Source: Candidatus Latescibacterota bacterium
GTDB taxonomy: Bacteria > Latescibacterota > UBA2968 > UBA8231
Length of the DNA stretch: 64,000 nucleotides
NCBI GenBank assembly: GCA_965200315.1
Contig: OZ241362.1
Location: 128,001-192,000 of the forward strand
Direction of reading: 5' to 3'
Below the pieces are notes generated by a model. That model saw only the letters and a program-made list of their open reading frames with translations, was not told where the DNA came from and searched no databases. The position numbers and the translations under genes were made by a program. Below are positions 1-64,000 of this stretch, piece after piece; within the stretch, counting starts at the first letter, position 1, and the number at the start of each line of letters is the position of its first letter.

Positions 1-546
1 CTGCGCGGCATAGAAGGGGCTGGGACGGCGGCGTATTTCAAGGCGCTGGGCACTTTTTTGCCGGCCGAGCTCCAATTCAAGGGGCGCAACCGACGCCCGC
101 CCAAAGATCCGGCCAATGCGCTGCTCAGCTTTGGCTACGCCTTGCTGGCCAACAGCGTAGAGGGCGCGATTTACTTGGTGGGGCTCGATCCGTACTTGGG
201 CTTTTTGCACGTGGTAGATTACGGCCGCCCTTCGCTGGCACTGGACTTGATGGAGGAATTTCGCCCGGTGTTGGTGGATGCGGTGGTCTTGGACTTGGCC
301 AATCACGGCCAGGTGCAGGGCGACGATTTTGAGCAGCGCGATGGGGGCGTGTTTCTGCGCGGCGATGGGCGCAAGCGGCTGATTGAGGCATACCAGCGGC
401 GTCTTGAAGATCGGGTTGCTTATCCGGTTGGAGCCGAGCGGGTGGAGCGTATTTCTTACCGGCGTTGCCTCGAATATCAAGTGCGCCGACTGGCTCGGGT
501 GATCTTGGGCGAGGCGGCTCACTACACAGCTTTTTTGGTGCGCTGA
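1..546 (+). CDS. cas1: CRISPR-associated endonuclease Cas1, 5'-truncated by the window edge
   Basis: Frame +1 is open from base 1 (LRGIEGAG..AYF). It contains the Cas1 motifs RNRRPPKDPANALLSFGY, GLDPYLGFLH and RPSLALDLMEEFRP, and lies directly upstream of cas2. Confidence 0.97.
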   Translation: MRGIEGAGTAAYFKALGTFLPAELQFKGRNRRPPKDPANALLSFGYALLANSVEGAIYLVGLDPYLGFLHVVDYGRPSLALDLMEEFRPVLVDAVVLDLANHGQVQGDDFEQRDGGVFLRGDGRKRLIEAYQRRLEDRVAYPVGAERVERISYRRCLEYQVRRLARVILGEAAHYTAFLVR

Positions 547-547
547 G

Positions 548-823
548 ATGTTTGTAGTCGTATGCTTTGACATCAGCTCGGATCGGACTCGTCGGCAGGC
601 GACTCGGGTGTTGGAAGACTACGGGACGCGGGTGCAGAAGAGCGTTTTCGAGTGTCGCATGGGTGAGCGGCAGTTCGTGGAGCTGCGGTACCGCATGAGT
701 CAGCTCGATTTGGCGGCAGGCGATCTAGTGCGCTATTATACGTTGTGTCGAGCGTGTCAAGCCAAAGTCGAATTTACCGGCGGTTTGCCTCCGCAGGAGG
801 AAAGAAGCCATATTATCGTCTGA
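548..823 (+). CDS. cas2: CRISPR-associated endoribonuclease Cas2
   Basis: 91 aa; N-terminal VVCFDIS and YGTRVQKSVFEC motifs; 1 bp after cas1. Confidence 0.97.
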   Translation: MFVVVCFDISSDRTRRQATRVLEDYGTRVQKSVFECRMGERQFVELRYRMSQLDLAAGDLVRYYTLCRACQAKVEFTGGLPPQEERSHIIV

Positions 824-1081
824 AAACAAAATTTGCGACCCTCGTAAAAAGATGTTCGCCAATATGACAAAATGGTCTTATACTCTTTTAGGCTACAACG
901 AATTAGGCATGTTACCTAGTCCAATCTTGGGTCGCAAATAGGTAACTACCTGTTCCGCAAGTGGTTAGATGAATACCCTTTCAGCAAGCGGCGCGTTTTT
1001 AGCGGGCAGATGCCTGTCAAAGTGGCGTGCGTCGCAAATGAGGGGCCAACTAAGTGTGGCTCAATAGATTAGAAAGGAGGA
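824..1081 (+). promoter_or_regulatory. CRISPR leader
   Basis: AT-richer non-coding gap between cas2 and the first repeat. It holds the inverted/direct motif ATTTGCGAC (831-839) / GTCGCAAAT (931-939, 1031-1039) and IHF-like CAAnnnnTTA sites (e.g. 1061-1071). Confidence 0.85.
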
Positions 1082-4000
1082 CACAGAATTTAGGACCCGA
1101 TTTGTAGGGGATTGAAACCCGATGCGGGCCTTTATAACCTCAGGCTTTGCACGCACAGAATTTAGGACCCGATTTGTAGGGGATTGAAACCCAGAACAGG
1201 GTGTCGTGCTTGCGGTTGAACTGTTTCACAGAATTTAGGACCCGATTTGTAGGGGATTGAAACCTCGTCCAGGGCTACCACCCCCTCTTGCTCTTCGTGG
1301 GGCACAGAATTTAGGACCCGATTTGTAGGGGATTGAAACTACGGGGTGCTGCGGAGGTGCTGCTGGAGGTGCTTTGCCACAGAATTTAGGACCCGATTTG
1401 TAGGGGATTGAAACTAAACGCGACGCGAAGGGGCCAACAGCGAGGAACGGCGGCACAGAATTTAGGACCCGATTTGTAGGGGATTGAAACGGCGGAGAAC
1501 GCTACAGCCATGGCGACGATCGCCATGGCACAGAATTTAGGACCCGATTTGTAGGGGATTGAAACTACTCCCTCCAAGAGGCGCTCAACGACCTCCAGCT
1601 CGCCTCACAGAATTTAGGACCCGATTTGTAGGGGATTGAAACCCCTGGCGGGCACCGGCTACGGCCAAGTCGCCGTCCACAGAATTTAGGACCCGATTTG
1701 TAGGGGATTGAAACCACCACCGAGATTAGGAGCTCTCGGACGCGGGTCATTCTGACACAGAATTTAGGACCCGATTTGTAGGGGATTGAAACCCGTAGCC
1801 TCCTTGAGCTCGGCCAAGAGCTTTGGGGATCACAGAATTTAGGACCCGATTTGTAGGGGATTGAAACGATCTGTACCCCCATTCTCTAGCGGGTCCTTCT
1901 AGAGATCCACAGAATTTAGGACCCGATTTGTAGGGGATTGAAACTACGGGTCCAGACCGAGCTTTCATCAACGACGACGCACCACAGAATTTAGGACCCG
2001 ATTTGTAGGGGATTGAAACGAGGGTCAGGTCGGCCAGGCGGGCGGCGGGGGGCAGCGTCACAGAATTTAGGACCCGATTTGTAGGGGATTGAAACCTTCG
2101 TGGTGCTTCGTGGGTGCGGGGATACTGAAAAGTTGCACAGAATTTAGGACCCGATTTGTAGGGGATTGAAACCTAATCGCGGGAGGCGGCCTCTTGGGCC
2201 TCCGGTGGAAACACAGAATTTAGGACCCGATTTGTAGGGGATTGAAACGCATACACAACGACCGCAGCCGCCTCGTCTTCGACCGCACAGAATTTAGGAC
2301 CCGATTTGTAGGGGATTGAAACCACCGCAGTCGGTCATCTGCTGGGCGCTCAGCTCCTGCACAGAATTTAGGACCCGATTTGTAGGGGATTGAAACTGAT
2401 AGGGAGGCCGCAATTGGCCTCTCGGAGGGGGACTCCCTGCAGCACAGAATTTAGGACCCGATTTGTAGGGGATTGAAACACGAAGAAGTTCGCCTGGACG
2501 ATCCCTAGGCGGGCGTCCAGCACAGAATTTAGGACCCGATTTGTAGGGGATTGAAACTACTACTACCGGCCGACCGTCGGCCAGTAGTACGCCGCCACAG
2601 AATTTAGGACCCGATTTGTAGGGGATTGAAACTCGGCCTTCGAGATGGGGATTGTCCAATAATAACACAGAATTTAGGACCCGATTTGTAGGGGATTGAA
2701 ACATGCCCTGCGCCTGGCCGTGCGCCCATACGCGGCCGCTGTGCGTCACAGAATTTAGGACCCGATTTGTAGGGGATTGAAACCTTTCTTTTAGTGTGCA
2801 TGCGCGGCATGCGTTTTCCCACACAGAATTTAGGACCCGATTTGTAGGGGATTGAAACACTTCGGGGAGGGAGGCTTTTTGCCACCCCTCCTCCGGTACA
2901 CAGAATTTAGGACCCGATTTGTAGGGGATTGAAACCCGTCACCAACGGCGGCGGTTACTACAGGTATTTCCGTCTCACAGAATTTAGGACCCGATTTGTA
3001 GGGGATTGAAACGATGAGAATGGCCCCGGCGACGGGGGCTGCCAGCGCACAGAATTTAGGACCCGATTTGTAGGGGATTGAAACGCGGCGGGGGTGGAGC
3101 TGGCCCTCGCGGGCCCACCGGCACAGAATTTAGGACCCGATTTGTAGGGGATTGAAACCTACTTTCTCCGGCAGACATACGAGTAGCGAAACTACACAGA
3201 ATTTAGGACCCGATTTGTAGGGGATTGAAACTCGTGGTAGGCATCGCCGGGCCCAGAATCCCGGCGCACCACAGAATTTAGGACCCGATTTGTAGGGGAT
3301 TGAAACTAGCAGGATGAGATAGTCGGAGTACGGCTGATCATATACCACAGAATTTAGGACCCGATTTGTAGGGGATTGAAACCACCATACTGGGCCGGGG
3401 ATGGCCCGCCCGTAGCCGGCGCACAGAATTTAGGACCCGATTTGTAGGGGATTGAAACGAACATACCAGGGCGACCAAGTGAATCGGCAGAGTGCCGACA
3501 CAGAATTTAGGACCCGATTTGTAGGGGATTGAAACTTCTCCAGGGCCGTGTCGAACGTCTTGGGCGTGCCGCAGTAGCACAGAATTTAGGACCCGATTTG
3601 TAGGGGATTGAAACGGGGGGATAACCATCTCGAGATGGAGGTAGCGCCCCCCCTGGGCGCATACCTCCACAGAATTTAGGACCCGATTTGTAGGGGATTG
3701 AAACTCGTAAGCGAGGAGACATTAAGTGGAGTTTTCACTCTCCACAGAATTTAGGACCCGATTTGTAGGGGATTGAAACGTCGAGGAACATCACACCACG
3801 CTCCCCCTTACCGGGGACACAGAATTTAGGACCCGATTTGTAGGGGATTGAAACCCCCTCCCCTTTACTTACTTCTCCTCGTCGGCAGCCGAAGCACAGA
3901 ATTTAGGACCCGATTTGTAGGGGATTGAAACGTGAAAAGCTTCGGCCATTCGGCCGACTGAAAATATAACACAGAATTTAGGACCCGATTTGTAGGGGAT

Positions 4001-7000
4001 TGAAACCGGCATACCCCTCTTAACGCAAGGAGAGACAACATGAGCATCACACAGAATTTAGGACCCGATTTGTAGGGGATTGAAACCGGCGGTCGCGCTC
4101 CGCCATCCGATTCATCTCCTCAGCCCAACACAGAATTTAGGACCCGATTTGTAGGGGATTGAAACGCTTTCTTTATCTCATCCTCTATAAAGCTGGCGGA
4201 CTTACGTCACAGAATTTAGGACCCGATTTGTAGGGGATTGAAACGTCTGCCATTCGCGCAAGAAGGCGGTTTTGAGCTCCCCACAGAATTTAGGACCCGA
4301 TTTGTAGGGGATTGAAACTAGCCGTTCTTGCTCCAATAGTAGGGCGGTATTATCGCGCACAGAATTTAGGACCCGATTTGTAGGGGATTGAAACCCCCGA
4401 TGAGGCCGCCAATGATTAGGGAAAGTACTGCTACACAGAATTTAGGACCCGATTTGTAGGGGATTGAAACATACAAAAATGTTCATCACTCATGCTCCTA
4501 TTAGGAGGGCACAGAATTTAGGACCCGATTTGTAGGGGATTGAAACGTTAGCTACGTCGATGGTCTCGTCGAGGGCTGCGTGGAGCACAGAATTTAGGAC
4601 CCGATTTGTAGGGGATTGAAACATAACATGCACTGGCCCATCAATGGGATTGATGCACCAGCACAGAATTTAGGACCCGATTTGTAGGGGATTGAAACGT
4701 ATCCCGTGCCGATGGCCCCGGGGAATATGGCCCAGCACAGAATTTAGGACCCGATTTGTAGGGGATTGAAACTCGGCTGCCGAGAAACGTTCCGTCCAGT
4801 CCTCAAAGGAACACAGAATTTAGGACCCGATTTGTAGGGGATTGAAACTAGGCGGAGCGGGGGTGGAGCTGGCCCTCGCGGGCCCACCACAGAATTTAGG
4901 ACCCGATTTGTAGGGGATTGAAACATGAAGCTGGCCCTCGCGGGCCCACTTCGTTCCCCAGCACAGAATTTAGGACCCGATTTGTAGGGGATTGAAACCA
5001 AAGGAATCGGCGGTTTCGGTAAAACGAGTTTTTTCGGCACAGAATTTAGGACCCGATTTGTAGGGGATTGAAACTTACTCCTCCTCCAGCGGATCGCCGT
5101 CCTTATCTGCGCACAGAATTTAGGACCCGATTTGTAGGGGATTGAAACTTCCGTCAGCGTTACTGTCAGCGTGTACAAAGCCGATGCCACAGAATTTAGG
5201 ACCCGATTTGTAGGGGATTGAAACCGGGAGCGCCGGCTCGAAGAGACGCTGGCTATCGCGGACACAGAATTTAGGACCCGATTTGTAGGGGATTGAAACG
5301 TGAGGAGGACCGCGCCCGACTCGTCGAAGCCGGAGGTCACAGAATTTAGGACCCGATTTGTAGGGGATTGAAACTCGAAGGCATCTACCGCGTCGACATG
5401 GTGGCGTCGGAGGGGCACAGAATTTAGGACCCGATTTGTAGGGGATTGAAACCTATGGGGTCCGTGTCCGGGACCTCGCCCGGGGTGAAGTGGCACAGAA
5501 TTTAGGACCCGATTTGTAGGGGATTGAAACCCCTTAATCCCCCAGCCACTACCCTAACGAAAGTATCCTCACAGAATTTAGGACCCGATTTGTAGGGGAT
5601 TGAAACTCTACGAGGGTGTCGATGGTTGCTTGTGGCACGTCCGCCACAGAATTTAGGACCCGATTTGTAGGGGATTGAAACTTTAAGTACTCGTCTTGCT
5701 CCGGAGTATCGGCCGCAAGGCACAGAATTTAGGACCCGATTTGTAGGGGATTGAAACAAGCAGGATTCGAGGCCGACGTCGCGGCCTCCCGGGGGTCACA
5801 GAATTTAGGACCCGATTTGTAGGGGATTGAAACTCGACTTCGCTTCTGTGTTCACGCCGCTGCCGGCGCACAGAATTTAGGACCCGATTTGTAGGGGATT
5901 GAAACGTTGCTCCAGGTGTTTAATCCGAAGATCGGTGCTCATTTCACAGAATTTAGGACCCGATTTGTAGGGGATTGAAACATGAATCCGATAGTTTCTG
6001 CTGAAGCCACTTACCGCTCCACAGAATTTAGGACCCGATTTGTAGGGGATTGAAACTCACATAGGAGCCTACTCATGACCACCGCCCTCACCGTACACAG
6101 AATTTAGGACCCGATTTGTAGGGGATTGAAACGTAGGTACGCCGCCACGCTGCGACGGCGTCCTTGTGCTGCACAGAATTTAGGACCCGATTTGTAGGGG
6201 ATTGAAACGTAGGTACGCCGCCACGCTGCGACGGCGTCCTTGTGCTGCACAGAATTTAGGACCCGATTTGTAGGGGATTGAAACGCTTTGGCGGCGGCCG
6301 CGTAGCGCCTCGCCGCCTCGCCCCACAGAATTTAGGACCCGATTTGTAGGGGATTGAAACTAACCACCTTGAGCACCTCCGTAAACGTCTCGGCGTCACA
6401 GAATTTAGGACCCGATTTGTAGGGGATTGAAACCTACCTGCACATCCTTCATCTTGCCAGGGTAAGAGGGTATATCACAGAATTTAGGACCCGATTTGTA
6501 GGGGATTGAAACTACTCGCTGGCGATCTGGCGCGCCGTCTTGGCCCATTCCGGCACAGAATTTAGGACCCGATTTGTAGGGGATTGAAACTCATGGTTCA
6601 ATCCTCTCGGTTGGGGGTGGGGCGGTTGCACAGAATTTAGGACCCGATTTGTAGGGGATTGAAACTTGGGTAGCGACCCACGCGACGTAGCACTCGCTCA
6701 GCACAGAATTTAGGACCCGATTTGTAGGGGATTGAAACCGCGGTCAAGCGCCGCTTCGGCTTTCGCTACCCTGCGACGCCACAGAATTTAGGACCCGATT
6801 TGTAGGGGATTGAAACCGAAATCCCCCACGCCGACCGTCGAACCGACGGCGGCTCACAGAATTTAGGACCCGATTTGTAGGGGATTGAAACATAGGCCAA
6901 GCCCCCACATTGGCCGCACTCCTGCATCACAGAATTTAGGACCCGATTTGTAGGGGATTGAAACAGGTGGTCGATCTGCAACTCTTGGAGTTGCTCTTTA

Positions 7001-10000
7001 GTCCACAGAATTTAGGACCCGATTTGTAGGGGATTGAAACTTAGGGCTAAAGTATTGTGCTGCAACGAGTTACGCGGGTCACAGAATTTAGGACCCGATT
7101 TGTAGGGGATTGAAACTGGCACGTTGCCCACGCTGGTGGCTCCTGTGCCGTCCACACAGAATTTAGGACCCGATTTGTAGGGGATTGAAACTTGCAGCAC
7201 AGACCCTTACAAGCCACAAAAAAAAGTTTCACAGAATTTAGGACCCGATTTGTAGGGGATTGAAACGTGAATGGTCTAGCCAGTCTGCAGATACTAGCCT
7301 GGACACAGAATTTAGGACCCGATTTGTAGGGGATTGAAACTTTTTTGGAGAAAAACCGTTTGCACATTATCGCGCGCCGCACAGAATTTAGGACCCGATT
7401 TGTAGGGGATTGAAACGATGCGTGCGTTAGCGGTTGCTGCAACCATTTACCGCTCACAGAATTTAGGACCCGATTTGTAGGGGATTGAAACGCGTGCGTA
7501 CGCGCGCGCGTTATGTACCTAGTACCTAGGCACAGAATTTAGGACCCGATTTGTAGGGGATTGAAACGATAGCCGGTAGCTCTTCGGACATCGCGCTTTC
7601 CTTCACAGAATTTAGGACCCGATTTGTAGGGGATTGAAACCCGTAGCGGGCTACCCCCTCTTCGTCGACTACGACATAGCACAGAATTTAGGACCCGATT
7701 TGTAGGGGATTGAAACATAGACGAACCCTTGTCTTTGTGCTCCTTGACCTTCTCCACAGAATTTAGGACCCGATTTGTAGGGGATTGAAACGAGGATGTT
7801 GTCCACCATCCCCGGAGTGGCGCCCTCCGGCACAGAATTTAGGACCCGATTTGTAGGGGATTGAAACGTGAAGATGAGCTAGTGCTTCGTCGTAAGGGTA
7901 TCTTCGCACAGAATTTAGGACCCGATTTGTAGGGGATTGAAACAACAAACCCTCAAGACGATTGCAGACTTTGTAATCCGACCACAGAATTTAGGACCCG
8001 ATTTGTAGGGGATTGAAACAACATGAACTACCCACTCGGCAAACCACGCTGCCTTCATCACAGAATTTAGGACCCGATTTGTAGGGGATTGAAACCCCGC
8101 AGGTGTACCATGACGCTGTCCAACGTCCTCGGGCACAGAATTTAGGACCCGATTTGTAGGGGATTGAAACCACATCCACCTGCACCGTAGGCGACGCTTT
8201 CGTCAGTTCCACAGAATTTAGGACCCGATTTGTAGGGGATTGAAACTCGTCGACCGTGATCGGACACCGAATGATGTAGTTAGCCTCACAGAATTTAGGA
8301 CCCGATTTGTAGGGGATTGAAACTGCAAAAGCACACGGCGATTGCTGGTACCGTGCGGTATACACAGAATTTAGGACCCGATTTGTAGGGGATTGAAACA
8401 TCGGACCCCGTCAACGAGACGAAGATACCCTTACGACACAGAATTTAGGACCCGATTTGTAGGGGATTGAAACCAGCACCTTCTGGCGGACGGCGCCCCA
8501 GGGGCGCGTCTTACCACAGAATTTAGGACCCGATTTGTAGGGGATTGAAACTAGTGCTTCTTGGGCCCGATTAATCGGGGTATTCTTGCGCACAGAATTT
8601 AGGACCCGATTTGTAGGGGATTGAAACCGTCGCTGGCCCCGCTCGTCGGCATCCCGACGACAGCACAGAATTTAGGACCCGATTTGTAGGGGATTGAAAC
8701 TGGCCTACGGGCCACGTTTGCGGCGATTGGTCCGCTCCTCACAGAATTTAGGACCCGATTTGTAGGGGATTGAAACCTAAGGTTGTGGTTGCGCTCGGGC
8801 TTCGGACCGAGCCACAGAATTTAGGACCCGATTTGTAGGGGATTGAAACTCCTCGGCGTCGGTGTAGGCCAAGACCGACCTCCACTGGCCACAGAATTTA
8901 GGACCCGATTTGTAGGGGATTGAAACTATGGGAGCGTCGGGTCAAACTCGTCAAGCTGCGACATGGCCACAGAATTTAGGACCCGATTTGTAGGGGATTG
9001 AAACATCTGTCGGTGGCAGCCGTATCAACCACGGACCACGCGCACAGAATTTAGGACCCGATTTGTAGGGGATTGAAACGACTTACGCGCCATACGGGCC
9101 GGGGAAATAGACCTAGGCACAGAATTTAGGACCCGATTTGTAGGGGATTGAAACCCATATAGTCCGGGGCGAGCGATGCGATCCTGAATGCTGCACAGAA
9201 TTTAGGACCCGATTTGTAGGGGATTGAAACAGTACGGCGACGTCTACAAGACCAGCATACCCCACGTGCCACAGAATTTAGGACCCGATTTGTAGGGGAT
9301 TGAAACTAGCGGCCGCGGCTGGCAGCCGCTTACGCGGTATTCGGCGCACAGAATTTAGGACCCGATTTGTAGGGGATTGAAACTCAAAGGCACTCCAAGC
9401 CAGCCACGCATACGGATCACTGCACAGAATTTAGGACCCGATTTGTAGGGGATTGAAACCTGATTGCTACGGTCCAAAGACGTTATCAGTTCATCCAGCG
9501 CACAGAATTTAGGACCCGATTTGTAGGGGATTGAAACCCAATTCTTCCTCCATTTTGGCGCGCCGGGTCTCGCCACACAGAATTTAGGACCCGATTTGTA
9601 GGGGATTGAAACTGCTGATGCGCCCCAAGAAAGGGGAGGAGGCGCCCACGCCCGGCACAGAATTTAGGACCCGATTTGTAGGGGATTGAAACTGGACGAC
9701 CTGACCCTCCTCGAGGGGGCGCTCGGTGCCGCCACAGAATTTAGGACCCGATTTGTAGGGGATTGAAACGCCGAACAGATCAATGAGATCGTCTTGCTTG
9801 GGGCTGGCACAGAATTTAGGACCCGATTTGTAGGGGATTGAAACTCTGTTCAGTTCTGCATTAGCCGCTTCCCACTCTTTGTCACAGAATTTAGGACCCG
9901 ATTTGTAGGGGATTGAAACCTACCAATTTACTCATTCTCCGAAAAAGCGCAATACTTTTTCACAGAATTTAGGACCCGATTTGTAGGGGATTGAAACGAG

Positions 10001-13000
10001 ATATGACGCTTGCGCTTGGCTTCGTCCTGGCACAGAATTTAGGACCCGATTTGTAGGGGATTGAAACTCTTGCGGATTGGCGCGGGCGTCAAGACGGGCG
10101 TCAAGACACAGAATTTAGGACCCGATTTGTAGGGGATTGAAACCGATTGCGAGATTACGGTATTCTTCGCAATCCGGAGTTCACAGAATTTAGGACCCGA
10201 TTTGTAGGGGATTGAAACGGAGAAGATCACGGCGCTGAGTTCATCTTGGTGGTAGTGTCACAGAATTTAGGACCCGATTTGTAGGGGATTGAAACTCACG
10301 CGCTTGCTGATGGAGCTTGTGGAGATGCTGCACTCACAGAATTTAGGACCCGATTTGTAGGGGATTGAAACGAATCTGGAGCTTGCGCTTGCGCGCCATC
10401 GGCTTGCGCCACAGAATTTAGGACCCGATTTGTAGGGGATTGAAACTGTGGTGAACTGCTTTTGAACTGCTGCGCTCCCTTGCGCCACAGAATTTAGGAC
10501 CCGATTTGTAGGGGATTGAAACCATATACGATATACGCGCGTATGTGCGTGTGCACGTGCGTCACAGAATTTAGGACCCGATTTGTAGGGGATTGAAACT
10601 GGAGGCCGGCGACCTGTTTGACGGCCATCACACCGGCGCACAGAATTTAGGACCCGATTTGTAGGGGATTGAAACTTCCTAGTAAGTTTGAGCCCGTCAA
10701 TCTCTACCTCGGACACAGAATTTAGGACCCGATTTGTAGGGGATTGAAACCTTACTGAGGTAGTTTCGGGCGACCTCGGCCAGCTTCCACAGAATTTAGG
10801 ACCCGATTTGTAGGGGATTGAAACGCACGATTCGCGTGCGCACGCGCGATATGTACCTAGGATCACAGAATTTAGGACCCGATTTGTAGGGGATTGAAAC
10901 ACCCGGTAGCTGCTCATAGTACCTCGTCCTTACCCTACACAGAATTTAGGACCCGATTTGTAGGGGATTGAAACTTGGCAGCGTGCCACTCGTCATTAGC
11001 CGCTACTACTGCACAGAATTTAGGACCCGATTTGTAGGGGATTGAAACTCAATGCAGATGGAGAGATGGCAGGTGGGGACACAGAATTTAGGACCCGATT
11101 TGTAGGGGATTGAAACGCTAGTTCTGCATGCAAGTTCAGTATCCGATTAGTCATTCACAGAATTTAGGACCCGATTTGTAGGGGATTGAAACGTCCTTCT
11201 CGTGGCGAGGTTGCACGGCCATCTCGAAGACACAGAATTTAGGACCCGATTTGTAGGGGATTGAAACGATCGCCCTTGTCGCCCTTGTCGCCCTTGGGTC
11301 CGCGTCACAGAATTTAGGACCCGATTTGTAGGGGATTGAAACCCTACTGCTGCCATAAGGATGATTTTGACTTCCCCGACACAGAATTTAGGACCCGATT
11401 TGTAGGGGATTGAAACTGATTGAGCTGCCGATTGGCAGCGTGCCACTCTTTGTCACAGAATTTAGGACCCGATTTGTAGGGGATTGAAACATCCAGGCGA
11501 GCTTGTTCTAGTTCTGCGAGCAACATCAGCACAGAATTTAGGACCCGATTTGTAGGGGATTGAAACCTGATGTAACCATCCCTCTTTATCCCGATAGCGC
11601 TGGGCACAGAATTTAGGACCCGATTTGTAGGGGATTGAAACTGCCCGCTCGCTGCCCGTCACGTTGTTCCTTCGGGCGGCACAGAATTTAGGACCCGATT
11701 TGTAGGGGATTGAAACCCAAGGAGATTGAGGATGGAGACCCATTTGCAGAAGATGCGCACAGAATTTAGGACCCGATTTGTAGGGGATTGAAACGCGCTT
11801 CGTACTGCTCTCTTCTCGTCACTTTCAATCTCCTCACAGAATTTAGGACCCGATTTGTAGGGGATTGAAACCACTCACGACGGGCGTCGGCAGCGGCTTC
11901 ACGCAGCCGCCACAGAATTTAGGACCCGATTTGTAGGGGATTGAAACTACTGACTTGCGAGCTGGCGGGCCGTCTTGGCCCATTCCCACAGAATTTAGGA
12001 CCCGATTTGTAGGGGATTGAAACATATTGTCGAAAGAGATCATTTTGGTTCCTCCTGCGCTCACAGAATTTAGGACCCGATTTGTAGGGGATTGAAACTG
12101 ATAATCCGATCATTGAGCTTTTTCAGGTTCTCTTGCACAGAATTTAGGACCCGATTTGTAGGGGATTGAAACCCATAGGTCTGTACGGTTCGCTCGATCA
12201 GTCTTTGATGCACAGAATTTAGGACCCGATTTGTAGGGGATTGAAACTCGCGTCATACTGTTCTTTCAACTTCGCTACCTGCGTCACAGAATTTAGGACC
12301 CGATTTGTAGGGGATTGAAACTCATAGCATTGAGCTTTTTCAGGTTCTCTTGTTGCCGGACACAGAATTTAGGACCCGATTTGTAGGGGATTGAAACCCT
12401 GCAACTTCGCGCTATTGCGTTCTCGCATTACGTTACACAGAATTTAGGACCCGATTTGTAGGGGATTGAAACTGATACGACGAGCCCGAGTTGTTCGCGC
12501 AGGAGTTTCACCTCACAGAATTTAGGACCCGATTTGTAGGGGATTGAAACCTTCGGGGTCCCGCCGGACCCCCAGCGAGATTTCCTTCGCACAGAATTTA
12601 GGACCCGATTTGTAGGGGATTGAAACGCGTCATAGGCCGCGTCAACGGCTTGTGCTGCGTCTCACAGAATTTAGGACCCGATTTGTAGGGGATTGAAACT
12701 TGAAAGTCATTTCCTCATCTCCTGATAGTGTGAACTGCCACAGAATTTAGGACCCGATTTGTAGGGGATTGAAACTACGTAAATTCAAACTCCTTCATTT
12801 GATCTCCTCAAGGGACACAGAATTTAGGACCCGATTTGTAGGGGATTGAAACTGAGCAGCGCCCGGCGCGCGCTTTCAAGCTGGCACGCTTCACAGAATT
12901 TAGGACCCGATTTGTAGGGGATTGAAACTTCTGCGTAGCTTACCGATAGCTTTTGATTCAGCCATCACAGAATTTAGGACCCGATTTGTAGGGGATTGAA

Positions 13001-16000
13001 ACTCGGGATCCTCTTACCACCGGTACCACCCGTTTGACTTGGCACAGAATTTAGGACCCGATTTGTAGGGGATTGAAACAAGAATAGCTCCCTACCCATC
13101 ACCTAGGCGATTACTTCGGCACAGAATTTAGGACCCGATTTGTAGGGGATTGAAACGCCCGCGATCCCCTCTATCGCCCTTGTCGCCCTTGTCGCACAGA
13201 ATTTAGGACCCGATTTGTAGGGGATTGAAACGTAATGCCTTCTCGGCACTGAGGGCGGCCGCTGGCCGTCACAGAATTTAGGACCCGATTTGTAGGGGAT
13301 TGAAACTCAAGCCCTCCCCGTGGCCCTCCGCCTCGCCTTTCTGAACACAGAATTTAGGACCCGATTTGTAGGGGATTGAAACTTGTCGAATACTAATCAC
13401 ATAGGAGCCTACTCATGACCACCACAGAATTTAGGACCCGATTTGTAGGGGATTGAAACTTACAGGTACGAACAAAGTCATCTATATGCTCCATGAGGCA
13501 CAGAATTTAGGACCCGATTTGTAGGGGATTGAAACGTATCTCCTGCGCTCTATGTGCTGAAATAAGGTTCATCACAGAATTTAGGACCCGATTTGTAGGG
13601 GATTGAAACATACTCTCCGTAAGTCATAATGCCCCTCCTGCGCTTTCGCGCGGCACAGAATTTAGGACCCGATTTGTAGGGGATTGAAACTTGTTAGTTG
13701 CAAGTTGCGAGAAGCGCGTTGCGCGCTTCACAGAATTTAGGACCCGATTTGTAGGGGATTGAAACCACCGGGCCGCCATACGCCTCGACCCCACGATCGT
13801 GCGCCACAGAATTTAGGACCCGATTTGTAGGGGATTGAAACCCCAGTTCCCGGAGGATTGAATCCACCATCCCCGGCCACAGAATTTAGGACCCGATTTG
13901 TAGGGGATTGAAACCATGGACCGTGCCGCGCGCCACGTCGGCGAGCCAGAAAGCACAGAATTTAGGACCCGATTTGTAGGGGATTGAAACTAGTTCTGCG
14001 AGCAACATTAGGGTTCTTCTTTCGTTATGCACAGAATTTAGGACCCGATTTGTAGGGGATTGAAACTTCTTTCGTTATGCGCCCGCGAGCGCGTGATACC
14101 GCTTCACAGAATTTAGGACCCGATTTGTAGGGGATTGAAACTTATAAAGCTCCCACGCCCAATCTTCGAAAGATCGGATTAACACAGAATTTAGGACCCG
14201 ATTTGTAGGGGATTGAAACGGGAAGGATCTTCATCCCACCACCAGCTACCGAAGTCCACAGAATTTAGGACCCGATTTGTAGGGGATTGAAACTCGGGCG
14301 TCAAGCGTTCAAAGGTCTGATTCTCCAGCGGCACAGAATTTAGGACCCGATTTGTAGGGGATTGAAACTGCGATAAAGACGCGCCGGATCATTGCCGAGC
14401 TTGAAGACACAGAATTTAGGACCCGATTTGTAGGGGATTGAAACACTTCTCTTTCGCTTGCCATATCGCGTATGAATCCGATAGCCACAGAATTTAGGAC
14501 CCGATTTGTAGGGGATTGAAACATGCCGTTCTGCTCTAGCTGGGCGCGGGCGTGGTCCAGCGCACAGAATTTAGGACCCGATTTGTAGGGGATTGAAACT
14601 TGCTACTAGGCGCGGCGGCGGCGCACCCGTTCAACGACACAGAATTTAGGACCCGATTTGTAGGGGATTGAAACCCCAGCGCGCAAATGCGGCGCGGTAT
14701 TCCGCATAGAGCTTCACAGAATTTAGGACCCGATTTGTAGGGGATTGAAACGTTCTCGCGCCGTAGGCGCGCCGTGAGGATGGCCGTCACCACAGAATTT
14801 AGGACCCGATTTGTAGGGGATTGAAACCCCAGCGCGCAAATGCGGCGCGGTATTCCGCATAGAGCTTCACAGAATTTAGGACCCGATTTGTAGGGGATTG
14901 AAACGTTCTCGCGCCGTAGGCGCGCCGTGAGGATGGCCGTCACCACAGAATTTAGGACCCGATTTGTAGGGGATTGAAACCCGAAGATGCGGCTTGGTGG
15001 GCGGCGATCAGCTCTAGGAGCACAGAATTTAGGACCCGATTTGTAGGGGATTGAAACTCAGCGCTTCGCGCGCCCTCGACAACTCGGATTCAGCGCACAG
15101 AATTTAGGACCCGATTTGTAGGGGATTGAAACCTTTCGTTATGCGCCTATCGGCGCGTGATTGATACCGCTTCACAGAATTTAGGACCCGATTTGTAGGG
15201 GATTGAAACCCGATTGGAAGAAAAGTTCAATCTCTACTTTCTTCATCCACAGAATTTAGGACCCGATTTGTAGGGGATTGAAACGAAAGAAACAGTTAGT
15301 TTCTGCTGAAGCCATTTGCCGGACCACAGAATTTAGGACCCGATTTGTAGGGGATTGAAACTCGAAGGCGCGGCGCCGCATCGCGTCGTCGTCGCCGGCG
15401 CACAGAATTTAGGACCCGATTTGTAGGGGATTGAAACTTCGATGCGCTCGCGCCATAGGCGCACCTCCTCCTCCGCACAGAATTTAGGACCCGATTTGTA
15501 GGGGATTGAAACTCTTGCCTGCCGAGCACGACCGCTTGATCCACTCTCCGCACAGAATTTAGGACCCGATTTGTAGGGGATTGAAACTCGCGTTCTCCCA
15601 TACCTCGTATGCGTGCCTATATGCGCGACACAGAATTTAGGACCCGATTTGTAGGGGATTGAAACTAGACTCCTTCCTTTTCTTTAGCTTTGAGAGTACC
15701 TCACCACAGAATTTAGGACCCGATTTGTAGGGGATTGAAACTTAGTGGTTGTGAGAGCCACTTACCGCTCCAGCCTTCACCACAGAATTTAGGACCCGAT
15801 TTGTAGGGGATTGAAACTGCTCTAGCAATGTCACTTTAGTTCCCTCTCTTTGTTTGCCACAGAATTTAGGACCCGATTTGTAGGGGATTGAAACCGTAAT
15901 CGCCTATCTGAGGTGCTACAAGCGTCCTATGACCACAGAATTTAGGACCCGATTTGTAGGGGATTGAAACCTGTAATGGCCTATTTGGCCGTTAAGTGGA

Positions 16001-19000
16001 TGCCTTGGGCACAGAATTTAGGACCCGATTTGTAGGGGATTGAAACTGGATCTGCGCTCGGCCGAGAGCTTGCAAGCATCCTCAAACACAGAATTTAGGA
16101 CCCGATTTGTAGGGGATTGAAACCACTTGAAAACCACCCAATAGGAGACTGATATGAGCATCACAGAATTTAGGACCCGATTTGTAGGGGATTGAAACCC
16201 ATGACGGCATGGACGCCGCCAAGGCCGTTGACGGCGACACAGAATTTAGGACCCGATTTGTAGGGGATTGAAACAGGTAGACCAGCTTGACCAGCGCCAG
16301 CGGCGTCAGCTCCTCACAGAATTTAGGACCCGATTTGTAGGGGATTGAAACCCAATGAGGCCGCCGATTAGTAGACATACTAATGCTTTCCACAGAATTT
16401 AGGACCCGATTTGTAGGGGATTGAAACTTAAATCGCCGAAGCCCTCGCCAGCGAGGGTGATGCTTCACAGAATTTAGGACCCGATTTGTAGGGGATTGAA
16501 ACCCGGTCGTCTGATGCCATATCCACAGGCTGCGGTTCTCACAGAATTTAGGACCCGATTTGTAGGGGATTGAAACGCCCGATGAGCAGGCTGACGCCGG
16601 CGGTCGCTAGGACACAGAATTTAGGACCCGATTTGTAGGGGATTGAAACCGGACGGCGCCAAGGTGATCGCCGGTGATGGCGTAGCCACACAGAATTTAG
16701 GACCCGATTTGTAGGGGATTGAAACCGTCGACCGCACTACGATATCGAGGCATCGTCGTCGCTGCACAGAATTTAGGACCCGATTTGTAGGGGATTGAAA
16801 CCCAAGGACCCCTACCAGATACGGTCGGCCTATACGATGGGCCACAGAATTTAGGACCCGATTTGTAGGGGATTGAAACAGCGCTATTCGCGCCGGGTCG
16901 GCCGCATCCAGATGCGCACAGAATTTAGGACCCGATTTGTAGGGGATTGAAACCCAAGGCACTTCTTCGCACGCAAGCGGTACACAAGCGCGACACAGAA
17001 TTTAGGACCCGATTTGTAGGGGATTGAAACCACCGTGACGCCTGCCCCCGGTGGTGTAATTATCGGCGGCACAGAATTTAGGACCCGATTTGTAGGGGAT
17101 TGAAACGATATACTAACGTCTCATGCGGCTGCGGCTATGACGGGCACAGAATTTAGGACCCGATTTGTAGGGGATTGAAACCCCGAAAGGCTTCGCGGAT
17201 CCGCCGAGCGGAGTTACGCTCACAGAATTTAGGACCCGATTTGTAGGGGATTGAAACGCAAGCCAAGGACCCGCGCCAGATGGCGGCGGCCTATATGACA
17301 CAGAATTTAGGACCCGATTTGTAGGGGATTGAAACTTAGACTAATAAAGAGTTTCATTTCGTTATCCTTAGAGCACAGAATTTAGGACCCGATTTGTAGG
17401 GGATTGAAACTACATCCCGAGCGAGGCATGCCTCTTCTACCCGACCCACAGAATTTAGGACCCGATTTGTAGGGGATTGAAACTTGCGTATGCCCCCGTC
17501 TAGACTATTGCCCGTCCCTGTCCCACAGAATTTAGGACCCGATTTGTAGGGGATTGAAACTCAGCCGCTGCTCTTGGTGCTGGTCTACGCCTTCCTCCGC
17601 CACAGAATTTAGGACCCGATTTGTAGGGGATTGAAACCCCGTTCCCTTCCCCTTCGAGCACGATGCTCTCAGGGGCACAGAATTTAGGACCCGATTTGTA
17701 GGGGATTGAAACTCGCCACGATGGCGACAGCCGCGATGACCGTCCATGCGCACAGAATTTAGGACCCGATTTGTAGGGGATTGAAACGAAACCGTTTGGG
17801 GTCTCCTTCCACTCCGTCTCCCCCGGCACAGAATTTAGGACCCGATTTGTAGGGGATTGAAACATTAGGGCTTTTTGTCCAAGCGTCTTCGCCCGGCATG
17901 CGGCACAGAATTTAGGACCCGATTTGTAGGGGATTGAAACGAGGGCCTCACCACCGAGCCCCTCAAAGGCCTCAAGCACCACAGAATTTAGGACCCGATT
18001 TGTAGGGGATTGAAACTATTACTCCCTCGGCGAGGCGGGTTTCTGCGGGAAATTCCACAGAATTTAGGACCCGATTTGTAGGGGATTGAAACGCGGCAGC
18101 AGCAGCCTTCTTGGCGGCCTTTTTTGCTTCTCACAGAATTTAGGACCCGATTTGTAGGGGATTGAAACCGCCGAACTCTTTCTGGAACCCCTCGGTGAGG
18201 AGGGCACAGAATTTAGGACCCGATTTGTAGGGGATTGAAACACCAGGCCATCAACGGCTGCACGCAGGCACTCCAGCACCTTCACAGAATTTAGGACCCG
18301 ATTTGTAGGGGATTGAAACTTCAGCCCCACTATATCGTACGGATACTGGATCGCATACCACAGAATTTAGGACCCGATTTGTAGGGGATTGAAACGAGGT
18401 TGAAGACACGACGACCGCGGGGCGGCCGTCGAGGCACAGAATTTAGGACCCGATTTGTAGGGGATTGAAACCCCAGCGCGCGCAGCTTATGGGCTACCGT
18501 GCCGTAGGACACAGAATTTAGGACCCGATTTGTAGGGGATTGAAACATATCTGGCCGGGCTGGACGAAGCAGGCCGTCTGCCGCCCACAGAATTTAGGAC
18601 CCGATTTGTAGGGGATTGAAACATGGGGACTTGGTGTATCATGGGCATACTTCAATCCTCCACAGAATTTAGGACCCGATTTGTAGGGGATTGAAACTAG
18701 CTGGTGTGTGCGCTGGAGGGCTTGCCCCATATCGCGCACAGAATTTAGGACCCGATTTGTAGGGGATTGAAACGTACATTTCATCTCCGTCTCCTTTTTT
18801 GGAGTGGGAGCCACAGAATTTAGGACCCGATTTGTAGGGGATTGAAACGCGGAGCATCTCGTCGTGATACCGACGGATGCGGTCGCGCACAGAATTTAGG
18901 ACCCGATTTGTAGGGGATTGAAACATAGCGACGTCATACTCTTATCCTCAGCTGGCCACGGCACACAGAATTTAGGACCCGATTTGTAGGGGATTGAAAC

Positions 19001-19678
19001 GTGGTCGGCTCCCGCTCCGGCGGGGCCTCCAGGTGGAGCTCCACAGAATTTAGGACCCGATTTGTAGGGGATTGAAACGTACTGCCCCACCTCGAACGCC
19101 GGCACCGCATCCACCTCCACAGAATTTAGGACCCGATTTGTAGGGGATTGAAACGTTAGCTTCTCGTAATCCTCTGCAATATCGTAATAGCGCGCAGAAT
19201 TTAGGACCCGATTTGTAGGGGATTGAAACACAAGTTACGCCATTCTATCTTCAGCGAGACTCGTCGCAGAATTTAGGACCCGATTTGTAGGGGATTGAAA
19301 CACATAGGGATTAGTACATCCTCTCAGTAGGGAGTAGGTCGCAGAATTTAGGACCCGATTTGTAGGGGATTGAAACGCCCCAGAAGCGAACACGCCACTC
19401 GCCCGCCGCATAGACGCAGAATTTAGGACCCGATTTGTAGGGGATTGAAACGGGTGGGTATTCCGTTCTCCTGCAATTCGGCGCGGGCGCGGCGCAGAAT
19501 TTAGGACCCGATTTGTAGGGGATTGAAACATCCTGCGACGTGGTCGGCCAAGGCCTGCGCTTCCTGCGCAGAATTTAGGACCCGATTTGTAGGGGATTGA
19601 AACCCTTGACGATGTGCTGCTCTTTGCTGCTCATAGTTCAACGCAGAATTTAGGACCCGATTTGTAGGGGATTGAAAC
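1082..19678 (+). CRISPR. Very large CRISPR array, about 245-250 repeats (estimate), repeat CACAGAATTTAGGACCCGATTTGTAGGGGATTGAAAC (37 nt), spacers roughly 33-46 nt
   Basis: Invariant 37-nt direct repeat with a short CCC/GGG stem and the ATTGAAAC 8-nt 3' handle typical of Cas6-processed type I/III arrays. The last 7 repeats (19193-19678) start CGCAG, marking the trailer end. Confidence 0.99.
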
Positions 19679-19700
19679 CACCGACGCCGAGCAAACGCCC

Positions 19701-20426
19701 ATGCGCCTGTGCGACTTTCCCATCCTGACCTTCGACACCTACGGAACTCTCATTGACTGGGAGACGGGTATCTGGCAAGCGCTGCAACCGCTCTGCTCGC
19801 GCTTGGCCGATCCGCCAGACCGCGAAGCGGCCCTTGTGGCCTTCGCGCAGGTGGAATCCGCTTGCCAAGCAGCCCATCCCGACCTGCTCTACGCCGATCT
19901 GTTGGCCGCTACCCACCGCACGCTGGCCCGGAATTGGGGCCGTGAACCCGACGATGCCGAAAGCGTCCGCTTCGGTCAGTCGGTTGGGGACTGGCCGGCC
20001 TTTGTCGATGCGGCCGCATCGCTCGCCTATCTGAAGCGCCACCACCGGCTGATTACCCTCACCAATTGCGACCGCGCTAGCTACGAGGGCAGCTCCGCCC
20101 GCCTCGGCGATCCTTGGGACGCTATCTGTACGGCCGAAGAAATCGGATCGTACAAACCGGCACTGGCCAACTTTGAATTCCTGCTCGCCCAAGTGGCTGC
20201 GGACTTTGGCCGGGGGGCCGAAAGCATCCTGCATATCGCGCAGAGCCTCTTCCACGACCACGTGCCGGCTAAGGCCATCGGCCTGACGACGGCATGGATC
20301 GACCGGCGGGCCGGGCGCGGTGGAGGCGCGACCGCACCGACATCGGAGGCAGTGGAACCAGATTTCCGTTTCAAAAGCATGGCGGAACTAGTCGCCCAAC
20401 ACCGCGCTGAACGGGCCGAGGCGTGA
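19701..20426 (+). CDS. HAD-superfamily hydrolase (haloacid dehalogenase type II-like)
   Basis: FDTYGTLIDWE motif I, LTNCD, GSYKP and HIAQSLFHDHVPAKAIG. Confidence 0.9.
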   Translation: MRLCDFPILTFDTYGTLIDWETGIWQALQPLCSRLADPPDREAALVAFAQVESACQAAHPDLLYADLLAATHRTLARNWGREPDDAESVRFGQSVGDWPAFVDAAASLAYLKRHHRLITLTNCDRASYEGSSARLGDPWDAICTAEEIGSYKPALANFEFLLAQVAADFGRGAESILHIAQSLFHDHVPAKAIGLTTAWIDRRAGRGGGATAPTSEAVEPDFRFKSMAELVAQHRAERAEA

Positions 20427-20537
20427 TACCGCAGTGTGGACGACAGCGGAATGTGCTGCTAATTTCTGTAAGCCGTATATTCGCGGCGTACTGACCGCCG
20501 CTACGACGTCCGCGCCAAGAAAAGGAGGACGAGTAAC

Positions 20538-20807
20538 ATGAAACGCACCAAGGAGCAACTCGAAATCGAACTGGCGAAAGTCGAAATTCCCGAATGCCTC
20601 TCACGAGTAGAGGAGACGGTCACCGAAAGCTACATGAACAGCGCGGGAATGCTCCGCATGTCTATTGAGGACCTGCTCCGACAGCACGCCAAAATTATGG
20701 CCCTGACCTACAAGTCAGGCGACAAAGCGGCCCTGAACAACGCCCTCAATGACATGGGAGACAGCATAGTCTCGTTGCGTAAAATACTGGTCGAAAACTG
20801 CGGCTGA
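20538..20807 (+). CDS. Hypothetical small helical protein
   Basis: 89-aa ORF with a strong SD (AAAGGAGG) upstream; no recognisable motif. Confidence 0.6.
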   Translation: MKRTKEQLEIELAKVEIPECLSRVEETVTESYMNSAGMLRMSIEDLLRQHAKIMALTYKSGDKAALNNALNDMGDSIVSLRKILVENCG

Positions 20808-20877
20808 GAACGTCCCCGCCCAGTTCGGCCACTCGCCGTCCGGCATTCCAACACTGCCGGAAAATTAGTAGAAATCC

Positions 20878-21639
20878 ATGAGCACACCCCTCCACGGTCG
20901 CATCGCCTTAGTAACCGGTGCAGCGGGCGGTATCGGCCAAGCGATATGCCGGGCCTTGGCCGCCGAAGGCGCGACAGTCGCCCTGCATTACCGCACGCAG
21001 AAGGAGGCTGCCCACGCGCTCGCCGCTGAGCTGGATGGGGCTACCTTTGAAGCCGATATAACCGAGGCGGACGCCGCGCAGGCGCTGGTTGAGCGCGTGG
21101 CTGGGGCATTGGGTGGGTTGGATATTTTGGTCAATAACGCCGGCATCACTATCGGCGGGCAGTTCGTGGCCGATATGGAGTTGGCGGATTGGCACCGCGT
21201 GCTCGATGTCAACCTCAATAGCGTCCTCTACATGTGCAAGGCTGCCCTGCCGCTGATGAGGGCGGGCGGCGGCGGCGCGGTCGTCAACATGGCCTCGAAT
21301 GTGGTCAACACCCTGCCAGGCGGGGCGGCCGCGTATGCAACCACCAAGGCGGGGGTCGTGGCCTTGACCAAGGTGCTGTCGAAAGAGGAAGCTGAGCACG
21401 GCATCCGCGTCAATGTGGTGTCGCCGGGGATCATCGACGCGGGGATGGGACGCGGGGCACTGGCGCGGCGGACTCCCCAGGTGCAGGCGCAATTTCTCAG
21501 CAGTATTCCCATGCGCCGGGCCGGCGGGCCGGAAGAGGTGGCCGCGGCCGTGGTTTTTCTCGCGTCACCGGCGGCCAGCTACGTGACAGGGCAGCACGTA
21601 AGCGTCAACGGTGGCGACCGCACTGAGTCCTACCAGTAG
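20878..21639 (+). CDS. Short-chain dehydrogenase/reductase (FabG-like)
   Basis: TGAAGGIG, NNAG, YATTK and NVVSPG motifs. Confidence 0.93.
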   Translation: MSTPLHGRIALVTGAAGGIGQAICRALAAEGATVALHYRTQKEAAHALAAELDGATFEADITEADAAQALVERVAGALGGLDILVNNAGITIGGQFVADMELADWHRVLDVNLNSVLYMCKAALPLMRAGGGGAVVNMASNVVNTLPGGAAAYATTKAGVVALTKVLSKEEAEHGIRVNVVSPGIIDAGMGRGALARRTPQVQAQFLSSIPMRRAGGPEEVAAAVVFLASPAASYVTGQHVSVNGGDRTESYQ

Positions 21640-21793
21640 GAGCTTAGCCTACCTGCATGTCCCCAGCCGCCCCAATTTGTGATAGACACCCGAACTAACA
21701 GTAACTATATTAGATTATTAACATTTATGAACCTAGTGCCCCGTTGCAGTACGGGCGGCGGTGCGTCCAAACGTCGAAACGATCTTACTTGAA

Positions 21794-23806
21794 ATGAAGT
21801 ACTTGCTTACTGGCGGCGGCACGGGTGGCCACGTATATCCGGCCTTGGCCATTGCCAACGAAATTCGACAGTCGCGAGCAGACGCCGAATTCCTCTACGT
21901 GGGCCATCGCGACAAGCTGGAGGCTTGGGTCGTGCCCGAGCAGGGATACCCCATCCGCTTTGTCCGTGCCCTTCCCTTCCCGCGTACGCGCTCCCTTGTG
22001 CTCCTGTTGCGATTCGCCATCGCGCTCGCGATCGGAGTCGTCCAAGGGGCATTTATTCTCCTGCGCTACCGACCGCAAATTATTATCAGCACGGGTGGCT
22101 TTGTCAGTGCGCCGACCCTCTTCGCGCATGGTGTGCTGGCGAAGGTCGGCCTTTCTCGCGCCCGTGTCTTTCTCTACGAGCCGAATGCTTACCCTGGGCT
22201 TCTGAACCAAATTACCGGGCGGCTGGCGCAGCGCATCGGCGTGGCGTTTGAGCAGGCGGGCCGCTGGTTCGACGCGGAGCGGGTGGCCGTGGTCGGCTAT
22301 CCGGTGCGCCGCTCTTTTTTGCAGCTCGACCGGCCGGCCGCGCGGGAAAAGTTGGGTATTGACCAAGGCCGCAAGGTCGTGCTCGCCTTTGGCGGGTCGG
22401 GAGGAGCTAAGGCCATCAACGAGGCCGTGCTCAAAGCCTTGCCCCGCTGGCATGCGGCCGGGCTGGTGGTCATCCACGTCACGGGGCGCTACAAGGGGCC
22501 GGATTACGACGCGGTGGCCGAGACCGAGGCCGCCTTAGCCGCGCTGGGAATGGAGGGCGAATGCGATTGGTATCGACGCCTCGATTACGCGGATCAGATC
22601 GCCGAACTGGTTGCAGCGGCCGATTTGGTCATTTGCCGGGCCGGTGCAGGGACCCTCACCGAGATGGCGGTTAGTGGGACGCCCACGTTGATTGTGCCAC
22701 TGCCGACAGCGGCCGAAGATCACCAGGCCCTGAATGCGCGGGAGATGGAGCGGATAGGGGCCGCGCAAGTGCTCTATCAGGAGGCGTTTTGGGACAACGC
22801 CGCTATTTATAGTGGACTAGACAGCGAGGAGTTGGCGCAGCAAGTGATCGCGTTGTGCGCCGACGAGGAGCGGTTGCAGGCCATGAGCGCGGCCGCCAAG
22901 ACCATCCCCAAGGCCAACAGCCTCGAACTGATCGCGGCAGAGCTGAACGGGCTCATCGCCGGGCAGAGGCCACCAGTGCTGCGCTTGGAGTTGCCCCCGG
23001 CCAAAAGCGGCTTGCCGACCGCCCCCAACGCCTTGCTGCGCTGGGTGCAAACGCGGGTTAAAGAGGTAGGCGGTGTGGAGGCGATGGAGTGCGGCGAACT
23101 GGCCTATCTGCGCTATCAAGCCGACCGCCTGCTCGCGTCTGAGGGTTGGTGCGAAATCCCGCTGGGGCGGCGCAATGTGGGCATCAAGCTCGTTGCGGTA
23201 TTGCGCTACCAAGAGCGGCTGCCGTTGCTGCTGGGCATCCTCACCGACCGCACCCCGACCGGATGGACGCGCCGTTTTTGCGGCGGCGACTTCCGCCACG
23301 GAGGCATTATACGCCGCAATGTGGTCGAATACGGTCTGCGCGGCTTGGGAGCGACCGACGCGCAGACCCGGGCCGCGTTGCTCAACGCGCTGGAGGAGGA
23401 TCCCTACTTTGAGGTGCGGGCGTGGTCGGCGCAGGCTTTCGGGGAGATGTTTACAGCCGATGACGAGATCGAAAATGCACTCTGCGCGGCTCTCGACGAT
23501 AGTGCGCCAGAAGTGGTCGTCCAAGCCCTGAGTGCTCTGGGGAAAATAAGCCATAATCCCGACCTGTTAGGGCGGCTGCGCCGCTTCTACCTACACCCGA
23601 ACTGGCAGTTCCGCGAGCAGGTCGTGCTGGTGCTGATCGAGTTTTTGCAGCGCGGCGTCTTGGAGCCGGCGCAATTGGAGCGCGATCTCGACCAAGTCTT
23701 AATCTCAATGCCTTATTTTGAGCCGGAGTTCACCCTCGGTGCGCACCTGCGCGAATTGGCCAAGCGCGTACACGCTAGCTTGCCACTGGCGGCTTCGCAG
23801 CGATGA
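21794..23806 (+). CDS. murG: MurG (lipid II GlcNAc transferase) with C-terminal HEAT-like repeat extension
   Basis: GGGTGGH, EPNAYPG, GYPVR, FGGSGGA, RAGAGT and HQALNA motifs in the first ~400 aa, then HEAT-like units (LEEDPYFEVRAWSAQAFGE, ALDDSAPEVVVQALSALG). ATG 21794 is preferred over GTG 21761. Confidence 0.88.
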   Translation: MKYLLTGGGTGGHVYPALAIANEIRQSRADAEFLYVGHRDKLEAWVVPEQGYPIRFVRALPFPRTRSLVLLLRFAIALAIGVVQGAFILLRYRPQIIISTGGFVSAPTLFAHGVLAKVGLSRARVFLYEPNAYPGLLNQITGRLAQRIGVAFEQAGRWFDAERVAVVGYPVRRSFLQLDRPAAREKLGIDQGRKVVLAFGGSGGAKAINEAVLKALPRWHAAGLVVIHVTGRYKGPDYDAVAETEAALAALGMEGECDWYRRLDYADQIAELVAAADLVICRAGAGTLTEMAVSGTPTLIVPLPTAAEDHQALNAREMERIGAAQVLYQEAFWDNAAIYSGLDSEELAQQVIALCADEERLQAMSAAAKTIPKANSLELIAAELNGLIAGQRPPVLRLELPPAKSGLPTAPNALLRWVQTRVKEVGGVEAMECGELAYLRYQADRLLASEGWCEIPLGRRNVGIKLVAVLRYQERLPLLLGILTDRTPTGWTRRFCGGDFRHGGIIRRNVVEYGLRGLGATDAQTRAALLNALEEDPYFEVRAWSAQAFGEMFTADDEIENALCAALDDSAPEVVVQALSALGKISHNPDLLGRLRRFYLHPNWQFREQVVLVLIEFLQRGVLEPAQLERDLDQVLISMPYFEPEFTLGAHLRELAKRVHASLPLAASQR

Positions 23807-24909
23807 TCTACTACCTTGGGCTCTACCTGCAAGATGCTGTCGAGGTCCTGTCGTTTTTGCGCTTGGTCGATTCGATCAGCTTTCGCGCACTCTGCGGTGC
23901 GATCACTTCGTTGATCCTCACCATCCTCTGTGGCGGGCGGGTCATTCTCTACTTCTACAGCCGGGGGCACCGCGACATGCCCCGCGACTACCTCAACTCC
24001 GAGGCCGTCAGCAATCAAGCTAAAACCTACGGCGGCGTCCTGATAGTCTCCGCAATTTTGCTCAGCATCGGCCTGTGGTGCAAGCTGCACAGCTTCTTCG
24101 TTCTGTGCTGCGTGGGGGCGATTGGTTGGTTTGCCGCGCTCGGCTGGATTGACGACTTCCTCAAGGTGCGCTATCGCTCTAGCGATCGCGGGCTGTCTGA
24201 GAAGGCCAAGTTGACGCTGCAAGTAGCCTTTGGGCTGGCGTTTGGCACCCTGTACATCACCCAAGCCCTCCCAGCGGAATCGGCTGGCTTGGCGACCCAG
24301 CTTTATGTGCCCTTTTTCAAAAATCCGCTCCTCGACCTTTCGTGGGGCTATGTGCTTTTTATCGCTTTCACGGTGACGGCCATTTCCAACTCGGTCAATC
24401 TCGCCGACGGGATCGACGGATTGGCCATTGTGCCGACTTCTTTTGTCGTGGCGGTCTTTGGGGTGTTCGCCTATGTATCCAGCCACGCCGAGATCTCGGC
24501 GTTTCTGATCTTTCCCTTTATGCCGGGCGTGGGGGAAGTCGCCGTGATCTGCTCCATTGTCTTTGGGGCCTGTCTCGGCTTTTTGTGGTTCAATTCCTAT
24601 CCGGCCAACGTCATCATGGGCGATACCGGCTCCATGGCGCTGGGCGGCTTGTTGGGCACGGTCGCCGTTTTGGTCAAACAGGAATTCCTCTTTTTAATCG
24701 TCGGGGGGATCTTCGTCGGCGAGACGCTGTCGGTGCTAATCCAGGAAAAGATCGGCATCCGCTGGCTGGGGCGGCGCTTTTTTACCCGCTCGCCGATTCA
24801 CCACCACTATCAACAGCGCGGCTTGGCCGACACCAAGATCGTCATTCGCTTCTGGATCGTGGCCGGCATCTTGGCACTGTGCGGCTTAGCGACGCTCAAA
24901 ATCCGCTAA
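23803..24909 (+). CDS. mraY: Phospho-N-acetylmuramoyl-pentapeptide transferase MraY
   Basis: GWIDDFLK, SNSVNLADGIDGLA, WFNSYPANVIMGDTGS and PIHHHY motifs; multi-TM; ATGA overlap with murG. Confidence 0.95.
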   Translation: MIYYLGLYLQDAVEVLSFLRLVDSISFRALCGAITSLILTILCGGRVILYFYSRGHRDMPRDYLNSEAVSNQAKTYGGVLIVSAILLSIGLWCKLHSFFVLCCVGAIGWFAALGWIDDFLKVRYRSSDRGLSEKAKLTLQVAFGLAFGTLYITQALPAESAGLATQLYVPFFKNPLLDLSWGYVLFIAFTVTAISNSVNLADGIDGLAIVPTSFVVAVFGVFAYVSSHAEISAFLIFPFMPGVGEVAVICSIVFGACLGFLWFNSYPANVIMGDTGSMALGGLLGTVAVLVKQEFLFLIVGGIFVGETLSVLIQEKIGIRWLGRRFFTRSPIHHHYQQRGLADTKIVIRFWIVAGILALCGLATLKIR

Positions 24910-24914
24910 TTTAG

Positions 24915-24974
24915 TTGGGAATTGGGAATTGGGAATTGGGAATTGGGGTGGAGTAATTCTCAATTCTCAATTCT
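24915..24974 (+). repeat. Heptamer tandem repeats (TTGGGAA x4, AATTCTC x~3) forming a possible hairpin between convergent genes
   Basis: Directly visible; GGGAATT can pair with AATTCTC using a G-U pair on the + transcript. Confidence 0.75.
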
Positions 24975-25443
24975 ATAGATAGAGGCCATAGGCGCAGAGA
25001 AGGACGATGGCTGCGCCTAGCAGGAGGGCCGCGGACGTGGGAAGCGGCACAGGCTGGCGCTGGCTCTCGTGCTGATAGCGGCGGTACTCGGCTGCCAAGA
25101 TGCGGTAGCCGGAAACGAGCGCGGCGATGAGGCCGGCGATGAAGCAGGTAATGACTACCGTATCGGTCGAGAATGCGCGGGCGATGCTAGCGGCATAGGA
25201 ACCAACGTTGAGCAGCAGGCCGTACCGCTTCGTCAGCAGGCCGTAGAGTACGAGCCCCACGCAAAACGAGCCGACGACCAGCGCCGCGAAGATCGCCAGC
25301 CAGTCGCGCGCCTCAGAGAGCGCTAAGAGGCCCGTGCCAATGAGCAGGTGGAGCCACATCCCGACATAGGCGTAGAAGAAGGACGTGCGTTTAAACGGCG
25401 TGTGCCCCATTAGATAGTGGGCAAAAGCAGTGAACTTAGGCAT
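24973..25443 (-). CDS. Hypothetical integral membrane protein
   Basis: 156 aa with 4-5 hydrophobic segments; divergent from recG. Confidence 0.7.
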   Translation of the reverse strand: MPKFTAFAHYLMGHTPFKRTSFFYAYVGMWLHLLIGTGLLALSEARDWLAIFAALVVGSFCVGLVLYGLLTKRYGLLLNVGSYAASIARAFSTDTVVITCFIAGLIAALVSGYRILAAEYRRYQHESQRQPVPLPTSAALLLGAAIVLLCAYGLYL

Positions 25444-25499
25444 GGCAATATGCGGCCAAAGATAGGCCGCCGCCCGGTCGCGTCAACGCATGGCCAACC

Positions 25500-27503
25500 A
25501 TGGAAATTCTGTCCATCCCCATTGAAAAAGTCAAAGGCGTAGGGGCCAAACGTGCGTCCGTGCTCAGAGAGGTAGAGATTTTGACGCTGGGCGATTTGTT
25601 GTACTACCTGCCGCGCCGCTATCTCGACCGTACGCAGATTTTGCCCATGGCCCGCACGCCAATCGGCCAAGAGGTGACCCTCATCGGCCAAGTGCGCCAG
25701 ACGCGCTTCATCCCCGGGCCGCGGCCTCGCTTCGTGATGGTGGTTGCCGACGAGACCGACGATATCACCTGCACCTTTTTTCAAGGGGGGCGCTACTTGC
25801 AGCGCCACTTTGCCGTCGGCGACGAGCTAGCTATAAGCGGCAAGGTCGATCTGTTCCAAGGGCGGCGGCAGATGGTCCATCCCGAATACGAATTCCTACT
25901 CGGAGCGGAGCGGCTCCACACGGGCGTAGTTGTCCCGCTCTATACGACTAGTGCCGATATGAAGGAGCGCGGCCTGCGCAGTCGGGGGTTCCGCCGCTTG
26001 ATAAGCGAGGCTCTAGACGCCTTTGCCGAGCGGATCGAAGACGATTTGCCCGCAGCCTTGCGGCAGCGCTTGGGCCTTGCAGAGTTGGGCACTAGTCTGC
26101 GCCAAGTGCATTTTCCCGCCAGCCTTGCCGAAGCGGAGCGCGCACGGCAGCGCTTGGCTTTTGGCGAGCTTTTTGCCTTCCAACTGCGCTTGGCGCGGCG
26201 GCGCAAAAAAAACCGCGCGCAGGCCGACGGCATTGCCTTTGCGCCCAGCGCGAAACTGGTGCCGGCTCTGTGGGATTCGCTGTCGTTTGCCCCCACGCGC
26301 GCCCAACGCCGGGTCGTCGCCGAGATCGCCGCGCAGATGCAGCGCCCCCAAGGTATGAATCGCCTCGTCCAAGGCGACGTTGGCTCGGGCAAGACCTTGG
26401 TGGGTTTGTGCGCGATGCTGACGGCTGTGGAGAACGGCTACCAGTCAGCAATGATGGCCCCGACCGAGATCCTCGCCGAGCAGCACTTTTTTACCATCCA
26501 AGCACTCGTCGCGCCGCTCGGCCTGACAGTAGTTTTCCTCAAGGGCGGCCAGCGCAAGGCGCTCCGGCAGGAGCTGTTGACGGCCATTGAAAGCGGCGCG
26601 GCCCACATTGTGGTGGGCACCCACGCGCTGATTCAGGAGCAGGTGCAGTTTGCCCGCTTGGGGCTGGCGGTCATCGACGAGCAGCATCGCTTTGGGGTCG
26701 TGCAGCGCGGCGCGCTCTACAAGAAGGGTGCCAAGCCCGATTTGCTCGTGATGACGGCCACGCCCATCCCGCGGACCTTGGCCCTGACTCTGTACGGCGA
26801 GCTAGACGTGTCGGTCATCGACGAGCTGCCTCCTGGGCGCAAGCCGATCCGCACGGCCCTGCGCGGCAACGAGCGCCGCGAGGCGATCTTTGAGTTTGCC
26901 GGCGATCAGGTGCGCCAAGGGCGGCAAGTGTACGTGGTGTACCCGCTGATCGAAGAGTCGGAAAAGGCCGATTACAAATCCGCGGTCGAAGCCTACGACG
27001 AACTGCGCCACGGCCCGTTGGCCGACTTTGCCGTGGCCTTGCTGCACGGGCGCATGGCAGCCGAAGAAAAAGCCGCGGTCATGGAGGATTTTAAGCAAAA
27101 CCGGGTCCAAGTCTTGGTCTGCACCACCGTCGTCGAGGTCGGGGTGGATGTGCCCAATGCCACGGTTATGATCATCGAACACGCCGAGCGCTTTGGCTTG
27201 GCGCAGTTGCACCAGTTGCGCGGCCGCGTGGGGCGCGGTGGCGAGCAGTCGTTTTGCATCCTCATCAGCTATGCCCACGCCGGGGCCGAGCTGGCGGATT
27301 CGCGCGAGCGGCTCCAGACCATGGCGCGCACCCAAGACGGCTTTGAGATCGCGGAAAAGGATTTGCAACTGCGCGGCCCGGGCGAGTTCTTCGGTGTGCG
27401 CCAGGCCGGGATGCCCACATTTAAGGCGGCGGACTTGGTCGCCGACGGGGACTTGCTGCAAAGCGCACGCCAAGAAGCCATGCGGATTGTAGATAGCGAA
27501 TAG
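25500..27503 (+). CDS. recG: ATP-dependent DNA helicase RecG
   Basis: QGDVGSGKT, APTEILAEQH, DEQHRFG, MTATPIPRTL, QLHQLRGRVGRG and DLQLRGPG. Confidence 0.98.
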   Translation: MEILSIPIEKVKGVGAKRASVLREVEILTLGDLLYYLPRRYLDRTQILPMARTPIGQEVTLIGQVRQTRFIPGPRPRFVMVVADETDDITCTFFQGGRYLQRHFAVGDELAISGKVDLFQGRRQMVHPEYEFLLGAERLHTGVVVPLYTTSADMKERGLRSRGFRRLISEALDAFAERIEDDLPAALRQRLGLAELGTSLRQVHFPASLAEAERARQRLAFGELFAFQLRLARRRKKNRAQADGIAFAPSAKLVPALWDSLSFAPTRAQRRVVAEIAAQMQRPQGMNRLVQGDVGSGKTLVGLCAMLTAVENGYQSAMMAPTEILAEQHFFTIQALVAPLGLTVVFLKGGQRKALRQELLTAIESGAAHIVVGTHALIQEQVQFARLGLAVIDEQHRFGVVQRGALYKKGAKPDLLVMTATPIPRTLALTLYGELDVSVIDELPPGRKPIRTALRGNERREAIFEFAGDQVRQGRQVYVVYPLIEESEKADYKSAVEAYDELRHGPLADFAVALLHGRMAAEEKAAVMEDFKQNRVQVLVCTTVVEVGVDVPNATVMIIEHAERFGLAQLHQLRGRVGRGGEQSFCILISYAHAGAELADSRERLQTMARTQDGFEIAEKDLQLRGPGEFFGVRQAGMPTFKAADLVADGDLLQSARQEAMRIVDSE

Positions 27504-27511
27504 GAAGTGCC

Positions 27512-28642
27512 ATGAAAAATGAAAGCCTCATTCCGCCCGCGGATTTTGTCGGGATCGACGCGGTAACCCATCTCTGCACCGGGGGCGAAGCTCCTTGGCT
27601 AAAAGGGCAGAGCGCGGTGTACTCGGAATTTGCCCAGTGCAAAAGCGGCGGCGACCGCGGGCGCAGCGCCATCTACGCCCGTGGTGCCCGCTGCCGCCAG
27701 CGCATGGGGCAATTGTGGGAGGTTGCGGCCGAGCGGATCGCCTTTATGCCTTCGGCCGCTGAGGGCATGGCTTGGTTGGCGCGGGGCTTGGACTGGCGGC
27801 CGGGCGACAACGTGGTCACCACCAACTTGGAGTTCCCCTCGGTGGCGTACAATTGGCGCAACGTGCGCGAGCAAGGGGTTGAGCTGCGGCTGGTGTCGCA
27901 CTGCGACTGGTTGGTGCGGGAGGAAGATCTGTTGGCGGCAGTTGATGAGCGCACTCGGGTCTTGGCCGTGAGTCAAGTCAGCTTCTACACGGGACAAAAC
28001 CTCGACATAGAGCAGCTTGCAGCCGGGCTTGCTGGGCGCGACGTGCTCTTGGCGGTCGATGCGACGCACGCCGCAGGTGCAGTCGCCGTACCGGCGGCGT
28101 GTACCGACTTGTGCGTCAGTTCGTGCTACAAGTGGCTTCTGGCGACCCACGGGGTTGCGCCGTGTTATCTGAGCCAACGGGCCGAGGCGCAAGTGCGCTC
28201 TACGGCTTTTGGCTGGCGCAACTTGGCGGTGTGGCCGGCGCAAGGGGCTGAGCGCGCTCCAGATGCCGACGAAAAGCCGATGCCCGACAAAATGGAGCCG
28301 GGCAATCCGGCTATGGTAGCGGTGCTCTATCTCGACTACGCTTTGGGGCGGCTGTTGGACGTGGGGATTGAGCGGATAGAGGATCACAACCGCGACTTGT
28401 CCGAACAAATCAGCGCCGGACTGGAGCGTCTCGGGCGGCAGGTCATTTCGCCTAGTGTACGGTCGCAACGCTCGGGCAATACCTGTTTTGCGGACGACGA
28501 CGCGCACGGGCTGTGTGAGGCTCTCGCCGATCGGGGGGTGCTGGTGTGGGGGGAATACGGCCGGATGCGGGTCTCCGGGCATTTGTACAACAATAGCGAC
28601 GATGTGGAGCGTTTTTTGGCGGTCTTGGGCGAGTTGGTGTAG
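27512..28642 (+). CDS. Class V PLP-dependent aminotransferase (cysteine desulfurase-like)
   Basis: LEFPSV, VDATHAAG, SCYKWLL (PLP lysine) and RVSGHLYN. Confidence 0.88.
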   Translation: MKNESLIPPADFVGIDAVTHLCTGGEAPWLKGQSAVYSEFAQCKSGGDRGRSAIYARGARCRQRMGQLWEVAAERIAFMPSAAEGMAWLARGLDWRPGDNVVTTNLEFPSVAYNWRNVREQGVELRLVSHCDWLVREEDLLAAVDERTRVLAVSQVSFYTGQNLDIEQLAAGLAGRDVLLAVDATHAAGAVAVPAACTDLCVSSCYKWLLATHGVAPCYLSQRAEAQVRSTAFGWRNLAVWPAQGAERAPDADEKPMPDKMEPGNPAMVAVLYLDYALGRLLDVGIERIEDHNRDLSEQISAGLERLGRQVISPSVRSQRSGNTCFADDDAHGLCEALADRGVLVWGEYGRMRVSGHLYNNSDDVERFLAVLGELV

Positions 28643-28820
28643 GGAGACGAGGCATAGTATAGCAGCCCTGAATGACTTGAACGACTCGAGATATGGACCG
28701 CAGAGGGGACTGAGTACCAATCATTCTAAACCAGAGCCGCGAATTTTCGGAGCGTCTCCCCGAGTACGGCCTAATTGACGACAGCGAGTTGCGGTTGGTG
28801 ATTTGGGCGGCCTAGCCCCA

Positions 28821-30173
28821 TCAATTGCCAAAAAACTCTTCGTAGAGCGAGCGCACGGCTGCGGGAATATCTGCGGCCGCAATCCCGAACATCATGCTGA
28901 CCTCGCTCGACCCCTGATTGATCATCTCTATGTTGACGCTGGCGCGAGCAAAGGCACGGCAGGCACGGGAGGCCAAGCCAATGGTGTGGTGCATGCCCTC
29001 GCCGACGACCATCGCCAAGGCGAGACCGCGGGCGACCGACAGCTCATCTACTGCTAGCTCGGTGCGAATGCGGCGCAGAACCCGCTCTTCGGCCGCGTGG
29101 TTGAAATACGACTCGCGCACGATCACTGACATGTTGTCAATGCCCGAAGGGGTGTGCTCAAAGGAGATCCCCTCGTCCTCAAAAATGGTCAGCAAGCGGC
29201 GGCCAAAGCCCACTTCGCGGTTCATCAGGTACTTGCTGATGTATATGCTGCAAAACCCGTCGGTGGCGGCGATGCCGACGACCGGGCGGTCGCCGATCGC
29301 GCGCTCAGGGACGATGCGGGTGCCGGGTGCCTGCGGATTGTTGGTGTTTTTGACGACGACCGGGATGCCAGCGTGAAACACGGGTTCGAGGGCCTCGTCG
29401 TGAAACACGGAAAACCCCGCGTAGGACAGCTCGCGCATCTCGCGGTAGGTAATCTCGCCGACGGCGACCGGGTCGGCCACGAGCTCGGGATTGGCCGCAA
29501 AGACCGAATCGACGTCCGTGAAGTTTTCGTACACGGTCGCATCGACCGCCGCGGCGAGGATCGCGCCGGTTATATCCGAGCCGCCGCGCGAGAAAGTGAC
29601 GACGCGGCCGCTGGACGAATAGCCGAAAAAACCGGGGAAAATGGTGATGCCCGGGCGGTCTTTGAGCTGGCGCAGCTTGCCGTAGGACGCCTGCAAGACG
29701 CGGGCGTTGCCCGGCTCTTCCGAGAGGATTAGGCCGCCCTCGCCTGGGTCGAGATAGTGGGCTTCGGCCCCGCTGTGGCGCAGGTATTCGGCGACGAGGC
29801 GGGCGCAGTTGTCCTCGCCGCCGGCCTTCATGGCGTCCGCATAGAGTGCTTCGTCGCTCGGGCTCATAGCCAGCCGCCGCTCAAAGTCGGCGACAATGGG
29901 CGCGAGCGCAGTGTCTGGCAAGCCGAGGTCGCCGATGATGGCGGCATAGCGGTCGATGACGTGCGCGAGTGCAGTGCGGCCTTCTTGGTTGGTTAGCTGG
30001 GTGCGGACTACCTCGATGAGGAGGTCGGTTACTTTGGTGCCTTCCCGGTTGCGCTTGCCCGGAGCCGAAACCACCACGAGCCGCCGTGCTGGATCGGCGG
30101 TGACAATGGCGCAGATTTTCTTTATTTGCTCGGCTGACGCGAGAGACGAGCCGCCGAATTTAGCTACTTTCAT
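28821..30173 (-). CDS. lysC: Aspartate kinase (two C-terminal ACT domains)
   Basis: KFGGSS, VVSAPGKR, TFSRGGSD, TDVD and INQGSSE. Confidence 0.92.
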   Translation of the reverse strand: MKVAKFGGSSLASAEQIKKICAIVTADPARRLVVVSAPGKRNREGTKVTDLLIEVVRTQLTNQEGRTALAHVIDRYAAIIGDLGLPDTALAPIVADFERRLAMSPSDEALYADAMKAGGEDNCARLVAEYLRHSGAEAHYLDPGEGGLILSEEPGNARVLQASYGKLRQLKDRPGITIFPGFFGYSSSGRVVTFSRGGSDITGAILAAAVDATVYENFTDVDSVFAANPELVADPVAVGEITYREMRELSYAGFSVFHDEALEPVFHAGIPVVVKNTNNPQAPGTRIVPERAIGDRPVVGIAATDGFCSIYISKYLMNREVGFGRRLLTIFEDEGISFEHTPSGIDNMSVIVRESYFNHAAEERVLRRIRTELAVDELSVARGLALAMVVGEGMHHTIGLASRACRAFARASVNIEMINQGSSEVSMMFGIAAADIPAAVRSLYEEFFGN

Positions 30174-30335
30174 TGGATTCCTTTGCTAATACAGGTTTAC
30201 ATCATTAAAAAATGCACGGATCGCCGTTTTTTCAAATTTGTCTTGCAGGTGCGTTGTAGTTAGTTTATAAGGCTTATCAATTATTACTAAACGATAACAT
30301 TCATTCTGCCAAAATATCCCACGCGAAGGCCCACT

Positions 30336-31307
30336 ATGAAAGCAGTGTGTTTCCACCAGTGCGGCGGCCCTGAGGTCCTCACCTATGAGGAGGTGCCCAC
30401 GCCCACGCCCGAGCCGGGCGAAGTCGTCGTCGAGATCAAGGCCATCGGTCTAAATTACATAGACACCTATCACCGCGAAGGGCTGTACCCAGTCGATTTG
30501 CCCTGCATTCCCGGCATGGAAGCCGCCGGAGTAGTAGCGCGCGTCGGCGAGGGCGTGGAAGGCGTGCAAGTGGGCGACCGCGTGGCCTATGCTGGGGTGA
30601 TGGGGTCGTATGCCGCAGAAGCGGCTGTGCCCGCCGACCGCTTGGTCCCTCTGCCTGATTCCGCTTCCTTTCAGGAGGGAGCCGCCGCTTTGCTCCAAGG
30701 CATGACGGCGCATTACCTCGCACATGGGTCCTATCGGCTGGGCCGCGAAGACGCGGCTCTGATCCACGCCGGGGCTGGCGGCGTGGGGCTGCTCTTGATT
30801 CAGATGGCCAAGCGGTGTGGGGCGCGGGTGTTGACCACGGTCTCCACCCAAGAAAAGGAGCAACTTGTGAGGGGTGCCGGAGCCGATGAGGTCATTCGCT
30901 ATACCGAGCGCGACTTTGAGCAGGCCGTCATGGCACTCACCGACGGGCGCGGAGTCGATGTGGTGTACGATTCGGTCGGTCAGGCGACCTTTGACAAGAG
31001 CTTAAACGTGCTCAGGCCCTTGGGCTACTTGGTGTTGTTCGGGCAGTCGAGCGGCCCGGTCCCGCCCTTTGATCCCGGTATCCTCAGCGCCAAGGGGTCG
31101 CTTTTTTTGACGCGGCCAACTATGCTGCACTACATCCAGACCCGCGAGGCACTATTGGAACGCGCTGGCGCAGTGTTGGAATGGATCGCCAGCGGCGAAT
31201 TGGCGCTGCACATCAGCGAGCAGTTTGCCCTGTCGGACGCGGCGGCAGCGCACCGCGCCTTACAGGGGCGCAAGACGACCGGCAAGGTCGTCCTAATACC
31301 AGAGTGA
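30336..31307 (+). CDS. qor: NADPH:quinone oxidoreductase (zeta-crystallin MDR family)
   Basis: GLNYID, LQGMTAHYL, HAGAGGVG, YDSVG and GKVVL. Confidence 0.92.
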   Translation: MKAVCFHQCGGPEVLTYEEVPTPTPEPGEVVVEIKAIGLNYIDTYHREGLYPVDLPCIPGMEAAGVVARVGEGVEGVQVGDRVAYAGVMGSYAAEAAVPADRLVPLPDSASFQEGAAALLQGMTAHYLAHGSYRLGREDAALIHAGAGGVGLLLIQMAKRCGARVLTTVSTQEKEQLVRGAGADEVIRYTERDFEQAVMALTDGRGVDVVYDSVGQATFDKSLNVLRPLGYLVLFGQSSGPVPPFDPGILSAKGSLFLTRPTMLHYIQTREALLERAGAVLEWIASGELALHISEQFALSDAAAAHRALQGRKTTGKVVLIPE

Positions 31308-31327
31308 AGTAGCCAAGGAGACAGGCG

Positions 31328-32566
31328 ATGACAGAGGCAGATTCCAAAGACGAACTAACCCCGGCCGCAGACCCCGCTGAACAAGGCGAAAATTTTGCTC
31401 AGATGCTCGATGCTGAAGGAGCACCACCGGCGCCGACCACTAGTGAGGTCTCAGTCGGCGACGAGGTCAGCGGCGTGATCGTCAAAGTCGAGGATGAGAA
31501 CAGCTTTGTCGAGTACGGCAGTCGGGACGAGGCCATAATCCGCACCAGCGAGCTCAAAGGCCCCGATGGGGAGTTGCGCTACAAGGTCGGCGACCCGATT
31601 CGGGCCTTTGTCGTGGCTGCTGGGGACGAAGTCCTGCTCAGCCGCGGCTTGAGTCGCCAAGACGTCCAGGCCGACTTGCTCTACCAAGCATACAAGGCCG
31701 GGCTGCCCATCGAAGGCCGAGTTGACGCGGTCAACAAGGGGGGATTGGGCGTGACCATTGAGGGCGATGTGCGCGGTTTTTGCCCGATCTCACAGGTCGA
31801 TACCCAGTACGTGGAAAACGCCGAGGAGTACCGCGGCCGGACCTTGACCTTTAAAATTATCGAGTTCCGCCACCAAGGCCGCGTGATCGTCCTGTCGCGT
31901 CGGGCCTTACTCGAAGCCGAGCAGCACAAGGCCGCCGGCTTGGTGCGCAGCCAGCTAAAGAAGGATGCGCAACTGGCCGGCAAGGTAACGCGGCTGGAGT
32001 CTTTTGGTGCGTTCGTCGATTTAGGTTCCGGGGTAGAGGGCTTGGTGCATGTCTCGGAGATCAGCCATCGGCGCGTCGGCCATCCCGAGGAAGTCCTCGC
32101 GGTGGGGCAGCAGGTTCAAGTCGCGGTCTTGCGCACCAAGGACTTGGGCAATCGGCGCAAGGAGCGGATCTCGCTGTCGATCAAGTCGCTGGAAAAGGAC
32201 CCTTGGCAAGAGATCATGGAGCAGTTTGCAGTCGGCACAGTCGTCCTTGGCAAGGTTGATGGGTTGGAGGATTTTGGCGCGTTTGTCGAGTTGGCCGAAG
32301 GCGTGCGCGGGCTGGTGCATGTCTCGGAGATCGCCGACCGCCGCATCAGCCACCCACGCGAGGTGCTCTCACTCGGGGACGAGGTCAAGGTGGTGGTGCT
32401 CGAAGTGGATGTCCGCCGCCAGCGCTTGCGCCTGTCGATCAACCAAGTCGATACCCTCGAATCCGAAGCCCATCTCGCCGAGTTCCGCCAGCGGCAGCAG
32501 CAGGAAGCCGAGCAAGGCAGCAGTGCCATGCTCGACGCGCTCCGGCGCGCCAATCTAACTGATTGA
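31328..32566 (+). CDS. rpsA: Ribosomal protein S1-like protein (about four S1 domains)
   Basis: Repeated FGAFVDLG..GLVHVSEIS motifs and RISLSIK; 412 aa, so either a short S1 or a paralogue. Confidence 0.8.
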   Translation: MTEADSKDELTPAADPAEQGENFAQMLDAEGAPPAPTTSEVSVGDEVSGVIVKVEDENSFVEYGSRDEAIIRTSELKGPDGELRYKVGDPIRAFVVAAGDEVLLSRGLSRQDVQADLLYQAYKAGLPIEGRVDAVNKGGLGVTIEGDVRGFCPISQVDTQYVENAEEYRGRTLTFKIIEFRHQGRVIVLSRRALLEAEQHKAAGLVRSQLKKDAQLAGKVTRLESFGAFVDLGSGVEGLVHVSEISHRRVGHPEEVLAVGQQVQVAVLRTKDLGNRRKERISLSIKSLEKDPWQEIMEQFAVGTVVLGKVDGLEDFGAFVELAEGVRGLVHVSEIADRRISHPREVLSLGDEVKVVVLEVDVRRQRLRLSINQVDTLESEAHLAEFRQRQQQEAEQGSSAMLDALRRANLTD

Positions 32567-32567
32567 G

Positions 32568-33818
32568 ATGGGGCTGACAGACGCCATTTTTAACCACCCG
32601 CGCGCCGGGTACTACGGCGAGTATGGTGGAGCCTTTGTCCCCGAAATCCTCCGCACGACCCTCGACGAATTGACCCAAGTCTTTGCGGACGCCCGCCGCG
32701 ACCCTTCCTTTTGGGCGGAGTTTGAGCAGGTGATGCGGACGTATTCCTGCCGGCCGACCCCGATCACCTTGCTCGAAAACCTCTCCCGCGAGGTCGGCGG
32801 GGCGCGGATCTTTCTCAAACGCGAAGACCTCAACCACACAGGCGCCCACAAGGTCAACAACGTCATGGGCCAAGGTTTGTTGGTGCGCCGCATGGGCAAG
32901 AGCCGGGTCATTGCCGAGACTGGGGCCGGCCAGCACGGCGTGGCCACGGCGACGATGGCCGCTCGCTTAGGGCTGGAATGCACCATTTACATGGGGGCTG
33001 TCGATGTGGAGCGCCAGCGGCCCAACGTGTTCTGGATGGAGCAACTCGGTGCCGAGGTGGTGCCGGTGACCGATGGCTCGGCCACGCTCAAGGACGCCAT
33101 CAACGAGAGCCTCCGCGATTGGGCCTATTCCATGACCGACACTCACTATGTGCTCGGCACGGCGTGTGGCCCGCATCCCTTCCCACAAATCGTCGCCTAT
33201 TTCCAGCGGATCATCGGCGAGGAGAGCCGCCGGCAGATGCTAGGCTCAGTGGGCTGCCTGCCCGATAGGGTGTACGCTTGCGTCGGCGGCGGGTCCAACG
33301 CCACGGGTCTATTCTTGGGGTTCCTCGACGACGCGTCCGTCGAGTTGGTCGGGGTTGAGGCCGGAGGCCGGGGGCTGGAGACGGGCGATCATGCCTCGCG
33401 CTTGGCCGGCCTCGTCGGTACGCCTGGAGTTGCTCAGGGCTACAAGACCTTCTTCTTCCAAGATGCCGAAGGCCAAATGCGGCACACGCACTCGGTGGCG
33501 GCGGGGTTAGACTACATCGGCGTCAGTCCGATTCTCGCCCACTTAGCCGAGGTGGGCCGAGTGCGCATTGAGGCCGCTACCGACCAAGAAGTGATCGAAG
33601 CTCTCAAGCAGATGATGCGCAGCGAGGGGATCATCGGCGCGCTCGAAAGTACCCACGCCTTGGCCGGTGCCCTGCGCGAGGTGGGCGCGATGACGCCCGA
33701 CCAAGTGGTGCTGATTGGCCTGTCGGGCCGCGGCGACAAGGACATCTTCACGATCGCCGACGCACTCGCGGACGAAAACTGGCAGCGCTTCCTCGCCGAT
33801 AGGGCCGCTCGGTCGTGA
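32568..33818 (+). CDS. trpB: Tryptophan synthase beta chain
   Basis: KREDLNHTGAHK, AETGAGQHG, CVGGGSN and SGRGDKD. Confidence 0.97.
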   Translation: MGLTDAIFNHPRAGYYGEYGGAFVPEILRTTLDELTQVFADARRDPSFWAEFEQVMRTYSCRPTPITLLENLSREVGGARIFLKREDLNHTGAHKVNNVMGQGLLVRRMGKSRVIAETGAGQHGVATATMAARLGLECTIYMGAVDVERQRPNVFWMEQLGAEVVPVTDGSATLKDAINESLRDWAYSMTDTHYVLGTACGPHPFPQIVAYFQRIIGEESRRQMLGSVGCLPDRVYACVGGGSNATGLFLGFLDDASVELVGVEAGGRGLETGDHASRLAGLVGTPGVAQGYKTFFFQDAEGQMRHTHSVAAGLDYIGVSPILAHLAEVGRVRIEAATDQEVIEALKQMMRSEGIIGALESTHALAGALREVGAMTPDQVVLIGLSGRGDKDIFTIADALADENWQRFLADRAARS

Positions 33819-34591
33819 ATCTGCAAGCCTATATCGAGGAGCGGCTTACCGAGCGCAAGGTCCTGCTGATGACGCATCTGATCGCAGGTTTCCCGTCGCT
33901 GGAGGCCAACTGGCGGATGCTGGAGATCATGGCGGAGGCCGAGGTCGATTTGGTCGAATTGCAGATGCCCTTTAGCGAGCCAATCGCCGACGGGCCGACC
34001 TTTGCGCGAGCCAACCAGCAGGCTCTCAAAAGCGGCCTTACCCTCGACGAATATTTCGATTTGATGCAGCGCGCAACCTCGGCTTTTGCCTTTCCGCATC
34101 TGATGATGGGCTACTACAACACGGCGTTTCGCTTGGGGCACGGTCCATTCTGCCGCCGCTTGGCTGCCAGTGGGGCCTGCGGCTTTATCCTGCCGGACTT
34201 GCCGGTCGAAGAGTACGGCGACCTGTGGGCAGCAGGCGCGGAGTGCGAGCAAACGCCGATTGTGCTGATGACCCCGACCAACACTGACCAGCGGTTGCAG
34301 CAGATTGGTGCCCAAGCCAAAGGGTTGGTCTATGCGGTGGCGCGCAAGGGCGTAACTGGCCGTCAGACCGACTTAGGCGGGGAACTCTATCGGTTTATTG
34401 CGCGGTGCCGTGCGGCGACCGCTCTGCCGCTCGGAGTCGGTTTTGGCCTGCGCAGCGGGGAAGATTTGCGCCAGCTACAGGGTCGGGCCGAAATCGGCAT
34501 CGTCGGATCGGTGCTGTTGGAGGGCTGGGAACGGGAAGGGGAAGCGGGCTACGCCGCTTTGTTGCACGACTTGGCTGCTGGTCGCGGCTGA
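33815..34591 (+). CDS. trpA: Tryptophan synthase alpha chain
   Basis: PFSEPIADGP, MGYYN, PDLP, GVTG and VGFG; overlaps the trpB stop. Confidence 0.96.
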   Translation: MNLQAYIEERLTERKVLLMTHLIAGFPSLEANWRMLEIMAEAEVDLVELQMPFSEPIADGPTFARANQQALKSGLTLDEYFDLMQRATSAFAFPHLMMGYYNTAFRLGHGPFCRRLAASGACGFILPDLPVEEYGDLWAAGAECEQTPIVLMTPTNTDQRLQQIGAQAKGLVYAVARKGVTGRQTDLGGELYRFIARCRAATALPLGVGFGLRSGEDLRQLQGRAEIGIVGSVLLEGWEREGEAGYAALLHDLAAGRG

Positions 34592-34658
34592 AATCCTTTA
34601 CAACCATAATTTTTATTGTCTGAGCAACGCCGGTGCTAGGGTGTTTGTCCCGGCGCGA

Positions 34659-35393
34659 TCAGTCCATGTACAACCCCCCGTTGACGTCGATGGTCTCGCC
34701 GGTGATGTGCCGCGCGTCGTCCGAAGCCAGAAAGAGCGCGCAGTTGGCTACGTCTTCGGGCTGGCCGGAGCGGCCAAGGGGGATGGAGGCTTTGAGCTGG
34801 TCGTGTTCGGGGGCGGAGGTCATGGCGGTGTTGATGACGCCGGGAGCGATGGCGTTGACGCGGATTTGGTCGGGAGCTAAGGCGCGCGCTAGGCCAATGG
34901 TTAAGGTGAGGACGCCAGCTTTAGCCGCTGCGTAGGGAGGGCCAGCGGCTAGGCCCCCGGTCTTGGCCGCTAGGGAGGTCATGTTGATGATGACCCCTTG
35001 GCGGCGCGCCTTCATATGGGGGATGACCGCTTGGGTGCAGAGGAAAGGCCCCTTCATGTTGACATCGACGATGCGGTCCCAGTGCTCTTCGCTGCACGAT
35101 TCAAAGGTCGTATAGACGAGATAGCCGGCGTTGTTGACTAGGATATCGAGTTGGCCGAACTCGTCGAGTACGCGGCTCGTGCCGGCGAGGACGGCGGCCT
35201 TGGAGGATACATCCATAGCTAATCCCAACGCGCCTGACCCAATCGCGGCAGCCGTGGCGCTGGCGGTGCCAGAGTCAATGTCGGCGATGGCCACTCGTGC
35301 TCCCTCGCGGGCAAAGCACTCGGCGCAGGCCCGACCAATGCCCCGGCCTGCGCCGGTGATCAACGCGGCCTTGTGCTGTAATTTTCCCGTCAT
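34659..35393 (-). CDS. Short-chain dehydrogenase/reductase
   Basis: TGAGRGIG, NNAG, YAAAK and NAIAPG. Confidence 0.92.
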   Translation of the reverse strand: MTGKLQHKAALITGAGRGIGRACAECFAREGARVAIADIDSGTASATAAAIGSGALGLAMDVSSKAAVLAGTSRVLDEFGQLDILVNNAGYLVYTTFESCSEEHWDRIVDVNMKGPFLCTQAVIPHMKARRQGVIINMTSLAAKTGGLAAGPPYAAAKAGVLTLTIGLARALAPDQIRVNAIAPGVINTAMTSAPEHDQLKASIPLGRSGQPEDVANCALFLASDDARHITGETIDVNGGLYMD

Positions 35394-35401
35394 GGTGCCT
35401 C

Positions 35402-35724
35402 CTAGTTAGAAAAAGATCGCCAGAGCAGGACCGTACCGTCTTCGGCCCCAGACGCCAGCATGGTGCCGTCGGGCGAAAACGAGACGGATTGGACCTAACC
35501 GGCATGCCCTTTCAGGGTGGTCAGCCGCCTCTGCGTCGCCACGTCCCACAGGACTATGTTGTTATCGCTTGAGCCGGACGCGAGTGTGGTGCCGTCGGGC
35601 GAAAACGCCACGGAAGAGGCATAAGACGTACGATCTTGGTCGGTCAGCCGACTCCACTTGGGAGAATCGGCGACAGCTAAGACCGCCAGCGCAGCCCAAC
35701 TATAACGGCGAATAACGCTTTCAT
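35402..35724 (-). pseudogene. Decayed secreted WD40-repeat protein gene
   Basis: Minus strand reads [64 protein letters not shown]. There is an internal TAG at 35495-35497 and a frameshift near the signal-peptide-like start, which has an SD (GAGGAG). Confidence 0.8.
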
Positions 35725-35863
35725 AAGGCGTCTCCTCGGTAAAACAAAATATGCTATTTTGCGCGACGCCCCAATGCGCGTGGTTTGCTACGTTGGGAAA
35801 AATCTATAAGATAAAGTTGCCTATAAAAGCTACGCCGAATTTTAGAATCGGGAGTTTGCAGAT

Positions 35864-37123
35864 ATGAGAAGCGTCATTGGAGTCGTCCTCGGGGGTGGGC
35901 AGGGTGCGCGACTCTTCCCGCTAACGCAGCTTCGCTCCAAGCCGGCCGTGCCCATTGGCGGCAAATACCGCTTAATCGACATTCCCATCAGCAATTGTCT
36001 GCATTCTGGGATCAACCGCATCTTTGCCCTGACCCAATTCAACTCCGCTTCGCTGCACCGCCACATTAGCACGACGTATCGCTTTGATTCCTTTTCCGAT
36101 GGCTTTGTCGAGATCTTGGCGGCCGAGCAGACCCAAGACAGCGTCGATTGGTACCAAGGCACGGCCGACGCGGTGCGCCAACAGCTCAGGCACTTGCTCT
36201 CGAGCCGCGCCGACCAAGTGCTAATTCTGTCGGGCGACCACCTCTATCGCATGGATTACCGCGCCTTTGTCGAAGAGCACCGAGCGCGCGGCGCGGATGT
36301 GTCGATTGCGGTCAAGCCGGTGCCGCGGCAAGCCGCGCCCGCACTGGGGATCGTGCAGGTGAATGCTCAAGGGCGGATCGTGGATTTTCGCGAGAAGCCG
36401 CAAGACCCCGCCGAACTGGATGCTCTGCGGCTGCCAGCGGCTGCCGACCCGGAGGCGTGCTATATGGCCTCTATGGGCATTTACGTGTTTGAACCCCAGG
36501 TCTTGGTCAGCCTGCTGATGAGCAGCTACCAAGACGACTTCGGCAAGCACATCATCCCGGATGCGATCCACAAGGTGGGCGTTTTTGCCCACACCTTTGA
36601 AGGATATTGGGAAGACATCGGCACCATTCGCTCTTTTTACGAGGCGAACTTGGCGCTGACGGATCGGCCGCCACCGTTTGACTTTTACCAGGCCGACGCA
36701 CCGATTTACACCCACGCGCGCTTCCTCGCTGGGACGCGGCTGGACGATTGCCACATTGAGCGCGGGATTATCTGCGAAGGCTCTTCCATTCAGGCGGCCC
36801 GGATCGGGCGCTCGGTGATCGGAATCCGCTCGGTGATTGGCGCGAAATGCCAGATTGCCAACACCATCGTTATGGGTGCGGATTCGGAAGAGTCGCCGGT
36901 TGATCGAGCGCGCAATGCGGCTCAAGGCATTCCGAATATGGGGATTGGCGCGAACAGCACGATCACCGGCGCGATCATCGACAAAAACGCGCGCATCGGC
37001 GAGCGGGTTCGCATCACCAGCAAGGCCCGAGGCGTCGAGGCCGATGCGACCAATTACTACATCCGCGACGGGATCGTGGTCGTGCCTAAAGACGCGGTGA
37101 TTCCGCCGGGCATGGTTATTTGA
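35864..37123 (+). CDS. glgC: Glucose-1-phosphate adenylyltransferase
   Basis: [40 protein letters not shown] and DDFGKHIIP; C-terminal beta-helix. Confidence 0.96.
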
Positions 37124-37220
37124 CGGGACCGACCGCCTGCTACCGGTGGCCGAGTGCGCCGGGAAGCTTTTCGGCGGTAGGGGGCGCAGGCTGCCGCCAC
37201 CTTAAAACGGGAGACGTACA

Positions 37221-38570
37221 ATGGACAAGATTACCCTCGAAAATTTCCGCTGCTTCCGCGAAAGGCAGACCGCCCGCCTAGCCCCGCTGACCCTGCTCGT
37301 CGGCGAGAACAGCACTGGCAAGACCTCGTTTTTGGCTGTAATTCGGGCATTGTGGGATGTTGTTCAAGATACATTTCCCAATTTCAAAAAGACTCCCTAC
37401 GATCTCGGCAGCTTCGACGAAATCGCCTACTACCGAGGTGGACGAGGTGGACGGGCCGATACCTTTGAGGCGGGATTCGAGTTCATTAGAGATAGTGAAG
37501 AGTATTGTTTTGATGTGACGTTCAAAAAAAGGGGGGCTGTCCCCAGTCCGGTGCGAATGCGCTGTGCTCAAAAGGATACGTGGATCGAATGTAAACTCTC
37601 GGCAAACCAGTCGTCATGGGAAATTCGTTGCAGAACGGAGAATGGCACTTGGGGAGTCAGCCCACCTGCTAGATTCGCCCTGTCGGCACATACAGACCAC
37701 GCCGATCTATTCTCTTTGCTAATAGAATTAGAAATAGTCGTAGAGCAAGGAGAGGCTCGATGGACTGGCCAAGCAGGCTCAGGACAGCCTTCTGAAATGG
37801 ATCTAGAACGAATTCGCCATCTTCTATATCCGTTTACATCTTTTTACGCCTACGGAAACGAACCGTACGCCAGCGCACCGGTCCGCTCCAAGCCACGTCG
37901 CACCTACGACCCTGCTCGCCCGACGCGAGACCCCGAAGGCGACTACGTTCCTATGTATTTGTCCGATTTGTATTTTCAGGATAGACGCAAATGGGAAACG
38001 CTCAAGGGCGCACTCGAAAAATTTGGCCAAGATGCTGGTCTTTTCGATGAAATTTTGATCCGGGCTTTCGGAAAGAAGGCCACTGAGCCTTTTCAGGTAC
38101 AAATACGAAAATTTAGCAACAACAAGCTAAAGGGACCATCGCGCAACCTGATTGATGTCGGCTATGGCGTCAGCCAAGTGCTACCCGTCATAACCGAATT
38201 ACTGCGCCAAGACGCCCCGACCATGTTTCTGCTCCAACAACCCGAAGTCCACCTCCACCCCAGTGCTCAGGCCGCTTTAGGTAGCCTGTTTTGCCAAGTC
38301 GCCCGACCGGATCGCCAACTGGTTGTCGAAACGCATAGCGACCACTTGCTCGACCGGGTGCGGATGGATGTGCGCGATGGCGAGGGAAATTTGAAACCGG
38401 AAGATGTCTCTATCCTCTTTTTTGAGCCGCACGACCTCAGCGTGTGCATTCATTCGCTGAAATTGGACGAAGAAGGCAACGTTCTGAATGCTCCGCCGAG
38501 TTACCGGCGGTTCTTCATGGAAGAAGTTGAACGGTCTATCTGGAAGCGGCGGACATCTACCGGAGGATGA
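37221..38570 (+). CDS. ABC/AAA-type ATPase (AAA_21/DUF3696-like)
   Basis: ITLENFRCF start, Walker A GENSTGKT, signature-like VGYGVSQVL, QQPEVHLHP and VETHSDH. Confidence 0.88.
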   Translation: MDKITLENFRCFRERQTARLAPLTLLVGENSTGKTSFLAVIRALWDVVQDTFPNFKKTPYDLGSFDEIAYYRGGRGGRADTFEAGFEFIRDSEEYCFDVTFKKRGAVPSPVRMRCAQKDTWIECKLSANQSSWEIRCRTENGTWGVSPPARFALSAHTDHADLFSLLIELEIVVEQGEARWTGQAGSGQPSEMDLERIRHLLYPFTSFYAYGNEPYASAPVRSKPRRTYDPARPTRDPEGDYVPMYLSDLYFQDRRKWETLKGALEKFGQDAGLFDEILIRAFGKKATEPFQVQIRKFSNNKLKGPSRNLIDVGYGVSQVLPVITELLRQDAPTMFLLQQPEVHLHPSAQAALGSLFCQVARPDRQLVVETHSDHLLDRVRMDVRDGEGNLKPEDVSILFFEPHDLSVCIHSLKLDEEGNVLNAPPSYRRFFMEEVERSIWKRRTSTGG

Positions 38571-38573
38571 TGA

Positions 38574-39053
38574 ATGTGCGCCATTATTGACGCGAATGTC
38601 GCCGCCGAAGTATTCGTAGAGAAGCCGCAGCCGGCAGGAGAAAAGTTCTTGGACTGGGTCAAGGCCGGCAGGGGACGTTTAGTGGTTGGTGGCAAATTGC
38701 TTAGGGAACTTGAAAGTAGCACCGAAGGCTTCAGAAATTGGGCGTCTAGTGCTGTGGCGGCCGGCGTGTTGTACATCGCCAGCGAAAGCGAGTTGGCGGC
38801 AAGAACGGAGGAATTTGAAAACCACCCGGCCTGCAAATCGGACGATCCGCACGTGCTCGCCTTAGCTCAACTCAGCGGAGCCCGCCTGTTGTATTCCAAC
38901 GATCAAAACCTACAGGAAGATTTCAAGAACCAGCGATTGATTGACAGGCCACGCGGAAAGATATACTCAACGCTTAGAAGCAAAAATTTTACGAGTAGCC
39001 ACAGGCGGCTGCTCGGACGAACAGACCTTTGTCAAGGAATTTCTGCGCGGTAA
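38574..39053 (+). CDS. PIN-domain protein
   Basis: IIDANV at the N-terminus, plus DDPHVLALA and LYSNDQNL acidic PIN motifs; 3 bp after the ATPase. Confidence 0.8.
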   Translation: MCAIIDANVAAEVFVEKPQPAGEKFLDWVKAGRGRLVVGGKLLRELESSTEGFRNWASSAVAAGVLYIASESELAARTEEFENHPACKSDDPHVLALAQLSGARLLYSNDQNLQEDFKNQRLIDRPRGKIYSTLRSKNFTSSHRRLLGRTDLCQGISAR

Positions 39054-39071
39054 TGAGCGGCCGAGCATTTC

Positions 39072-39111
39072 AAAAAAAGAAGGGACGGGCATACACCCGT
39101 CCCTCTTTTTT
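39072..39111. terminator. Bidirectional intrinsic terminator
   Basis: A-tract, GGGACGGG-CATACA-CCCGTCCC stem-loop and T-tract between convergent regions. Confidence 0.85.
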
Positions 39112-39227
39112 ATTCTGCGAGAAAAGCCCTACTTGAGCGAGGTCATCTTGCGCTGCAGGCCTTTGTCGCCCGCGCGGAGGCGGTCCCGGTGCTGAGGTCC
39201 GACATATCGACAGCGACCGAGTAGGAG

Positions 39228-39730
39228 CTAGCTATGCACGTTCGCGCCTGGGCGGATTTCCCAGACGGCGTTGAGCGAGGGCAGCAAGTCGTTTTCAGCA
39301 AGCTGGCCAGCGGCCTTGGTCGAGTCTTGGCTGGCCACGTCAATGCGCGTGGATTCGAGCCGGGTACCTCCCACGAGGCGCAGTTGGGTATTGATGGGCA
39401 GCTCGATCATGGCGTAGCCAGCGTAGATTTGCTGGTCGCCGTCAAAATTGCTCAAAAGCTGGGCGGCGTCTTGGACGTAGGAGCCGAAGCGGTACTGGCT
39501 GCCATTGCTGCTGATTAGCCCGACCTTTTCGGCCGCAAAAAAGGTATTGGGCTGGCCGTCGTAGTCGATGTCGTCTTGGTCGAATTCGTAGTGCCGCTCG
39601 CGAAAAGTGTGCGCTTTGTCCAGAGCCAAGAAGCCGGTTTTGAAATTGCTGTTGATACCCTGCCATTGCTTGAAGGGCACGGTCAGGTTGAACTGGAATT
39701 CGCGGTTGCTCTCGTCGAGGTCGCGTATCT
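39228..39730 (-). pseudogene. Internal fragment of a TonB-dependent receptor gene
   Basis: Beta-barrel-like segment RDLDESNREFQFNLTVPF...YAGYAMIELP..LRLVGGTRLE..LLPSLNAVW, with no plug, signal peptide or C-terminus. Confidence 0.7.
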
Positions 39731-39745
39731 ATCGCAGAGAAAAAC

Positions 39746-39789
39746 GTCACCATTTCGTAACAATACTGTGACAAAAGCGTCGCATAGCG
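39746..39789 (+). promoter_or_regulatory. Putative Pho box (four 11-bp-phased repeats)
   Basis: GTCACCATTTC / GTAACAATACT / GTGACAAAAGC / GTCGCATAGCG at an exact 11-bp period upstream of the porin-pst-pho operon. Confidence 0.6.
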
Positions 39790-39929
39790 AGGCCATTTTC
39801 AAACATATAGCAACCCTACATCATTTACCAGATAATCCGCAGATAGACGCAGAGTAGGAGGCACAAGACGAGCCACCGCTCGAATCGAAGACGAGAAAAA
39901 CGCCAAAAGAGGGAGGATAGTAACACATA

Positions 39930-40898
39930 ATGAAAAAAAAGATGACGTTTGTAACCCTGATGTTGGGCTGGGTCTTTGCAGCGCAAGCACAGGAGGTCGC
40001 GATCAAAGGCCTTATGTTTGGCGACTACTACTACGTATTGGCCGCCGACGAGGCCGACGCTAGGCAGCCCCGCAAGCGCAATGCCTTCCAGTTCCGCCGG
40101 ATGTACCTCACATGCCAGAGGGACGTTGCCACTGACTTTGCGATTCGCTTTCGCCTTGAGGCTAAGGACGCGGGGTTTGCCCAAGGTGCGAAGATGGAAC
40201 CCTTCGTCAAGCACGGCTACGTACAGTGGAAAGAGGGGATAGGCGATGCGGATATATATCTAGGGCTTTCGGGGACGCCGACTTGGGCTGTCGCCGAAAA
40301 GGTCTGGGGCTACCGATCGATAGCCAAGACCGCGCTCGACTGGAATAAAATTGGCTCTTCGGCCGACTTGGGTGCGGCCCTCAAGGGCGCGGCGGGCCAG
40401 CTGAACTACCACCTGATGATCGGCAATGGTCCCGGACAGAAGCCGGAGGACGACCACGGCAAGAAGTTCTATGGTTCGTTGAGTTTCAAGGCGGCGGACC
40501 GATTGATCTTGGAAGGCTATGCGGACTTTAATGCGAAGCTGGCTGGTCGCAACGAGCGGACCTTCAAGGGCTTCGTCGGCTGGCAGGGAGCGAAGGGTAG
40601 GGCGGGGTTGGAGGTCTTCTCGCGCACCAACGAGCAGGCCGGCGCAGGCGGCGAGGATCAAGTCGTCGCCGGGGTCTCGGCTTTTGGCTCGCTGCCGCTC
40701 AATGCCGCGTTCAAGGGCTTTGGCCGATTCGATGCGGTCACCCACGACGCTGCGGACGACAGGGATTGGCTCTTCATCGCCGGCCTCGACTACGCCGCGG
40801 CTACAGACGTTCACCTGATGCCCAATGTGCTCATCGAGTCGCCCGCCGGCCGCGATGCCAATGTCCAAGGACGGCTGACCTTTTACTACAAATTTTAG
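39930..40898 (+). CDS. Outer-membrane porin, probably phosphate-selective
   Basis: Signal peptide, amphipathic beta strands (FQFRRMYL, FVKHGYVQW), C-terminal YYKF; heads the pst operon. Confidence 0.75.
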   Translation: MKKKMTFVTLMLGWVFAAQAQEVAIKGLMFGDYYYVLAADEADARQPRKRNAFQFRRMYLTCQRDVATDFAIRFRLEAKDAGFAQGAKMEPFVKHGYVQWKEGIGDADIYLGLSGTPTWAVAEKVWGYRSIAKTALDWNKIGSSADLGAALKGAAGQLNYHLMIGNGPGQKPEDDHGKKFYGSLSFKAADRLILEGYADFNAKLAGRNERTFKGFVGWQGAKGRAGLEVFSRTNEQAGAGGEDQVVAGVSAFGSLPLNAAFKGFGRFDAVTHDAADDRDWLFIAGLDYAAATDVHLMPNVLIESPAGRDANVQGRLTFYYKF

Positions 40899-40971
40899 CC
40901 GTGCCGTAACGCAAGTTTCATCCGTTAGATACAAATCCTACAAACTTAAAAACGGCCATACTTAAAATGGC

Positions 40972-41958
40972 ATGGAGAATGCAACGATGAGAAAAAAATG
41001 GCTCGGAGTAGTGCTGATGTGTGGGGTGTTCGCCGCTGGCGTCCAAGCGCAGACCATAGCCGTTGATGAGCGAATCGCGCCCTACGAGAAAGTGCGCGGT
41101 CTGGCTGGCAACGCCAGTAGCATTGGCTCCGACACGATGAACAACATGATGGCGCTCTGGCTGGAGGCCTTCCGCAAGTACTATCCCAACGTCAAGATCC
41201 AGATCGAGGGCAAGGGGTCGAGTACTGCGCCGCCGGCCCTAATTGAGGGCACGGCTCAGTTCGGGCCAATGTCGCGGCCGCTGAAGTCGAGCGAGGAGGA
41301 CAAATTCGAGCAGGCCTTCGGCTATAAGCCAACGCCTCTGCGGGCGGCGCTGGATGCGCTGGCGGTCTTTGTCAACAAGGACAACCCCCTCGAGGGCCTG
41401 AGCCTGCCGCAAGTCGATGCGATTTTTTCCAAGACCCGCCGCAGCGAGTTCCCCAACGACATCACCACTTGGGGCCAGTTGGGGTTAGAAGGGGATTGGG
41501 CCAAGGCCCGAATTAGCCTCTACGGCCGCAACTCGGCCTCGGGCACCTATGGTTTTTTTAAGAAGCAGGCCCTGTTCAAAGGCGACTACAAGGACGAGGT
41601 GAAAGAGCAGCCCGGGTCGGCGTCCGTAGTCCAAGGCATCACCGAGGACCGTTTCGCCATAGGATACAGCGGCATTGGCTATCAGACCTCGGGGGTGCGC
41701 GTTGTGCCCCTGGCTAAAGCCGAGGGACAGGAGTCTAAGCAAGGCTCGATGGAAAACGTACTAAACGGCTCGTATCCCCTCGGTCGTTTTCTATACATTT
41801 ATATAAACAAGGCCCCCGGCCAAGCTATGGACCCGCTAGTGAAAGAGTTCTGCAAGTTTATTTTTTCTAAAGAAGGTCAAGAAATTGTCGTCAAAGACGG
41901 CTATATGCCCGTGCCGTTTGAAGCGGTCCAAGCCGAATTGGCCAAATTGGATATCTAA
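40972..41958 (+). CDS. pstS: Phosphate ABC transporter substrate-binding protein
   Basis: GSDTM, EGKGSSTAPPAL, GRNSASGTY and YPLGRFLYIY; start may be 40987. Confidence 0.95.
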   Translation: MENATMRKKWLGVVLMCGVFAAGVQAQTIAVDERIAPYEKVRGLAGNASSIGSDTMNNMMALWLEAFRKYYPNVKIQIEGKGSSTAPPALIEGTAQFGPMSRPLKSSEEDKFEQAFGYKPTPLRAALDALAVFVNKDNPLEGLSLPQVDAIFSKTRRSEFPNDITTWGQLGLEGDWAKARISLYGRNSASGTYGFFKKQALFKGDYKDEVKEQPGSASVVQGITEDRFAIGYSGIGYQTSGVRVVPLAKAEGQESKQGSMENVLNGSYPLGRFLYIYINKAPGQAMDPLVKEFCKFIFSKEGQEIVVKDGYMPVPFEAVQAELAKLDI

Positions 41959-41970
41959 AGGCGTGGATAC

Positions 41971-44175
41971 GTGATCCCCAAGCCATATAAGCGCGGAATC
42001 ACGCCGCGCGCCCGCGCCCTCGACTGGCTGGCTGAGCGCTTCATCTCCTTTGGCGGCATCGGCATTGTCGCCGCCGTCTTGGGGATATTCGTCTTCGTCT
42101 TCGCCGAGGCTTGGCCCCTATTCCGCGCCCCGCAGCTACGACCAGCAAAGGCGCAACAAGTGGTCGGCCCATTCGCCATTGGGCTCGATCCCTATTACCA
42201 GACCGCGTATGCAGTCGGCCCCCAAGGGGTGGATTTGTTGCGGTTGGACGATGGCCAAGTCATCCGCCGCGAACTGCCAGCCGAGTTGACGAGCCGCAAG
42301 GTAACGGCCGCACAGCGGATGCCAAACGACGTTCTGGCACTGGGCACGGACGACGGTCATTTGCTAGTGGCGCGGATTCGTTTCCAACTCGATTACAGCA
42401 GCGGCCAGCGGCAGGTGGTGCCGCAGTTTGCGGTTGAGCGCCTCATCGCGGTCGATCCGGCGGGCGAGCCACTGGTACAGGTGGGCTTTCGACAAGGGGA
42501 CGACGGCCGCTCGGTCGCAGCGGCGATTACGGCGAGTGGCCGCTTGGTGGTGATGGTGGCTGAGCAGCAGCAGGGCCTATTGGGGCCGGGCGAGCGCCGA
42601 GAAAGGCAGTACGAGCTAACGGCCGCTTTCGACGGCAAGGCCACGCAGGTACTGCTCGACGGCCGCATTCGCCAGTTGCTCGTGGGAACGGACCAGGGGC
42701 AGGTGTACGAGTGGAGGCTGGGCGCAGTGGAGCAAGCACCTGCGTTTGTGGGGCACATTGCGGTCTCAGAGGTCGCGGTTTCGGCGTTGGCGTACGCGCT
42801 GGGCGAGGTTTCTCTGGTCGTCGGCGACGCGGCCGGCCGCGTCAGCACTTGGTTTAAGGTCGAGGAAAGTGGGCAGCGCTCGTATCGCAAAATTCACGCC
42901 TTTGTTCCCCATGAGTCAGCCGTTACCCACATTGCCGCTTCAGAGCGCGACAAGCAGTTTCTCACGACCGACGCTGAGGGCACCATCGCCCTGCACCACC
43001 TAACCTCCGAACAGACGCCCTTCCAACTGAGAGGCGACTCCCCGGCGACCGCGTTGGTCTTCGCGCCCAAGGCCGACGGATTTTTGGCTCTCGGCCAAGA
43101 CGGGTGGTTGCGGCGCTTTGCCCTCGACCACCCCCATCCCGAAATCAGCGCAGCCGTGCTGTTTGGCTCCATCTGGTACGAGGGCTACGGGGGCCGCGAA
43201 TACGTGTGGCAATCTACGGGCGGCACGGATGAGTTCGAGCCGAAGCTCAGCTTGGTGCCGCTGATTTTGGGCACGGCCAAGGGTACGCTCTACGCCCTGC
43301 TCTTTGCCTTGCCGTTGGCCGTTTTAGCCGCGATTTACACGGCCGAATTTGCCTCGCCGCGCGTACAGGGATTGGTCAAGCCGTCTGTGGAAGTCATGGC
43401 CTCGTTGCCGAGCGTCATCTTGGGCTTTCTCGCTGGCTTGTGGCTGGCCCCACTGCTCGAATCGCATTTGTTGGGGACCTTGCTGCTGCTGCCGGCGGTG
43501 CCAGCCGTGGTTATAGCTGCGGCTTGGGGCTGGCAATACGCTCCAGAGGCTTGGGTGCGCCAAGTGGCGCGGGTGGGGGAGATATACTTGCTCGGTGCGG
43601 TGACCCTGCTGGTCGCTGGGTTGGCGTACGCGCTGGGGCCGGTCTTTGAAGACTTGGCTTTTGAGGGGCACTTCTTGCGCTGGCTGCGGCAAGACGCGGG
43701 CGTTGGCTACGACCAGCGCAATTGCTTGGTCGTGGGGTTTGCCATGGGTTTTGCGGTCGTTCCGCTGGTCTTCACTATCTGCGAGGACGCGCTCTCCAGC
43801 GTGCCCAGCCACTTGCGCGCCGGCTCGCTGGCCTTGGGAGCCACGCCTTGGCAGACAGCGATCAAAGTGGTGTTGCCCATGGCCCTGCCGGGCATTTTCT
43901 CGGCGTCCATGATCGGCCTTGGCCGCGCCATCGGGGAAACCATGATCGTGCTGATGGCCACGGGCAATACCCCGATCATAGATTGGAATATCTTCAACGG
44001 CATGCGTACCATCTCGGCCAATATCGCCGTGGAGTTACCAGAAGCGCCACACCAAGGTACGCTCTACCGAGTGCTTTTCCTTAGTGGCTTGCTGCTGTTT
44101 ATCGCTACCTTCTTTATCAACTCGTTGGCCGAGATCGTGCGCCAACGCTTGCGGGATAAGTACAATCGGCTGTGA
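41971..44175 (+). CDS. pstC: Phosphate ABC transporter permease PstC (long form with beta-propeller insert)
   Basis: LPSVILG, ALGATPWQT, GRAIGETM and PEAP in the C-terminal TM domain; WD-like central region. Confidence 0.92.
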   Translation: MIPKPYKRGITPRARALDWLAERFISFGGIGIVAAVLGIFVFVFAEAWPLFRAPQLRPAKAQQVVGPFAIGLDPYYQTAYAVGPQGVDLLRLDDGQVIRRELPAELTSRKVTAAQRMPNDVLALGTDDGHLLVARIRFQLDYSSGQRQVVPQFAVERLIAVDPAGEPLVQVGFRQGDDGRSVAAAITASGRLVVMVAEQQQGLLGPGERRERQYELTAAFDGKATQVLLDGRIRQLLVGTDQGQVYEWRLGAVEQAPAFVGHIAVSEVAVSALAYALGEVSLVVGDAAGRVSTWFKVEESGQRSYRKIHAFVPHESAVTHIAASERDKQFLTTDAEGTIALHHLTSEQTPFQLRGDSPATALVFAPKADGFLALGQDGWLRRFALDHPHPEISAAVLFGSIWYEGYGGREYVWQSTGGTDEFEPKLSLVPLILGTAKGTLYALLFALPLAVLAAIYTAEFASPRVQGLVKPSVEVMASLPSVILGFLAGLWLAPLLESHLLGTLLLLPAVPAVVIAAAWGWQYAPEAWVRQVARVGEIYLLGAVTLLVAGLAYALGPVFEDLAFEGHFLRWLRQDAGVGYDQRNCLVVGFAMGFAVVPLVFTICEDALSSVPSHLRAGSLALGATPWQTAIKVVLPMALPGIFSASMIGLGRAIGETMIVLMATGNTPIIDWNIFNGMRTISANIAVELPEAPHQGTLYRVLFLSGLLLFIATFFINSLAEIVRQRLRDKYNRL

Positions 44176-54794: not shown

Positions 54795-55301
54795 ATGTCC
54801 ACAGAGCTAACAGGATCCGTAAAACCTTCGGTCTATATCGAGTCATCCATAGTCAGCTATTTGGCATCGCGGCCCAGCCGGGATGTAATCATAGCGGCTC
54901 GACAAGCGATTTCTCACGATTGGTGGAGCAATCACCGGTATCGGTTTGATCTTCGCATTTCTGCACTAGTCGAAGAAGAAATTTGCCGTGGGGATGACGA
55001 GGTGGCTAAACGGCGTCTGGGTTGGATAGCCGAGATTCCGACTTGAAGATATCGGACCAAGCTACTGAATTGGCAGGACAGTTGCTGGCTGAAGGGGTTA
55101 TTCCCACCAGGAGTAAAGACGACGCGTTGCACATCGCAATTGCCGCCGCTGTAGGGTGCAGATTTCCTCCTAACTTGGAATTTCCGTCATATCAACAACG
55201 CCGGAACAAAATCGGCTATTACAAGGGTTGCCGGATCATGTGGATTTGTATGTCCACACATCTGTTCACCTGAAGAACTCGGAGGAGGTTCAGATGATTG
55301 A
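54795..55301 (+). pseudogene. PIN/VapC-like toxin pseudogene (two frameshifts)
   Basis: VYIESSIVSYL..., then after a shift DDALHIAIAA, then after a second shift DFLLTWNFRHINN...ICSPEEL. Confidence 0.8.
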
Positions 55302-55467
55302 AGATCCCATTGTTGAGGAAATTCGCCAGCACCGTAAAGCCCATGCTGTCGAACATGGAAATGACCTTGGACGCATTGTTCAATCGCTCCGAAAGCGCGA
55401 ACGAGAATCTGATCGTCCGCTGCTAAATCCAGGGCCAAAGAAGCAATTAAGCCCAACCGAGAGCTGA
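55294..55467 (+). CDS. Small putative partner (antitoxin-like) of the PIN gene
   Basis: MIEDPIVEEIRQHRKAHA... with GGAGG SD; overlaps the PIN stop. Confidence 0.65.
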   Translation: MIEDPIVEEIRQHRKAHAVEHGNDLGRIVQSLRKRERESDRPLLNPGPKKQLSPTES

Positions 55468-55477
55468 TATTCGGCGG

Positions 55478-55549
55478 CTAAAAATCCGCGAATGCGCCGT
55501 CCCCTGGGTGGTGGCGCATCGTTCGCCGCCGTCAGGGACCACGGTGGGT
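55478..55549 (-). repeat. Diverged duplicate of the 3' end of the downstream dehydratase gene
   Basis: Reads THRGP*RRRTMRHHPGDGAFADF* versus THRGPWRQRTMRRHPEDGSFADF* at 56751-56822. Confidence 0.85.
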
Positions 55550-55631
55550 CTGATCGGGTCTTTGAGTTGGAATACATGCCATTTTAGCTGTGGCCGATCC
55601 TGAACGCGATATTCCAAGTACATGAAACGCT

Positions 55632-55673
55632 TTGACAAAATTTTTACAATATGTACGTTAAAGCTGTACATAT
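55632..55673 (+). promoter_or_regulatory. yefM-yoeB promoter/operator
   Basis: TTGACA at 55632-55637 and the perfect inverted repeat ATATGTAC (55649-55656) / GTACATAT (55666-55673), with a TGTAC core like known YefM operators. Confidence 0.7.
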
Positions 55674-55686
55674 CACGGAAAATCAA

Positions 55687-55977
55687 GTGACCACCGTTAC
55701 AACTTATACCCAAGCCCGAGCCGAACTCGCAGCGCTATGCGACGAAGTTGCCTCCACGCGCGAGCCGGTGATTATACGGCGGCGTAATGCTGAAGATGTC
55801 GCGCTGGTTTCAGCCGACGAATTAGCTAGCCTTCTCGAGACTGCTCATCTCCTCAGATCGCCCAAAAACGCCCAACGCCTTCTCGCGGCTATTAACCGCG
55901 CACAGAGCCGGGTGCTGTCGCCTTCTTCCGTAGAAGAGCTCCGCAGAGAACTCGGTCTTGTCGAAAAAGAAAAATAA
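55687..55977 (+). CDS. yefM: Phd/YefM antitoxin
   Basis: TYTQARAEL, PVIIRRR and SLLETAHLLRSPKNAQRL. Confidence 0.9.
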   Translation: MTTVTTYTQARAELAALCDEVASTREPVIIRRRNAEDVALVSADELASLLETAHLLRSPKNAQRLLAAINRAQSRVLSPSSVEELRRELGLVEKEK

Positions 55978-56260
55978 AAGAAAGGGTGCTCCCGCCACTC
56001 GCGAGTGGATAGGGGTATTTCATCCTGAGTTCGTTGAAGATCTGCGTTATTGGGTACATACTAATCGCAAAATAACTCTCCGCGCTTTTGATCTGATACA
56101 GGCCGTACTCCGCGCCCCATTTTCAGGTATCGGCAAACCCGAACCCCTCAAATACTTACCGTCGGGAACTTGGTCGCGGCGTCTTACGGAGCAACATCAC
56201 CTAGTGTATATGGTAAGTGAAGGACGTATAGATTTCCTACAGGCACGCTACCATTACTGA
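55958..56260 (+). CDS. yoeB: Txe/YoeB toxin
   Basis: EDLRYW, PFSGIGKPEPLKY, WSRRLT and ARYHY. Confidence 0.92.
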   Translation: MSKKKNKRKGAPATREWIGVFHPEFVEDLRYWVHTNRKITLRAFDLIQAVLRAPFSGIGKPEPLKYLPSGTWSRRLTEQHHLVYMVSEGRIDFLQARYHY

Positions 56261-56391
56261 TTCCGGCTCAGTCAGCTTTTTTGTCTCGGCAGACCTCGGA
56301 CGGTCTGGTGCAAATGCGTCGGGGCGAAGACAGATTAAGGTCAAGTGCTATCAGCCGCAGGTAGTGTGATAAAATCGAGATACGGAATCCC

Positions 56392-56715
56392 TTACTCCCC
56401 CGCGCCTGCGCCATCTCTAGACCATATTGCAAGGGACGAAGAGGAAGTCGGGATTCTGGCCGAAAACTCAACCGGCTGTTTTTGGAGAGGTTTAAAAGAA
56501 CCTTGAACCTGTTTGTTCAAGGCGGCAGCGATTCGCCGAAGCACATCAAGTGAGTCCCCTTCGTAATCTGCGTTTTCAAGTTTACATATCACAGATACCG
56601 ACGTACCGCTTTTTGGGGCCAATGCCCGTTGGGATAGGTCAAGTTGGGTTCTGAATTGATAAAGTTCAGCAGCGACTTCGGCGCACAGCCGTTCTTCTTT
56701 TGTGAGAGTTTCCAT
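56392..56715 (-). CDS. XRE-family HTH protein (HigA-like), possibly truncated or orphan
   Basis: LSQRALA..GTSVSVICKLENADYEG..LDVLRRIAAAL; ATG 56715. Confidence 0.65.
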   Translation of the reverse strand: METLTKEERLCAEVAAELYQFRTQLDLSQRALAPKSGTSVSVICKLENADYEGDSLDVLRRIAAALNKQVQGSFKPLQKQPVEFSARIPTSSSSLAIWSRDGAGAGE

Positions 56716-56750
56716 TTCCGAATCGCCCTCAACATAGCACTTATTATCTG

Positions 56751-57890
56751 CTAAAAATCCGCGAATGAGCCGTCCTCGGGGTGGCGGCGCATCGTCCGCT
56801 GCCGCCAGGGGCCGCGATGAGTAGCCGCTTCTAACCCCTCTAAGTCGATCTCCACGCCTAGCCCCGGCCCGCGGGGCAATTCCACGAATCCATCCTTCAT
56901 GTGCAAAGGTTCGGTGAAAAACCCTTCGCCGCCACCACCGCCGTATTCCATGATGAGGAAGTTGGGTGTGCCGGCCATCGCGTGCATGGAGGCGACGATG
57001 CCGAGGGGGTCGGCGGCGTTGTGGGGCGCGACGGCTATTTCGTGGACTTCGGCTAGGGCGGCAATTTTCTTCATTTCGAGGATGCCGCCGCAGTGGCGGA
57101 TATCGGGTTGGACGATGGCCGCAGCCTTGCGCTCGCACAGTTCGCGGAAGCCCCAGCGGGTGGCGCAGCGCTCGCCGGTGGCGATGGGGATACAGGTCGA
57201 GCGCGTCAGTTCTAGCAGGGGGCCGATATTGTCGGTGGAACGGGTCGGCTCCTCGACGAAGAGCGGCTTGAGTGGCTCGAGTTCGTTCAGGAGTACTTTG
57301 GCCAAGGCCGGGCTGGTAGCGCGGTGGAAGTCAATGGCAATGTCGATAGCCGGGCCGACGGCTTCGCGCATGGCCGCCATGAGGGACACGACTCGCTCGA
57401 TCCCCGCCGGGGTTTCGATGGGGCGCACGGGAGTGGGGAAGGGGGTGGTTTTGAGCGCTGTAAAGCCTTGTTCGACGCACTGGCGGGCGGCTTGGGCGGC
57501 TTGCTCTGGGGTGGGACCCCCAGCGGCTCCATAGACGCGGATTCTCTCGCGCACTGATCCGCCTAATAGCTGCCACACGGGTAAGTTAGCGGTTTTTCCT
57601 AACAGGTCCAGACAGGCCATTTCTATACCGCTGAGGGCGGCCAACAGGATCGGCATCTGGCGGGAATAGCTGGAGCGGTAGAGCGTCTGCCAGTGGTCTT
57701 CGATTTGCAGGGGATCGCGGCCGATCAGGTAATCGCCCATGTCGAGGATGGCCCGCTCCACCGTGCGGCCGTGTTCGTAGTTCATGGGGGAACCCAGACC
57801 GGTGAGGCCGGCGTCGGTTTCGACTTGGAGCAAGAGGCCGCGATTGTTGAGGGGCGCGACGTCGAAGCGGGTAATTTTCATTGCAGCCAC
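56751..57890 (-). CDS. Enolase-superfamily acid-sugar dehydratase (galactonate dehydratase-like)
   Basis: LLGGSVRERIRVY, IDFH, FVEEP, ATGER, QPD and APHN. Confidence 0.9.
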   Translation of the reverse strand: MAAMKITRFDVAPLNNRGLLLQVETDAGLTGLGSPMNYEHGRTVERAILDMGDYLIGRDPLQIEDHWQTLYRSSYSRQMPILLAALSGIEMACLDLLGKTANLPVWQLLGGSVRERIRVYGAAGGPTPEQAAQAARQCVEQGFTALKTTPFPTPVRPIETPAGIERVVSLMAAMREAVGPAIDIAIDFHRATSPALAKVLLNELEPLKPLFVEEPTRSTDNIGPLLELTRSTCIPIATGERCATRWGFRELCERKAAAIVQPDIRHCGGILEMKKIAALAEVHEIAVAPHNAADPLGIVASMHAMAGTPNFLIMEYGGGGGEGFFTEPLHMKDGFVELPRGPGLGVEIDLEGLEAATHRGPWRQRTMRRHPEDGSFADF

Positions 57891-58861
57891 GCCTTGACCC
57901 GGGGGTGGGCGAGTACCTCTGGGTTGAGGATGTATTCGGGCTGGCGGCCGGCGATGGCGGCTGAGACTTGCTCGATGCCCTTGGCGTCGAGACGCATGGT
58001 GGATTCGACCGTAATGCCGGCGTTGTGGTTGGTGCAGATGATGCGCGGGTGATCCTTGTGGATGGCGCGGGTGTCGTTGACTGGATCGTCAACCACGTAG
58101 TAATAGAGCTTTTCCTCTTCGATGGCGCGGTGGACGTCCTCGTCGTTGACGAGGTTGCCCCGCGAGGGATTGATTAGCGAGGCGTGGGGCTGCATCAGGC
58201 TGAGCAGATCGTAGCCGACGATGGTGTCGTCGCCCGAGACGTGGAGCGAGACCGTGTCGCACTCGCGAAAGAGCGTTTGGGGCGAGTCGGCGACTTCGGC
58301 CCCGTATTGGGCGGCGATGTCGGCGATGTCGGGGCGGGTGTCGTACACGAGCAGGCGACCGCCCTCGCCCAAGAGCGGCACGGTGCGCTGGGCCACCTCT
58401 TGGCCGATGCGGCCGCAGCCGTACAGGCCGAGGGTGGTGTGTTGGGCCTCATAGGTGCGGATGATGGAGAAGTCGCCTCGGTGGGAAAGGTAATTGAGGG
58501 TATAGACCCGCTTGAGGGTGGCCATCCACTGAGCGATGGCGTATTCGGCAACCGCGTCCATGTGAACCGGCGTCACGGTGATGATTACGCCGTGGCGGGT
58601 AGCCGCTGGGACATTGACCTTGTCAAAGCCCACGCCCCAACGGGCGACGATGCGCAAATCCTTGGCCGCCGCGTAAAATTCGTCCGTATAGACCGATGAA
58701 CTGGCGATAGAGGCGATTAGGTCGGGCGCGTGTTCGGCCGTGAGAACGGCTGGCTCCGGGATAATGGCGCCCAAGGAGCGGAGCTTTGCGAGGCCCTGCT
58801 CGCGCTCACTGGAGGCGAATTCGGCGTTTTGGAACTGGGCGGTGAGCATGATGTTCGGCAT
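57878..58861 (-). CDS. D-isomer-specific 2-hydroxyacid dehydrogenase
   Basis: ARWGVGFDKV, VAEY, GCGRIG, INPSRG and TNHNAG. Confidence 0.88.
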   Translation of the reverse strand: MPNIMLTAQFQNAEFASSEREQGLAKLRSLGAIIPEPAVLTAEHAPDLIASIASSSVYTDEFYAAAKDLRIVARWGVGFDKVNVPAATRHGVIITVTPVHMDAVAEYAIAQWMATLKRVYTLNYLSHRGDFSIIRTYEAQHTTLGLYGCGRIGQEVAQRTVPLLGEGGRLLVYDTRPDIADIAAQYGAEVADSPQTLFRECDTVSLHVSGDDTIVGYDLLSLMQPHASLINPSRGNLVNDEDVHRAIEEEKLYYYVVDDPVNDTRAIHKDHPRIICTNHNAGITVESTMRLDAKGIEQVSAAIAGRQPEYILNPEVLAHPRVKAWLQ

Positions 58862-58886
58862 GGTGATTCCTTTCTACTGCAATGGG

Positions 58887-59747
58887 TTAATCGACTTCAC
58901 TTGCGGCCGGAATTGAATCCATGGCCCCTAGGCGGGTGACGCACAGGGCCGCAGCCTGTACTGCGCGGGTCATGGCGTCTCCCGCGGTCAGGCCAGCGGT
59001 CAAGCCGTGTAGAAAATAGCCGATGAAGGTGTCGCCCGCCCCCGTTGTATCTATCGCTTCGACAGGCGGTGCTGGAAGGTGGAATTTTTCGGTTGGGGAG
59101 CGGTACTGGGCACCAGCATCTCCCAGCGTGAGCGCGATCTGGGCATGGGGGCAAAGCGCGGCCAGTGCATCAAGATCGGATGAGCCGGCAAGGCCGGTGG
59201 CCTCGGTTTGGTTGACGATGAGCAAATCAACCCATTTGAGGGGATACGCGCAGACCTCTGGGCCAAAGGGCGCGGGGTTTAAGCAGATCGTCAAGCCTCG
59301 CTCGGCGGCTGCGGCGATAATGTAAGCAACGTCGTTTATTTCGTTCTGCAAGAGGAGGATATCTCCTCGGTCAAAATGGGACAGCGCGGCGTCTATTGCC
59401 CGTTTGTCTATTTGGGCATTAGCCCCGGCAAAGAGGACGATGCTGTTTTGGCCGTGGCGGTCCACTTGGATAATGGCGTGTCCGGTAGGTACGTCGCCGA
59501 CGCGGATGTGCTGCACATCCACGCCCAGCCCAGCTAATTTATCGACCAGCCATTGCCCGTCTGGCCCGACTTGACCGGCGTGAAAGACGTACGCACCGGC
59601 GCGGGCAAGGGCGGCTGATTGATTCGCGCCCTTGCCGCCGGCAAAGACTTGGTGGGACGAGCTGGCGATGGTCTCGCCCGGGTGGGCGATGTGCTCGACG
59701 CGATAGACGAGGTCGATGTTGAGCGAGCCGAAGTTGAGGATGTTCAT
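58887..59747 (-). CDS. rbsK: Ribokinase (PfkB family)
   Basis: GSLNID, GGKGANQ, LQNE and DTTGAGDTF. Confidence 0.88.
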   Translation of the reverse strand: MNILNFGSLNIDLVYRVEHIAHPGETIASSSHQVFAGGKGANQSAALARAGAYVFHAGQVGPDGQWLVDKLAGLGVDVQHIRVGDVPTGHAIIQVDRHGQNSIVLFAGANAQIDKRAIDAALSHFDRGDILLLQNEINDVAYIIAAAAERGLTICLNPAPFGPEVCAYPLKWVDLLIVNQTEATGLAGSSDLDALAALCPHAQIALTLGDAGAQYRSPTEKFHLPAPPVEAIDTTGAGDTFIGYFLHGLTAGLTAGDAMTRAVQAAALCVTRLGAMDSIPAASEVD

Positions 59748-59754
59748 TAATTAT

Positions 59755-60342
59755 CTACGCCGGCTGTGTTGCCTGTTTATTTGGATTGTTTTCATCCCAT
59801 TTCCAGTTCAACGGGTTGCTTTGAATATAGACGCGGATGGTATCCAATGATTTTTCATTTCGGATGATGTGGTCGTAGAAGGACCGTTGCCATATCCGTT
59901 TTTCAAATGGCGGCAGAGCGCCAAATCTCACCTTTTGAATATACTCATTAGTGGCCATGGTCTTGAACCATTGAATCATTTCTTGTAGGGGCGAACCTGG
60001 GGGTTCGCCTTGTTTTGTAGATTTGTTCAATGTCGTGGTGGGCAGACACGTAGGTCTGCCCCTACGGTGGATATTCGAGGGTGGGCCTACGATTGCGACG
60101 ATGCCGTGAAGATGATTGGGCATGATCACGTATTCATCCAATTCGCTATTGGGAAACTTGTTTTTTATTTCGTTCCACCAATGATCAATGATTTTTCCCG
60201 CCTCATTCAAAATCATGTCGTCTTCTACAATTTTGCCAAACAGACATTGCCTATTTTGCGTACAAATCGTCACAAAATAGTACCCTATTTGGGAATAATC
60301 GTAATTATGTAACCTGTTCCGCTTTCTATTCTGTCCATTCAT
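59755..60342 (-). mobile_element. REP-associated tyrosine transposase (RAYT, Y1 HUH family)
   Basis: YDYSQIGYYFVTICT, MPNHLHGI (HUH) and WQRSFYDHIIR..YIQSNP; flanked by GTAG-type palindromes. Confidence 0.9.
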
Positions 60343-60750
60343 AAATCGTCTATTTCGTTTTGGGACAGACACGTAGGTCTGTCCCTACGTTTTCGTATAT
60401 CGTCGTTTTCATGTGTATGGTTTATTTTTTGTAGGGTCGAACCGATGTGTTCGCCCTTTTATCCGTTGTTCCCATCTATTCGTTACATAGATCGTCTATT
60501 TTGTTTTGGTACAGATAGATAGGTCTGTCCCCCGTTTTCGTATATCGTCGTTTTCATGTGTATGGTTTATTTTTTTGTAGGGTCGAACCGATGTGTTCGC
60601 CCTTTTATCCGTTGTTCCTATCTATTCATTACATAGATTGTCTATTTTGTTTTGGTACAGATAGATAGGTCTGTCCCTACGTTTTCGTATATCGTCGTTT
60701 TCATGTGTATGGTGTAGGGGTGAACCGATGTGTTCGCCCTTTTATCCGCT
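60340..60750. repeat. About 2.8 tandem copies of a 146-bp unit, each with two REP palindromes
   Basis: Units start at 60340, 60486 and 60632. Each has GG(G/T)ACAGA..TAGGTCTGTCCC(TAC) and GTAGGG..GAACCGATGTGTTCGCCCT. Confidence 0.9.
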
Positions 60751-60751
60751 C

Positions 60752-61492
60752 TTAGGCCGTTGCTTCGCGGTACGCGGCTTGTACCGCCGCTTCCAAAAAC
60801 CGCATGTCGTTGCTGAAGTCAATGAACTGGAAGCCCTCGGCGACGCGCCGCTTGACTTCGGCCGAGTCCTTGACCGGGATGCCGCTGGGTTTGCCGGCTT
60901 GGGCGCAGCTAGCGCGAAACGCCTGCAAGGCGGCCTCGTGGTCGGGGTGGCCGGCAGCCACGCCCATGGACATGGCCAAGTCGCCCGGCCCAAGGAAGCC
61001 GATATCGACGCCTTCGACGCGGGCGATGGCCTCGGCGTTTTCAATGCCCTCTATGTCCTCGATTTGCGGGATGCAGAGGACGGCGTCGTCAAAGCGCTGG
61101 CGATAGTCCGGGGCCAACGTGACGCAGCGGCCCGTACCCACCGACCGATTGCCGTGCGGTGGGTAGCGCACGGCTTGGGCTAGTTTTTCGGCCTGCTGCG
61201 GGGTGCTCACGTGCGGGAAGACCAAGCCCCAAGCCCCGGCGTCGAGTAGGCGGGCGGCCGTAGTCGGGTCGTGGTCCCAAGCGCGGGCCAAGGGCAGGGC
61301 ACCCCGCGCCTCAATGGCGCGGAAGGTATGGGCGATGTGGCCGAGGTCAAAGGCCGAGTGCTCGGCATCAACCACTAGCCATTGGAACCCGGCCGCGGCG
61401 AGGACTTCGGCGGCTAACGGTGAGGTTAGGTTGAGCCAGGAGCCGATGGAGGGTTGCCCGGCGGCAAGTTGTTCTTTGATAGGATTTTGCAC
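60752..61492 (-). CDS. HpcH/HpaI-family aldolase
   Basis: VDAEHS, LDAGAWG, YPPHGNR, QIE and GPGDL; GTG start at 61492 after GAGG. Confidence 0.9.
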   Translation of the reverse strand: MQNPIKEQLAAGQPSIGSWLNLTSPLAAEVLAAAGFQWLVVDAEHSAFDLGHIAHTFRAIEARGALPLARAWDHDPTTAARLLDAGAWGLVFPHVSTPQQAEKLAQAVRYPPHGNRSVGTGRCVTLAPDYRQRFDDAVLCIPQIEDIEGIENAEAIARVEGVDIGFLGPGDLAMSMGVAAGHPDHEAALQAFRASCAQAGKPSGIPVKDSAEVKRRVAEGFQFIDFSNDMRFLEAAVQAAYREATA

Positions 61493-61721
61493 GAGATACC
61501 TCAGCTTGTGGAAGAAATTGCGTTTGAGATCCGAGGGCTGGCCGCGAAAGCCTCGTCTCCGAAGGCGCGGTATGCCTACACCTCGATCAGTTCGTACTTC
61601 GCTACCTTTTTGCCGCGCCGCCCCCCGAAACTGCGATAGGGCCTCCTTGACGCGCACCTTATGAAGTGTACTGCCGCCAAAACGTCGATTTACCCACAGG
61701 CTGCTAGCGCGGCGAAAGGCC

Positions 61722-62858
61722 CTAGCCGGCAGCAATCAGCTCATCAACTTGGTCTTTGAGCACATCGAGAACCTCGTCGTACGGGAACTGGCCGATGAGT
61801 TGGGGGCCGCGCTTGAGGTTGACGAAGTTGGGGGCACACCAAAGCCCTAAGTCGGCGTCGTCGGTCTCGCCCGGGCCGTTGACCCGGCAGCCCATGACGG
61901 CGATGGTGAGCTGGTGGTCGCGGGCGTAGGCGGTTAGGTCGCGCACTTGGTGCGCTAGGTCAATGAAGGCTTCGTTTTCCACCCGCGAGCAGGAGGGGCA
62001 GGAGATGATGTTCAGCCCGGCCGGGAGCAACTTGGGGACTGAGCGGAAGCGGCCCGAGTAAATGTCGTCGAGAATCTGCCGCCCGACTTTGATCTCTTCG
62101 CCCTTGTCGTCAAACGGCAAGGTCAGGGAGACGCGAATGGTGTCGCCCATGCCGGCGCTGATGAGCTGTTCAAAGGCAATGCGGGTCTTGATCACGCCTT
62201 CGGGGGGCATCCCGGCCTCGGTGACGCCGAGGTGCAGCGGCACATCGGGTCGCTGGCGGGCAAATCGGGTGTTGGCGGCAATGACCTTGGCCGGATCGGA
62301 GTCCTTGAGCGAGACGCAATAGCGCGTAAAGCCCAAGCTGTCGAGCAGCTCGCAGTGCTCTAAGGCCGAGGCGATCATGGGCGAGATAGAGTCCTCGGGC
62401 GGAAAGCGCTCGGCTTGGGCCGGATCGACCGAGCCGCAGTTGACCCCCACGCGCAGGGCGCAATCGTGCCGGGCGGCCTCGTCGGCAATAAAGGCGACCT
62501 TGTCGGCGACTGGCTTGTCTTTTTCGTGGTGGTAGAGGTGCCCGGGGTTGTAGCGGATTTTCTGTACGTGTGGTGCCACGCGGCGCACCAGCCGGTAGTT
62601 TTCTTGCAGATCCACGGACAGCGGCACGTCAACGGTAGGCGCGATTTGGGCGAGGGCCTCCACGTCTTTTTTGCTATCTACGGCGATGCGGATGACGTCC
62701 GCCCCGGCCTCGGCTAAAAGCCGGAGTTGGCGGATGGTGGCCTCTGTGTCTTGGGTGCGGGTAGCGGCCATGCTTTGCACGGCAATGGGGTGGGCACCGC
62801 CAATGGTCGTGCGGCCGATTTGCACCTCGCGGGTGGGATTTCTCGTCGTTGAATTCAT
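61722..62858 (-). CDS. ispG: HMBPP synthase IspG
   Basis: [43 protein letters not shown] and [10 protein letters not shown]. Confidence 0.95.
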
Positions 62859-63075
62859 GTCCCAAAAGTTAAACCCGAGGTTCTGTTTGTCAAAGGAAGG
62901 AGGCGCAGCGGGGTACGCTCTCTTGCTGGAAACGCGCCTCTTGGTGTATTTGTGTATGGTGCAGGGCATTCAATTGATTAAGGAGCTTTTACAGTGAAGG
63001 TATTGGTGCTAGAAGCCGGTAGGTTTGTGGGAAGCGGGCTAGGATCGGCGCTGGCGCAGGGAGACGGGCGCGACC

Positions 63076-64000
63076 GTGCCGCCTACTAAAGTGCCCCAGG
63101 CAAGGCCCTGTATCCCCGAGGCGGATGTGGCCGCGCTGCTCGAGGATTTTGCCGCTATTCTCCGCAGCGGACGCCTGACGCTGGGGCCGTACTTGGAGCG
63201 GTTTGAGCAGGATTTTGCCGCGTGTGTGGGCGCAGAACACGCCGTGGGCATGAGCTCGGGGACTGCGCCGTTGGAAGTGGCCTTGCGCCATTGGGGGGTT
63301 GAGGGGCAGGAGGTCGTGGTGCCGACGAATACGTTTATAGCCTCGTCCAACGCCGCGCTGTTGGCCGGCGGGCGGCCCGTCCTCTGCGACATTGACCCCC
63401 AGACCCTGTCGAGCGGCCTGCCGCAGATCGAAGCACAGGTCGGGGAAAAGACGCGAGCCGCAGTCGTGGTCCACATCGCTGGGCTAATCGCGCCCGACAT
63501 TGAGGCCATTCGCTCGTTTTGCCGTGCGCGCGGGCTGTTGCTGCTCGAAGACGCGGCCCACGCCCACGGCGCTAGAGCCGATGGCCAGCCGGCCGGGAGT
63601 TTGGGCGATGCTGCGGCCTTTTCCTTTTTTCCGACCAAGCCACTGACGACGGGCGAGGGAGGCATGTTGAGTACCAACGACCGCGATTTGGCAGACTTTG
63701 CGCGGAGCTTCCGCACGCACGGGGTAAGCGCCAAGGGCCGCTCGTTGGAGCGCTTGGGCAACAACTACCGCTTGCCCGAGCTGAGCGCGGCCCTCGGTTT
63801 GCGGCAATTGGCGCGGCTGGCCGAGCACATCGCCGAGCGCAACCGCCTCGCCACCTGCTACCGGTGTGCGCTCGTGCGCTTGGGGTGGGGCGAGGTGCTC
63901 TTGCCGGAATTCGCTGGCCGAATACACGCTTACTACAAGTTTCCAGTGCGCTTGCCCGCCGGGAAAAGGCGCGAATGGGTGGTCGCCGAGTTGCGTACGC
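63076..64000 (+). CDS. DegT/DnrJ/EryC1/StrS sugar aminotransferase, 3'-truncated by the window edge
   Basis: Frame +1 reads FEQDFA, MSSGTA, VPTNTFIAS, EDAAHAHG, FSFFPTKPLTTGEGG and GNNYRL; missing from the ORF track because it runs off the end. Confidence 0.92.
   Translation, partial: MPPTKVPQARPCIPEADVAALLEDFAAILRSGRLTLGPYLERFEQDFAACVGAEHAVGMSSGTAPLEVALRHWGVEGQEVVVPTNTFIASSNAALLAGGRPVLCDIDPQTLSSGLPQIEAQVGEKTRAAVVVHIAGLIAPDIEAIRSFCRARGLLLLEDAAHAHGARADGQPAGSLGDAAAFSFFPTKPLTTGEGGMLSTNDRDLADFARSFRTHGVSAKGRSLERLGNNYRLPELSAALGLRQLARLAEHIAERNRLATCYRCALVRLGWGEVLLPEFAGRIHAYYKFPVRLPAGKRREWVVAELRT

Follow-up and report, generated by a model that had tools for sequence, protein, structure and literature searches.

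CRISPR array A2, which lies in a 64,000-nucleotide stretch (the window) of a Candidatus Latescibacterota genome, contains families of non-identical spacers that encode the same peptides when reverse-complemented, raising the question of whether their common strand reflects selection by an RNA-targeting effector or the way in which spacers are taken up. To our knowledge, no member of the host phylum has been cultured and no phage that infects it is known. The families described in the first-pass annotation proved genuine, as all 19 intervals it listed are exact A2 spacers and their reverse-complement translations give the quoted peptides in 7 of 7 families (Table 1). Clustering likewise placed same-orientation relatedness beyond chance: an ungapped all-versus-all comparison of the 245 spacers returned 21 same-orientation and 2 opposite pairs scoring at least 14, against a mean of 0.5 same-orientation pairs in six mononucleotide shuffles, with approximately 16 of the 21 pairs being independent because three are exact duplicates and two follow from these. 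Between A2 and its sister array A3, 13 same-orientation and 0 opposite pairs reached this score, giving 34 versus 2 when combined with the pairs within A2. No protospacer match for this 245-spacer array was found in any collection searched, which makes every reading of strand, gene class, PAM or phage identity an indirect one.

Spacer families could also arise as array-internal duplications that drifted later. Duplication does occur in these arrays, since sp67 and sp68, sp180 and sp182, and sp181 and sp183 are array-internal copies for which separate acquisitions are ruled out, and long duplicated blocks are present in A3. However, a 34-nt core of the A2 repeat is invariant in 246 of 246 copies, so mutation within the array cannot give the 5–10 differences per 38-nt spacer; boundaries are shifted in most related pairs, many of which differ at 10–30% of sites; and the differences keep the reading frame, with 7 of 7 nucleotide differences between sp228 and A1 spacer 1, for example, being synonymous. 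Drifted duplication is therefore contradicted for every non-identical family, holds for the three identical pairs only, and is barely credible as the origin of the families. Related spacers lie 1–188 array positions apart, in agreement with the earlier suggestion that targets were revisited across the history of the array. The strong positional hotspots proposed alongside it are not required, as a single strand of ~60–70 kb sampled uniformly gives ~22 overlapping pairs, similar to the number observed, and the four clusters of at least three members have P ~0.04–0.13 under such sampling.

Table 1 Features of the A2 locus, with positions in the window unless marked as genome coordinates (sp, A2 spacer; strand of spacers, assigned coding strand of the target or of the matched gene relative to the array, with a dot where neither is favoured; strand of the sp67/sp68 duplicate, that of the array).
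Feature	Position	Strand	Details
cas1, 3' part	1..546	+	TIGR00287, 311 bits; genome 127554-128519
cas2, 91 aa	548..823	+	TIGR01573, 58.4 bits (cut-off 24.5)
Leader	824..1081	+	GC 0.45 versus 0.59 in spacers; adjoins cas2
CRISPR array A2	1082..19678	+	246 repeats of 37 nt ending ATTGAAAC; 245 spacers
WAREGQLH family, sp27	3085..3121	-	With sp50 (4849-4887) and sp51 (4925-4961); boundaries shifted 8-17 nt
IGGLIG family, sp44	4395..4433	.	With sp202 (16352-16390); both strands have an open frame, counts equal or similar
Self match, sp55	5225..5262	+	38/38 to host gene, genome 477096-477133; sense
SGKWL family, sp65	5982..6019	-	With sp84 (7417-7454), sp188 (15285-15324), sp194 (15742-15780) and sp177 (14445-14485)
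sp66	6057..6095	.	With sp163 (13383-13422); 26 identical nt at gene boundary
sp67 = sp68	6133..6247	+	Exact tandem duplicate; array-internal duplication
EWAKTARQ family, sp72	6513..6553	-	With sp144 (11948-11986); 5' boundary identical, 5 differences
PGMVD.IL family, sp89	7792..7830	.	With sp169 (13842-13877) and A3 spacer 51; 4 synonymous changes on either strand
sp90	7868..7906	.	With sp97 (8400-8436); 17 identical nt in opposite orientation; one of the 2 opposite-strand pairs scoring at least 14
sp95	8247..8286	-	Reverse-complement peptide equals that of A4 spacer 12 (genome 3781066-3781100), 3 synonymous differences
Self match, sp100	8628..8663	+	36/36 to host gene (439-codon open frame), genome 4657264-4657299; sense
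EW(H/E)AA family, sp116	9845..9882	-	With sp131 (10975-11011) and sp137 (11417-11453); clearly antisense
QENLKKLN family, sp146	12099..12135	.	With sp149 (12322-12360); 25 identical nt; frames open on both strands
sp180/181	14675..14790		Exact copies as sp182/183 (14828-14943); array-internal duplication
Self match, sp209	16880..16916	+	37/37 to host gene (813-codon open frame), genome 213121-213157; sense
sp228	18320..18358	-	12-residue reverse-complement peptide equals that of A1 spacer 1 (genome 7768-7803)

Synonymous third-position changes cannot fix the strand of a family, because the third positions of any minus-strand frame are also third positions in some frame of the plus strand; strand was assigned by stops, two-fold codons and non-synonymous counts. 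Among the seven families first described, three are clearly antisense, one is weakly so, three are open on both strands and none is clearly sense, while over all families or pairs assessed eight are clearly antisense and none clearly sense. For example, the best reverse-complement frame of the SGKWL family has 0 stops with 9 synonymous and 7 non-synonymous changes, compared to 2 and 14 in the best forward frame, making this family clearly antisense. Similarly, EWAKTARQ is clearly antisense owing to a stop in the forward frame that holds the synonymous changes. The WAREGQLH family leans weakly the same way, as its 2 changes are synonymous when the reverse complement is read but give V>M and E>K in the forward reading. 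In the sp66/sp163 pair, the forward strand reads AGGAG-N7-ATG and the reverse complement is an open frame up to a stop, so that neither strand is favoured.

Across the array as a whole, a codon model placed 150 of 245 A2 spacers antisense (p = 5e-4) along with 65 of 108 in A3, versus a reverse trend in the type I-linked arrays (17 of 52), and arrays of the same repeat family at eight related loci split 148 to 83 over 231 spacers. The model agreed with independently assigned spacers in 13 of 18 and 12 of 17 cases, a low accuracy that leaves the A2 antisense fraction poorly bounded, at about 0.6–1.0; the corrected codon-model call is roughly 0.7–0.8. In addition, SD+ATG occurs in 18 reverse complements of A2 spacers (6.1 in shuffles) and in 8 forward sequences (3.4 +/- 1.8 in shuffles), with corresponding counts of 14 and 3 in A3, and the forward excess hints at some sense phage spacers in A2. 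The predicted skew of A2 towards crRNAs complementary to mRNA is thus real, but the bias is not absolute: the claim that the families are always antisense stands for three or four of the seven and, by rough estimates, for about 0.6–0.8 of the array, whereas three families can be assigned either way and the three self matches are sense. In comparison, the coding strand is targeted by an average of 65% of natural type III spacers, and by 88% in Moraxella III-B (PMC8482600).

The antisense families had been attributed to an RNA-targeting type III effector, with cas10, csm/cmr or an RT-Cas1 fusion to be sought upstream. Neither the 8 kb of upstream cas genes nor the 10 kb downstream of A2 contained effector genes (cas10, csm or cmr); the upstream cas neighbours are instead Cas6 (PF10040), an HD-only protein, a TM1812-family CARF protein, the primase-polymerase CAPP, Cas1 and Cas2, with metabolic genes beyond them and housekeeping genes downstream of the array. 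The cas1 gene, which begins upstream of the window (L001 19494), is an ORF of ~350 aa for which the Cas1 model is the sole match, and no RT fusion or RT neighbour of Cas1 occurs at the locus, where the adjoining polymerase is an AEP enzyme. With no cas10, csm or cmr by A2, an effector must act in trans. Type III-B (Cmr) effectors are encoded elsewhere in the genome: the module beside A3 encodes Cmr2 (219.8 bits), Cmr4 (254.8 bits) and a Cmr6-Cmr1 fusion together with CARF and Cas1, as well as a Cmr3 match just below its cut-off (99.8 versus 100.4 bits), and a second module at 3.0 Mb, which has no array, comprises Cmr1, 2, 4, 5 and 6. A2 lies ~455 kb from the nearest of these modules and ~2.9 Mb from the other. 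A Cmr3-sized gap is present at ~9.9–11.2 kb of L036.

Type III crRNAs carry an 8-nt 5' tag, and the A2 and A3 repeats, each read on the strand of its cas genes, have a common 3' end (...GGGGATTGAAAC). Since no effector is encoded near A2, it is through this common repeat end alone that Cmr use of A2 is suggested, and the proposed type III effector is accordingly backed by Cmr in the genome and by the A3-like repeat end, though not by any gene beside A2. Arrays used in trans between compatible type I and III loci (PMC8482600) are likewise set apart from their effectors; A2 differs from those described there in having its own Cas1-Cas2 and Cas6 and, in the few flanks derived, no type I PAM, such that sharing would be type III-only.

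A2 probably serves a type III-B (Cmr) system as its principal spacer store, with its antisense skew arising through selection. The sequence itself shows the array and its neighbouring genes, the distant Cmr modules, the same-strand relatedness, the antisense skew and how the self matches are oriented; trans loading, a contribution from CAPP and a selective origin of the skew are what we infer from these patterns. Cas1-Cas2, probably with the help of CAPP, would add DNA fragments of ~38 nt at the leader end, PAM-free and in either orientation. The A2 transcript would correspond to the + strand, with Cas6 cleaving 8 nt ahead of the next spacer to leave a ATTGAAAC tag, and the resulting crRNAs would be loaded in trans into the Cmr complexes encoded ~455 kb and 2.9 Mb away. 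Because Cmr would be active only upon pairing of crRNA and transcript, cells with antisense phage spacers would survive infection and those with antisense self spacers would die. As diverged relatives of a few phages infected the host again and again, selection would enrich antisense spacers, which would overlap and re-hit the same conserved coding stretches, while persisting self matches would be harmless sense spacers. Perfect matches to host genes were sense in 3 of 3 cases (chance 1 in 8 in this small sample); sp55, for example, has mRNA sense and its crRNA therefore cannot pair with that mRNA. These sense-only self matches fit selection over directed uptake, matching the counter-selection described in S. 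thermophilus (PMC8860593), and selection is also the reported source of type III strand bias in PMC7515739.

Alternatively, strand could be set at uptake, if CAPP-Cas1-Cas2 drew on a strand-specific intermediate that arises where phage DNA is transcribed, such as a displaced single strand that the primase-polymerase copies into duplex DNA, and inserted it in a fixed orientation. CAPP is directly upstream of cas1 (CAPP end, L001 19551; both on one strand) and a same-strand array comes next in 7 of 9 related CAPP loci. In addition, within-family agreement (34 versus 2) exceeds the array-wide estimate, and SD+ATG spacers are over-represented. Type III uptake is reportedly transcription-dependent, and its hotspots coincide with early promoters and the starts of ORFs (PMC13575424). 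However, A3 is equally skewed without CAPP (65/108; SD+ATG 14 versus 3), the self matches indicate that sense insertion does happen, RNA templates are poorly used by CAPPs (PMC8211822), and uptake is indifferent to orientation in S. thermophilus and Thermus (PMC8860593, PMC7515739), making strand-setting at uptake unlikely. That CAPP-TPR renders uptake both strand- and site-selective, with single-stranded DNA at transcribed phage regions yielding prespacers of fixed polarity, appears quite improbable; if true, A2 would document, in a natural population, adaptation that is coupled to transcription and assisted by a polymerase in a type III system without a reverse transcriptase.

The CAPP of this locus is a TPR primase-polymerase (NF040561, 358.3 bits versus a cut-off of 200) with PF22548 AEP (146 bits) and TPR_19 (47 bits) domains. 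It is the sole copy in the genome, as A3 has Cas1 but no CAPP, and the nearest CAPP loci are in MAGs labelled Candidatus Latescibacterota. The arrangement resembles CAPP-TPR (CAPP_A) operons such as MpCAPP-Cas1-Cas2 of Marinitoga piezophila, where the gene for a TPR and AEP enzyme likewise immediately precedes cas1-cas2 and an array, and a type III context is common to both (PMC8211822). In contrast to MpCAPP, the present CAPP is known from its sequence alone, and Pfam detected no PriCT-like C-terminal domain. The main text of PMC8211822 contains the term 'strand bias' 0 times and 'protospacer' once, so the spacer content of CAPP-linked arrays was apparently not analysed in that part of the paper. 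RT-Cas1 type III systems, as in Marinomonas mediterranea and Vibrio vulnificus, also have an extra polymerase beside Cas1 in a type III-linked adaptation module, but here it is an AEP primase-polymerase instead of a reverse transcriptase. RT-Cas1-type adaptation was rejected for this locus, where Cas1 is unfused with an AEP neighbour and nothing points to uptake from RNA.

Primed adaptation, by which a co-resident type I system would supply A2 with same-strand fragments from the vicinity of a target already in its repertoire, could also produce overlapping spacers with shifted boundaries, which look like priming clusters. The genome contains three Cas3-linked arrays, with Cas3-like helicase genes only near A0, A4 and A5 (at 5.355, 3.777 and 4.190 Mb), and A4 and A1 contain spacers against phage stretches that sp95, sp125 and sp228 also match. 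However, the type I spacers are opposite in orientation in 3 of 3 cases, including spacer 12 of the type I-linked A4 relative to sp95, and the repeats of the arrays differ. A PAM with cas3 or cas8 upstream, named at the outset as evidence against a type III reading, was likewise lacking: there is no cas3 at the A2 locus, where the window's own Cas3-like match is RecG, and no common motif was detected in the few flanks (9 upstream and 9 downstream) derived from overlapping spacers. Relatives within the array are separated by as many as 188 positions instead of lying side by side, and the 10–30% site differences in many pairs indicate different phage variants and not one event. Priming is therefore very unlikely to account for the families.

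Selection acting through Cmr, the preferred explanation, agrees with type III repertoires described for Thermus thermophilus III-A/III-B (PMC7515739) and Streptococcus thermophilus III-A (PMC8860593, PMC13575424) and in a broader survey (PMC8482600), which are PAM-free; no motif was seen in the few flanks derived for A2. Their crRNAs are mostly complementary to mRNA (PMC8482600, PMC7515739), as inferred for A2, and the repertoires also share repeated matches to few genes and ORF-start enrichment, while surviving self spacers are in the non-pairing orientation (PMC8860593). A2 differs in being read from its spacers, none of which is mapped to a phage, and in belonging to an uncultured phylum, with a very long array (245 spacers) situated apart from its effectors. 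The A2 pattern matches published type III behaviour and illustrates cleanly, in nature, what laboratory studies of type III systems predict, leaving knowledge of type III immunity unchanged. Its 245 spacers and the 109 of the sister array are a resource for linking uncultured phages to their host once habitat viromes exist, and the presence in a single genome of type III arrays with and without a linked CAPP offers a natural comparison for the contribution of CAPP to adaptation.

Spacer lengths in A2 range from 31 to 53 nt. A promoter scan of the leader returned one weak promoter-like site, no more than chance gives. The repeats vary at one position, beginning with CGC in the last seven (240–246) and with CAC elsewhere, which marks the old end of the array.

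All intervals of the seven spacer families proposed in the first-pass annotation coincide exactly with spacers of A2, the 245-spacer CRISPR array of this window (sp1 to sp245), and their reverse-complement translations reproduce every quoted peptide. In an all-vs-all ungapped comparison of the 245 spacers (match +1, mismatch −1.5), pairs scoring at least 14 comprised 21 in the same and two in opposite orientation, against a six-shuffle mean of 0.5, while at a score of at least 12 there were 29 versus eight (six-shuffle mean 4.0). The families are therefore real and well above chance. Three of the 21 same-orientation pairs are exact duplicates (sp67=68, sp180=182 and sp181=183), which are array-internal duplications, and two more pairs derive from them. 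With duplicates collapsed, 22 related non-identical pairs at a score of at least 13 formed 15 families (of four, four, three and three members, and eleven of two). Related spacers sit 1 to 188 array positions from each other, bearing out the proposal that targets were sampled again across the history of the array. Drift within the array could be ruled out as the origin of the non-identical families, because the repeats are nearly mutation-free (37 nt, with a 34-nt core that does not vary), the boundaries of most partners are shifted, and the differences respect the reading frame. The spacers themselves are 31–53 nt long, with a mode of 39. In A3, a sister array of the same genome, there are long block duplications (for example, spacers 82–90 = 91–99) and several spacers are present three times, so its 109 spacers reflect far fewer independent acquisitions.

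Each plus-strand frame shares its third positions with a minus-strand frame, and third-position synonymy therefore cannot assign a strand. For each family, stops and synonymous and non-synonymous changes were scored in all six frames, and single spacers were re-read. In the SGKWL, EW(H/E)AA and EWAKTARQ families the reverse complement is clearly the coding strand, such that the crRNA would pair with the mRNA (antisense). WAREGQLH carries a weak coding signal on that strand, and for QENLKKLN, PGMVD.IL and IGGLIG the scoring favours neither strand. The description of these families as always antisense thus holds clearly for three of the seven and weakly for one, but overreaches for the other three. 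Comparisons with other arrays of the genome gave further clearly antisense cases, namely sp14 with three A3 spacers, sp32 with A3 spacers 33 and 41, sp38 with A3 spacer 58, sp95 with spacer 12 of array A4 (3 synonymous differences) and sp228 with spacer 1 of array A1 (12 identical residues, 7 of 7 differences synonymous). In total, eight families or pairs are clearly antisense and none is clearly sense, the remainder being readable either way. A reading of the sp138/171/172 chain as a gene end and gene start on the reverse complement was withdrawn, as open frames cross on both strands, and a sense assignment of sp66/163 and sp199 from a Shine–Dalgarno core followed after 4–9 nt by ATG (SD+ATG) was dropped, as the reverse complement reads equally well.

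Strand was also assessed across the whole array with a codon model trained on 1025 long host ORFs, which chose the right strand for 80% of spacer-sized host gene fragments and was correct for 13 of 18 and 12 of 17 independently strand-assigned spacers. By this model, the coding strand is the reverse complement in 150 of the 245 A2 spacers (binomial p = 5e-4), and the skew is even along the array, with 26–35 antisense calls per block of 49 spacers. Allowing for the accuracy of the model, an indirect measure, the true antisense fraction of A2 is estimated at about 0.75, although only loosely bounded (roughly 0.6–1). SD+ATG motifs occurred in 18 reverse complements versus 8 forward sequences (shuffles 6.1 ± 2.4 and 3.4 ± 1.8, respectively), the former about three times the shuffle expectation. 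Spacers lacking an open frame numbered 5 versus 4 on the two strands, a count without power. A3 gave 65 antisense calls among 108 (SD+ATG 14 versus 3), and arrays of the same repeat family at eight related loci gave 148 of 231 (p = 2e-5). The three Cas3-linked arrays of the same genome (A0, A4 and A5) are skewed the other way (17 of 52 antisense, 35 of 52 sense-like; p = 0.018), so the codon model does not inherently favour the reverse complement.

The + strand orientation of the cas genes upstream, the distal position of the only deviating repeats (the last seven, which start with CGC, not CAC) and the repeat 3′ end, ATTGAAAC, which we take to be the usual 8-nt Cas6 tag, together place the leader on the cas2 side and crRNA production on the + strand. 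The leader and first repeats had no match in Rfam, and a promoter scan of the leader returned a single site, within chance expectation. The upstream 8 kb encode, in order, Cas6 (PF10040), a stand-alone HD protein similar to the N-terminal part of Cas10/Csm1 (TIGR02578 positions 2–146), a TM1812-family CARF protein of 581 aa, CAPP (a 643-aa protein with TPR and AEP primase-polymerase domains; NF040561, 358 bits versus a cut-off of 200), Cas1 and Cas2. Next to cas6, upstream and on the same strand, is the gene of a 695-aa protein in which AAA-ATPase_like (PF09820) and PDDEXK_9 (PF08011) domains were recognised; metabolic genes lie beyond it. The genes that follow A2 have housekeeping functions; they encode a short-chain dehydrogenase, glycosyltransferases of the GT28 and GT4 families, RecG, an aminotransferase and an ACT-domain amino-acid kinase, which we read as aspartate kinase. 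An AT-rich stretch far from A2 contains a tandem repeat.

Coordinates of the array, its flanking genes and related features (window positions unless marked genome or L001, the upstream locus)
Feature	Position	Strand	Description
cas1, 3′ part	window start to 546	+	window begins within gene
cas2	548–823	+	TIGR01573
Leader	between cas2 and array		258 nt; GC 0.45 vs 0.59 in spacers (AT-richer)
CRISPR array A2	1082–19678		246 repeats, 245 spacers
sp55	5225–5262		perfect host match
sp100	8628–8663		perfect host match
sp209	16880–16916		perfect host match
sp135	11268–11305		reverse complement collagen-like Gly-X-Y
sp160	13157–13194		reverse complement collagen-like Gly-X-Y
Tandem repeat	60336–60748		146-bp unit, 2.9 copies, 90% matches
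AAA-ATPase/PD-(D/E)XK protein	L001 12123–14210	same as cas6	695 aa
HD protein	L001 15178–15714 (genome 123178–123714)		178 aa; between Cas6 and CARF protein
Array A0	genome 71–838
Array A1	genome 7732–8122
Cmr module 1	genome 582–590 kb		with CARF protein, Cas1 and array A3
Array A3	genome 592785–601234		110 repeats
Cmr module 2	genome 3.0 Mb		Cmr1, 2, 4, 5, 6, Csx16, TM1812-family CARF protein; no array
Array A4	genome 3780242–3782141
Array A5	genome 4186939–4188014

At the A2 locus there is neither cas10, csm, cmr, an RT fusion, cas3 nor cas8. The first-pass annotation had proposed a type III effector and suggested a look upstream of the window for its genes or for an RT–Cas1 fusion. The fusion is absent and the effector is not upstream, but the reading was right in substance, as the genome carries two Cmr modules. 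In the small set of flanks inferred from overlapping partners (9 upstream, 9 downstream), no shared motif was seen. Cas3-like helicases are confined to the neighbourhoods of three other arrays. The A3 repeat has its last 12 nt in common with the A2 repeat, plus most of the preceding hairpin region, and related spacer pairs between A2 and A3 numbered 13 in the same and none in opposite orientation. Relations with A4 and A1 (stretches of sp95, sp125 and sp228) were in opposite orientation in 3 of 3 cases, the transcription direction of A1 not being established. We infer, as the best reading, that A2 is used in trans by Cmr. The Cmr2 of the array-less module is only 612 aa long, and together with the Cas10-like stand-alone HD protein this makes a split Cas10 possible.

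A strand skew of this kind has precedents. A natural-spacer survey (PMC8482600) put the share of type III spacers directed at the coding strand at 65% on average and at 88% in Moraxella III-B, and saw a PAM in just 8% of those type III repeat clusters that have cas1–cas2 of their own. In Thermus, as described in PMC7515739, both strands are taken up, and it is selection that makes the bias very strong and confines the targets to a narrow region. For S. thermophilus, sections of PMC8860593 and PMC13575424 describe orientation-independent integration and counter-selection of functional self-targeting spacers. Three A2 spacers (sp55, sp100 and sp209) match the host chromosome perfectly, each within a long ORF with the host codon-position GC pattern, in genes conserved genus-wide at 88–98% identity. 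All three are in sense orientation, so that their crRNAs would be unable to pair with the transcript (n = 3, chance 1 in 8), which fits counter-selection against autoimmunity as predicted from the portions of PMC8860593 cited. They also show that sense insertion happens, which argues against strictly strand-directed uptake. CAPP might instead shape the choice of strand or site during uptake; CAPP–TPR enzymes beside Cas1–Cas2 in type III loci have been described biochemically (excerpts of PMC8211822), and in this genome CAPP occurs once and cas1 four times. This possibility is disfavoured by the sister array A3, which lacks CAPP and is equally skewed, and by the sense orientation of the self-spacers. 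A2 is a further case of the known type III pattern, with CAPP-shaped uptake as the more novel possibility. 'Strand bias' does not occur in the main text of PMC8211822, and among the matches listed for CAPP and type III acquisition, the titles and abstract openings point to no analysis of spacers from CAPP-linked arrays.

No protospacer was accepted from INPHARED phages (megablast of the whole of A2 and blastn of its three parts) and none was found among PLSDB plasmids. The only spacers with database matches were the collagen-like sp135 and sp160; these matches, in actinophage tail-fibre genes (in INPHARED, those of sp135), were rejected as low-complexity Gly-X-Y repeat. Scans of IMG/VR with eight patterns gave no matches except two for one degenerate pattern, where about two are expected by chance and no further spacer matched these loci; two pattern scans of JGI metagenomes and one of genome contigs gave none. 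Searching 40 related genomes with A2 returned nothing beyond arrays related to it and the three genes of the host-matching spacers. A match in G004, a related genome (L034 about 10340–10372; G004:C1 about 2591340), is a solitary similar repeat without a surrounding array. The arrays of related genomes share no spacers with A2: 148 of their spacers gave no same-orientation and one opposite pair, and a set of 170, from partly overlapping loci, gave one of each. The closest CAPP loci (nine loci, 77–81% identity) are in MAGs labelled Candidatus Latescibacterota, to our knowledge a phylum represented by metagenomes only, which probably accounts for the absence of matching phages.

The first-pass annotation had also invoked strong hotspots on a long-resident phage family. 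In a simulation with 242 unique spacers drawn uniformly along a single strand of the target, a length of 60 kb gave a mean of 24.8 overlapping pairs and a probability of 0.13 for at least four clusters of at least three, and 80 kb gave 18.6 and 0.04, compared with 22 pairs and four such clusters observed in A2. A small effective target, equivalent to the transcribed strand of about one phage genome, is thus enough to account for the overlaps, and strong hotspots are not required; they would be needed only if the target pool were much larger. As diverged overlaps are under-detected, the effective target would be smaller still. Members of a family diverge by 10–30%, with many of the changes synonymous, which is in keeping with diverged relatives being met again and again and not with escape mutants. 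The excess of SD+ATG motifs weakly suggests some preference for the 5′ ends of phage genes, a hint that parallels uptake in S. thermophilus as described in part of PMC13575424; there, according to passages of PMC8860593 and PMC13575424, uptake is maximal after early promoters and one gene was hit in 20% of resistant clones.
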